Shown piece by piece: positions 1-64,000 of a stretch of 64,000 nucleotides of DNA; the first letter of the stretch is position 1; each line of letters begins with the position of its first letter. The translations under genes were made by a program, and so were the position numbers. The DNA comes from Mobula hypostoma. Lineage: Eukaryota. The DNA lies in NCBI RefSeq assembly GCF_963921235.1, contig NC_086097.1, positions 139,750,001 through 139,814,000 of the forward strand, in the 5' to 3' direction. The notes under the pieces were generated by a model. The model ran no database searches, had not been told where the DNA came from, and saw nothing but the letters and a program-made list of their open reading frames with translations.

Positions 1-1859
1 TTTCTTTAAAGGAAGTAAGGGAGTGTTGAGACTTCGCTGTCAACGAGAGTGTTTCTGTATTCCGGGTTGAGGATGTGAATCTGAGAAGGTCCCAATCGCT
101 CTGCGCAGGAGTGGTTCTGGACTGGCGGTACGGGATGGAGGGTGCTGTATGTCAAACCGGCGCCGCTGGGCTCCCAGAGCTCAAAGCACAAGCCTCTAAC
201 TCGGTACTGCCGTTATGTTACCGGGAATATGCAGTCAATGGATTAGAAGAATAACGTCCAGCACAGCTTTGCCATCTAAGTGGAGTAGGCATTTGCCTTT
301 CGACGTTTGCGCCAAACAATTTGCACTGAAGTAATCTGCCGGAAACTCAGCGGGTTGAGCAGCATCGGAGCAGGAGAAGGGGTGGGTGGGGCGGTGAGGA
401 ATTGTTAACTTTCTGGGACGTTCGGGGCAACCGGTCTGCATTAAAGTCACTGGACCGAGAGGAACACTGGAACCACTAAAACATAAGGACCGCGTGCTAG
501 CAATAGGATATTGATCAGTACGAAGGAGTTAGCATGGACGTGATGGCCCGAAAGCCCTGCTTCATGCTGGACAACTCGGTGATCTGAATGTGGGATCTGA
601 ATACAATCCAGGTGCGAGGGTGAATTTATCCGCGGCGACCAGCACAAGCCAGCTTTCCAGGGAGTACGATTAACCAGTCAATGTCTGGGCCTTCTGGAAG
701 TGCCGCAGTTGACACTATATCCGTGGTACTGACTGCGGTGCGTTATCTGTCAGCGCGCTGGGTCAAGTAAAACTGCGGGCTCCTGGGTTAATTTTTTTTA
801 ACCAACAGTTCCAAGTGAAATCAGCCTAAACTATCATTGGCCTGGACTGGTTAGGGCAGACGCCGTTTTATGTATAACGGTTCTATTTATATATAATCAA
901 TTATATTAATCAACCCTGCTAACCCACGTTTCAAGAATATGGAAAATCACTGAAATTCTCCATACTACTTCGATGACATCACAGTTTTCATTAACCTTTG
1001 GATATACAATTGTTCATGTTTCTACCTGTTTCACATCCCGACACACTCCAATTAACTACTTCTGGCGGCGGACGGAGATCCTCTCCCGGTACTTCTCAGA
1101 TAATTTCTGGGACCTTACACCAGTATCGAAGGGCCGAGTGACCTACTCTCGTTCCTTCCTTGGATCTTTCTCGGAAGGGAAGCGTGGTCGCAGTACAAGC
1201 GATATCAACAGGTAGTCAGACTGGGGAAGTCGACGGACACCAAACCAAGAAATCTAAAGTCGTGGTGCAGGTTCTTAGCCCGGAGCATTGAAAATCCCGC
1301 TGTCTCTGTACATGTCAGCCCGACACCTTGAGCACGGCCCTCTGAGCTCCACAGCCGTCTGATTTGTGTTTGGAATTGCATTTGTACCACTTTACGGAGA
1401 ATGATACAAAGAATAAAATTTACTTGGGGCTAGAGACGACTTTCACACGCTTCACTTTAGAATCCGTGGAACTTTAACATATTTATTCTGAAGAGCGGGT
1501 GAGATAAGTTTTTCAGCTGCAGTTACAGCGTCAGTTGTACCATTCAATGAGGCGTTAAATCGAGTTACAGGAGGCATGGGTCTGATGGCGATTGTGTTTG
1601 GGGAAGATTGCCATGGGCAATAATAAGTGGGGTACCGGTGAATCATTGGGCAGCTACTGCTTGAATCTACGTGTGCGCACACCCGAAAGAGCAGACCCTG
1701 CGGCAGGAATTGGCGGGCCATTGTCACCGAGCTGCTGCCGTGGAAAGATTGGCTGCTTCATTTCCTACATTACGGCAATGGCTACACATCAACACGGCTG
1801 CACTTATCAGGATGTCCTGGGCTGACGAGGAATACAGCGGCAAGGATTCTTTCTCCTAC

Positions 1860-1972
1860 CTCTGGTCTGTGTTGTTTGACTTTCTTCGCTGAGGGCCTCA
1901 TCATCTCCCCCGTAGGTCCGGATCGGTGACCGTGCGTAAGTGTGCTTCTGGATAAGATTCTCCACACTTTCC
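1860..1972 (-). CDS. TBX20: TBX20 coding exon 7 (final exon lies outside the window)
   Basis: Manual translation ESVENLIQKHTYARSPIRTYGGDDEALSEESQTTQTR; ctgcag| acceptor, G|GTAGGA donor; 113 nt; no final exon recognised in 1-1859. Confidence 0.95.
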
Positions 1973-2136
1973 CTGCAGCACAAGAGAGTCAGGGTTAAGA
2001 TAAGAAAAAAAAACTCCTTGCGGCCATTCAGCCCCTCGTGCCTGCTGCACCATTCACGAGATTACGCGGCATCTTTAATCCCGGCGCCACTAATCCTCGA
2101 TCCTCTGAATGAGAATCTCGACAGGTGCCTAGCGTC

Positions 2137-2308
2137 AGCGAGGTGTAAATTTGAGCAGCACGATTTCAGCCGTGATGAAGTGAAAAGCATTTAAGGTCAT
2201 GGACCACAGCTCAGATATCACTTCTGTCTGCGCCGTGCTACACGACCTTAACTGCTTTTCACTTCATCACAGCTGAAGCCGTGCTGCTCAAAAAAAAAAC
2301 ATATCGCT
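2137..2308. repeat. Long inverted repeat / hairpin in TBX20 intron 6
   Basis: Arms 2150-2201 and 2241-2292 match at 47 of 52 positions as reverse complements; weaker pairing extends inward and outward. Confidence 0.9.
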
Positions 2309-2687
2309 CTGTTTAGCGAATCAAAACCAACCAATGATCAGAGCAATATACCTTCGGTTTGAACTCGGTGTCGATTTGGGAACATTTGTATTCAGTGTTC
2401 TGATTATTGCTGCAGCTCCCAGTTACATTTCACATCTATCCATTTAGATTCAGCAAGTGGATTATAGCAAGAATGAAATGTGAAAGTTCTATTGTCCCAA
2501 GGTTAATAATCACTTAATCTCCAAAGTCAGAACAAGCAGGTTAAAATATCACGACATAGTTAATTCCTATGATATGCTGACCAAATGAAAATAAATAGGT
2601 TGATCGGCACTGGCCACTGGGCTGGTTCCCTCTTTGTAATATCTCCCGTTGCTTTTCGAAAGTTACAAGTCTGTTTCCACCGCGTAT

Positions 2688-2890
2688 CCGATCCCAGTGA
2701 CTCCGGATCCAGTGACCCCAGGACCCAGTGATTCCGGATCTAATGACCTCCCCCCAGGTCCCAGTGATTCCGGATCCAGTGACCCCCAGGTCCCAGGTAT
2801 TCCAGATTCAGTGGGACCCCCCCCCCCCACCGCCAGGTCCCAGTGACTCTGGATCCAGTGATCCCAGGTCCCAGTGACTCCGGATCCCAG
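2688..2890. repeat. Degenerate minisatellite (CCAGTGA/TCCGGAT/CCCAGGT motifs)
   Basis: Recurring ccagtgactccggatccagtgacccccaggt units. Confidence 0.8.
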
Positions 2891-3944
2891 TAACAGGGGT
2901 GAGATTGTTAAAAGGTTATGGCTGGAAAGCGATCCGCCAGCCCCTGAAAAATAAAATGCGCCACGTAATTTGAGTTGCGGTCATTCCGCCAAATATGCTT
3001 GATTTTCCAGTCCCGCTCGGACGTGAATCTCCTGCACGGGAGCTGAAACAGACAGTTCCGGCCATGGCCCGGCGCCTCAGCCCCATTCAGGGCCCGGGGA
3101 AAGGATGTGCCACCAGTGTGTGGGTTCTGCCGTGCATTCTCTGCCCCCGTCTGGTTGGGGGGTGGGGGTCGGCGGGAGATAACCTGATCTATTTCACAAG
3201 CAAGACTTGTGCGGGGTGGACAAAGTGCATTGGAAATCAGACCCCGAGCGCGGAAAGTCAGCCACTCCTCCAAACAAATCCAGGGAACGTTTACCCTCAT
3301 GAAACATGGAACATGAACCTTCGAGAAAAGGAAAAATTCGCGGGATTTGGAACCAGTGAAATTGGAAAGAAAGAACGGCGCATTGGGAAAGAAACCCAGC
3401 GTCCAAATCTTCAAACCCCACCAATTCACGTTGACTAGAGAGACCGCCGGTTCCGGGGATTATGTTGCAGAGTGGGTACTAACGGGCTCGGGTAGGGTAG
3501 AGTGTGGGTGGATCGGTGAACGGGTGTGAGGGTTCACTAATAGGACAGGAGGTGGGACGAGGTATCGAAGTCCGCGACTACATCGGAAGAAGTGACTGGT
3601 TTGGGGAGATGCGCGAGATTCGAGCGGCAGCAAAGTTACCGCTTGTATGGTTACAGGAGAAAGTGTGGGCTCAGGAGAGGCTGTAAATCATCAGCAGCGT
3701 CCCGCCACCGTCTTGCCGCGATTCCGTAGCGACGGATGAAATAATTCCCGGGACAGATCACTGTGCCGCCGTTTCAAAATTAAAAGCAATAACATGCGCA
3801 GAGAACATTCATACCCCAGTATGAATCACCAAACATCAACCTACATTCGTTTCTATTAAATATTTTGTGTTTAACATTTTATAAACCGCGACGTTTACAT
3901 CACATTGAATTGAGAAGAAAGGGTCTTACTGCGGGAGACAGTAC

Positions 3945-4021
3945 CTCTCCATATCGGTGAGTCGGGACGAGTCTCGGAATCCTTTGGCGAAAGGATTACT
4001 ATCGATTTTTAGTTTGGTGAT
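3945..4021 (-). CDS. TBX20: TBX20 coding exon 6 (end of T-box)
   Basis: ITKLKIDSNPFAKGFRDSSRLTDMER; ctgcag| acceptor, AG|GTACTG donor; 77 nt. Confidence 0.97.
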
Positions 4022-4509
4022 CTGCAGGACAGAAACATAATGAGGAATCTCCCTGTGCATGGAGGGGTGAACACACTCGGGATGAAACAAAACAATGTGC
4101 TGGGAATCTGAAACAAAAACGGGAAATGCTGGAAACACTCAGCGAGTCGGGCCGCAAACTGCTAGCGGCGCGGTCCAGTTTTGGCAAAGGCCATTCACAC
4201 TACAACTTCCTGCTATTTCTCTCTGCACACACGCGGTCTGACCTGAGCGTTAACAGGATTTTCTGATTTTACTTTAGGTTGTTAACGTTGGCAGCTTTGT
4301 CGATTTTCACCAGGACCTTCCCTTCACTTCTCTCCCTGGCTGTGAGACAATATAATCATCACCCCGATCCCACCAGCAACAGCCAAGAGCCGTTGAGAAT
4401 ACGCCTAGCGACCTCAGTACAATTGACCTCTGTCCCGGTCACCTGTCTCAGTGACCACTGTCCCAATAACAGTTGCTCTAGTGCCCGCTGTCCCACCACT
4501 GAGGACATT

Positions 4510-4900
4510 TACAAGGATCGCTGTCGCAGGAAAGCAGCATCAAGGACCCCAACATCCAGGCCGTACCTCTCTCCTCACTGCTGCCATCAGGAAGCCGGCA
4601 CCGGGGCCTTAGGATGAACACCACCAGGTTCAGGAACAGTTACTACCTCTCCACTCTGAAGCAGAGGGGATAACTTCACTCACCCCAACACGAGCAGATT
4701 CCACAACCCAGGAACTTGCTTTAACGAGCTCTGCTCTTCGTGTCCTCGATATTTGTTGCTTATTTATTTATTATTTTTTTTATATAATTGCACAATTTGT
4801 TGTCTTTTGCACTTTGGTACTTCGTCCGTCTCTGTCGTGTGCGATTTTTCATTTATTCTATTATGTTTATTTCTAATTACTACGAATGCCCGCAAGAATG
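4510..4900 (+). mobile_element. Rex1/Babar-type LINE 3' fragment in TBX20 intron 5
   Basis: aaagcagcatc...ctgccatcagg...caggttcaggaacagttactacc, matching the 3' end of the copy at 33700-33840. Confidence 0.7.
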
Positions 4901-5149
4901 TTCCAGTGGCCGCTGCCCAGGCAGCCATACCTGTGACCTCTACCCCAGTCTCCCGCACCGGTGACCTCTGCCCGGTTACCTTTCTGTCATTGACCTCTGC
5001 CCCCGTGACCTCTATTCTGATCATCTGAATTTGTTATACGTACAGCGACCTCGGGCTAATTGCAACGTGGCGCCCAGGCGGACGGACCTCAGCAACGGCG
5101 GCGGCTGCGGATCTGAGCCGATGGTCTGTGGCGGGGCAGCGGGACTCAC

Positions 5150-5308
5150 CAGTTGATTCTGGTAGGCGGTCACTGCAGTGAAAACAGTCTCCGGGAAGAT
5201 GAAGGTGCGGAATTCCTCAGATTTGAGGTTGACCAGAGAAGCGGTGTGGTCTTTCTTCCTGATAATGTGAACCCGGGGCTGGTACTTATGCATGGAGTTC
5301 AGAATTAT
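5150..5308 (-). CDS. TBX20: TBX20 coding exon 5 (T-box)
   Basis: [53 protein letters not shown]; cccacag| acceptor, CTG|GTGAGT donor; 159 nt. Confidence 0.97.
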
Positions 5309-6143
5309 CTGTGGGACGAATTGACCTCCGTTAGCTATGGTAGTGCCGGCTCCCTCCCGAGTCCGATCTCCACCCCACCCCAGCAGCCTGATCCCAGCCC
5401 GGGTGGTAATGGCATGGGACTGGACGGAGAGGGTGAGGACATGGGCCCGGTCAAAGTGGCAATGAACAGGAGGCTGGTCATCTCCGGCTGCTTCCCAAAA
5501 TTACCCCTAACTCCAATCTCACGCAATGCTGTTAGCTACATGGAACTACGTGGGGGGGGGGGGGGCACGGGATTCTGACAACAAACTCAGGAAAGTGGCA
5601 AGACCTCGGTGATAAAAACAGCTCTTCAGACAGCAGACTGCTCCAAACCGGCTGAAATCCGTGCCGTTGATAACCTTTGGCATGTTCCATTTTAATGATA
5701 ATTTAATTAGAAGCGATAGAGGAAATTCACACGTTTCCAAATTACACACAACGATTTTACCCTGGTTGACCTGTAGACACACACGGGTGTACACATATAT
5801 AGACCTGTATATACACATCTGTACAGATATGCACACCTGTGCATACACAGCTGTAGACACACAGCGGTACATATAGACACTTAAAGATAAGCATCGGTAC
5901 ACACATCTCCTCATTCACTACTGCACAAACCCATGCCAGTATAGTTAGGAGGTGAGAGGAGGTATTTCAGTTAAGAGGATGTCAAGGGCTGTCTACCTGT
6001 CCGTGACCTTAGAGCGGGTTCAGGACTGAGTAAGGATGCGGGAGGAAGCTGAGAATTAGCCAGTGCAGCCGCATGAACGAACTGGGGGGCGGGGGGGGGG
6101 GAGAATCGCTGGCTGTGGCTCCTGATACAGGAATGGGAGGGCT

Positions 6144-6890
6144 GTACGGAGACTGGATTGGTGTCCGTGGGCTAACCGTACGGTGACTGGATTGGTGTCC
6201 GTGGGCTAACCGTACGGTGACTGGATTGGTGTCCGTGGGCTAACCGTACGGAGACTGCATTAGTGTCCGTGGGCTAACCGTACGGAGACTGGATTAGTGT
6301 CCGTGGGCTAACCGTACGGTGACTGCATTAGTGTCCGTGGGCTAACCGTACGGAGACTGCATTAGTGTCCGTGGGCTAACCGTACGGAGACTGGATTAGT
6401 GTCCGTGGGCTAACCGTACGGAGACTGGATTGGTGTCCGTGGGCTAACCGTACGGAGACTGGATTGGTGTCCGTGGGCTAACCGTACGGAGACTGGATTG
6501 GTGTCCGTGGGCTAACCGTACGGAGACTGGATTGGTGTCCGTGGGCTAACCGTACGGAGACTGGATTGGTGTCCGTGGGCTAACCGTACGGAGACTGGAT
6601 TGGTGTCCGTGGGCTAACCGTACGGAGACTGGATTGGTGTCCGTGGGCTAACCGTACGGAGACTGGATTGGTGTCCGTGGGCTAACCGTACGGAGACTGG
6701 ATTGGTGTCCGTGGGCTAACCGTACGGAGACTGGATTGGTGTCCGTGGGCTAACCGTACGGAGACTGGATTGGTGTCCGTGAGCTAACCGTACGGAGACT
6801 GGATTGGTGTCCGTGGGCTAACCGTACGGAGACTGGATTGGTGTCCGTGGGCTAACCGTACGGAGACTGGATTGGTGTCCGTGGGCTAAC
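6144..6890. repeat. 34-bp minisatellite, ~22 copies (intron 4)
   Basis: Unit cggagactggattggtgtccgtgggctaaccgta, near-identical head-to-tail copies, no spacers. Confidence 0.97.
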
Positions 6891-7073
6891 TGTGCCTCAG
6901 TTCCCTGCGGCCAATTTGTGGGTTCCTGCTTCTGCACAGACTGTGTTGTCAAGGAGCACCGTGAATCCCAGGCCATCGTTTCCAGGACGGAAACGCGTCA
7001 TGAATTAAATGAACCAAAATATTGTTCGGTTCCGGCGCCCGGGGTTTCCCGAATCAAATTAAATGCAACTCAC

Positions 7074-7182
7074 GTGGCCGTGTTGATCCAACTCGTTGTT
7101 GGTGAGTTTCACCTTCTCGAAGGAGACCATCTGTTTCGCTAGCTGCTCCCCCGTGAACGGACAGTCAGGGTGTACATACAGC
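7074..7182 (-). CDS. TBX20: TBX20 coding exon 4 (T-box)
   Basis: Not in the ORF track; manual translation [36 protein letters not shown]; tatttcag| acceptor, CAC|GTGAGT donor; 109 nt. Confidence 0.96.
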
Positions 7183-7209
7183 CTGAAATAGGAGACCGAG
7201 GTCAAAGAT

Positions 7210-7908
7210 CCGGCCAGGTGAACGCTGTGTCTGGAGTATTCAGGTAAGGGACCGGCCAGGTGAACGCGGTGTCTGGAGTATTCAGGTAAGGGACCGGCCA
7301 GGTGAACGCGGTGTCTGGAGTATTCAGGTAAGGGACCGGCCAGGTGAACGCGGTGTCTGAAGTGTTGAGGTAAGGGACCGGCCAGGTGAACGCGGTGACT
7401 GGAGTGTTAAGGTAAGGGACCGGCCAGGTGAACGCGGTGTCTGGAGTATTCAGGTAAGGGACCGGCCAGGTGAACGCAGTGTCTGGAGTGTTCAGGTAAG
7501 GGGCCGGCCAGGTGAACGCGGTGTCTGGAGTATTCAGGTAAGGGACCGGCCAGGTGAACGCGGTGTCTGGAGTGTTGAGCTAAGGGACCGGCCAGGTGAA
7601 CGCGGTGTCTGGAGTGTTAAGGTAAGGGACCGGCCAGGTGAACGCGGTGTCTGGAGTATTCAGGTAAGGGACCGGCCAGGTGAACGCGGTGACTGGAGTG
7701 TTAAGGTAAGGGACCGGCCAGGTGAACGCGGTGTCTGGAGTATTCAGGTAAGGGACCGGCCAGGTGAACGCGGTGTCTGGAGTATTCAGGTAAGGGACCG
7801 GCCAGGTGAACGCGGTGTCTGGATATTCAGGTAAGGGGCCTGCCAGGTGAACGCGGTGTCTGGAGTATTCAGGTAAGGGGCCGGCCAGGTGAACGCGGTG
7901 TCTGGAGT
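7210..7908. repeat. 42-bp minisatellite, ~16.5 copies (intron 3)
   Basis: Unit ccggccaggtgaacgcggtgtctggagtattcaggtaaggga. Confidence 0.97.
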
Positions 7909-9278
7909 GGGAGGTCTGGGTTCAAAAATGGTTTTGAGTGGTGGGAGGGGATCCGAGCAAGGGCAGTGCAGTCAGGGCCAGCAGCAGATTCTGGATCAGC
8001 CCATCCTGAGATCAGTGCGTTCTGGTTCAATGGATTCCGGATCAGTGGGTTCTGGAGCAATGAATTCCAGATCAAAGAATTTTGGATCAGTGAATTTGGG
8101 AATCAGTGGATGCTATATTAGTTAATTCTGGGTTAGTAAATTCGGGGTTAGTTGATTTGAGATCAATTAATTGAGATCAATGGATTCCGGTTAAACAATT
8201 TAGAGTGAGTAGGTTCTAGATCTCTGGATCTCCCGACCAATGTATTTACACAGCTTCCACAAGGCCTCGCCGTTTTGCGTTCTCTCCCTCTCCGCAGTTT
8301 CAACTTTATTCGATTAAAGATACATATGGATTACGGATCTTTATCGTGGGCGGTCTTTTGTGTGTTACCACAGCCCACGTGCTCGGTCGGCTCCGGGAAT
8401 TCCTGCGAGGAGTTCCGCGGTGACATGGTTCCCCACGAGCAATGGTGGCCAATTGTGATCCAGGGTTCGAATCGGGGTGAGTGGGGCTTGGGATAAGGAC
8501 ATTGGGGTTAGGGTCAGAGTTACAGTGATTGGGGCTGTTCAGGACGACGTGACTGAATTTAAAGTTAGAGTGGATGGGGCGATGATGTGCCTGCGTCAGG
8601 ATAATTTGTAGATTGGGTCAGAGTGAATGCAGTCAGGGTAGACTGGTTCCATTTATAGTTAGAGTGGTTGGGATCCGGATTAACGGAGTGTAATCAGCGA
8701 TTGGCTTAGACCTTAAAGATATTTGGGGTTCTGTTAATGGTGGTTAGGGTTGGCACTGGAACAAGGTTGGGGTGACTGAATTGTGACCTCGATGTCCTTA
8801 TCGCAGTGTTGAACCCCAACCCCGTTTAGAGCATTACATAGCTGGCAATGGTGTTGCCTCCAACGCGTAAGTGTTGGACCTTGACATTTGGTTGCCGAGA
8901 GGTAGCTTCTCAGCAAACCAAGGCGGGGAAGAAATTCAGTCTGACTCTCTTCCGCAAGGAAACATGTCCCTAGAGCACCGCTCAGGTCTCACGGAACCAA
9001 TTCCGGATGTTTCTCGATTTCTGCCGGACTAGAAATAAAAACAGAAAATGCTGGAAACACTCAGCGGGTCAGGCAGTGTCTGTGGAGAGAGAAACCGCCA
9101 ATGCTCCAGATCTAAGACCCTTTGTCTCTTTATTTCCGGCATTTTCTGTATTTTTTTTGTAGGTTTCCAGCTCGGCATTTTCTGCCGACAAGTCCATTCA
9201 GTGCAGGGTTTTCGGGAGTGTGTGTATCTGGGAATATCAAGGAGCAGTTCCACAGACAGCCCCCAGTTAAGGCCGCAC

Positions 9279-9443
9279 CTTGCTGGGAGCGGCGGGTCGG
9301 CTTTGCCCGCCACCAGCCAAGAGGATCGATGATAGGCGTAGCGATAACGCTTATTGTCCACCGCCACGATGTCCATCAACACGATATACTTGGCCTCGGA
9401 ATCCACTCCAGACAGCGAGACACGAATAGTTGGGAACATTCTC
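9279..9443 (-). CDS. TBX20: TBX20 coding exon 3 (T-box)
   Basis: tttcag| acceptor; [55 protein letters not shown]; donor AG|GTGCGG; 165 nt. Confidence 0.97.
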
Positions 9444-10617
9444 CTGAAACAGGCCAGAAGGAGGAAGCATCTCTTTAATCTTAACCATCCCACTATCCAA
9501 AACATTCTTAGTATGCAAGCATTCGCGGCTGGAAAAACGGCGGGTGAGTAAGCGTCAGAACGAGTATGATTCTCAAGAGAGGATAACAAACCCGTCCGGT
9601 CTCGCTTATAACCGATTTAATTCCGAGCGGAGCCATAAGGGAGCCTCCCTGTCCCTCTCCCGCCGGCCTGCTCACCAACCTCCCCCTTCCCCCGCAAGAA
9701 CTTTCGGTCAACATTCTGTCCGCTGACAGTGGCTGTCTGAATCCGCAGATTTATTCTGGCTTTCAGTTTTGGCGAGAGGGGGCAATGTTAACACCCCGCC
9801 CCCCTCCACCCCAGCTTCGCTTTCACCACAATCAGATCTGAACAACTCTCTCTCCGCTCTCGAGAGGAGAGGTCCCCCTGGGTCGGCTCCTATCCGTTAC
9901 ATGCCACTCAGATCCAGCAAACCCACGGGGTCGCAGCCGATCCGAGTCCCAGGAACATTCTTACCGAGTTGAATGAGAAAGCCTTGTGATTTAACAATTA
10001 TCCGTTAAATGGTACAGGATTGCCCTCGATATTTTATTGTCATGACTATAAAATAATTACACCACTAATTAATTTAGTTCGGATATATTTGAGAGATCAC
10101 CATCGACCGCCGCATTGAAAAGAATTACTAATTGATTCCACACAATTCCTGATATAAACTGTCTGTTCCTTTTCCCGATTACTGCACGAATCAAACCGCT
10201 TTCGTTTTGAGTCGCTGTTAAAGAGATCATTGTCACTCCCCCGAAAGCCAGAGCAAGGGAACGCGTCCACAACCCGAGGACCCGCGATTATTACTAAACT
10301 AACCCTCCCGGCCTCGCTACTGTTCCAAGCTGTTTCGTTTAGGAATGACTCAAAATGGAAAATATGAAACCAGGCAGCGGAATTAAACGAAACATCGAGG
10401 TTCATTGTCCCGCGCCCACTTCTAACAATTACCCTCAAGACGCTACCCTCCCGTTCAAAATTAATTAGTTGTCCACTGCCGTGTTTGATCAAAATATTTC
10501 CACACGTTTATATGAATCCAATAACCGTGTCGGGGTCGAAATTAAAACCGAGCGTTTCTTTAACACCACCCAGCCGCTTCTAAAGTGACCGCTACACCTC
10601 AGGGGTGCCTTCCTTAC

Positions 10618-10849
10618 CTGCCGGATTTTGTGATGATCATCTCGGTGCCCAGCTCGTGGAACTTGTCCCACAGATCTTTGGTTTCCAGGTTACAGGTGAT
10701 CTTGGCCATTTCGGCGCTGGGGACGCCGGGGGTGGTGGGTATCAGGGGTTCGGTACACGCCGGAGATGCACCGCTGCTGTAATCTCCAAGCTCCAGGCCG
10801 CCCAGATCACCCAGCGGCTGAGAACAGGAGGACTTCTCCACAAACTGTT
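10618..10849 (-). CDS. TBX20: TBX20 coding exon 2 (start of T-box)
   Basis: cag|AACAGTTTG acceptor; [13 protein letters not shown]...[24 protein letters not shown]; donor AG|GTAAGG; 232 nt, phase consistent. Confidence 0.97.
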
Positions 10850-11221
10850 CTGCTCAGTGGGAGAAAAGGTGCGTGAAGGCGCTCGTCAGTTTAAAGCAAT
10901 GTGGGGACGCCAATGACCGCGGATTTCGTTCGCTTGTTAGCCTGCAGCGAAGCTAACTACCGTCATTTACCGACAGTGTTACAAACTAGCTACACTTCAG
11001 GGCAGCTCACCAACGCGAGGCGTCAACGCATCCCGGCTTGGTGTAGAGCAAAACTGTATCTACAGAAGTAACATTTCCTTCAACCCAAATGCTCCCCATC
11101 AAAGTAAGTATACTGCATTTACCCTGGCGATTCTCCGACCCCGCGACTCCCCGGCAGCAACTTCAACCGTTAACCATTGCAGGTGAATGGCGAGGCCCCG
11201 GCAGCGCAGGGCCCGACTTAC

Positions 11222-11345
11222 CCAGGGGTTTGATGGTGTTCTCCTGAAGTCCCTTGTCTTTGGAGTTTCCAGTTGACATGAGCGCCGCGATGGAGAAGGC
11301 GTTAGCCCGGGATGAAAGCTGTGGTTTGGTGGTGTTGTATTCCAT
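11222..11345 (-). CDS. TBX20: T-box transcription factor TBX20, coding exon 1
   Basis: ATG at 11345; MEYNTTKPQLSSRANAFSIAALMS...ENTIKPL matches the TBX20 N-terminus including the eh1-like FSIAALM motif; donor G|GTAAGT; 124 nt. Confidence 0.97.
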
Positions 11346-11559
11346 GCTGGGAGTGCGGGGTTCTGGAATCCAGGAGCAGGACGACTGAGTGTCCTGGGGA
11401 CTGGGGCTCTCACTGGGATAACCAGGGGGCAGGTTCCGCTCACTCCGGCACCAGTTGCTCCCCGCTGCCTTTTCCGAGCTCCTCCCGTCTGCCTGCAAAT
11501 CGCCTCCTGCAATGACAATTATTTTTTTGCCTCCCGCACCCCGTACCCCAGACCCCGTG

Positions 11560-11790
11560 TAGAGAGCCAATCAGCGGCTTCTGACGTCACTCCCTCTCGC
11601 TTCCCACCAGATAAGGTGGATCACACCTAGTGCGCCTGTGCAATGCCGGCCGAGCTACGTGGGTGGGGGAGCGAGGGGTGAGCGTGTGCACCGTGGACTG
11701 TAGAGGAGGGGTGCTACCGTGCAGAGTCACGGTTGGGGGCAGGCCCCCTTGGCGGAGTTGTTGGATGCGAAGGAGGCGGAGCTGCGGTGA
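11560..11790 (-). promoter_or_regulatory. TBX20 proximal promoter
   Basis: GC/CpG-rich; CCAAT 11567-11571, palindromic CRE TGACGTCA 11582-11589, GATA site AGATAA 11609-11614, about 220-270 nt upstream of the ATG; TSS not determinable. Confidence 0.65.
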
Positions 11791-14700
11791 TTAACCCTCT
11801 ATGGGTCACGGAGCAGCGCGCTCGCTTCCCGTGACAGCGGAACGGAAGGCAGCGCAAGTCACGGCTCAGTTCGCAAATTGCTGCTGTACAAACCCCACAG
11901 CCCGGAGATTACACCTACTAGTTGAGAGCGTGTGTGATCTTTGTCAGGAGTGAGAATCGGTTTCGCTGTGCCCTGAATGTCTGCAGTACCCTGCGTGTTT
12001 CACATTCCTAATGTCTTGTTTACTGACATTTCCCCTCACGCAGATACCTCAGAGTTCTGTTCGAATTAGAATTCGTTTAGACTTTACGAGAGACGGGAAT
12101 GACCTCGGACTAATCCTAGACGAGCCTTCCAAAAGCTCGTGTATGCTTGGAGTGTTTCGTTTGGGTTTTGTCGAACTGGCTTGTTGGCCAAAATCTCTGT
12201 TGAACCATTTTTTCCCTTTTTCCAGCACAACCGCTGTTTCTCAGATAAGGGAATGAGCTTTGTCTACTCTAGACCGACGTGAATCTGCAGGCAGGTCTAA
12301 GTAATTAATTAGTGAGAACTGAAGAATGTCTCCCGTTTTCTCGTGCACTCATTTATTTAACAGACTAGACGACATCCCTCCCTGACACCCCAAACAAATC
12401 AAATAGTTAACCAATATTATTTTGGAACGGATTCCCTTCCAATTCTGCGTTCAGCGTGTTTTAGGCAATTTATTCGGCGTTTGTAGCTCTTTCCGTTCGG
12501 TGGGTTTGCTGCCGAGTGTAACAACCAGGCTTCTTTCCGCGCGCCGCCTGATCCCCCAACATTTTCGATGTAATTTTGTTTCAAGGACAACCTTCAACCG
12601 TGGGCCGCGCACACCACAGAGAGCGGGAGCTTCTGGGAACGATATTGTCAGTTTTCCAGTTCGGGCCTTCACCCGTTCCTGGCGCGGAACACTGAAACGA
12701 GTAAATGAATGAAAGCGACCAAAGCATTCCTCTGAGGTGTAACTCGGAGAATGTGGCGCTTTATTCTGGGATCGCTGCATTTCCAAAAGTTTTATGCCTT
12801 TGAACGGAGCGCGACATATACCCGGGCTGGCTTTTCAAGATTCACCCTTCAAAATCCGTTTGAATCCATTCTCATTTCTGCTTGAATTTATTTTCGTAGC
12901 CAACGGTAATAATTTTTTTTAAAAACTACCCTTTATATTCGTGGGATCACACGGAATATTAACAAGCCCTGAATGATTCCCCGATTAAACACTGCATTTT
13001 ATTCGCGTCCTTTGACTAGGCCCCATAAAGTGCTTGCTGCTCAGCAATATTCCCCTCGCCACACCTGCCGTAATAGTTTGAAACATGTCGTGACTGGAAA
13101 TATTTACATGTACCGTTTAATGCAAGCAATGATTGTCCATATTCTGATTGTGAAGAATTTTAACGTTCATTCGTATAGCATTGTAGGCAAATCGATTCGC
13201 TTGCATAATGATTCCAGTTTTGTGCTTTCTGAACAGGGGCGGCGAACGCGGGGTCCGGTTCATTTATAAAGCCGATAATCTCTCTGAAATGGCTTTATCT
13301 TTTTAAAAAGCCGATTCTTATTTTGACGACAAATAATAGCTTTTAATGTAAAATGATTACACTTATTGAAAATAACGATGGAAACGAGTAAATAAAGGAC
13401 GCGGAGCGGATTTAAAAGCGTCAGAAGTCGAAATGCAAGGATATACTGTTTTCATTATAAACATATCACCCTGCCGTGAGGGAGAATCTAACAAAGTTGG
13501 TGAGAAAGTAAACGTGGGGATGGGTGAGAAACGTAAGGGTGGTCTCGGAGATAGAAGGAAGCGGTGGAATGTACACCCGCTGTAAAGCAGCGAATATAAC
13601 CTTCCAGATATTATATAATCGGGTTATTTCCAATAACATTGTCGATCTACTGGCATATCTTCCGGTGTTTTGTCAGCACCGGGCTCACCGAACGAAATAT
13701 TGCTGGCCGAGTGCGGGAGGAATTGGTGAGAAGGAGTGCGGGTCCCGACCGGCATCGGCCTTTGTGTGAAATTGGACTTCATCTTTGGCGTGGTGGGGGG
13801 GGGGGGTCTCCGCTTATTTTTATTCGTCAGAGCACTTTCAAATGCCGAGGATGCGGCGGAAGGGGCGAAAAAAAAACGCCCAATGTCATTTGAAGTGAAA
13901 CCCCGCGCAGTTTGTACTGTGAATGGAGCTGGAATCAGCGTTTTCTTTAATTCCATTAGACACCGCGCACCCTGCAAATGTAAATGCAGTGCGGGAGGTT
14001 TAATCAGCCCACTTGACAATTAGATTATCTTCAAATTGCCATCGGATAATGTGCTAAAAGCTTTGGCAGTGAGTGTAACTCCGGGCCGAGAGTTATTCGC
14101 ACATTGAGGCCTCTCGCGTCCCCTGATAGTGCGGCGATCCGCCTGACACAGACACCGCAATCGATCCGTTTTCTCATAAACTTATTTGATAAAGTAAAGA
14201 AATGCTAATGACTGTTCCGCGTTCGGTTAACATCACCCGCCAGCCATTGAACCTTAACTCAATACATTCCACACGTTACAAATAAGGAATTTAACCAAAA
14301 CCGTCGAAATGGTTTAACTTGAATAAATAAGATTAATAAATAAAAACAGAATATAAAATGCTGGAAACGCTCCTTAAATTCTGCTCCAGAGATTTCAACG
14401 CCCCAGAAGCCCTGGTATATTTTCTCTCCCTCACTGTGGGCAGAACGTGTTCAAATTGGAGCGTGGGGATGTGGAAACGAGACGCAGACACCGCGGCAAA
14501 ATTCCCAGTTTAGTTCAAGTCGCCGGCCATTCTTCGTCTCCGGTCTAAGAACTGTGGGGGCTCGAGTAAGACTAAACATGAAATGTGCAAATCATTGGAG
14601 TGAGAGTGCTGGTGAGTAAGGGCGCCATATAGTGAATGGATTTTTTAGAAATTTGCACGAGTTGCCAAATGTTTTGCCATTTCCCCACTTTGGGCAGCCC

Positions 14701-17639
14701 ACGCTCGGCGACTCTTTCTCAGTCGGATGCTTGGAGTGGAGCTGCAGTGTGCTGTCGGGTCGGTGGAAAGGAGGTTGTTGCTGGGTGCTGTGGGAAAGGG
14801 GGCTGCTGTTGGTATGGTAGAGGGGGTTGTGTTGACATGGAGACATTGCGCTGAGAGTGTAATGGTTGGGGTGTAGTATTGAGCTGGGGTGGTGGTGTTG
14901 GACTAGGTGAGGTTCTGAGCCAAGTTGTAGTTTTTGGTTGAGGTATGGTGTTCTGAGGTTGAGTGTGTAGCATTGCTGAGTTGGGATGCAGTGTAGAGCT
15001 GGGGTTAGGGTGTTGATGTCCCGTGTGTTTATAGACACTCAACGGGTCGGGCAGTGTCAGTGGAGAGAGAAATGAATTAATAGTTCAGGTGTAAGGGGAA
15101 TAAATTGCGCTGGATCTATCCGACCTCCTACCCTATTCCATCCCCCACAGGCGTGGACTGGGGTGGAGTAGGAGGAGAAATCGGTTGCAGATTCCCATCT
15201 GGGTAGGTGCTGGGTGGGCAAGTCTTGGAGAAATGTGGTGCAGGAGGCAGCTCAGGAAGGCTCAACTCCATTCTGATGCATACTGAGAAGTTAGATACCC
15301 ATCTTCTCAGTGTCGCCAAGAGCCCTGGCTGGCGTCCGAGAAACCGGGTGAAGAAGCAAGTTGAAACATTAAACGGAATGCGGTGCGGTCGAATACCGGC
15401 TTTCCCGGAACTCTCACCATGTGTTAAATGTTGCAACACCGCGGGAGTACCGGTGGGGGGGGGGGGGGGGAGTGGTGGCAAGAGGCCATTCGACTCTCGA
15501 GTCAAGCAGCGAGTTGAGATGTTGTGTGATGGGGGAAAGCCGTGCTGGGGCGCTCTTTGGGTTTTAATGTCTATTTTAAACCGATTCCGTCATCCTAATC
15601 CACGATTCAGCCGCCCTTCACCGTTCTGTGCCGATCATTCCAAGCCGTGTATTTCACCCCTTGTATTAACTTGTTTTTAGATTATTTGGCAGCCTGGGAG
15701 GTTAATTTAGATGTAAATTAATAATGTAGAACTTTCAACGCGTCTCTCTGCTTTGCATGTGAGCGCAGTGTCAGCTCCTAATGACTGTAATTGGAAACAG
15801 GCAGGCCCGGTCGCTGCAATCTCTCCAAACTACTGAGCGGTAGTCAGTGAAAACATATTTAAGAGTGGATGAGTGATACCCTGAGTGCAGTATGTGCGCT
15901 AATGCCTCTCCCTGTGTCTCAATAAATCAGTGTACAAGACCTTGATTTAATTCGGGTCCTGCTAATGAAATGGCTGCAATATCATCGCGACGCCCGCTCA
16001 CCTTTCAAAGCCAGACTTTATCGAATTATGGGGAATCGAGAACTCAGATCGTCTTATTGGATTAGCTGCTTTCATTTTATCTTAAAAAAAAGGTCCGGCG
16101 GTTGTCTGCTTCGAGTTCCGTTAGCCCTGCTCAATATGAGGAGAGCGATGCTTCGAATCTGACTGCCCGTTATCCCCACAAATAAATTACAACATTGGTG
16201 TTGAGTTGATATTGGGATGCCCCAGAAGAGCCTTGGACTGGTAGCGGAAAATAGTCAAATGGGAAACGGCCCTTAAGGACCAGCGATAATTTTTCGTGTC
16301 AGGCCGGTTTTTGCGGCTTTCTGAGGATAGTGCCGAGGGTGCTGTTCCCATCTCCTTGCTTTTCCCACAAACCCCTTTTCCTCCTTGGAGGTGGAGATGG
16401 GGGGGGGTTCAGGGCTACGGGGTGAATGGCGGCAGTGCCCCTCCTTCTACCCCCTAACGCCAGCCCCTTCTCATTGGACAGGTTGCCTGTCCATCATCAG
16501 TGCTGACTGACCAGTAGTTTTCCCGGCCGCTGTAGGATGCGGAACGGGGATGTTTTACAACCCCGGCAGTATAATTCTTGTGATATTCTCCTAACCACGC
16601 ATTCCAATCACTCAAGATCAACCTCCCTTTCGTCGCCCCACTTTTTCACTCCCTCTCACTGTCTCCACCCCCCCCCCATACACGCACAGCCCCACTCCCC
16701 CGACCTCAAGCCATCTGAGGAGGGAAACCTCACCCGGACATTTGTGACTCTCGGCTGGTCTATTCCCGCGCTCTCCTGTCTGACATTTCATCCCACCCAC
16801 CACCCCCTTCCACAAACCTGCCGTTCATTTGCAACTCGCCATTTCCGAGTTTGGATGAATTCAAGGTGCTAGGCGAGAGAGCCAGTAGAAGAGAGTCGGA
16901 GAGTTCCTGTGCTACCCCACTGGCCAGAGGGGTGGATGGCCAGCGGTTGTGGAAAGGACATGAGACGGTGGCGTCAGAGAGACCAAATAATGTGACATAA
17001 GGTGGAACTGGATTTAGAAAAAAGAGCTGTGTCTTCAATTACTGAAGTTAATGAACACCATCAGCTTTACCATACAAACTGCCACAGTTTGTCCAATGGA
17101 CAACTATTTCCTTTAACAAGACTCCCGGGTCTGCAGGGCTGTACATAGTGGATAGATTACTCTAAATGAAAGATATGTTGGCAGATGGTAGTTAATGTCC
17201 GCATTGCACTGACACACCGAGTCACAGTGTACTGACGTACTGTAACAGAATGGAGTCTACCCGAATACGAAGGGAAAGTAATCCCACAGATATAAAGCGT
17301 TGGCCAGGCATCACTTGAAGCACTGCAGTCTGTTTGGGGCTCCTCGGATAACCTGTTTTAGGCATCTTCCAATATAAACTAAGACTCTCGTGATCCCCTT
17401 GACAGGGCGTGACGGGTCACCATGCGATCACAGCAGGACGCTCTTACCTTCCCATCACCTCTCATTTCACCACCTTTCCAAAGGTTTATATATTTTGACT
17501 TCTCCAAGGTAAAGGTTAATTAGGTTGGTGTCTTTGTTATAATAATAACTGGTAACCGTGACCGGGGTATTATAAAAACACTTTGTTCACGGATGCCCTT
17601 CCCAGGAGGATATCATCCCTTCACTCTCTGAGTTATAGA

Positions 17640-18230
17640 CCACAGAACACAAAACGTTACGGCACAGGAACAGAATCTTCCGCCCACAACGTCGTGTCGA
17701 GCTAATTAAGATAATGACACAATTAAATTAACTCCTTCTGCCTGCTGGCCCACGTCCCTCTATTCCTGCCCATTCATGTGCCTATCTAACAGCGTCCTAA
17801 ACGCCTCTGTCGGATCAGTATCTACCACCTCCATCTGAAGTGTATTCAAGGTGTTCACTCTCTGTGTGAAAAAAGAACTTGCCCCGCACATCGCCTTTGA
17901 AATCTCTCCCGATTACGTTAATCCAGTATTGTCCATTTTCACCTTAACTGATTACTCTTTCTATGCCGCTCATAATTTTATAAATTTCTATTAGGTCTCT
18001 CCACACCCCGCCCCCCGCCTGTGCCACGCCAGAGAAAACAAAACCCTTTAGTCCAATCTTTCCTCAATGCATTCACGTCCCTTCTGGTCCAGATAACATC
18101 CTGGCGAATTTCTCCAATCTGTCCAAAGCCTCCACACCCTTCCCACAATGGGGAACCCAGAATTGAATGCATTACCCACGATGAGGACTAACCAGAAATG
18201 TATAAACTCGTGTTTTACGTAACTTCGGAC
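17640..18230 (-). mobile_element. CR1-type LINE 3' fragment
   Basis: Similar to the minus-strand CR1 3' ends elsewhere in the window (e.g. 47475-47950). Confidence 0.65.
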
Positions 18231-19234
18231 CATCTACAAGGCTGGCTGTTAACCGCCCTTTCATCTCTGCTGGGCAAATAGGAATGAGAGCCTTGTTGAA
18301 AACCCAAACAAGGAAGCAGAAGACTAGGACTCACGTCAGCAAAGACATTCAGGAACTCTCTCTCCAAAACAACCGGGGTCAAGAGGTGGTGGGGGATGGG
18401 GGTGGAGGGGCAAAATATTGAAATCTAAAAGGGGGGGCGGGTTGGGATAGACCGATGTCCTTGAAGGTAAAAGATACTCGAGTTTTGAGTCAATTTGTGG
18501 TTTCTAATCTCACGTCCAAACTCTGTGTTTAGGGAGCCAGTTGAACACAACATTGCAATACTGCAGTGGCAGAGAGGTGCGACCAGGGAAATTCGCATTA
18601 TTCGAGGGAGAACCTTTGAATGAGATGTTAAACCGATGTGTGCTCTCAAATAGTTCTCCCCAGTGTTCTCCTTCAACTGACATCACTAAAGTGGATGAAC
18701 CAAAATATTGTTTGTGGTGCGGGAGCTTGCTATGCCGCGGTATTCCACACATTGCAACAATAGTTCCAGTTTAGTAGACTTCCAGTGGCTGTGAAACCCT
18801 TGGGAACAAGATGAAGTTGTGAATGGCGCTGCAATACAGCACAGATTGTCAGTGGGGTTTTGTTCTAACAGGAAAGGTGCCCCCTGTTCCTCTCGCCCAA
18901 TAACTTAGCGAGGCCCACCAGTTCTTTGAGTGAATGATGATTTTAAAGATCGTTGGATCAGTTTCCAGAAAATAATCTGACTGGTGTTCAATAATTTATA
19001 GATATATCTTTTCCCCTCGATTAGTTCACCCAATCGGTGCAAAGAAAAGTAACCACGATGCGAATCTGAACTAACTCCACCCACCTGGACATGACCTACG
19101 CCCCCTCATGCCCTGTCTATCTAACTGTCTCTTAAACGTTGCTACAGTATCTGCTTTGGCCACTCCCCCCAGCAGCATCTCCTTCCTTTGGTTCCACGCT
19201 TTAGTATCTGGTTTCAAGTGATTTTCTGCTTACT

Positions 19235-19975
19235 GAAGTGAGTGAGGTATATCAGCTGGTTGAGTGGTGTCGAAACAACAACCTTGCAGTCAACCTCACT
19301 AAGACCAATGAATTAATTGTGGACTTCAGGAAGGGGAAGTCAGAGGAACACACGACTGTCCTCATTGAGGGATCGGCAGTGGAAAGGATGAGCAGTTTCA
19401 AGCTTCCGGCTGTCAACACCTCGGAAGATCTATCCTGGACCACACATTGATGCAATTACAGAGGAGGCACAACAGCGGCTACATTTCATTAGGAGTTTGA
19501 GGATACTCGGAAACTTCTACGGATGTACTGTGGAGAACATTTAATTGGTCGCATCACCGTAGGGTATGGAAAGGGTCACCGCACAGGATCGGAAAAAGTT
19601 GCAGAAAGTCGCGCACTCAACCAGCTCCATCATTAGCAATAGTTTCCCCAGCACCGAGGACAGCTTCAAAAGGCATTACCTCAAACAGACAGTTCCCGTC
19701 ACTAAGGACCCCACTACCCAAGGCATGCCCTCTTCTCATTGCCACCACCAAGGAGGAGGTACAGGAGCCTGAAGACACGCATTCAACGATTCAGGCACAG
19801 CGTCTCCCCGCCGCCATCAGATTTTCATGAACCCATGAAAACTGCCTCACTATATTTTCCTTTTCTCTTTCTTTTTGCACCAATTCAATTATATATAGTT
19901 AAAATGTGTACTGCAATGTACTGCTGCCGCAAAACAGCATATTTCACGACATATGTCAGTGATATGAAACCGGTC
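19235..19975 (+). mobile_element. Rex1/Babar-type LINE, 3' RT fragment
   Basis: [29 protein letters not shown]-terminal motif; frameshifted. Confidence 0.85.
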
Positions 19976-20999
19976 TGTCAGATTTTGCTGTACACAAGTG
20001 ACTGTTTTCGATATTACAATGACGGTACCTCAGAGGCACTCCATGGACTTTGCGGCATTTTGAGGTGTCCTGAGGTCGTGCACGCATTGTTTTTCTGACG
20101 TGAGACTGGACTCGATGCAGTGAGGTTTCGAACTCAGTGCTCCATCTTCCTGATCCCAGAGCCCAGTAAAGTGGTGTCAGCCCAACTCGACTGACCCCGC
20201 CCCGATCTCCATCTCTTTTCACGGCAGCCAATAGCCCCGATCCTGGGTATTGAGCTCAATATCACTCACTGCCGAGAGCTCGATGTTTCGGGACTTCCGT
20301 GGACAGATTCTAACTACCGCCAGTGAACCTGCCCACAGGAGTTTAGTGCTCGGCGGGCCCAGAAAGAACTCCACAGCTCGTTATAGACCTGTCTCAAGGT
20401 GAAATAAGAGTTAGAAAGGTCCTGAACGGTCAGACGCAGTAATTCAGGCCAGGCGGGACTCCGTGTTCACTACACCCCCCCTGGTCTTTCATTTTGTAGA
20501 CGTTACACCGATCTTCCTGCTCAGGGGGAGTGGAAGACAGCAAGACGCAAGAGACTGGGATCTGGAGTAAAAAAACACAAAGCAAATCGCTGGAGGAATT
20601 CAGTGGGTCAGGCAGCGTCTGAGGATCATCTGGATTTAACTCATACTTTGCCTCCACACTACCCCGCTGGTCTAGTCCCCTCCCTCTTACAATTAGGGCG
20701 CACCCCACACATTCCACCAGTTTAAAAGCTTCCAGTTCCCTGTCCCCAGAGACTCACTGACACCCGGGATGTCCAGTATTGGAACACTTCCGTCTCCCAT
20801 CAGGAAGCCCTTAAATTTCCTCCTAGAACACGGACATCAGTGGGGCTGTCCCCTTCATAATAAGCACGGGAGTGAGCCCTGCAGACTTTCATCCAAATCT
20901 CGGCGGGCTGAAATCAGCGCGAAAGGTCGTCCACTGGTACCGCTGGTAACGTTAAAAAGAGCCCCGGTTCTTTCAGCTCTTTTCGGCGGGCTGAAAGAA

Positions 21000-22535
21000 G
21001 CGCGGCGCTAGTAAGAAGAAGCGAGGCATAAACGGAGCTGCCATTGCGTGAGTGGTCAGGCTTTGGCTCAACAGGCTTATGTAAGAAAAGGCACGGGAGG
21101 GGGGTTTAAGTAAGTAATAATGTCTCTACTAAGTTTATTTCCTTTTAGTACATAGCTAGTGCGCTGAGAATGGGTTTGGAGTAATGGTATGTTCTTTGTG
21201 TGCGAGTTGGGAACTCTGGGAGACATCCAGTCACCGCGATAACTACATCTGTATGAAGTGCACCGAGCTGTAGCTCCTCAGGACTGGGGCTTCAGCTAGA
21301 TGACCTTCGGCTCACACGGGAAAATGGGGAGGTGATGGAGTTACAGGGAAGTAGTCCTCTTCAGTTGCAGGAGGCAGCTACCTCGAGGTTTCGGGGTACT
21401 TCGAGGTTGATGATAAAACAGGACAACGTCAGTATGGTCAGACAAGGCGCTGCACGTAACAAGATAAGAGTCCGTGATATTACAGGGAAGGTACCAGCAT
21501 CAATAGAAAATTGGCTGACTGGCAAGAGGAAAAGAGTGGGAATAAAGGGGGCCTTTTCTGGTTTACACCCGGAGACTAGTGGTGTGTCACATAGGTCGGT
21601 GTGGAGACCAGCTCTGTCAAGCAGTAGGTTTGCAGACGATACGAAGATAGTTGGAGGGGCAGATAGTGTTGAGGAAGCAGGGTGTCTACAGAAGGAATTG
21701 GACAGATTGGGAGAATGGGAAAAGAAGTGGCAGATGAAATACAGAGTCAGGAAGTGCATGGTCATGCACTTCGGCAGAAAGAATGAAGGCGTGGACTATT
21801 TTATAAATGGAGAGAAATTTCAAAAATCAGAGGTGCATAGGGACCTGGGAACCCTCGTACAGAATTCCCTAAAGCTTAACTTGCAGCTTGAATCGGTGGT
21901 AAGGAGGCAAATGGTAAGGACTCGAATGCAAAAGCAAGTATGTAATCCTGAAGCTTTATAAGGCATTGATCAGGCGGCACTTGGAATATTGTGAGCAATT
22001 TTGTGTCCCTTATCTAGAAAAAGATGTGGTGGTATTGGAGAGGATCCAGTGGAGAATTACAAGGATGATTCTGGGAATGAAAGCGTTAACATATGAGGAG
22101 CATTTGATGGTTCTGGGCCTGTACTCGCCGGAGTTTAGAAGAATGAGGGGGATTTCATGGGAACCTATCGAATATTCAAAGGCCTGGATAGAGTGGGTGT
22201 GGAAGATTATTTTTCATGTATTGGGAGAGTCTATGACCAGAGGGCACAGCCTCAGAATTGAGGGACGTCCATTTAGAACAGAGATGAGGAAAACATTATT
22301 TAGCCAGCATGTGATGAATCTGTGGAATTCATTGCCACCGCCAGCTGTGCAGGTCAAGTCATTGGGTATATTTAAATCGGAAGTTGATAGGTTCCTGATT
22401 AATGAGGGCGTCAAAGGTTACGGTGAGAAGGGAAGAGAACAGGGGTTGAGAGGGATAATAAATCAGCCATGATGGAATCGCGGAGAAGACTCGATAGAAT
22501 GAATGACCTAATTCTGCTCCTATGTCTTATGGTCA
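21000..22535 (+). mobile_element. CR1-type LINE, internally deleted
   Basis: RT motif FADDTK, KWQMKY..KCMVMHFG, TRGHSLRI; 3' tail cctaattctgctcctatgtcttatggtc. Confidence 0.9.
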
Positions 22536-22605
22536 AATCAAAGCGGGAAACGGGAAAGGAAGATGGGAATTGTGAAGAGAAATCCAGGAAATTCTCTTCT
22601 GTTTT

Positions 22606-22684
22606 GGGATTCCCAAACTTTTTCTATGCCATGGACCAATACCATTAAGCAAGGCGTCTATGGACCCCAGGTTGGGAACATCTG
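22606..22684. mobile_element. Short hAT-like MITE
   Basis: gggattcccaa...ttgggaacatctg termini; reverse complement resembles 53957-54027. Confidence 0.55.
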
Positions 22685-23949
22685 GATCGCGAAAACATCT
22701 GCTTGAAATCTGAAATCCAGAACGGGCTCCATAGATGAGGTCGCCACTCCGAAGAGGGACTAGGTTTCTTCAGCCTGAATAATTCTGGAGCCAAGGGGCA
22801 TCGATGCTCTGTGGCTGAGCATATTCGACATAGAAATCCACGGAGCGCGGAGTGCTTAGTGAATCGAGGTAATTGTGGGGAGAGCGGAAAGTGATGCTGA
22901 AATTACAAAGTAAAAACCGCCGCAGACTTATTGAGCGGCAGAGCAGGGTCAAACGCTGCCATCGACGGTCCCAAACCGGGCTGCGAAGGAGGAGTGTTGG
23001 ATACTGGGCCAGTAACCCTACCCCCTAAAAACTCTGAGCTTCAGAAACACCAGCAGAAGCTCCAAAAAGCTCATCTCTGGAGGAGAAAGGATCTCAGATG
23101 GGCTACGGCTGGGGAGGCTGACCAGGACAGAGGACTCTGGCGGGCAGCTTAGTCGGGGTGGGGGGCTTAAGTCAGCAGGATCGATTCTGCTTCAATTATC
23201 TGTGATGAAGGGGCAAAAAAGTAGAAAAGAGTTCTATGTTTAGAGCTTTAACTTTTCTGAAATGATTTCCGAGCTGTGAGGAAGTGGCCCTTGATGGAAT
23301 CTTGGTCTGTCCAGGACTCAAGCACCTTCGCTAATAGGATCCCCAAAGAGCAAACCGCCGGCTTCAGCTACTCCTGAGGCCTCATAGAAAATAGGTGCAG
23401 GAGTAGGCCCTTCGGCCCTTCGAGCCTGCACCGCCATTCAGCCTCGTTCAATATTATTACTCGAATCCACAGACTTGAGGGAAAAGGGCGGAGGGATCAA
23501 AGGCTCAAATCACCCGCCACTGGCGCCTCGTAATGCTGGACAGCACCCCCCTTCTCCCCGTTGCTTCAATAGACAATAGGTGCAGAAGTAGGCCATTCGG
23601 CCTTTCGAGCCATCACCGCCATTCACTGTGATCATGGCTGATCATCCACAATCAGTATCCAGTTCCTGCCTTATCCCCATAACCTTTGATTCCACTATCT
23701 TTAAGAACTCTATCCATCTCTTTCTTGAAAGCATCCATTGACTTGGCCTCCACAGCCTTCTGGGGCAGAGCATTCCATATATCCACCACTCTCTGGGTGA
23801 AAATGGGTCGTGAACTTGGCAACTAACCCGGAGAACTTGTAGGCAGAACACTAAATTTAAGGTGGGGACGGAAGAAGGTGTCAGTAAAGCTGCAGTGGTC
23901 CGCTTTCAACCCCCCAAGTAACGGGTCAGGGCAGCTGAAAGTGGTGTCA

Positions 23950-24510
23950 CACGGTGGTGAAGAAGACATTTGTTTACGCTGCCCTTCACCATTCAGGGCA
24001 ATGGGCGTGGAAATCGGGACGTTGTTTTGCAACCGGTGAGCCAAACTTGGGAGTATTGTGTTCCGCTTTAGTCACCATATTTAGGAATGATGTTATTGAG
24101 CTGGAAAGATTGCAGAAAATATTTACAAGCATGAAGCAAGGACCGAGTTACGGAGAAGGGATGAACAAGCCAGGACTTTATTCTTGGGGCACCGGAGAAT
24201 GAGGGCTGATTTTGTATTGAAACATGAGGGGCGTAGATTGCGTGAACGCATAGTCTTTTCCCCAGTGTTGGGGAATCAGGAACTAGAGGGTATAAGTTTG
24301 AGATGAGTGGGGCGAGTTCTTTTTTTTCACCCAGAGGGTGGTCAATATATGGAATGAGCTGCCAGAGTAAGGAATTGAGCTGGGAATATTAACACCTTTT
24401 AAAAGATACTTGATAGGTACTGTATATGGATAGGTGTCGAGCCGAACATATTGGACTGACTTCGGTGGGAGATCTTGGTCGACATGGACGAGTTGGGCCG
24501 AAGGGTAACT
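23950..24510 (+). mobile_element. CR1-type LINE 3' fragment
   Basis: DVIELERLQKIFT-like ORF2 tail and CR1 3' UTR. Confidence 0.75.
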
Positions 24511-24962
24511 CGGGACTAAATTGAATGCTGACCCTTTTCTCGGAAGGCAAACTCAGCGTTAAAGAAATGGTCTGGCTGTCAAGGGCAGTAACCTGCGGGA
24601 TCGCGTGGCCGGGAATCTCTGCTGAACATGATTTAATGCTGATGCACCGACAGCCCATGCCGAGATTTCCGGGGAATGGTCAGCTGATAGGACTAATTAG
24701 GCGGCCACAAGCTGGGCCCTGCTTTTGAAGTGCCCCGCTCGCTAATTGTCTGTCGGTCGGCGACGCGCACGAGGTTCAGGTGAAATGTAACGGGCTCGCT
24801 GCTTGATGCTGATGTGAGATGGCAGGCAGCGGACGGGCGGTGTGTTAATTTAACTGATTAAGAATGGAGTATTTAGCCAGAGTTTTGGGTGCTTGCTAAT
24901 CCGCTCAAACACTGTGAAGCGCACGAGGCAACGTCGCTGGGAGGATTTACACAGAGTGGTGC

Positions 24963-25019
24963 GGGAGGAGGGAGGAGGGAGGAGGGAGGAGGGAGGAGGG
25001 AGGAGGGAGGAGGGAGGAG
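24963..25019. repeat. (GGAGGGA)n microsatellite
   Basis: Direct reading. Confidence 0.95.
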
Positions 25020-25224
25020 TGGAAGAAGCGAAATGAAACGTGCGGAATAGGGAGCGAGGAGATAGAAACAGAAAGCTGTTCGGCCCCCAGTACCTGTTCC
25101 GCCCCCAGTACCTGTTCCGCCGATCGTTGGCGCCATTGGTGCTCTCCACCGACTGACTTCAACATAAGGGATATCTTGATTGATTACATCATGGTCTGGT
25201 AGGGTATTTCGAATGCCAAGGAAA

Positions 25225-25392
25225 GAAGGTAGCGTAATGGTTAGCACAACGCTTTACAGTACCAGCGCTGTTCCTGCAAGGAGTTTGTACGTTTTCCCCG
25301 TGACTACGTGGGTTTCCTATGGATACACCGGGCTTCCTCCAGTTGGTAGGTGATTGGTCATTGTAAGTTAAGCCAGGGTTAAATTGGGGCTT
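25225..25392 (+). mobile_element. V-SINE/HE1-like SINE
   Basis: tRNA-like head gtagcgtaatggttagc and core ggagtttgtacgttttccccgtgactacgtgggtttcc. Confidence 0.7.
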
Positions 25393-25959
25393 GTATCACA
25401 GTATCAACATCCATGTCCACACCACCCAGGCCATGCCAACTTCTGGCAGGAGCTTGCATTCCCACAGCACCAGGTTCAGGAATAGCTACTTCTCTTCAAC
25501 CATTCAATTCTTGAACGAATTGGTTAGACCCGAATCGTTACAGTTTCACAGCACTATGAATACTTTGATCATTTCCCACTAAAATGGGCATTTTTTTCTA
25601 ATTGTATTCTTTCTTCTAAAATTATGTATAATTTGTTTTCTTGTGAATGCTGCTTACACGGGAATGCTGCAACGTTGCTGTAATGCTGCTGTAAATACGC
25701 TTTTCATTGTTCTGGTACATACATGAACATGTGCATATGACAACAAAGTCAGTATTGACTCTAACGCTGCCCGGCATGTTGAGCATCTCCAGAGTTCTCC
25801 TTTGTCGTCAGGACACCACAGGCAGGGAACACTGCAGTTTGTGCAAAAGACAATCCCAAAAATAACACTAAGATAAACAATCATAGAGTGTGATGGAATT
25901 ATTCTGAGGCTCTGGATTTGTCTGCCTTTACAGTTTCGGATTGGCCAGGGAAACTTTCC

Positions 25960-27760
25960 AGCGCTCCATGCGGTCTAATTTGTTTGAGACTTTTAGGGAG
26001 ATGTCTAAATGTGTTGATAAGAGTAGTGTAGTTGATGTAGTTTAAATGAGCTTCCGTAAGGTCTCTGACAGAGTCCCATATGGGACACTGGTCCTAAAAT
26101 CAGAACCTATCAGATCCAATACAATTTTGCAACTCAGATTCTAAATTATCTTGTGATGGTAGAAGGATGTCATTGAGACTGGAAGCCTATGACCAGTGAC
26201 GTATCACATGGGTCAATACTGGGACTCACTGATTGTTATGCACTCTAATAACACCCTATGACGTAGGCACAGAATTAGGCTATTCAGCCCATTGAGTCTG
26301 AGTATAAGAACATAAGAGATAGGAATAGGCCATTCAATAAGATCATGGCTGATCTAGCCATGGACTCATTTCTACCTACCTGCCTTTTCCCCTATAACCC
26401 TTAATTTCCCTATTATGCAAAAATCTATCCAACCTTGTCTTAAATATAAGTACTGAGGTAGTCTCCACTGCTTCATTGGGCAGAGAATTCCACAGGTTCA
26501 CCATTGTCTGGGAAAAGTAGTTCCTCCTTGTCTCCATCCTAAATCTACTCCCCTGAATCTTGAGGCTCTGTCTCCTAGTTCTAGTCTCGCCTACCAGTGA
26601 AAATAACTTTCCTGCCTCTGTCTTATCTTTCCCTTTTATAATTGTACATAAGTTCTACTCTCATTCTTCTGAATTCCAGGGAGTACAGTCCCAGGCAACT
26701 CAATCTCTCCTCATAGTCTAACCCCTTCATCTCTGGAATCAACCTGGTGAACCTCCTGTGCACCACCTCCAAAGCCAGGATGTCCTTCCTCAAGTAAAGC
26801 GACCAGGACTGCTCCACCATTTCATCATGGCTGACTTATTATCCCTCTCAATCCCATTCTCCTGCCTTCTATGAATAACCTTTGATGTGTTGACTAATCA
26901 AGAAATCAGCAAACTGCACTTTAAATATGCCCAATGACTTGGCCTCCACAGCCAGCTGTTGCAATGAATTCCATATATTCAGCACCTTCTGGCTAAAGAA
27001 ATTCCTCCTCAAATCTGTTCTAAATGGATGCTCCTTCATTCTGAGGCTGTGCCCTTTGGTTCTAGATGCCCCCACTCTTCTCAACATTCACTGTTTCTAG
27101 GCCTTGCAATATTCAATACACTTCTGTCAGATCTAACTGCCATGCCACTCCCCATTCTTCTAAACTGTAGTGGATACAGGGCCAGAGCAATTAAATGCTC
27201 CTCATACGTTAATCCTTTCATTACCAGGATCAGTCTTGTGAACCTCCTCTGGACCCTCTCCAAAGCCAGCACATCCTTTCTTCGATAAGGGGCCCAAAAC
27301 TGCTCACAATATTCTAATGGCCTGGATGTAAATGTAGGAGATTTATCATATCTCCTATATGATCAGTAAGTTTGCAGATGAGAATTGATCACGTTGTTAA
27401 TAGTGGGAAGGGCATTAATTGGAGCACAAACTTCCAAATTTGTAATAAAGTACTACACTGTCATCATTAGACCGAGAGAAGGAGACCATTACTTTCTGAT
27501 CTTTAAGTCTTTGCACTAGCTTCAGGCAAAGGGTCATTCCTGGGCTGTCCAAGTTTGAGTGCTTGTGCAAAAAGGCATCAATCAATTCAGAGAATGGACA
27601 CATATCTACCAAATTAACTTCAGATGGAGATATACTAGATGATGACTGGTTGTGTAAGGAATAGGAAGACATCATATGACTGGGATGAAATGTTGGAGTG
27701 GCTGAGAGGTGGAAAGGTGGTACATTCAATGAATTGGAAACCAAGTAGTGGTACACTTCT
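25960..27760. mobile_element. Nested CR1-type LINE fragments (minus-strand copies 26260-27315 inside a plus-strand copy)
   Basis: LALERVQRRFTRLI and RTKGHSLR on the minus strand; plus-strand RT remnants on both sides. Confidence 0.8.
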
Positions 27761-29199
27761 TAGAGTCATAGAACAAAAAAGCACACCAAATCAGTGCTGA
27801 CCATCAACCACCCATTTTACACATAACAGACACTAATTCACTTTATTCTCTTCACCTTGTTATTTCTACCCTCTCCCCACCATGTCTATCAGCTTTCCCT
27901 TAAATCCCTTGACTACCCAGTGGGATTGAGTTCTGTACACTACCTGCACTCTGAGTAAGGAACACCTCTGAATTGCGAGCTAGATTTATTAAAGACTGTC
28001 CCACATTTATTGTCCCCAGTTATGGTCTCCTCCACAGGTGGAAACACATTTTCTCCTGATTAGTCAATCAATACATTTCAAAATCTTATTTATCAGAATC
28101 AGGTCATCCTTCAATCTTATCTCTCTCCTGGAGATATGCCCCACCTGGTTAGATTAACCTTGATAAGGACTAAGATATCACTCCTGAAAGTGGTTGAAAG
28201 ACCGAGAGCTGTTTCCCTCATTGGGATGGTCAGGAACTGAGCGAAAGAGATCAGATATTAAGGACTGGGAAGAGGTGCAATTGCATCAGTCAGTGTTGGG
28301 AATATTTGGAGTTCTCCTGCCCCAGAGGAGCATAGATGCTCAGTGGTTAATCCAATTATAGGATGAGGCTGATAGACTTTTGAACAATGAGGAAGTGAAG
28401 AGAAACAAGGATCAGACAGCAAAGGATTGAGGCAGAGAGACAGGATTGAGAGTGCCTCATAGCCCTCATATATGTGGTTCTGAGGGAGTTTGGTGCTGGT
28501 GCCAGTGAAAGAGAAACAAAGTTTGTTTCTCAGTTTGTGGGTACCTCACAAAAACTCCAGTTAGGTACCAGCTGCAATATCAGTCTGAGGTCAGAATGTG
28601 TGGAGCAACTAAAGAGGAACTGCTTCACTGAGCATTTCAAGTGCCGTGTGAGAAGGCCAGAACTCCCACAGTAGCTGGTGCTCTGATTAATGGAGTAGCC
28701 TTTATGTACCGTGGTTGTAAAGTGTTTCAGCTTCACAGTAATGTCAAATGTGTGGTATGATCCCTGCTGCAAAGTGTGATTCCTGTCCCATGCGTCAGGC
28801 TATTTTGAAGAGTTTGTCTGTCACTTTTTTTAGATTTTCACAGACTAAAACATCACATCCAAGACGACTGCAAAGTTAACTTAAGAGAAAAAACAAGCCT
28901 CCCAATGTTGAGGTGTTGTAGCACTTTCTGGGTGGCAGTGGAAAATGCTGATAAAGAGGCAGGAAAACTTCCAATTTTACCCCATCCCGCATGATGTCCA
29001 TTAGTGCAGAGGGTTTGTTGTTTAATTGGCCACAACAAATTACCCCTGGTATGTAAGTGAGTGGTAGAATCCGGCAGCAGATGACTAAAATGTGGGGAGG
29101 TAGCATTGGTATAGAATTGGTGTAAATGGTCAGCACAGAGTCAGTGGAATGAAGGGCCTGATCCATATTGTTATGCCTGTATTAGAGACAATAAGAGCA

Positions 29200-31620
29200 A
29201 CAGTGATTGGAGCCAGGAGGTATTGTTGATGTCCTAAATGAATACTTTTTAACAACATCCACAAAGGAAGTAGATTTATTAGCTAGAGAACTCGGTGAAG
29301 GAGAAGCTGAAAGTTTGGTGTTGCTCTCCATTGATAAAGAAGAGCACATTTAAAGGTGGATAAATCCTTAGGCCTGGATGGGTTTATCCCAGGCTGCTGC
29401 AGGAGGCAATGGAAGGGATTGCTGGAGCTTTGGCTGAGATTTTCTAAATGCAAAAAGCAAGTTTCCAGGGGGATGCCACAAGTGAGACTGCATCTGTTGA
29501 GGCAAAAGGATAGTTATTGTTTTGGGTCAAGATCCTGTTCCTCCTTTGACTCCACAAATGCTGCCTGACCTGCTGAGCTCCATCAACAACTTGTTTCTTT
29601 GCTTCAGATAAGTCTTTGCTGGATGCAGGTGAGGTAGCAGATGTCTGGAGGACAACAAATGTAGTCCCTATTTTCAAGAAAGCATGCAGGGAAAACGCTG
29701 GTAACTAGAGACGCAAGCAATTGTGCAGATTCTTGAAATCCAGAGCAACACACATAAAACTCAGAGGTCAGGAAGCACGTATGGAAATGAATAATCATTT
29801 GACATTTCGGGCCAAGACCCTTCCTCAGGACTGGAAAGGAGGGGGAGGACAAGCTAGGGGGAGGGGAAGGAGGATTAGCTGGAAGGTGATAGATGAACCC
29901 AGATGGGTGGGAAAGGTAAAGGGCTGGAGAAAATGAATCTGACAGGAGAGAAAAATGGAGCATGGGAGAAAGGGAAGAAGGAATACTGTAGATCTATGAG
30001 CCTAACATCGGTGGCTCAGGAAATGTTTGAAAAAAAATCTGAAGGAGAGGATTAATGATCGTTTGGAAAAGCAGGAACTAATTAGAGACAACTAACATGG
30101 CTTTGTCAAGGGTGGGTCCTGTCTGGCTAGTTTAATTGGCCAGATCTTGAAATGGTAACAAATTATATTAATGAGGGCAGGGCGGTAGATGTGATTTACA
30201 TGGACTTTGACAAGGACCCATACAGATAAACTGGATTTAAAATTAGCTTGGCAATAGGAGACAAAGCAGAGTGTTGTTTTTGCAATTGGATACCTGTGAT
30301 TAGTATTGCCCTACAAGGATTGGTACTGGAATCCTTGTTGTTTATAATTAATGTGAAAGATCTGATGTGGGTGTGAAAGGCCTGATCAGTAAGTTCAACG
30401 AAGACTTGAAGATTGGTGGAGTTGTTGATAGTATGGAAGCTGCCTTGGGCTGTGAAATCACTCAGATTTGGGCAACACAGTAGCATAGCAGTTAGCGGAA
30501 CGCTTCACAGCTCCAACGATTCCAAGATTGGGATTCAATTCCCACCTCCATCCGTAAGGAGTTTGTGAGTTCGCCCCATTTCCTCCGGGTGCTCCCATGC
30601 TCCAAACATGTACGGGTTAGTCGGTTAATTGGTCACGTGGGTGTAATTGGGCAGCGCAGGCTCATTGGGCCAGAAGAGCTGTTACCCTGCTCTACCTCCA
30701 AAAAAAAAATCAGCATGTCTGTGCAATGAGCTGCGAAATGGCAGATGGAGTTTCATCCAGAAAGTGTGGGGTGACGCACTTTGGAAGACTAATGTGGCTA
30801 GGACATCCTTAATGAGTGGTATGGTCTTGGGTGGCATTGGGGAAGAATTGGACCTTGGAGTACAAATTTCTAGATCCTTGAAGGTGCAATACAGGCAGAT
30901 TATTCAGTCTGGAAGGCAAATGAGATACCAGTTTCATTGATCAGGCACCGAATATAGATGTAGGAAGATTATGCTCCAACATGATAAAACTTTGATCAGA
31001 CCTCATATGTATGCAGTTCTGTTCACCAAGGGATTGGAAGGAGTGATAGCACACAGAGGGCACAGTGGAGATTCTTCAGGATATTTCCTGCGGTGGAGCA
31101 ATTCAGTGATGAGGAGAGACTGGATCTGCCCTCCCCTGGAGTGGAGAAGTTAAGAGAGGCATGACTGAGTTAAATAGAATAACAAGGATTCTAGAAAAGG
31201 TAGACTGCAGGAAACTTTTCCCCATCTCAGATAGTGGATAAAAAATAAGTTTAGGGTAAAAATTAAAGATTAAATATTAGTTTTATTGTCACATGTACAT
31301 TGAAACATCAGAAACATAAGTGAAACGCATTGCTTGTGTCAGGATGTGCTGGGGGCAGCCTGTGCCACATCCCCAATGAAAGGGGGAAGGAATTCAGGGG
31401 AACTAAGGGGGAGCTCCCTCACCCAGACAGTGCTGAGTACCTGAGAGTTGTTGAAGCCAGTTCACTGATGGCATTTAAGAAGTGTCTAGATGAATGCTAG
31501 GATCAATTAGGCACAGTCAGCTATGGACCAACTTCTGGGCAGTGGGGTTAATGTAGAAAGGTGATTGCTGTGGCAAGTTGGGCCGAGTAGCTTGCTTCCA
31601 TGCTGTATGATTGTATAATG
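29200..31620 (+). mobile_element. Decayed CR1-type LINE with Penelope-derived (about 29470-29610, 29725-29985) and SINE (about 30470-30700) insertions
   Basis: Nucleotide remnants of RT motifs (gtcccta ttttcaagaa, catggctttgtcaagg, atggactttgacaagg) and a CR1 3' end. Confidence 0.75.
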
Positions 31621-32125
31621 ATAGCATATCATGGAGAGTTGAAAGCAGGAATTTGTGAGCAGACAGCTTGGCACAGCTGAAGTGGGGCTCCTGTGCGGGG
31701 AAGGAAGGTATTATGTGAAAGGAATGAAGTCTCCACCAAGAGCTGAATAAGGGCTTGGACTTGTCTCACACATCTCTCAGTGTCAGCTACCAAAGCCTGT
31801 TCTTATAACATAATTACAAGACCATTTGTGACTTTGAGTTGTGAGGCTTCCTGAAGACTCCCTGATAATCTACAAGGGAAGCACAGACTAAGTAAACTCC
31901 ACAGCCTGTCTGTTGTGCTTTTATCTCCTTCTCTTCTTCGATTAAACTTCTCTCCTGTGGATGAGCGTTTCTGTCTCTTTGTTTGGAACTGTGAAAGTTC
32001 ATGAATACATTTATAACAACTAAAATCTCAATAAATATTAAATTGCAGAGTTTTAGAAGTTCTACTTCTGAGTAGAGCTTCATTTTTTAAAGTCATCCCC
32101 CTTAAATGAACACTAAGGTATTGAA

Positions 32126-32218
32126 GTAACATACATCAAAGTTGCTGGTGAACGCAGCAGGCCAGGCAGCATCTATAGGAAGAGGCGCAGTCGACGTTTC
32201 AGGCCGAGACGGACCGAG
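32126..32218. mobile_element. Penelope-derived short insertion with 10-bp TSD
   Basis: aggtattgaa at 32116-32125 and 32219-32228; body closely matches 56155-56238. Confidence 0.8.
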
Positions 32219-32369
32219 AGGTATTGAATATATTGAGCAAGCTATAGCCTGAGGATCAGGCTGTCCTCTGTCATTTAGCTGTGTGTCTTTGGCTGAGGAG
32301 TGGTTTGACCAAGGGTTTTATATTTTCAGTTCTGTTGGTGATGTTATTGTGAAGCCTGCAGTCTTGATC

Positions 32370-33890
32370 TCACCTTGTTCACAATCTCCATCAGCACCGG
32401 TGCACCATGGGGTTGTGTACTCTCCCCTGCTCTACTTACTTTACACCTATGACTGTGAGGCTAAGCACAGCTCCAAGGCCATATTCAAGTTTGCTGATAA
32501 CACCACTGTTGTGGGCCAAATCGAAGGTGATGATGAATCATCATACTGGAGGGAGACTGAAAATTTGGCTGAGTGATTTCATAACAACAACCTCTCACTC
32601 AATGTCAGCAAGACAAAGTAACTAATTGTAGACTTTTGAGGCAGTCCTCATTGGAGGATCAGAGGTAGAGAGGGTCAGCAATTTTAAATTCCTGGGTGTT
32701 ACTATTTCAGAGGACCTGTCCAAGGCCCAGCTTGTAAGTGCAATTGCAAAGAAATCACAGCAGCACCTCTACTGCCATGGGAGTCTGCAGAGATTCAGCA
32801 TGACGTCTAAAACTTCTACAATTTCTGTAGATGTGTAGTGACAAGTATATTGACTGGCTGCATCATGGCCTGGTATGGAAACACCAATGGCTTTGAATGG
32901 AAAATACAAATTCAATTTTTCTGCTCCAAAAGAAAGTCATACAAATTGTAAATAAGACAAGTTATTATGAACCAACCAATCCATGATTTATTCAACTAAA
33001 CACTTTAAAATTCAGAGATTTTGTAGATTTTAAAATAATACAAATTATGTATAAAGTGAAAAATGGACAGCTACCACAAAGTATCCAAAGGTTGTTTAAA
33101 ATGAGAGAAAAGTCAACATGATTTGAGAGGAACATGTATATTTCAAGAACAAAGGATAAGAACAAATGTAAAAAATTATTGTATTTCAGTCAGAGGGGTG
33201 AATCTATGGAACAGTTGTAGTGAGAATTTAAAAACATGCACCACACTTAACAAGTTAAAAAATTATTTAAAAATAGTTTAATGAACAAATATAAAATACA
33301 TGACTTAAAATGAATGGGAGTAATGTAAATAAATGATATTTGGAATTGGATTTTGTGTTAAAAAATTATGAAATTTTTTGGTTTTGGTGTGATGATTGAT
33401 GCCAAATATGTTGTTGTATAAGTAAGAGGTGTAGGCGTAATGAGCTGTAGCTTCAGCCTACACCCTTTCGGTCTGTTTTAAAGAATATCTATGTTTTTTG
33501 TTGTAATTTTGTCCTATAAAATCATCGTTATGAAATCATCATTGAAAATGATGCTTTTTGTTATGTTTGTAATGACCGAAATAAATTTCATTCATTCAAT
33601 CATTCAAAAAAAATCCTACAATAGATAGTGGATTTGGCATAGTACATCATGGATACGGTTTTCCCAAGCACTGAGCATATCCACATGAAACTTTGTTGTA
33701 AGAAAGCAGCATCCAACATCAGAGATCCCCACCACCCAGGCCATGCTCTCTTCTCACTGCTGCCATCAGGTAGAAGGTACAAGAGCCTCAGGACTCGCAC
33801 CATCAGGTTCAAAAACAGTTACTACCCCTCAACCATCAGGCTCTTGAAAAAAGTGGATAACTACACTCACTTGCTGCATCATTGAAATGT
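32370..33890 (+). mobile_element. Rex1/Babar-type LINE interrupted by an AT-rich non-LTR 3' fragment (about 32910-33605)
   Basis: SPLLYLLYTYDC..KFADNTTVVG; the insert ends aataaatttcattcattcaatcattc, then the LINE resumes. Confidence 0.8.
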
Positions 33891-33949
33891 TCCTACAATC
33901 CATAGAATAGAAGATATGTACTATGTACATATGGGTCAGTCAAAGTAAA

Positions 33950-36080
33950 AGTTGAGTTTATTCTCATATGGACAAGTAAATGTATGCACAGGTGCAGTGA
34001 AAAAGTTACTTGCAGCAACATTACAAGAACATAGCATCATTCATAAGGAAAACATACATTATATTTTTACAATAAAACAACAAAATTAGAGCAAAAAATG
34101 TCCATTTTAATGCAAAATGATCAGAGTGGTCATAATGTTACTAAACTGTAGATGTGATTAGGGTTGTGACGGTTGTTTCAGCTACCAAATGGTTGAAGGA
34201 AAGTAGTTGTCCTTGAACAAGACGACTTGACACAGATGGCGGGGATCTACGATGACAGTTATTGCCTTCTTGCGGCAGTGCCTCCTGCAGATACTGCCAA
34301 AGGGAGTGAGGGTTGTGTCCGTGATGTGTGTTTGAATTTCCATGCAATAACATGATGCAGCTTTTAACAGATCATATGCACCGTAGAAGTTTGTTCAGTG
34401 ACATGTCAAACCCACTTAACCTTCTAAGAAAGTAGACACTGGGTGCTTTCCTTGTGATTGCATCTATGTGTTGGGGCCAGGACAGGTCATCCAATATGTT
34501 AATAACCAGGAACTTAAAGATGCTGACTCTCTCCATCGCTGATCCCCCAGTGTAGACAGGCACATGTTCGCCCTTCCTCCCATGCCTGAAGTTAACAACA
34601 ATCTCCGTAGCTTTGTTGATGCTGAGTGAAAGGTTATTGTTGCAGCACCATTCAACCACTATCTTGTTCCGGTAAGTTGGCTCATTGCCACTTATGATTC
34701 ATCTAACATTGGTCAGTTTGAAAATGGCATTGGAGCTGTGGTCAGCTGCACAGTCATGTGTGCACTCTGATAAGAGTAAAGGGCTAGGCACACAATCTTG
34801 AGGTGCAACTGTGCTGATGATCAGTGAGGAGGAGATATTGCTACCAATCCTCACTAAATGAGGTCTACTGATGAGGAGGTCAGGTATCCAGTTGCAGAGG
34901 TAGGTACAGAGGCCTGGGTCTTGAAGCTTGATGCTGACTGTGGATGGGAGGATTGTGTTGAATGCTGAGCTGTAGTCGATGAACAGCAACTGATATGTGA
35001 GTTCCTGTTGTCCAGATGATCCAGACCAGAGTGAAGATCCAGCGAAACCACATCTGTGTTGACCTCTTGTGGCAGTAGGCAGACTGAAGCAGATTCTAGA
35101 TTCTTGACTTCACAATCCACCTTGTTATGATCTTGCACCTTATTGTTTACCTCTCCTGCACTTTCTCTGTAGCTGTTGTGCTTTATTCTGCATTCCATTA
35201 TTGTTTTACCTTGTCTGTCTCAATGCACTGTGATTGATGTATATGAACAGTATACAAGACAAGATTTTCACTATATCTTGGCATGCGTGACAATAGTAAA
35301 TCAATTCTGATTCCAAATTCCAAACCCAGATCATGTCTCTGACAAGAGTTGATTTGCACCATTACCAACCTTTCAAAGCTCTTCATTATGGTTGATGTAA
35401 GTGCTACTGGATGGAGTCATTGAAGCAGGTTGCCATATACTTTTTGGACACCTTTTTGAAGCAGACAGGAATTTCAGATTGCAGAATTGAGAGGTTATGC
35501 CTATAAATACTCAAGGTGCTTGGCCTGCACAAATCTTTTATACCTGGCTAAGTACACCATCTCGACTAGCCAACGACCAAAAAGGGGCGTCTGATCTACT
35601 TCAAATTAGATCATTCACCTTTTGTGGATTCACCCTCTTGAAGGATGCCCAGACTGTGGCCCTTAGAGACATCTGGAGATGTGTGGGCTCATGTGGGTGT
35701 GCATTACTTCTCCTGATCAAAGTGTGCAATCACCTGGGAATAGCAGACTGTTGCCACTTATGCAATCTTATCTCACCTTGTAGGGAGTTATATTGTGCAA
35801 ACCGAGCCCCAGCTGTTGAGCACCCACCTGTGAATCTAGTTTAGTCCAAAATTGCCTCTTTGCACTTGCAAAGACCTTCCAGAAGTCATATTTGTACTTC
35901 TAATATGGCTGTGGGTTCCCAGTCCTAAACACCACAGATCTAGCCCTCGGCAAATTACAGATCTCCTGGTACCTGCTTCTGGTACATGCAGGGTTCCTGG
36001 GTCGGGAAGACTCAAAATGTTCATATGGAGAAATTGGGCTGTTTGCTGTGAAGCTATGGAGGCTGAGGGGAAACCTGATA
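33950..36080 (-). mobile_element. Rex1/Babar-type LINE, decayed
   Basis: MKSFERLV, LFIDYSSAFNTI, APQDCVPSPLL, VEWCCNNNLSLSINK motifs. Confidence 0.85.
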
Positions 36081-36089
36081 GCAGTTTAA

Positions 36090-36990
36090 AGATCATAAGA
36101 CACGGGAACCCGATTGATCTATTCAGCATGGCAGATTTATTATCCCTCTCAACCACATTCTCCTGCCCTCTCCCCATAACCTCTGATGCCTTGACTAATC
36201 AAGAACCCCCGCTCTAAATATACCCAAATGACTTGGCCTCCACACCTCTCTGTGGTAATGAATTCCACAGATCCGCCCTCTGGATAAAGAAATTCCTCCC
36301 CATTTATTTATTGAGATACAGCGCGGTTAAACACCGCTGCCCAGCAACCCCCGATTTAACCCTTAGCCTAATCACGGGACAATTTGCGATGATCAGTTAG
36401 CTTACTAATCGGTACATCTTTGGACTGTGGGAGGAACCCAGAGCACACGGAGAAAAGCCACGCTCTCCACGGGGAGGACGTACAGACTCCTTACAGATGA
36501 CGTCGAGATTGAATTCCGAACTTTGATGCCCGGAGCTGTAAGAGCGTCGAGCTATGATGGCGCCCATTTCTGCTCTAAATGGACGTCCCTCTGTTCTGAG
36601 GCTGTGTCCTCTGGTTCTAGACTCCCGCACTATAGGAGACAACCTCTCCACATCCACTCTGTCTAGGTCTTTCAATATTCGATAGGTTATGATAAGCGTA
36701 GATAGAGTAGACAGCTGGTATCGTCCTGTGCTCGAAATACCAGAGGGCATGCATTTAAGGTGAGGGGGGTAAACTGAACGGAGACGTGCGGACAAGTTTT
36801 TTTTAGTGAGCATGCTAGAATGCGCTGTCAGGTGTGGTACTGGAGGCAGGTACAACAGAAGTGTGTAAAACGCTCTTACAGCCATGGCTGTGTAGAGAGA
36901 TATATGGAACTTGTGTAGACAGAAGGTTTGCGTTTAATTAGTTGAGCACAGCATCGTAAACCGGAGAGTCTGATGCTGTGTTGTACTGTG
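36090..36990. mobile_element. CR1 3' fragments with a minus-strand V-SINE inserted (about 36300-36560)
   Basis: SRTRGHSLR motif; reverse-complemented SINE core. Confidence 0.7.
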
Positions 36991-38639
36991 AAGTGTTCCA
37001 TGAGAGTGAAACCGCAATCCTGGATTTCAGAGGCCATGAACATGTCGTCCACTTCCTTCAAAGGGCGTCCATGTGACTCTGGATGGTGAGAACGGCAACG
37101 TTCTCCCCAGAGGACAGCAGTGGTCTAGGATAATCCATAGGCCTTGATGAAGAGCCTTCCCCCACAAATGTGGAACTTGGCTTCACGGCGAGTGAACAGA
37201 TAAGGAACAGGGTTGGAGGAGGGACGATGCAGGTGGCGAGGGGCCGAGCGGCCGGTTTCGCGCTGCACATATAATCCAGTGAGATTTTCACTGCAGGTTA
37301 TGTTTTATTGTGGCTTTAAAAGATTCACGTTCTCATGAGAGAGTAGAATTTGAAGGACGTTCCCTGGACATGAGAGCCTCTTGTACAGAGTTGGTTCCTG
37401 GAGCCAGGGCAAGAGAGGCGAGGGCTGTTTATTGTCAGCCGCCCGGCCGGCGCTTCGCGCCGTGGAAGGGCCTGGCGTTAATCCCCAATGGTAGGAATCA
37501 AGGTGACAGGTGAAGTGTTGGCGATGTTATCTGTACAGCTCAGTCACGACTGGCGAGGTGTAAAGAGCTGTTCGGACAAACAGTGAGTGCATCTCTCCAA
37601 ACACATTCACTGCTCGGCAGCGCTATCGCTATTCCCGAGTTTAACATTTCTCCGACCTTAATCGCTCTGAACTCCAAAGGCAGTAATTGTTTGGTTCCGA
37701 GGGTCCTGTTCACTGACGATGGAATTAGCAGCGCGCTCAGATAACAAGCCAGAATCCGACTAATGCCTTTATCAGCTGTTTGTGTTGAGCACCGAGCAGA
37801 CAGGATTTGAAGGGGCCACGTCACTGTTATTCCTCCCTAAGTGACGCCGTCCTTTGATTCTTTATATTACAAAATTTAACGGGGACGATTTGCTTGTATA
37901 AACTTGTGTAAGTGTCACTATTGTTCACTTTTATCATTTGATAACTTTGTTACTGAAATTAATCACATTCCTCCTGGTGTCAGCGTACTTTGGGGAATGT
38001 GTTGGTTGATGGGGACTGTACAGTGTAAAAAAATATAAAACATAAACAGCCAACAGTGCGCGAGTGTCTGCTGGTTTCAAAGCCACCCCGGCCCTGCTTA
38101 CACGCAACCCCGCAGTGAGTCCTCGCAGTTGAAGTTCCCGATCACTGAGAACTCGTGGTGCCTTGGGATGTGCTGGCGAGCGAGAGCCGAGGATCTATTA
38201 ACACGGGCAAATCCGACATTGTGGCTGCTGGGATCTTGCTGTGCAGAGTGGCGATTGTCTCCGCCTCTGGCAGCTCCACTGTTACCGCACTTGTAAAATG
38301 TTGCATGATTGTCCCAGTGGGAATTTGGCCTCTCTGGTAGCCTCGGGCCTTCTGTCTCAGTGGCTACTGTCAATTAGCTCTACCTTGCTCCTCGACCTGC
38401 CCTCGCCTCTCTGTCTTCTCCCCGGGCACTTGGGTCCTGTCCAGGGCCGGTGATGTGACGAATCACTGTGGGTGAGTCACCTGTCGCTGACTTCAGAAGC
38501 ACTTGGTCCGTAATAAAATTCTCCATACGTGGTCCTTTCTAATCCCCGCTGTTTGGGAAACTGAACGGTCTGTTCGCATCCAATGATCTGACTCAGGATA
38601 AGAAGCGGTGTTTGTGATTGATTGTTCAGAAATCTAATG

Positions 38640-39900
38640 GCAGAGAGGAAGAAACTGCACAAAAAGGTTGAGTGTGTGTCTTCAGGCTCCTGTACCTCCT
38701 GTCTAATGGTACTAATGAGAAGAGAACATTATGATGGGTGGGGAGGGGGTCTTTAATGATGGGTACTGCATTTTTGAGGTATCACCTTTTGAAGACATCC
38801 TCTGTGTTGAGGATACTAGTGCCCAGGCAGAAGCTGGCTGTGTTTGCAACCCTCTGCAGCAATTTCCAACCCTGTTCAGTGGCCCTCTGTAACAGTGGTG
38901 ATGTAACCAGCCAGAATGCTTTCCATGGTACATCTGTATAGATTTGCTATAGTCTTTGCTGTCATTCCAAATCTCCTCAAACTCCTAATGAAATATAGCC
39001 ATTTGCATGCCTTCATCGTAATTTACATCAATATGTAAACGTGCTATATATTTACAGTGGTAAGGAAGACAGATGCAATGTTGGCATTTATCTGAAGGGG
39101 AATGGAACATAAAAGCAATGAGATAATGCTGAGCCTTTATAAAACTCCAGTCAGGCTGCACTTGGAGTATTGTCAACAGTTTTGGGCCTCATATCTCAGA
39201 GTGGATGTGTTGTCATTGGAGAGTGTCCAGAGGAGGTTCACGAGGATGATTCCAGGAATGAAGGGGTTAACATATGACGAATGTTTGGCAGCTCTGGGCC
39301 TGTATTCACTGGAATTTGGAAGAATTCAGAGGGATCTCGTTGAAACTTACGGAATGTGGAAAGGACTAGATAGGGTGGATGTGGAGAGAATGTTTCCTAT
39401 GGTGGGGGTATCTAGAACTAGAGGGCACAGCTTCAAAACTGAGAGGTGACCTTACAGAACAGAGGTAAGGAGGAGGTTTTTAAGCCAGAGAGTCTGTGGA
39501 ATGCACTGCCTGCAGTGGAGGCCAAGCCTGTGGGTATATTTAAGGAAGAATTTGATAGTTTCCTGATCAGTCAGGGTAGTAAAGGATATGATGAGAAGGC
39601 AGGTCGATGGGGTTGAGTGGGATCTGGGATCAGCCATGATGGAATGGCAGAGTAGACTTGATGGGCTGAATGGCCTAATTCTGCTCCCATGTCTTATGGC
39701 CCGATATGTTGGGCCCAGGATAGATTTTCAGAGATGTTGACACACAGGAAAATGAAACTGCTCACACTTTCCACTGCTGCCTCCTCATGAGGACTGGTGT
39801 GTGTTCCCTCAACTTCCCCTTCCCAAATCCACAGTCAATACCTTGGTCTTACTGACATTGTGTGCAAGGTTGTTGTTGCACCACCACTCAACCACCTAAT
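38640..39900. mobile_element. Minus-strand Rex1/Babar LINE interrupted by plus-strand CR1 (about 39045-39700)
   Basis: CR1 ORF LYKTPVRLHLEYCQQFW...SRTRGHSFK; Rex/Babar sequence resumes at ~39700. Confidence 0.85.
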
Positions 39901-40339
39901 GCTCATCTCAGGAATGTGTCCCTTCACCCCTCACCTGTCTTCCTGATGGATGAGTGGGGGTCAATTCCAACCCAAGGGAGGCAGAAAGTGTCATGAAGGA
40001 GAGGCACAGAGGAGTGAGGACAACGTTTACCCAAGCCCAGGGATAGAACAATATTCACAGCTCTTTCAATGGGACAATGGGGTCTATTCCTCTGAGAATA
40101 TTGAAAGATAGTCAGCTGCATTAAACAGCTCCCATTTCTGTGTCCTTTGAGTGGTCTCTGATGCCATATCTCCAAGATCCATGCACCTGGCTAGAAATGT
40201 CCCTCCGGCCTAGATTCTGAAAGTGCACTGCCTCATGGACACCCTCTCTAACTTACAAATGCATTGAGTTGGATGCTGTGGTAGACCTCAAAACCCTGCA
40301 AACTACACACCATGCATCACCCTATTGACATAGTGCAAG

Positions 40340-40860
40340 ACCATAGCATATGCTGTTTGAGATTTTTGAAGAGATGATCAATAGAATTGATGAGGATAGA
40401 GTGGTAGAAGTAGTCTATATGGACTTTGGGAAGGCTTTTGACATGAATAGGGACATCATGTTACAACTGTACAAAACTCTGAGAGTCTTGTGTACATTTC
40501 TGGTCACCATACTATAGGAAGCTGATTAAGCCAGAGAGGGTGCAGAAATGTTTCACAAGGATGTTGCCTCAACTAGAAGGCGAGTTATAAAGAGAGAATG
40601 AATAGACTGGGTCCTTTTCTCCCTGAAGTGAAGGAGGTTGATAAACTATGAGGGATAGATAACATGGTCTGTTTCCCATTGTAGGGGTGTCTATCATGAG
40701 AGGGCAGAAGTTTAAGGTGAGAAGAAAGAGGTTTAAAGGGATTCTGAAGAGTGAATTTTTTTTCTCACAAAAATAAATTATTATCTGGAATGAGCTGCCC
40801 AAGGATGGACTGGAGACTGGGCAGTAAGAGGAACCTGGATGCATGCTTGAATATCAAAGC
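40340..40860 (+). mobile_element. CR1-type LINE fragment
   Basis: gtctatatggactttgggaaggcttttgac RT remnant and ORF2 tail. Confidence 0.7.
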
Positions 40861-43489
40861 ATAGCATTAGAATTAGGTTTATTATCACTAGCTTTTTTGA
40901 GGTGAATTTTTGTTTTGGGGGAGTAGTACAGGGCAAACACGTAATGAGTGACCTCCTCCTGGGACTGGGACAGTCGCCCTTATTACCCCTGCAAGTGGAA
41001 CATGTTGATGTTGTCACTAACAGTAGGATATTGTTGATATTCCTGGTGATGGGATCATACTAACGATTTCCCTGGGAATTGTACAGTGGGATTTGTGTTA
41101 ATTTCAGTGGGAATGATATGTGTCGGTGTAACCTATTAGTCAAGGAATGTCAAGGAATGGGTACGATCATTCCTCAGGGAATGGAGCAATTTTGATTATT
41201 CCACCAGAAACGGGACCATGTTCAATACCCCTGGGAGTGGAATAGGTATTACCTTGGGAATGGGATGCATTATTTTCCCACGAAATGTCAAAGCACCGAT
41301 TTCCCATGGAACGGAGTGGTGTTCATTGCCTCCCCGAGAACTAGAAGGTGTGACCTATGTCTTGGTAACGCGAACCTTGTTCCATCGCCCTAGGATGGGA
41401 AGAGTGGCCTCATCTCTAGGGGAGGGCTCGGCATTATTTACCTCCCTGGGAATGGGAAGGTGTCTCCTATTTTCTCAGGAATGTGGCAGGACGAACTGTT
41501 CATTGAGAATGGGGCAACGTAGTAAATGATGCCACAGGGTGATATTTTCCCTTGCAGTGACACTGCGTGTGTTCCATCACCCGAGATTCCGAGGTGATGC
41601 TGGGGCCGGAGTGAGCCGGTTTGTTGTTACCAGGTGCTCGGAAGTTCAGGCGGTCCTGAGCGCACACGCGTTGACCGGAAGGGCTCGGGGGCGAGGGCGC
41701 GGGATAGGTGGTGGGTGCGGGTTAACCGGTGGTCGGTGGATCGCGGCGTCCGCTGGGGATTCACAGCTCATTTACAGTGCAGCTGCGACGGGGCCGCGAC
41801 CGGAGCCGGCGACTGGGATTCCACAAACACTCTGCCTTATCAATGGCCAGGCCCAGAGACAGGCCGCTTCCTGTGCTCTCTGGAGCCACTGAAGGAGCTG
41901 ATAAGCCGCGGGGAAGATTGTTTAGCAGCCTGGAGCCTGCGTATCTGCGGCCAACGGACAGTTTCCACAGTTGTCCTGACAGATACGGCGGCAAAGGACG
42001 ATAAGGGTGTAAGGGAGGAGGAGGGGTGAGTGGTGGGGAGGGAACGCCCCTTGGGAATCCCTTCAACTTTCCCCACACCCCAGGAACCATCCCGGGGTGT
42101 ACAGGAGGCTTCCCCTGACTGACTGGGACCCTGCTTCATGTGACCATTGATCCGCAGTGACTTCTGTTCCCCTCTAGCGCCGGGGAGCAGGCGTCAGTCC
42201 CCACATCTCTCAGCCTTGGCTCCTCGTCAGCGGATGCGGGGGGTGAGAGGTTGCTGTCGAATAAGGCCGGGGGAAATGGGTAACAACAACTTGCAGCCGG
42301 CGGACCGTGTGGACCTGAGAGGGTAACCATTTACTTCACTGCAGACAGACTGAGACGTTTTGTGTTTAACGCGACCTTGTACACAAGCAGAGAAGCCCAA
42401 CGATCAAGCATGTGGAGTCACAAGGTCACAGAGTCACGCCGCTCGGAAATAGGCCCTTCGGCCCAACTGGTCCTACCCGACCAAAATGCCCATCTAAGCT
42501 GATCCCATTTGGCCCGTATCCCTCTAAGTATTGCGTTTTCACGTACTTGCCTAACTACCTGTTACACATTGTAATTGTACTGGAAGTTGGGAAGGCAAAT
42601 GGTTTATTGCGCTTGGTTGGAAGAGGATTTCAGTGCAGTCAAACCTTGCGGTCACTCTACGGGGCCTGGGTGAGACCGCACTGTTTAAAGACTTTTGTCT
42701 CAGATAAAAGGATTTGGGGGGAGGGCATTGCGGCCACACTGATCCCAGGGACGGAGAGTCTGTCCGCTGAGTTTGACTTGATTGGAGTTGAGGTAGCCTC
42801 ACTGAAACGGGGTTTCCGCTGGTCTGGACAGGATAGGTGCAAAGAGGAGAGAGACCAGATTGCACATACAGTATCTGGAGGAAATGTATGGGTCAGGCAT
42901 CATCAGTGTGTGTGTGTGTGTGTGTGTGTGTTGGGGGGGGAGGGGTCGTGGTAACTGAGAGTCAATGTTTCAGGTTATGATCCTTCATCTGGTCTAAGAG
43001 GCAAGATGGCCATTATCCCTCTCCCTCACCACATAATACTGAGCAAATGCAGCAACGACTCTCAGAAGGTTTACTGCCACTGAGGACAAAGAAGTCTCTT
43101 TGCTCAGCACCTGATCATTGCTCCTGAACATTCATTCCCTTCCATCACCACACAATGATGGCAGTGTGTGCCATTAACAAAATGCACTTGCCCAGGCTAC
43201 TCCAGCAGCACCTCTCAAACCTGCAGCCGCTATGACCAAGAAGGACAGGGGCAGTGGGCACAGAAGCCACACTGCCGTACGACGATTCCCCTCCAAGCTG
43301 CATGCTATCTTGGAATAATATCAGTGTCCTTTCACCCCTCTATCTAAATCCTGGAGCTCCATCCCTTACAGCACTGTGGGAGCTCTTTCACCAGAAAGAC
43401 TTTAGGGGAGATCACCTCCACACTCTCAAGGGCACATACAATGGGTATTGAACACTGAGCTTTACAGTGACGCACAGAACATCAAAAGT

Positions 43490-43990
43490 GTATCCCTGGA
43501 TACCATTAATCTTTGCCTTGAATGTATTCAACGTCTTAGTCTCCAGGGCACTGTGAGCAGAGAATTACAAAGATTCATGGTTCTCTGAGAGAAGGATTCC
43601 TCTAAATGTGAAACCTTGCCCTCTAGCTCTAGATGCCCCAACTAAGGAAAACATCATCTTGGAATCCACCCAGTCAATTCCCCTCCACATCCTGTACATT
43701 TCAAAACAATCACCCCCCCCATTCCACGAAATACACCGAGCATTGTCCCAATCTGCTCAAGCTTTCTTGAAAATTCAATCACCTCATTTCAGAATCATTT
43801 CTATGAAACATCTCTACACTGCTTCCAATGCAAGAACATTGCTCTGGATAGAAGGTAGCCAGGACTGTGCCGTGTATTCCTGGTGCAGTCTTGCTGGTGC
43901 CTTGTACAGTTTTGCAAGGCTTCCCTGCATTCACACTCCATCTCCTTTGCTACAAAAAACAACACTTCAGTTGCTTTTCTAATTACATCG
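43490..43990 (-). mobile_element. CR1-type LINE 3' fragment
   Basis: Similar to other minus-strand CR1 tails (tgccctctagctctagatgcccc). Confidence 0.6.
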
Positions 43991-44914
43991 TTTTTATCAT
44001 TTCAAGTTTACTCTTATTAAACGCCTTGTGATTTTCTAAGTGTCCTTTTGTTACATCCTTCATCATGCACTTTTACCATTTCTCTCACCAGCAGTATCAG
44101 ACTAATTGTCCATAAGACCATAAGGTATAGGAGCAGAATTAGGCAATTCACCCCATCAAGTCTGTTCTGCCATTCAATGATGCCTAAGTTATTTTCCCCG
44201 TGCCTTATTCAAATAGTTTTTTTGTGTTTTCCTCCATCCTGCCTCCATTTCTACTCTCCAGAGTACTGACTCCCACTCCTGAATCCATGGAGACAACCTC
44301 ACTCAGCCTGGAGAGTGAAATGTCTGAATCCTATTCCCAAGGTTCTCGAGCTACTGAAATCACATTCCATGCAGTTCTTCAAAAGTAGCAAAACTGATAG
44401 TAGACCAATAAATCTGTGGTCTTTGAGGCTTGGGGCAAAGGTAGGATTGTGGGATTCCAAGTCCATGGGATACAGCCAGAAATGCTGATCATTAACCACT
44501 GTCACAGCACCCACCAGATATTGACACAATCTTTGTTCACTCTGGACAATGATACTGGTCCAAGAGACTTTGCAACACCACTTTCTGGAACCCATAATCA
44601 GAGGCCATTCTACCTATCCTGTTGTGCTGCTTCTTGTTGTTTGTACATGGCAGGGTTAATTAATGACCTCATAGTCTACTTCGCAAAGTTTTGAGTACTA
44701 TAAAACTTTGTCTCACCATGCTGGCAGAGTGGAGGATTCATAACACAGCTGAGGAAGCAGTGAGATTACATCGTTAAACCATTTTAACACAAAGCCTCCC
44801 AATGGAAAATGAGGGCAGTGTGGTGATGTGTTAACGCAGTGAGTTCTGTAATCTCCATTGGCAGCATGCTGAGATTCCAGACACTGAGCAGGGTTCCTTG
44901 GTGCCAACACTTTT

Positions 44915-45270
44915 TTTCTCTCTCTCTCACTTCCTCTCTCTTTCTCCCGCTCTCCCTCTCTTCCTCTGTCCCCCTTCTCCCCTCCCTCTCTTCCTCTGTC
45001 CCCCTTCTCCCCTCCCTCTCTTCCTCTGTCCCCCTTCTCCTCCTCCCTCTCCCCCTCTCTTTCTCACATTCTGCCTCTCTTTCTCTCTCCTCTCTCTCTC
45101 TCCCCTCTCGACCCCTTCCCCTCTTCCCCTCCTGCTCCTTCTCCCTCTCTATCTCATTCCACCTCTCTTTCTCTCTCATTCTATCTCTCTCCCTCTCTCT
45201 ATCACTCTCCTCTCTCTCCATCCTCTCTCTCTCCACCCTCTCTCTCTCCACCCCTCTCTCTCCACATCTC

Positions 45271-45352
<82 letters not shown>

Positions 45353-45395
45353 CCCCCCCCACCCCATCTCTCTCCAACCCCCCTCTCTCTCTTCC
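44915..45395. repeat. CT-rich polypyrimidine / (CT)n microsatellite
   Basis: Direct reading; includes a ~30-bp triplicated unit at 44950-45040. Confidence 0.95.
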
Positions 45396-47329
45396 CACTG
45401 CTCAGCCTTTGTGTGACTGTGGTTTTGTTAATTACTCCGGTGTCTGGACAGTCTGACAGGCTCCCACTTAGAGCCAGAAATTGGCAACTGATTAGGAGAA
45501 TGTTGGGGGTGGGGTGGGGTTGCTGGGACAGGGCCTCTGCAGCAGCCTCGCAGATAGCCTACGTGAAGAGCCCTCTCTGAGTGGGAGCGCACTGGCATAC
45601 AGAGAGGGAGCCAGAAGATAAGAGAGGCCAGAGGGGAGTGTTTTGTTGATGGAAGAGAAATACAGCCTCTGACTAACTCTAGTGGCTGTGATGTTTTAAT
45701 TTGTCTCAGGGTCAAGTCTCACCAGTGACCCTTGAATCATTAACAAGAGGCAGGGTGCATTCGACAAACTCACTCATAACATTAGCTGCTCAGAGTCAGA
45801 GTGAGAGACCATGCAGGCACTGGGAGAACAGTGGCAGTCGTCTCTGAGCCAGCAGCGGGGAGCTTGAAGATGTCATTCAAACTGCTCCATTGCTGCCAAC
45901 ACAATTTGTCTTCTGCACTGTTCAGAGCCTGCTTTAAATGATCACTGCGACCTGCTCGGGAGCTCCTGACAGCCCAGGTCGGCCCCACTCACCACTCACC
46001 TTTAGTGCCTGTGGTGTACCCATTCTGAATGTTGCCCCAATCTCTGTCACGTAGGAGGGAGCACACATAACACATCCTCACATGCACTTCTGTTCCACCC
46101 CAATTTTGCAAAAAAAAAACCCCTCCTGAATAAAACCTCAAAACTTGATAATGTAACAAAAACTGCGGGTTAAAATCTCGGCAGCCACTTCCATTTTCTG
46201 CAGCTCCCTTAACCCTGCAGATGCTTCGTGCAGCAGTAAACAATGAAAATCCAACAGCAACCCCCAAGAAGATATATCAGGAGGAACATCAGAGCCTACA
46301 ATATTCAAGGAGAGGTTTGGAAGGGGAGTTCCAGAACCCAGCTCTCAGTCACTGAGGTCACAGCACCCCTGGCTGTGGAGACATACTTGGCGACGTTCTG
46401 TGGAGACAAGCATTGCTGTTGTACGGGTCTCCTGCTGGTCAATACCTGCCCTATGGCAGGAGTCCATTTATAGGAGTGCCCCAGCCAGTTATCACTGAAG
46501 GTAAATGAGGAAATGGTTGTTTTAATGTAGCCAGTCAGGAGACGTAAAGTTGCTTTAAGTTGCGGGAATCAGGTGTACCACTTGAGATCAGAGCGGTTGC
46601 CTGTTCGGGAGAGACTGAGTTTAAAATGACTTGGACTGTTTTTTTGTTGAAGGATTGTGGGTGGATTTGCAGAGTGACGGACAGTACAAGAAGGGCAGAA
46701 GCAGGAACAATATCAGCTGATGTGAGATTGATGGTGGTCAGGGGTTCAGTAGGCAAAAGGGACTGAGAGGTTTGGGTGGGTCTGAAGTAAGGCCTGATCC
46801 AAAAGGCTCTGAGGGGAGAAGGGAGACGAACGGGAGACAGATATAGTTCAGGGTGTGGCTGGAGCTATGACTGGTGGGTTGGAAAGTAAGGGACAGAGGG
46901 CAGGGGCAGCTGAGGGTATTGTCATTAACTCACAAGAATTGTTAAAGGTAAGATGTAGAGCAGGGGAGGGTAGAGGCAGGTGATTTGCAGAACAGAGAAG
47001 AGCAGATAGTTTGTGGTGATGAAATGCAGAGCTGTTAAATGATTAAACTGGTTATAGGTTATGATGGTGTGGGTTATGGTGGGAAATGAGTGTGGGTTGT
47101 GGTGAGACAGAGGTATGGGTTATGGTGGTAACGGGGCATAGTTAATGATGGGACAGGGGTGTGGGCTATGGTTTTATATAGTTATGGCCTTAGAGTGGAG
47201 CAGGGGTGAGGGTTATAGTGGGCTACAATGGAACAGAGCTATGGGTTTTGATGGGACAGGGATGTGGGTTATAGTGGGACTGGTATGTGGGTTATGTTGG
47301 GAGTGGGCTGTGGGCTTAACATGGGTCAG

Positions 47330-49345
47330 ATATTTTCTCAAGGGCATACTCAATCAATCCATAGTTGAATCAATGGAAGACCGTACCAAATTGGGCATTC
47401 AGCCAGTGTGCAAAAGGCACAAAATTTGCAAATACAAGAAGAAGGAGATAATAATCATAAGTAAATAAGCAATGAACATAGAACATAGAAAACCTACAGC
47501 ACAATACAGGCCCTTCGGCCCACAAAGCTGTGCTGAACATGTCCTTGTCTTAGAGATGACCTAGGGTTACCATAGCCCTCTATTTTTCTAAGCTCCATGT
47601 ACCCGTCCAGGAGTCACCTTCAGCGGCAGCCTATTCCACGCACTCAAGACTGTGTAAAAAAACTTACCCCTGACATCTCCTCTGTACCTACTTCCAAGCA
47701 CCTTAAAACTGTGCCCTCTCATGCTAACCATTTCAGCCCTGGGGAAAAGCCTCTGATTATCCACACAATCATTGCCTCTCAACATCTTATACACTTCTAT
47801 CAGGTCACCTCTCATCCTCTGTCACTCCAAGAAGAAAAGGCTGAGTTCACTCAACCTATTCTCATAAGGCATGCTCCCCAATCTAGGCAACATCCTTGTA
47901 AATCTTCTCTGCAACCTTTCCACATCCTTCCTGTAGTGAGGTGACGAGAACTAGAAATACTTTATTGATCCGGGGGGAAATTGGTTTTCGTTACAGTTGC
48001 ACCATAAATAATTAAATAGTAATAAAACCATAAATAATTAAATAGTAATATGTAAATTATGCCAGGAAATAAGTCCAGGACCAGCCTATTGTCTCAGGGT
48101 GTCTGACCCTCCAAGGGAGGAATTGTAAAGTTTGATAGCCACAGGCAGGAATGATTTCCATGATGCTCTGTGCTGCATCTTGGTGAAATGAGTCTCTGGC
48201 TGAACGTACTCCTGTGCCCACCCAGTACATTATGTAGTGGATGGGAGACATTGTCCAAGATGGCTTGCAACTTGGACAGCATCCTCTTTTCAGACACCAC
48301 CGTCAGAGAGTCCAGTTCCATCCCCACAACATCACTGGCATTACGAATGAGTTTGTTGATTCTGTTGGTGTCTGCTACCCTCAGCCTGCTGCCCCAGCAC
48401 ACAACAGCAAACATGATAGCACTGGCCACCGCAGACTCGTAGAACATCCTCAGCATCGTCCAACAGATGTTAAAGGACCTCAGTCTCCTCAGGAAATAGA
48501 GATGGCTCTGACCCTTCTTGTAGACAACCTCAGTGTTCTTAGACCAGTCCAGTTATTGTCAATTCGTATCCCCAGGTATTTGTAATCCTCCACCATGTCC
48601 ACACTGACCCCCTGGATGGAAACAGGGGTCACCGGTACCTTAGCTCTCCTCAGGTCTACCATCAGCTCCTTAGTCTTTTTCACATTAAGCTGCAGATAAT
48701 TCTGCTCACACCATATGACAAAGTTTCCTACCGTAGCCCTGTACTCAGCCTCATCTCCCTTGCTGATGCATCCAACTATGGCAGAGTCATCAGAAAACTT
48801 CTGAAGATGACAAGACTCTGTGCAGTAGTTGAAGTCCGAGGTGTAAATGGTGAAGAGAAAGGGAGACAAGACAGTCCCCTTTGGAGCCCCAGTGCTGCTA
48901 ATCACTCTGTCGGACACACAGTGTTGCAAGCACACGTACTGTGTGCTTGCTGTGTAACTGAGCACAGTACTCCAAGTGGGGTCTGACCAGGGTCCTATAA
49001 AGCTGTAACATTACCTCTTACCTCCTAAACTCAATCCCATGATTGATGAAGACCAATGCACCGTATACCTTTTTAAGAACATGAATATCAAGAACATGAG
49101 ATGACGAGTCTGAAAATGAGCCCATAGGTTATGGGAAGAGTTCAGTGATGGGGCAAGTGAAGATGAGTGAAGTTATCCCCTTTTGTTGAAGAGCCTGATG
49201 GTTGAGGGGTAATACCTGTTCCTGAACCTAGTCATTTGAATCCTAAGGCTCCTGTGCCTTCTTCCTGATGGCAGCAACGAGAAGAGAGCATCTCTTGGGT
49301 GATGGTGCTTCCTGACGATGAATGCTACTTTCCTGCAACAACGTT
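47330..49345 (-). mobile_element. Three-level nested LINE cluster: LINE 3' end > CR1 (about 47475-49075) > Rex1/Babar (47953-48955)
   Basis: Inner RT GAPKGTVLSPFLF..FSDDSAIVG..KTKELMVD flanked by AACT duplication; CR1 continues across it. Confidence 0.85.
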
Positions 49346-49739
49346 TTGTGAAGATGGTGGGACGAGGGTGCTGATTATGCTGGGAGCAGTATGTGGGGTT
49401 TTGGTTACAGTGGGACAGGGGTATGGGTTACAACAGGATAGACGCATGGTTATGGTGGGAACACGGTGTTGCGAAAGTATTAAGGTGGGCAACGTTGTGG
49501 TTATGGAGTTATTGTGGGATGAATGTATCGTGAGAGAGAGGTGTGGGACAGAGGGATGGGTTATGGTGGGACAGGGGTGTGAGTTATAGTAGGAAAGAGT
49601 TATAGGTTTTGGAGGGATAGGTATGGGTTATAGTGAGATATGGTGTGGGTTGTGCTAGGAGCAGGGTGTGGGTTTAGTTTGGAACTGGGATATGGATAAT
49701 GATGGGACGGGAGTGTGGGTTATGTTGGGATAGGGGTGT

Positions 49740-52200
49740 GGATTATGGTGGGACAGGAGTGTGGATTATGGTGGGACAGGAGTGTGGGTTATGGTGGGTC
49801 AGGGGTGTGGATTATGGTGGGTCAGTAGTGTGGATTATGGTGGGTCAGGGGTGTGGATTATGGTGGGTCAGGTGTGTGGATTATGGTGGGTCAGGGGTGT
49901 GGATTATGGTGGGTCAGGGGTGTGGATTGTGGTGGGTCAGGTGTGTGGATTATGGTGGGTCAGGGGAGTGGATTATGGTGGATCAGTAGTGTGGATTATG
50001 GTGGGTCAGTGGTGTGGATTATGGTGGGTCAGGGGAGTGGATTATGGTGGGTCAGGGGTGTGGATTATGGTGGGTCAATAGTGTGGATTATGGTGGGACA
50101 ATGGTGTGGATTATGGTGGGACAATGGTGTGGATTATGGTGGGTCAGGGGAGTGGATTATGGTGGGTCAGTAGTGTGGATTATGGTGGGTCAGTGGTGTG
50201 GATTATGGTGGGTCAAAAGTGTGGATTGTGGTGGGTCAAGTGTGTGGATTATGGTGGGTCAATGGTGTGGATTATGGTTGTTCAATGGTGTGGATTATGG
50301 TGGGTCAGGGGAGTGGATTATGGTGGGACAGGGGTGTGGGTTATGGTGGGTCAGGGGTGTGGATTATGTTGGGACAGGAGTGTGGGTTATGGTGGGTCAG
50401 GGGTGTGGATTATGGTGGGCCAATGGTGTGGATTATGGTGGGACAGGAGTGTGGATTTTGTTGGGTCAGGGGTGTGGATTGTGGTGGGTCAGGGCTGTGG
50501 ATTGTGGTGGGTCAAGTGTGGATTATGGTGGGACAGGTGTGTGGATTATGGTGGGTCAGGGGTGTGGATTATGGTGGGTCAGGTGTGTGGATTGTGGTGG
50601 GTCAAGTGTGTGGATTATGGTGGGTCAGGGGTGTGGATTATGGTGGGTCAGGTGTGTGGATTATGGTGGGTCAGTAGTGTGGATTATGGTGGGTCAGGTG
50701 TGTGGATTGTGGTGGGTCAAGTGTGTGGATTATGGTGGGTCAGGGGTGTGGATTATGGTGGGTCAGTAGTGTGGATTATGGTGGGTCAGTAGTGTGGATT
50801 ATGGTGGGTCAGGGGAGTGGATTATGGTGGGTCAGGGGTATGGATTGTGGTGGGTCAAGTGTGTGGATTATGATGGGTCAGTGGTGTGGATTATGGTGGG
50901 ACAATGGTGTGGATTATGGTTGTTCAATGGTGTGGATTATGGTGGGTCAGGGGTGTGGATTATGGTGGGTCAGGGGTGTGGATTATGGTGGGTCAGGGGT
51001 TTGGATTGTGGTGGGTCAATGGTGTGGATTATGATGGGTCAGGGGAGTGGATTATGGTGGGACAGGAGTGTGGGTTATGGTGGGTCAGGGGTGTGGATTA
51101 TGTTGAGACAGGAGTGTGGGTTATGGTGGGTCAGGGGTGTGGATTATGGTGGGCCAATGGTGTGGATTATGGTGGGACAAGAGTGTGGATTATGTTGGGT
51201 CAGGGGTGTGGATTGTGGTGGGTCAGGGCTGTGGATGGTGGTGGGTCAAGTGTGTGGATTATGGTGGGACAGGAGTGTGGATTATGGTGGGTCAGGGGTG
51301 TGGATTATGGTGGGTCAGTAGTGTGGATTATGGTGGGTCAGGGGTGTGGATTATGGTGGGTCAGGTGTGTGGATTGTGGTGGGTCAAGTGTGTGGATTAT
51401 GGTGGGACAGGAGTGTGGATTATGGTGGGACAGGAGTGTGGGTTATGGTGGGACAGGAGTGTGGGTTATGGTGGGTCAGGGGTGTGGATTATGGTGGGTC
51501 AGTAGTGTGGATTATGGTGGGTCAGGTGTGTGGATTATGGTGGGTCAGTAGTGTGGATTATGCTGGGTCAGGGGAGTGGATTATGGTGGGTCAGGGGTGT
51601 GGATTATGGTGGGTCAGGGGAGTGGATTATGATGGATCAGTAGTGTGGATTATGGTGGGTCAGTGGTGTGGATTATGGTGGGTCAGGGGAGTGGATTATG
51701 GTGGGTCATGGGAGTGGATTATGGTGGGTCAGGTGTGTGGATTATGGTGGGACAATGGTGTGGATTATGGTGGGTCAGGGGAGTGGATTATGGTGGGTCA
51801 GTAGTGTGGATTATGGTGGGTCAGTGGTGTGGATTATGGTGGGTCAAAAGTGTGGATTGTGGTGGGTCAAGTGTGTGGATTATGGTGGGTCAATGGTGTG
51901 GATTATGGTGGGTCAGGGGAGTGGATTATGGTGGGACAGCAGTGTGAGTTATAGTGGGTCAGGGGTGTGGATTATGTTGGGATAGGAGTGTGGGTTATGG
52001 TAGGCCAATGGTGTGGATTATGGTGGGACAGGAGTGTGGATTATGTTGGGTCAGGGGTGTGGATTATGGTGGGACAGGAGTGTGGATTATGGTGGGTTAG
52101 GGGTGTGGATTATGGTGGGACAGGGGAGTGGATTATGGTGGGACAGTAGTGTGGGTTATAGTGGGACAGTGGTGTGGATTATGTGGGACAGGGTTGTGGA
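49740..52200. repeat. 23-bp G-rich minisatellite, roughly 100+ copies, with degenerate flanks at 47040-47330, 49350-49740 and 52200-52460
   Basis: Unit gtggattatggtgggtcaggggt with variants. Confidence 0.97.
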
Positions 52201-53956
52201 TTATGGTGTTATGGTGGGCAAGCATATGGTTATGGAGTTATGATGGGACAGAGGCGTGGGTTATGGTGGCACAAGTGTGTGATTATGCTGGGAGTGTGGT
52301 ATGGATGTGTATGGTGAGACTCGGTATGGGCTGTGGTGGGTCAGGGTTCTGGGTTATGTTTGGACAGAACTCCGCGTTATGGTGTGACAGGGGTGTGGAT
52401 ATTGGTGTTACAGTGGGGCAGGTGTGTGGAGGCCAGGGGACTGTGGGTCATGGGAATGATTAGGCAGGTTTTCTATGGTAAAGCGTCCTAGATGGAGCTG
52501 GGAGGGTGGTTGAACTAATTGTGCCGTTGATAAAAGTCATTAAAGTGTTACAGGTCTGCTCTTGGGATGAGTGAGTGGTTGCAGCTTTATTTCAGAGGTT
52601 GTGAGAGTGCTGACTGCGGGGGAGTTGACCGAAGCCCAGGGAGAGAGAAGCACACTGTGCGATTATCAGTCTGAGAAGTGCTTTTGGGCAAGGTCCCGTC
52701 TCTGGCCTTTGTGAAGGTATAATGGACTTTCTGGCACATTAGCACTGTGCAAAATGTGGTAAAGATGTGCTGCAAATGAAGCTAATTGACTTCTCTTTAT
52801 TTGGCATCGCTGTTAGTGGTGGACTGAGTTCCAGTGATGGATGACGCTGCTGACCTTCATTAACCTTTCACTTGTGCTTTGCACGGAAGTGTCGGCCGCT
52901 GCACCGATCTGCCAATAGGACCGTTATGTGTGAGTTGTCCAGGTGTTGGGCAGGAGTGTGCGCTGTCTCCTACTCATCACCTTCATCTTGCACGGGTCCC
53001 ATCCTGAAACATTCAGTCTGTCCAGGAAAGCCTCGGAAAGAGGATTCCCTAAGGCTGCCCCCACAGAGGGGGATTGAAGGGGGTTACCCAACACTGATCA
53101 GATTCCCTGCAGCTTCACTCCGCCTGCTGTGGAACATCCTTTCTCTCGCAGGTGGGTCAAGTTTCCTATCGGCAGCTGTCGTGATGCCGCCTGCTGCCAC
53201 AGGAGGACAACTCGGCTTAGAGGGATGAACAACCAGAAACTAGAGTTGCAGGGGCATAGGAACCGGAGTATCAGAACAGATAGCGGAGTGGTTCTGGAGA
53301 AGGGTATCGTTGAGCCTACATACCAAGTCAGGAATCACAAGGTCGGGCACAGTCGGACTAACGTTCTGAGTTGCGTTTATTTCAATGCAAGGGGAATTGT
53401 AGGAAGGGCGGATGAGTTCAGGTATGGATCCGTGTGTGGAATTATGACACTGTAGCCATTAGTGAGACTTGGTTGCAGGAGGGGCGGGACTGGCAGGACA
53501 TTGTTCCGGGGTTCCATTGTTATAGAAATGACAGAGTGGATGGGATTAAAGGGGAAGGGGTGGCATTACTAGTCAGGGAAAATGTCCCTGCACTGCTCAG
53601 TCAGGACAGGCTGGAGAGCTCGTCCAGTGAAGCTTTATGGGTAGAAATGAGGAATAAGAAAGGTTCGACCACGTTAATAGGATTATATTACAGACCACCA
53701 AACAGTCGGCAAGATTTAGGGGAGCAGATTTGTAGAGTGATCGCAAACTGTTGCAGAAAACATAAGGTGATAGTAGGTGATTTTAACTTTCCACATATTG
53801 ACTCTCATACTGTGAAACAGCTGGATAGGAAAGAGTTTGTCAAATGTGTTCGGGAAAGTTTCCTAATCAGTACATAGAAGACCCAACTGGAGAGAGTGCG
53901 ATACTAGATCTTCTATAGGGGATGAGACAGGACAGGTGACAGATATTTGTGTAGGG

Positions 53957-54027
53957 CAGGAGTTCTCAGCCTGGAGTCCATGGATCCCTTACTTAATGGC
54001 ATTGGTCCATGGCATAAAAAAAACCTG
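53957..54027. mobile_element. hAT-like MITE inside the CR1
   Basis: CAGG...CCTG ends; imperfect 8-bp TSD gtgtaggg / gtgcagga. Confidence 0.6.
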
Positions 54028-56119
54028 GTGCAGGAGAACACTTGGCATCTGGCGATCATAATGCCGGTAGTTTTAAGGCAATTACGGAAAAGAATAGGTC
54101 TGGTCCTAGGGTCGAGATTCTAAATTGGAGAAAGGCCAATTTTGATGGTATCTGGCAAGTGTGGATTGGGACAGGTTGTTTTCTGGCAAAGGTGTACTTG
54201 GTAAGTGAGAGGCCTTCAGAAGTGAAAGTTTGAGAGTACAGAGTTCGTATGTTCCTATCAGAATAAAAGGCAAGGAAAATGGGTTTAGGGAACCTTGGTT
54301 TTCAAGAGATATTGAGACCCGGGTTAAGAAAAAGAGGTGCAGAACAGGTATAGACAGGCAGGAACAAATGGGGTACTTAAGAAATGAAGGAGAATACCTA
54401 AGAAGGAAATCAGGAGGGCTAAAAGAAGGTGTGGGGTTGCTCCAGCAGACAAGGTGAAGCAGGATCCGAAGAGCTTCTGCAGATACCTACGTTAAGAGAA
54501 AAAGGATAGCAAGGGACAAAATTGGTCTTCTGGAAGATCAGAGTGGTAATCTATGCGTGGAGCCGAAAGATATGGGGAGGATTTTAAATGGATTGTTTGC
54601 ATCTGCATTTACTCAGGAGATGGACACAAAGTCTATAGAAGTGAGGCAACACAGCAGCGAGGTCATGGACCCAATACAGAGGAGGAGGTGTTTGCTGTCT
54701 TGAGGCAATTTAGGGTGGATAAGTCAATCCCCAGAGCCTGTGGGAAATAGTGCAGAAATTGCAGAGGCCCTAGAGGAGATACTTAAAGTATCTTTAGCCA
54801 CGGATGAGGTGCTGGAGGACTTGAGGATGTTGTGTATTTAAGATTTCAATAATATTTGAATGACTTTGCATATATATTGTTTGATTAAGGATTCTTGTTT
54901 GTTTAAATCATTCATTATTAGTTATATGTAAAAAATCTTTAATTACCTACATTATCATGCTAGCATGTGATACATTCGCTCCTCACTTAAAGTAAACTCA
55001 AAGTCAGACCTGCCTTTCAGAATCCTGTGTCTTCTTTTGAACTAGTTTAATGTTTTGAAAAACAAAACATAATTTTAAAATTGAACCTGAGATGGCTACT
55101 GATCCTTTCAAGTGCAACAAGAAGTTCAAACTAAAGGAAAACAGAGTGAGTGATAAATGCAGCCCTGCATGTACAAAAGCATTGAGTTAAGAAAATGCTG
55201 TAAACAGAAGAATTCAGGGTTTATAAAGAGTGAGTACCAGTGATAATAATAATAAAAAAAGAGCAGAAATGTCTGGCTGCATCAGAAAAATTGATGAGTT
55301 TGCTTCCACAACGGGTAATTGGCTCCTGTATATTGAGCTATTGGAACAGTATTTTGAAGCAAACGAAATAGCCAATGAAAGGCGAGTACCAATTTTGCTA
55401 AGTGCATTGGGTTTAAAGGCATACAGTTTGAAGTTTGACTGCTCCAACCATACCATCCGAAATTAGCTTTGCTGCTATTGTCAAAGTAATGTAGGAACAC
55501 TTAGAACCAAAGCTATTCTTGACTGCAGAACACTCTAGGTTTCATAAACAGAATCAAAAAGGAGAGTCCATTTCGGTGTACATGGCTGAATTGAAGAGGT
55601 TGTCTGAGCATTGTCATTTTGGTAATGGGCTTAATGAGACACTGAGAGATCATTTAGTTTCCAGGATCTTAAAAGAAAGCATTCGAAAATGGCTCCTATC
55701 TGAAGCATAGCTTACATTCAAATGAGCAGGGGAAATCGCTATTTCAATGTAAACCACAGTGTTGCAGTCAGGAATGAAAGAGCATGAACAAAATTACAGC
55801 TTCTGAACAGAAACCAGCCTCACTGAACAAATTGTGTTACTCTTGTGGCAGGTGCCCTCGTTCACCAATCAAATGCAGATTTAAACATGAAATTTGCAAA
55901 AAAAAAAGCAACAAAATAGAACACATGCAAAGAGCATGTTGGGTAGACAAAGACAAATGGAGTGCTCAGGGAAGAGAAAAAGCTTAAATGCCAAGTTGCA
56001 GTTTTAAAAAGAGCACTAATCTGCACACGGTTGATGAAAAAATCTGATAACGGTGAGAATAATGCAAGACTATGTAGCCTTGAGGTTTACAGTGTGAAAC
56101 GTAACAATAGACAAGCGTA

Positions 56120-56336
56120 AACAACAGGAATACTGCAGATGCTGGAAATTCAAGCAACACACATAAAAGTTGCTGGTGAACACAGCAGGCCAGGCAGCAT
56201 CTCTAGGAAGAGGTGCAGTCGACGTTTCAGGGCGAGACCCTTCGTCAGGAAGGGTCTCGCCCTGAAACGTCGACTGCACCTCTTCCTAGAGATGCTGCCT
56301 GGCCTGCTGCGTTCACCAGCAACTTTTATGTGTGTT
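56120..56336. mobile_element. Palindromic Penelope-derived insertion with 14-bp TSD and hammerhead-ribozyme motif
   Basis: aatagacaagcgta at 56106-56119 and 56337-56350; near-perfect inverted arms; minus strand CTGACGA-AGGG-TCTCG-CCCT-GAA-ACGT-C-GACTG. Confidence 0.85.
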
Positions 56337-56774
56337 AATAGACAAGCGTAGTGGTTTACACCAGAAGTGTACGGCAAATTAAGTAAAATGGAATTGGACA
56401 CTAGCTCAGCTGTTTTAGTCGTTCCACAAAATAAGTTTGAGAGGCATTTCAAAGATACTGAACTGAAGTCTGCAGATATCCAACGAAGAATATATACTGA
56501 CAAAAAGATAACTCCTGTGGGAATGACATTGGTAACAGTGAAATATAACAATCAATAAGCCACATTGGAATTGTATGTGGTAAAAACAGAAGGACCAGCA
56601 TTGTGGCATGTGATTAGTTGAGACAACGGCAATTTGATTGGCGATCCATCTATCAATTGCATGCCATATTCCCTGCAATGAAGTCAACTGAAGGTGAATT
56701 GAGAAAGGTACTGGATGATGCTGCAACCATCTCCACGCTGTACACCATGGACCATTACCCAACAGAGAACAAAC

Positions 56775-57375
56775 AGGTGTTGGTGCCAACTTCTGCGTCT
56801 CTGGTTGGAAAGCATCTTGGACCAAAGAAGGACCATGATGTTCAAAGGAGTTGCAGAAGTGATGAAAGCTGTGGTCCGACGACAACAGTTTTTGTAGGCA
56901 ACGTATTTGAGAAAGCTTTTGATATGTTAATCAGCCAGTTCCTTTCAAAATGTGGCTTGGTTTTAAAATGGAAGAGAGTTCAAAGTCCTTCAGGAAAGCT
57001 GCAAGCATTCAGCTTTTGTGAGTACGTATTAAGAACCAGAATCTTGTAAAAGTAGATGTAAAGATGCACAGCTGGATGAATGGATGGCCAAAAAGAAATA
57101 AGTCAATAGAACAAAGAAAACAGAAGATTTGTCAGATGATATTGTGGATGAGGAAACCAAGAGGAGAGATCAAATCTAAAAGGGAGCAATGGGAGGATTA
57201 AAAAGAGAATACTGCAGTAAGCTAAATAGACCTTCCCAAGATCAAGATGCACACACTGGATGAAGAACAGAGAGGGAAGAGATGGAGAGAAAGAATGTGA
57301 ATGAGAAAGAGAATGGTGCGAAGGAGAAAAGGAACATGAGAAAGAAAAAGGGATCGAATTAGATCCAGAGAAAGA
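56775..57375 (+). pseudogene. RBM25: Processed RBM25 fragment captured inside the LTR element
   Basis: VLVPT..VGKHLGPKKDH..CGPTTTVFVGNVFEKAFDMLISQFLSKCGLVLKWKRVQSPSGKLQAFSFCEY, then shifted-frame EPES, LVKVD, QLDEWMAKKK, DEETKRRDQ, KGAM..REYCSKLN and an R/E-rich tract; frameshifts, stops and deletions; no introns. Confidence 0.88.
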
Positions 57376-58089
57376 AAAGATGAAGAAAGGTGTCCAGAGC
57401 TGGCAGAACTGCTTACTGCAATCTCAGAACCAACTACTACAACTATGGAGGAGGCCCCAGAACCTGAGATTGTCTTCACAGCCACAAATCTCATCTGTCA
57501 AGCAGTCTGATCCCACAAGAGGAAGAAATCCTCCACAGCAATTAAATCTTTCAGCCTGAATGGGACAATTTAAAATTTACTATGCTACTCTATATATATA
57601 TATATAGTAGTTGTACTATGCAGTCTACTATATATAATTGGGATGTATTCTCTATTCAGTTGAATTTATAGTTAAGCAGGGAGGAGTGTTGTGTATTTAA
57701 TATTTCAATAATATCTGAGTGATCTAGTATACATATTTTTGATTAAGCATTCTTGTTTATTTTAATAATTCATTTTGGGCTATATGCAAAAATACGTTAA
57801 TTGAATATGTCATCACGCTACCACATCATACATGTGCGCCTCACTTAAAATAAACTTGAAGTTAAACTTGTATGTTGGACTCCCATGTCTCCTTTTGAAT
57901 AAGTCTAATGTTTTGAAGTACAAAACATAATAGAGAATAGCTAATGTTTTTTCCATTATTTAAGAAAGGCTCTAAGAATAATCCAAGATATTTTAGGCTG
58001 GTGAGCCTGACGTCAGCAGTGGGGAAGTTATTGGAAGGTGTTCTAAGAGACCAGATATATAAGTATTTGAATAGACAGGGACTAATTAG

Positions 58090-58245
58090 TAAATGATGAA
58101 GGGTCTGGCCTGTCCTGATGTAGGGTCTCAGCCCGAAACGCCGACTGTTTATTCTTTTCCATAGATGCTGCCTGGTCTGCTGAGTTCCTCCAATATTTTG
58201 TGTGTGTTGCTTTGGATCTCCAGCATCTGCAGATTATTTTATGTT
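58090..58245 (+). mobile_element. Penelope-derived fragment with degenerate hammerhead motif
   Basis: gtcCTGATGTagggtctcagcccGAAAcgccgactg followed by gatgctgcctggtctgctgagttcctcc; ttag on both sides. Confidence 0.7.
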
Positions 58246-58417
58246 AGGGATAGCCAACGTGGCTTTGTGCATGGAAGTTATGTCTAACCAATATTATAGA
58301 GTTTTCCGAGGAAGTTACCATGAAAGTTGATGAAGGCAAAGTAATGGACGTTGTCTACAAGGCCTTTGATAAGGTCCCACATGGAAGGTTGGCAAGAAAG
58401 TTTATTCACTTAGTATT

Positions 58418-59569
58418 CAGAATCAGAATCACCGGCATGTGACATGAAATTTGTTAACTTAGCAGCAGCAGTTCAATGCAATACATAATCCAGCAGAGAA
58501 AAAAAAGCATTAAAAAAAAGTAAATCAATTACGTATATTGAATAGATTAAAAAACGTGCAAAAACAGAAATACTGTATATTAAAAAAGAAGTGAGGTAGT
58601 GTCCAAAGCTTCAATGTCTATTTAGGAATCGGATGGCAGAGGGGAAGAAGCTGTTCCTGAATCACAGAGTGTGTGACTTCAGGCTTCTGTATCTCCTGCC
58701 TGATGGTAACAGTGAGAAAAGGGCATGCTCTGGGTGCTGGGGTTCCTTAATAATGGATGCTGCCTTTCTGAGACACTGCTCCCTAAAGAAGTTCAGGGTA
58801 CTTTGTAGACTAATGCCCAAAATGGAGCTGACTAGATTTACAACCTTCTGCAGCTTCTTTTGGTCCTGTGCAGTAGCCCCTCCATATCAGACAGTGATGC
58901 AGCCTGTCAGAATGCTCTCCATGATACATCTATAGAAGTTTTTGAGTTATTTGTTGACATACCAAATCTCTTCAAACTCCTAATGAAGTATAGCCTTTAG
59001 ATCCTCAGAGATCTTGACACCCAGGAACTTGAAGCTGCTCACTCTCTCCACTTCTGATCCCTCTATGAGGATTGGTATGTGTTCCTTCATCTTGCCCTTC
59101 CTGAAGTCCACAATCAGTTCTTTCGTCTTACTGACGTTGAGTGCCAGGTTGTTACTGCGGCACCATTCCACTAGTTGGCATATCTCGCTCCTGTACACCC
59201 TCTCATCACCACTTGAGATTCTACCAACAATGGTTGTATCATCAGCAAATTTGTAGATGGTATTTGAGCTATGTCTAGCCACACAGTCATGTGTATACAG
59301 AGAGTAGAGCAGTGGGCTAAGCACACACCCCTGAGGTGCGCCAGTGTTGATAGTCAGTGAGGAGGATATGTTATCATCAATATGCACAGACTGTGGTCTT
59401 CCAGTTAAGAAGTCGAGGATCCAATTTCAGAGGGAGGTACAGAGGCCCAGGTTCTGTAACTTCTCAATCAGAATTGTGGAAATGATGGTATTGAACGTTG
59501 AGCTATAGTCGATGAACAGCATCCTGACGTAGGTGTTTGTGTTGTCCGGGTGGTCTAAAGCCATGTGAC
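58418..59569 (-). mobile_element. Rex1/Babar-type LINE inserted in the CR1
   Basis: [43 protein letters not shown]; (cagaat)n tail. Confidence 0.9.
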
Positions 59570-61117
59570 TTTAAGATGAGGTAATAAATTGGATGAGTCA
59601 TCAGCTTTGTAGAAGAAGTCAGAGGGTGTTTGCAGATGGTTGTCTCTCTGACTGGAGGCCTGTGACTAGTGGTGTGCCCCAGGGATTAGTGCTGGGTCTA
59701 TTGTTGTTTGGTGTCTACATCAATGACTTGGATGATCATATAGTAAACTGGAGCAGCAGATTTGCTGATGACACCAAGACTGGGGCTGTAGTGGACAGCG
59801 AGGAAGACTATCAGAGTTTGCACCAGGATCTGCATCAGCTGGAAAAATGGGCTGAAAAATGGCAGATGGCATTTAATGCAGACAAGTATGAGGTGTTGCA
59901 CATTGGGAGGACCAACCAGGGTAGGTTTTACATGGTGAGCAGTAGGGCACTGAGGAGTGTATCAGAACAGAGGGATCTGGGAATACAGATCCATAATTCC
60001 TTGAAAGTGGCATCACAGGTACGTAGATAGGGTCATAAAGAAAACTTTTGGCACATTAGCCTTCATAAGTCAGTGTACAGAGTACAGGAGTTGGGGTGTT
60101 ACGTAGAAATTGTAAAAGACATTGGTGAGGCCTAATTTGGAGTATCGTGAATGAGTGCAGAGAAAATTTACAAGGATGTTGCTGGGACTTGAGGACCTGA
60201 GTTATAGGGAAAGAGTGAACAGATTAGGACTTTATCCCCTAGAACATAGAAGATTGAGGGAAGATTTGATAGAGGTTTAGAAAACTATGAGGGGTATAGA
60301 TAGGGTAAATGCAAGTAGGGTGAGACTACAGCTGGAAGTCCTGGGTTAAGGATGAAAGGAGAAATGTTTTAGGGAACATGGGGGGGGGAATCGTCTTCAC
60401 TCAGGGTGGTGGGAGTGTGGACTGAGCTGCCAGTGTAAGTGATGGATGCAGGTTCGATTTCAACATTTAAGATGAACTTGGATAAGTACATGGATGGAAG
60501 GGATATGGGGGCTATGGTCTGGGTACGAGTCGATGGGACAAAGCAGATTAACGTTTCAGCACAGACTGTTGGGCTGAATGGTTGAGAGGGAATTCAGAAA
60601 AATCCTAAAACATTAAATGGATTTTATTGGTTGGCGAAATGGAGATAGAGTGGGAAAGGGGGAAAGAGAGAGAAAGAAAGAGAGGAAGAGAGAAGGAGAA
60701 AGAGAGTGAGATGGGGAAAGAAAGAGAGAGGGTGAGTGAGAAAGAAAAATGTGCATTTGAGATAGGGATAGATAGAGAGAGAGACACACACACAGAGGTA
60801 GAGAGACAGAAAAGATATAGCTTTCGAGATGGCGTGTCTTTACTCCAGTCACATGTTCAAAACACCAATGTAGTTGGAAGCACTGCATTTTGGAGCCTTG
60901 AAACCCGGGAGAGTAAATCCAGAACTCTGTCCCCTGTGGATAAGTGGGTAGATTATTCCTGGATGAATCTGCAGGGTCACTCAAGAACTGAAGCTGCAGC
61001 AGTGAGCCCCATTCCTGATTTCTCTCTGTTTGATTTGATGTTGCAGCTTCTTTCACACTGACACTAATAAATGAGATGATACCCTCTACAGCACCTGGTC
61101 AGGCATCTGAGATATTG

Positions 61118-61530
61118 TGGGACGGACGGTACGGAGGGGGTCTCGCACCGTGGGACGGACGGTACGGAGGGGGTCTCTCACCATGGGACGGACGGTATGG
61201 AGGGGGTGTCGCACCGTGGGACGGACGGTACGGAGGGGGTCTCTCACCATGGGACGGACGGTACTGAGGGAGGGTCACACCGTGGGAGGGACGGTACTGA
61301 GGGAGTATCACACTGTGGGACGTAGTAGTACTGATGGAGTGTCACACTGTGGGATGGACAGTACTGAGGGAGTGTCACACTGTGGGATGGACAGTACTGA
61401 GGGAGGGTCACACTGTGGGATGGACAGTACTGAGGGAGTGTCACACTGTGGGACGTAGTAGTACTGAGGGAGGGTCACACTGTGGGATAGATAGTACTGA
61501 AGGAGTGTCACAGAGTGGGATGGACTGTAG
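61118..61530. repeat. 33-bp minisatellite, ~12 copies
   Basis: tgggacggacggtacggagggggtctcgcaccg grading into tgggatggacagtactgagggagtgtcacactg. Confidence 0.9.
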
Positions 61531-61534
61531 TGGA

Positions 61535-62700
61535 TACTCCATACCAGATGGTGAATCAACCAGTTTGAATACCCTCCTTGGTACGTCTGTAGAAATTTCT
61601 GAGTTGTTGGTGACGTACCAAGTCTCCTCAGACTCCTAGTGAAATGTAGCCATTGTTGTTCCTTTTTTGGAATTGCATCATTATGTCGGGCCCAGGATAG
61701 TTACTCAGAGATGCTTACCGTGAACTTGAAGCTGCCCACACTCTCCACTACTGATCCCTCGATGAAGATTGATGTGCCTCCCCTCAATTTCCCCTTCCTG
61801 AGGTCCACAGTCAATTCCTTGGTATTCTTTCAGTGCTAAGTTTTTAGTTGCGACACCACTCAACCAGCTGAACTATATCACCCCTGAATGCCTCCTTAGC
61901 ACCATCTGAAATTGTGCTAGCTTTAGTATTGGGACCACCAAACTAGCACATTTATTTGATTAGATTAGATTAGATTATGAGGACATGCAGTCCTCTTTTA
62001 TTGTCATTTAGTAATGCATGCATTAAGAAATGATACAATGTTTTTCCAGAATGATTTCATGAAAACACATGACAAACCAACTTAAAAACTAACAAAAACC
62101 ACATAATCGTAACATATAGTTACAACAGTGTAATTTGATAAGAACAGACCATGGCATGGTAAAGTCTCAAAGTCTCTTGAAAGTCCCATCATCTCACGCA
62201 GACAGTAAACCTCCAGCACCGCCAACTTGTCGATGCAGCATCCTGGAAGCATCCGCCCACAGTCCGACTCCGAGTCCGTCCGAAAATCTCCGAGCCTCCG
62301 ACCACCTCTTCAACTCCAAGCACCATCTCTGACCAGCGCTTCGACCCTGGCCCCAGCATCAAGCAATAGGCAAAGCCGAGGATTTGGGGCCTTCGTCTCC
62401 GGAGATTCTCGATCACACAGTAGCAGCAACAGCGAAGCAGGCATTTCAGAAGTTACTCCAGGTGTTCCTCTGCGCTTCTCACAGCTGTCTCCATCAAATC
62501 TGGATTGTGCACGGCACCCTAGTTACACATATCGATATTCATTCGGAATGGCCGCGCACACTGCGTCACACCGCCATCTTCTCCTCCCTCCTTAGATTCG
62601 GGTAGGTTTATAGATGACTTTTGAGCTGTGCCTAGCCTCACAGTCATTGGTGTGGCGAGAGTAGAGCAGTCGTGAAATCTGCAACCTTGTGTTGTGCAGT
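61535..62700 (-). mobile_element. Rex1/Babar-type LINE fragment with a second insertion (about 61960-62595)
   Basis: Similar to 58900-59340; insert begins with (ttaga)n and ends ttagatt. Confidence 0.7.
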
Positions 62701-62764
62701 GTTGTAAACTAATAAAATCACATCTACCCAACTTTGCTACTTACATACATTAGTAGGAGGAGAT

Positions 62765-63068
62765 ATTTATTTATTTATATTTATTGAGGTATAATGCATA
62801 GGTCCTTCTGGCCATTCACACCATGCCAGCCAGCAATCCCCCTCATTTAACCCTAGCTAATCCACTGGATAAATGGCCTGCCCAGTTAGCCTTCTCACAG
62901 GTACATCTTTAGACTGTGAGAGGAAACCAGAATACCTGGAGGAAACCCATACAGTCACGGGGAGAATGTTCAAACTCCTTACAGGCAGTGGTGGGAATTG
63001 AACCCTGGTTCTCTGTACTGTGAACTGTGAGGCTTATAGTGCTAACCACTACACTACCGTGCTGCCTC
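62765..63068 (-). mobile_element. V-SINE/HE1-like SINE
   Basis: Reverse-complemented core ggagtttgaacattctccccgtgactgtatgggtttcctcc and head gcacggtagtgtagtggttagcac. Confidence 0.75.
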
Positions 63069-64000
63069 ACAGTTAAAGAGCTGTTGTTACAGGCTAAAAG
63101 TCCTTCGCCTGTGTCCTGTGTAATAGGTCCGAGCACTCTTTTGTCCTCAGTAAAGGGCAGGCGGCTGGAAATTCTGGACAAGTCAGGGGCCTTCATTTCA
63201 TGGTCCCTCATTGCTGTCTTCTTACAAAACCCAGCGCCTCCTGAATCCTGTCAAACTCAGCGAGCCACCTGGATTAAATTGCTGTTAGCCTGTGCAGGGA
63301 GTAATGACTGGCCAATGTGATTAGAGAGCCACACCAAACTGTACACAGCAATTAGATCGGCTCCTATATAAAAGCTCTGTTATCCCCTTTGGGTTATTCA
63401 GAGCTGGCTGTATTTTAAAACTAATAAAATCACATCTACACAACTTTGCTACTTACATACATTAGGGCTGTCACAAAGTAAATTGTATCTGTGCGGAAAT
63501 CTAATTGTGTTGATGTATCTGTAGAAGAGGCAGCAGAGGACCTTGCAGCCGCTCCTGTGACAGGCGGTTCAGTGTGGTTCAAGCCCATGAGGTTTACTCT
63601 ATGCCTTGCCGAGTCGGCTGTGACTTATCAAGGGGCTGGGTTTGCGAGACACGTGGCTCTTCAAGATGTTGTTTGTCAAACATGGAATGGCTGCAGCGAT
63701 GGTGAAAGCCATACTACCCGTCGCCTCAGTCCTGACTCTAAGCAAGTGCAGCTTGTTGCAGTGCGTGCAAGGATGGTGACGGTCAGGAAGAGTGAGAATC
63801 TTGCCTGCAGTGCCGTCACAGGCAACAACACAGATAAAACGCTAAAGAACTCTGCAGGCCAGGCAACACCTATGGAGGGAAATGGACAGTCGATGTTTTG
63901 GGTCACGACCCTTATAGTTCTTGGACTCCATGGCCCCCTCCCCCCCCCCAGCCACCCCAGGTCACCAGGGTCAGAGGTGCATGTGAGTCCAGAAATTGAA

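What the first reader, a model, noticed from the sequence alone, without database searches (positions are those of the whole stretch)
54828..57932. LTR retrotransposon that swapped its pol core for a host splicing-factor (RBM25) cDNA fragment
Seen: two ~245-bp LTRs, a PPT, a TSD, and gag/Zn-knuckle/protease remnants. At about 56775-57375 sits an intronless stretch matching the RBM25 RRM and downstream R/E-rich region, followed by what looks like the element's own pol C-terminal tail (PTRGRNPPQQLNL) and the 3' LTR. Established knowledge: RBM25 is a multi-exon, U1 snRNP/Luc7-associated splicing regulator, and retroviral-style transduction captures spliced host mRNA by template switching. Inference: the fragment is co-oriented with gag and sits exactly where RT/RNaseH/integrase are missing, with no poly(A) tail or own TSD. 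That points to capture and amplification as cargo rather than a later retrocopy insertion. A mobile family spreading an RNA-binding RRM, possibly once fused to Gag-Pro, would be unusual. This copy is pseudogenised.
Basis: partly seen in the sequence, partly recalled or inferred. Interest (0 to 1): 0.88.

Follow-up and report, generated by a model that had tools for sequence, protein, structure and literature searches.

The report
Retrotransposon family carrying captured RBM25 fragment
In a cartilaginous-fish genome, a jumping gene long ago swapped its copying enzymes for a spliced piece of the host's RBM25 splicing-factor message and then spread to well over a thousand places; every copy examined is dead, so this is a known kind of accident at an unusually large scale.

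Summary
Confirmed and extended. Window 54828-57933 is one dead copy of a Ty3/Gypsy derivative whose RT, RNase H and integrase were replaced by spliced host RBM25 mRNA (56719-57389; the end of one exon through the start of the seventh exon after it, parent gene mapped 40 Mb away). Pol-bearing sister copies show both switch points: a 7-nt and a 9-nt word shared by pol and the mRNA. The 5' junction keeps the protease frame. The chimeric junction occurs 1,337 times (control 0), about 2,450 copies by extrapolation, against 2,855 for the pol form. The spread was one old star-like burst (LTR-LTR K2P about 0.25), shared with related organisms. No sign of cargo function: 0 of 77 and 0 of 40 copies are intact, and dN/dS is about 1.1. 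Cargo-free deletions use the same 3' site 364 times. One hint the other way: 6 of 6 shared internal deletions keep the frame (P about 0.02-0.12, post hoc). The mechanism is published (Tan et al. 2016); the copy number far exceeds the LTR cases cited there. The scan already found this family at another locus of this genome (e1-7790852).

The parts
54823..54827 (.). left target-site duplication (GAGGA)
   Evidence: empty-site homologue L011
54828..55072 (+). 5' LTR; its last bases and the primer-binding site are deleted in this copy
   Evidence: sister copies keep ...CA plus a TGG-starting primer site
55269..55990 (+). broken gag (stops, frameshifts); zinc-knuckle region about 55835-55939
   Evidence: translation; zf-CCHC in sister L104; capsid part assigned by position only
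56106..56350 (.). later insertion: head-to-head SINE pair (88-nt arms, 99% complementary) with a 14-bp duplication at 56106-56119 and 56337-56350
   Evidence: absent from sister copies; the SINE label is recalled
56352..56718 (+). aspartyl protease remnant (motif at about 56388-56405) and protease-RT linker
   Evidence: Pfam protease hits in L088 and L046
56719..56725 (+). 5' switch point: 7-nt word shared by pol and the host exon (mutated in this copy)
56719..57389 (+). captured spliced RBM25 mRNA, sense to gag. Exact exon joins at 56728/9, 56776/7, 56947/8, 57005/6, 57110/1 and about 57368/9; 56-nt deletion at 57042/3; one exon and parts of the R/E exon deleted
57380..57388 (+). 3' switch point: 9-nt purine word shared by the host exon and the pol tail
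57390..57562 (+). C-terminal tail of pol (follows integrase in intact sisters)
57674..57686 (+). polypurine tract
57687..57933 (+). 3' LTR
57934..57938 (.). right target-site duplication (GAGAA)

Best explanation
A Ty3/Gypsy virus-like particle packaged a spliced RBM25 mRNA together with element RNA. During reverse transcription the polymerase jumped between the templates twice, at a 9-nt word in the pol tail and a 7-nt word just after the protease, so RT-RNase H-integrase was replaced by about 1.07 kb of mRNA while LTRs, primer site, gag-protease and polypurine tract were kept. The product was a non-autonomous element copied by its pol-bearing sisters in one old burst to roughly 2,000-2,500 copies, shedding its repetitive R/E part by slippage along the way. 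The cargo was most likely a passenger, and all copies have decayed neutrally since. Shown: anatomy, junctions, frame at the 5' junction, copy number, sister elements, neutrality after insertion. Inferred: co-packaging, mobilisation in trans, and passenger status during the active phase.
For: Parent gene mapped exon by exon on G000:C1 about 99.79-99.84 Mb; cargo joins exons without introns. Both junction words are shared by pol-bearing copies and the mRNA; random junction pairs give 7 or more shared bases in 0.064% and 9 or more in 0.007% of 200,000 draws. Junction counts 1,337 chimeric vs 2,855 pol, controls 0; 48 of 88 held carriers fall within the pattern's 3 mismatches. Samples picked outside the cargo: 12 of 30 protease-anchored and 19 of 30 tail-anchored loci carry RBM25, the window included in each. 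Sisters give RVT_1, RNase H and integrase hits (14 of 23 frames hit). Star tree, end branches median 0.11, carriers and pol copies not separable (16 label changes vs 16.4 shuffled). LTR-pair K2P 0.18-0.39 (8 carrier pairs) and 0.17-0.40, median 0.25 (10 of 40 loci had both LTRs). dN/dS of copy-level changes 1.09 overall, 1.05 in the RRM, 1.18 in copies picked outside the cargo. 0 of 77 and 0 of 40 copies have an unbroken cargo frame. Cargo-free integrase deletions land on the same 3' site: 364 matches vs 540 for one RBM25 form and 1,042 intact; 0 of 12 such loci carry RBM25.
Against: The star phylogeny leaves almost no shared substitutions in the cargo (no linked columns), so selection during the active phase is hardly testable; neutrality is shown only for the time after insertion. 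6 of 6 shared internal deletions keep the net frame, against a null of 0.50-0.71 each. The RRM-coding exons are kept in about 80 of 88 copies while the R/E exons are mostly lost. The 19 synonymous, 0 non-synonymous near-fixed differences from today's host (codons 1-192) could not be assigned to host or element branch. The tree's bootstrap had not settled.
Confidence: 0.8

Rival explanations
1. The chimera was translated as a Gag-protease-RRM fusion, and an open frame through the cargo (or the RRM itself, binding RNA in the particle or altering splicing/export of the element RNA) helped the element spread.
For: 5' junction in frame: in 64 of 78 copies the frame upstream of the RBM25 codons is the pol-linker frame, and 4 of 78 natural copies keep the protease motif and the junction in one stop-free frame. 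6 of 6 shared internal deletions keep the net frame, one of them as three frame-shifting steps that sum to a multiple of three. RRM exons retained, repeats lost. No fixed amino-acid change in codons 1-192.
Against: In-frame junctions are common in such chimeras (14 of 17 in-frame with the parent in Drosophila, PMC5131818 passage). Codon-periodic repeats favour in-frame slippage (null 0.50-0.71). All three tail frames stop within about 26-50 codons, so the frame entering the tail matters little. 19 fixed synonymous differences fit host-side change alone (15.1 expected per copy, P 0.19). No database protein covers both protease and RRM (best coverage 45% among 62 hits, near lengths only).
Confidence: 0.14
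2. Camouflage: carrying part of an essential host mRNA made the element costly to silence by small RNAs, or made its transcript look like an ordinary spliced message, so it outran cargo-free derivatives without needing translation.
For: Carriers make up about a third of protease-linked junctions (1,337 of 4,192) from what looks like one capture. The idea is stated for maize elements (PMC13317346, passage citing Muyle et al. 2021).
Against: Cargo-free derivatives reached the same order of copy number (364 vs 540), although these may be many independent deletions. The commonest carriers have deleted much of the cargo. No small-RNA data were examined.
Confidence: 0.05
3. A LINE-made RBM25 processed pseudogene inserted into an existing LTR element, which later lost pol and was amplified.
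For: The genome is rich in LINE-like repeats (flanks).
Against: No poly(A), no duplication at the cargo ends, both ends inside coding exons, and both ends at words shared with pol; the RBM25 C-terminus is found only at the parent gene (3 matches of 12 candidates).
Confidence: 0.01

Closest known systems
LTR-mediated retroposition / chimeric retrocopies in animals (Tan et al. 2016, PMC5131818; abstract, first two of eight text parts and searched passages read)
   Same: Partial spliced mRNA replaces part of the internal ORFs; microsimilarity at both junctions (median 6 bp there, 7 and 9 here); no poly(A) or own duplication; both LTRs kept; sense orientation; secondary retroposition with shared switch points; a preferred return site, as for BLASTOPIA.
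   Different: Their cases are young with one to a few insertion sites; here at least 1,337 junctions and an old, fully decayed burst with deletion subfamilies, in a cartilaginous fish.
Maize Bs1 and human HERV-K/FAM8A1 (seen only as described in PMC5131818 and PMC13317346 passages)
   Same: LTR element with transduced host exons; copies share switch points.
   Different: Bs1 has 1-5 copies and three donor genes; FAM8A1 is given as a single case. Here one donor gene and thousands of copies.
Bat Helitrons amplifying host gene fragments and retrogenes (PMC4224331, passages read)
   Same: A vertebrate transposon carries host gene pieces to high copy number (28-1,381 for most regions, about 4,700-5,500 for promoter/first-exon classes; 118 copies for nested retrogenes).
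   Different: DNA rolling-circle mechanism and mostly unspliced genomic fragments; not RT template switching.
Retroviral oncogene transduction (recalled; mentioned in the introduction of PMC5131818)
   Same: Replication-defective genome with gag fused in frame to a host gene piece, copied by a helper.
   Different: No env, no sign of selection on the cargo, intracellular retrotransposon.

Membership tests
Ty3/Gypsy LTR retrotransposon (non-autonomous derivative) | Two direct LTRs bounded by TG...CA, with a short target-site duplication | tested here: met
   (window 4 of 5 bases; clean 5-bp duplication at L165; the window's terminal CA is mutated, sisters keep it; boundaries were too inexact to read a duplication in most of the other full-length loci)
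Ty3/Gypsy LTR retrotransposon (non-autonomous derivative) | Primer-binding site after the 5' LTR and polypurine tract before the 3' LTR | tested here: met
   PPT in window; TGG-starting site in most sisters with both LTRs, deleted in window. The matching tRNA was not tested.
Ty3/Gypsy LTR retrotransposon (non-autonomous derivative) | pol order protease-RT-RNase H-integrase in the autonomous form, no env | tested here: met
   order read across overlapping sister loci, not in one whole copy; tail, PPT and LTR follow integrase directly
LTR-mediated retrocopy (Tan et al. 2016) | Intronless copy of a multi-exon host gene | tested here: met
   six exact exon joins in the window copy; parent mapped
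LTR-mediated retrocopy (Tan et al. 2016) | Replaces part of the element's internal ORF (flanks discontinuous) | tested here: met
LTR-mediated retrocopy (Tan et al. 2016) | Microsimilarity at the switch points | tested here: met
   7 and 9 nt; chance 0.064% and 0.007%
LTR-mediated retrocopy (Tan et al. 2016) | No poly(A) tail or duplication around the cargo | tested here: met
LTR-mediated retrocopy (Tan et al. 2016) | Co-transcribed with the element | tested here: inconclusive
   one listed contig at 81% identity, depth 6.5, spans the junction in a run only guessed to be RNA
LINE-made processed pseudogene | Poly(A) tail, own duplication, intact 3' end of the mRNA | tested here: not met
Functional retrogene / domesticated element | Intact frame and dN/dS well below 1 | tested here: not met
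   0 of 77 and 0 of 40 intact; dN/dS 1.09. About 125 of some 2,450 copies were examined, so a rare intact copy is not excluded.
Mag lineage of Ty3/Gypsy | RT phylogeny placing it with Mag-clade elements | not tested
   resemblance (single gag-pol frame, two knuckles) is recalled only

The most novel reading that the evidence does not exclude
During its active life the family made a Gag-protease-RBM25(RRM) fusion protein, and keeping that frame open, or the borrowed splicing-factor RRM itself, helped it spread: a retrotransposon that recruited a host RNA-binding domain the way acute retroviruses recruit oncogenes, at a scale of thousands of germline insertions. Not excluded, because the 5' junction is in frame, all six shared deletions keep the frame, the RRM exons are the part retained, and the founder shows no amino-acid change in codons 1-192.
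Probability: 0.17. Interest if true: 0.85.

Novelty: new variant of a known kind. Interest (0 to 1): 0.56.

Why it matters
It shows that LTR-mediated capture of a host mRNA in a vertebrate can found a family of thousands of copies, hundreds of times the copy numbers given for the LTR cases in the papers read. Chimera, helper and parent gene are all still in one genome, so both template switches can be read to the base. The copies also preserve the RBM25 coding sequence as it stood at capture, which gives an internal clock and a direct test of whether cargo ever helps a transposon. Practically, such copies will inflate RBM25 'gene family' counts and could get the real exons repeat-masked.

Tried and rejected
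Solved-structure search gave only weak generic RRM hits (best E 0.013). The PWI family search did not find RBM25 (3 matches, other genes); the parent was found with the C-terminal protein stretch. Heptranchias P0001 as an element-derived protein: rejected, it matches intron-separated exons of the parent gene at 89-100%. Capture by splicing from an element inside an RBM25 intron: rejected, the cargo starts 10 nt inside the upstream exon at a word shared with pol. Subfamily structure or helper-carrier recombination from the protease region: unresolved. Polarising the 19 synonymous differences by base-composition bias: inconclusive. Apparent RRM conservation (0.195 vs 0.241 changes per codon) vanished after correcting for synonymous rates and sampling. 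Two natural copies read open from the cargo into the tail but through different frames, so they do not support one frame. Sequencing runs: no RNA holder listed. Pfam found nothing in 5 flank frames, so the LINE label of the target is recalled. No tRNA gene in the window. Literature: searches listed no paper describing this family (listings only, apart from PMC5131818, PMC13320880, PMC13317346, PMC4224331, read in passages; no supplements were opened, and repeat libraries such as Repbase/Dfam could not be searched, so the family may be catalogued there).

Full report
Observation. The window holds two LTRs at 54828-55074 and 57687-57933 (191 matches, 55 mismatches, K2P 0.27), a polypurine tract, and a 5-bp target duplication with one mismatch. 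The target is itself a repeat: locus L011 aligns across both flanks without the element, and public contigs join 54811 to 57960. Between the LTRs lie a broken gag, a later head-to-head SINE pair with its own 14-bp duplication, a protease remnant, the cargo and a pol tail. The cargo ORF matches RBM25 proteins (E 6.6e-33, 70%, best hit from a shark), so the host is taken to be a cartilaginous fish (inference).

Parent gene and extent of the cargo. The RBM25 C-terminus matches one place only, G000:C1 near 99.8 Mb (3 matches of 12 candidates). Its exons were mapped over 100 kb. The cargo begins with the last 10 nt of one exon, continues through a 48-nt exon that is absent from the amphibian and mammalian proteins retrieved, and ends 28 nt into the seventh exon downstream, about 1.07 kb in the longest form. 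The window copy (56719-57389) keeps six exact exon joins, lacks 56 nt of the RRM and one whole exon. There is no poly(A) and no duplication at the cargo ends.

It is a family with a helper. A DNA search with the cargo gave 2,900 first-look candidates, of which 40 were scored; a protein search gave 56 scored loci. Of the 63 loci examined (60 element loci, 3 parent-gene loci), 53 have the protease region, 46 the tail and 43 an LTR within 1.5 kb. In samples picked on sequence outside the cargo, 12 of 30 (protease anchor) and 19 of 30 (tail anchor) carry RBM25, the window counted in each; the others mostly continue into RT and RNase H or come from integrase (Pfam hits in 14 of 23 frames). A 25-nt pattern across the chimeric 5' junction matches 1,337 places at up to 3 mismatches, the pol form 2,855, reversed controls 0. 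Only 48 of 88 held carriers are within 3 mismatches, which extrapolates to about 2,450 copies; the held copies lean towards better-preserved ones, so this is rough. Of 40 loci fetched at exact junction matches, 38 hold more than 30% of the four core exons, 33 the tail and 10 both LTRs.

Mechanism. Laying carriers, pol copies and the host mRNA side by side shows a 7-nt word shared by pol and the mRNA at the 5' junction and a 9-nt word at the 3' junction; random pairs of positions share that much in 0.064% and 0.007% of 200,000 draws. This is the signature of copy-choice template switching described by Tan et al. (PMC5131818: 25 of 29 junctions, median 6 bp; passage read). The 5' junction keeps the pol frame: 64 of 78 copies, with the protease motif in the same stop-free frame in 4 of 78. 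The 3' site is a hotspot: cargo-free deletions from the integrase zinc-finger region land on it too, 364 matches against 540 for one RBM25 junction form and 1,042 intact, and 0 of 12 such loci carry RBM25. Co-packaging and mobilisation in trans are inferred, not shown.

Age. LTR pairs differ by K2P 0.18-0.39 (8 carriers) and 0.17-0.40, median 0.25 (10 carriers). The protease tree of 66 carriers and 18 pol copies is star-like, end branches median 0.11, labels not clustered (16 changes vs 16.4 shuffled; bootstrap not settled). Copies differ from today's host mRNA by 19 near-fixed synonymous and 0 non-synonymous changes over codons 1-192. The last 7 codons were left out because they border a shared deletion; three frequent non-synonymous differences lie there, and at one of them the window copy reads the same residue as the shark protein P0001, so that change is host-side. 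Each copy has on average 15.1 synonymous changes of its own (P 0.19 for 19), so capture shortly before the burst fits. In another organism (code E) a 427-nt contig spans the left flank and 5' LTR with 53 differences, and many contigs of organisms B and E cover the protease-cargo junction: the insertion and the family predate those splits. No calendar date is given, as no rate was tested.

Function of the cargo. 77 of 88 copies cover at least 85% of the first 199 codons; mean identity to the host is 86.5% and none is free of both stops and frameshifts; likewise 0 of 40 in the second sample. Copy-level dN/dS is 1.09 overall, 1.05 in the RRM, 1.18 in the 22 copies picked outside the cargo and 0.94 in the 29 picked by protein similarity. 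This shows neutral decay after insertion but says little about the active phase, since the cargo has no linked shared variants and the 19 differences could not be polarised. One hint points the other way. Among 82 of 128 copies with both anchors, 40 keep the original net frame between cargo and tail. The six deletion events shared by two or more copies (138, 180, 213, 252, a three-step total of 162, and a further step to a net 450) are all multiples of three. The null for direct-repeat deletions in this codon-periodic stretch is 0.50-0.71, giving P about 0.02-0.12; the test was chosen after seeing the data, the grouping into events is my reading of the alignments, and all three tail frames stop within about 26-50 codons. 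No database protein joins protease and RRM (best coverage 45% among 62 hits of near length). Expression is undetermined.

Comparison and novelty. It works like, and meets the tested features of, an LTR-mediated retrocopy that became a non-autonomous element (PMC5131818). Bs1 has 1-5 copies and FAM8A1 is given as a single case in that paper; bat Helitrons carry gene fragments to hundreds or thousands of copies by a different mechanism (PMC4224331, passages). Eight literature searches listed no description of this family; subscription journals, supplements and repeat libraries were not covered. The scan has noted the same family at another locus (e1-7790852) and a USP35-carrying Gypsy family in this genome (e1-8031028, not tested here); the second, if right, makes capture a recurring event here and weakens any special role for RBM25. 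Verdict: real, precisely explained, known in kind and unusual in scale. Whether the original element encoded one open gag-protease-RBM25 frame from end to end is left open.

Noticed in passing
G000 genome-wide; L080, L098, L099, L105, L119, L128, L135, L137-L148: The pol-tail site used by the RBM25 capture is also the landing site of cargo-free integrase deletions (364 pattern matches), through an imperfect direct repeat; a template-switch hotspot.
   Followed up: partly
window 56106-56350: Head-to-head pair of the same short repeat (88-nt arms, 99% complementary) inserted as one unit with a 14-bp duplication; it would fold into a near-perfect hairpin.
   Followed up: no
G000:C1:99832586-99832633 (L069): 48-nt in-frame RBM25 exon, identical in protein to the shark sequence P0001 over its last 14 residues and absent from the amphibian and mammalian proteins retrieved; the captured mRNA included it, so the isoform is old.
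   Followed up: partly
L041 and L042 (G000:C96, 22.42 and 23.60 Mb): Two copies share about 700 nt at 96-100% but only about 85% over the longer alignment; L041 holds two cargo starts. Recent local conversion or partial duplication.
   Followed up: partly
G000:C1:99876648-99876890 (L074): An LTR of this same family lies about 36 kb upstream of the first coding exon of RBM25, opposite in direction to the gene; probably chance given the family's size.
   Followed up: no
window 50001-52000: Very strong G/T-rich strand skew (GC skew 0.82, AT skew -0.32), likely a simple-repeat array.
   Followed up: no
L031/L032 (G000:C76:29.41 Mb) and L033 (G000:C2:244.68 Mb): Other PWI-domain genes, by recall SRRM1-like and PRPF3-like; not related to the element.
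   Followed up: no
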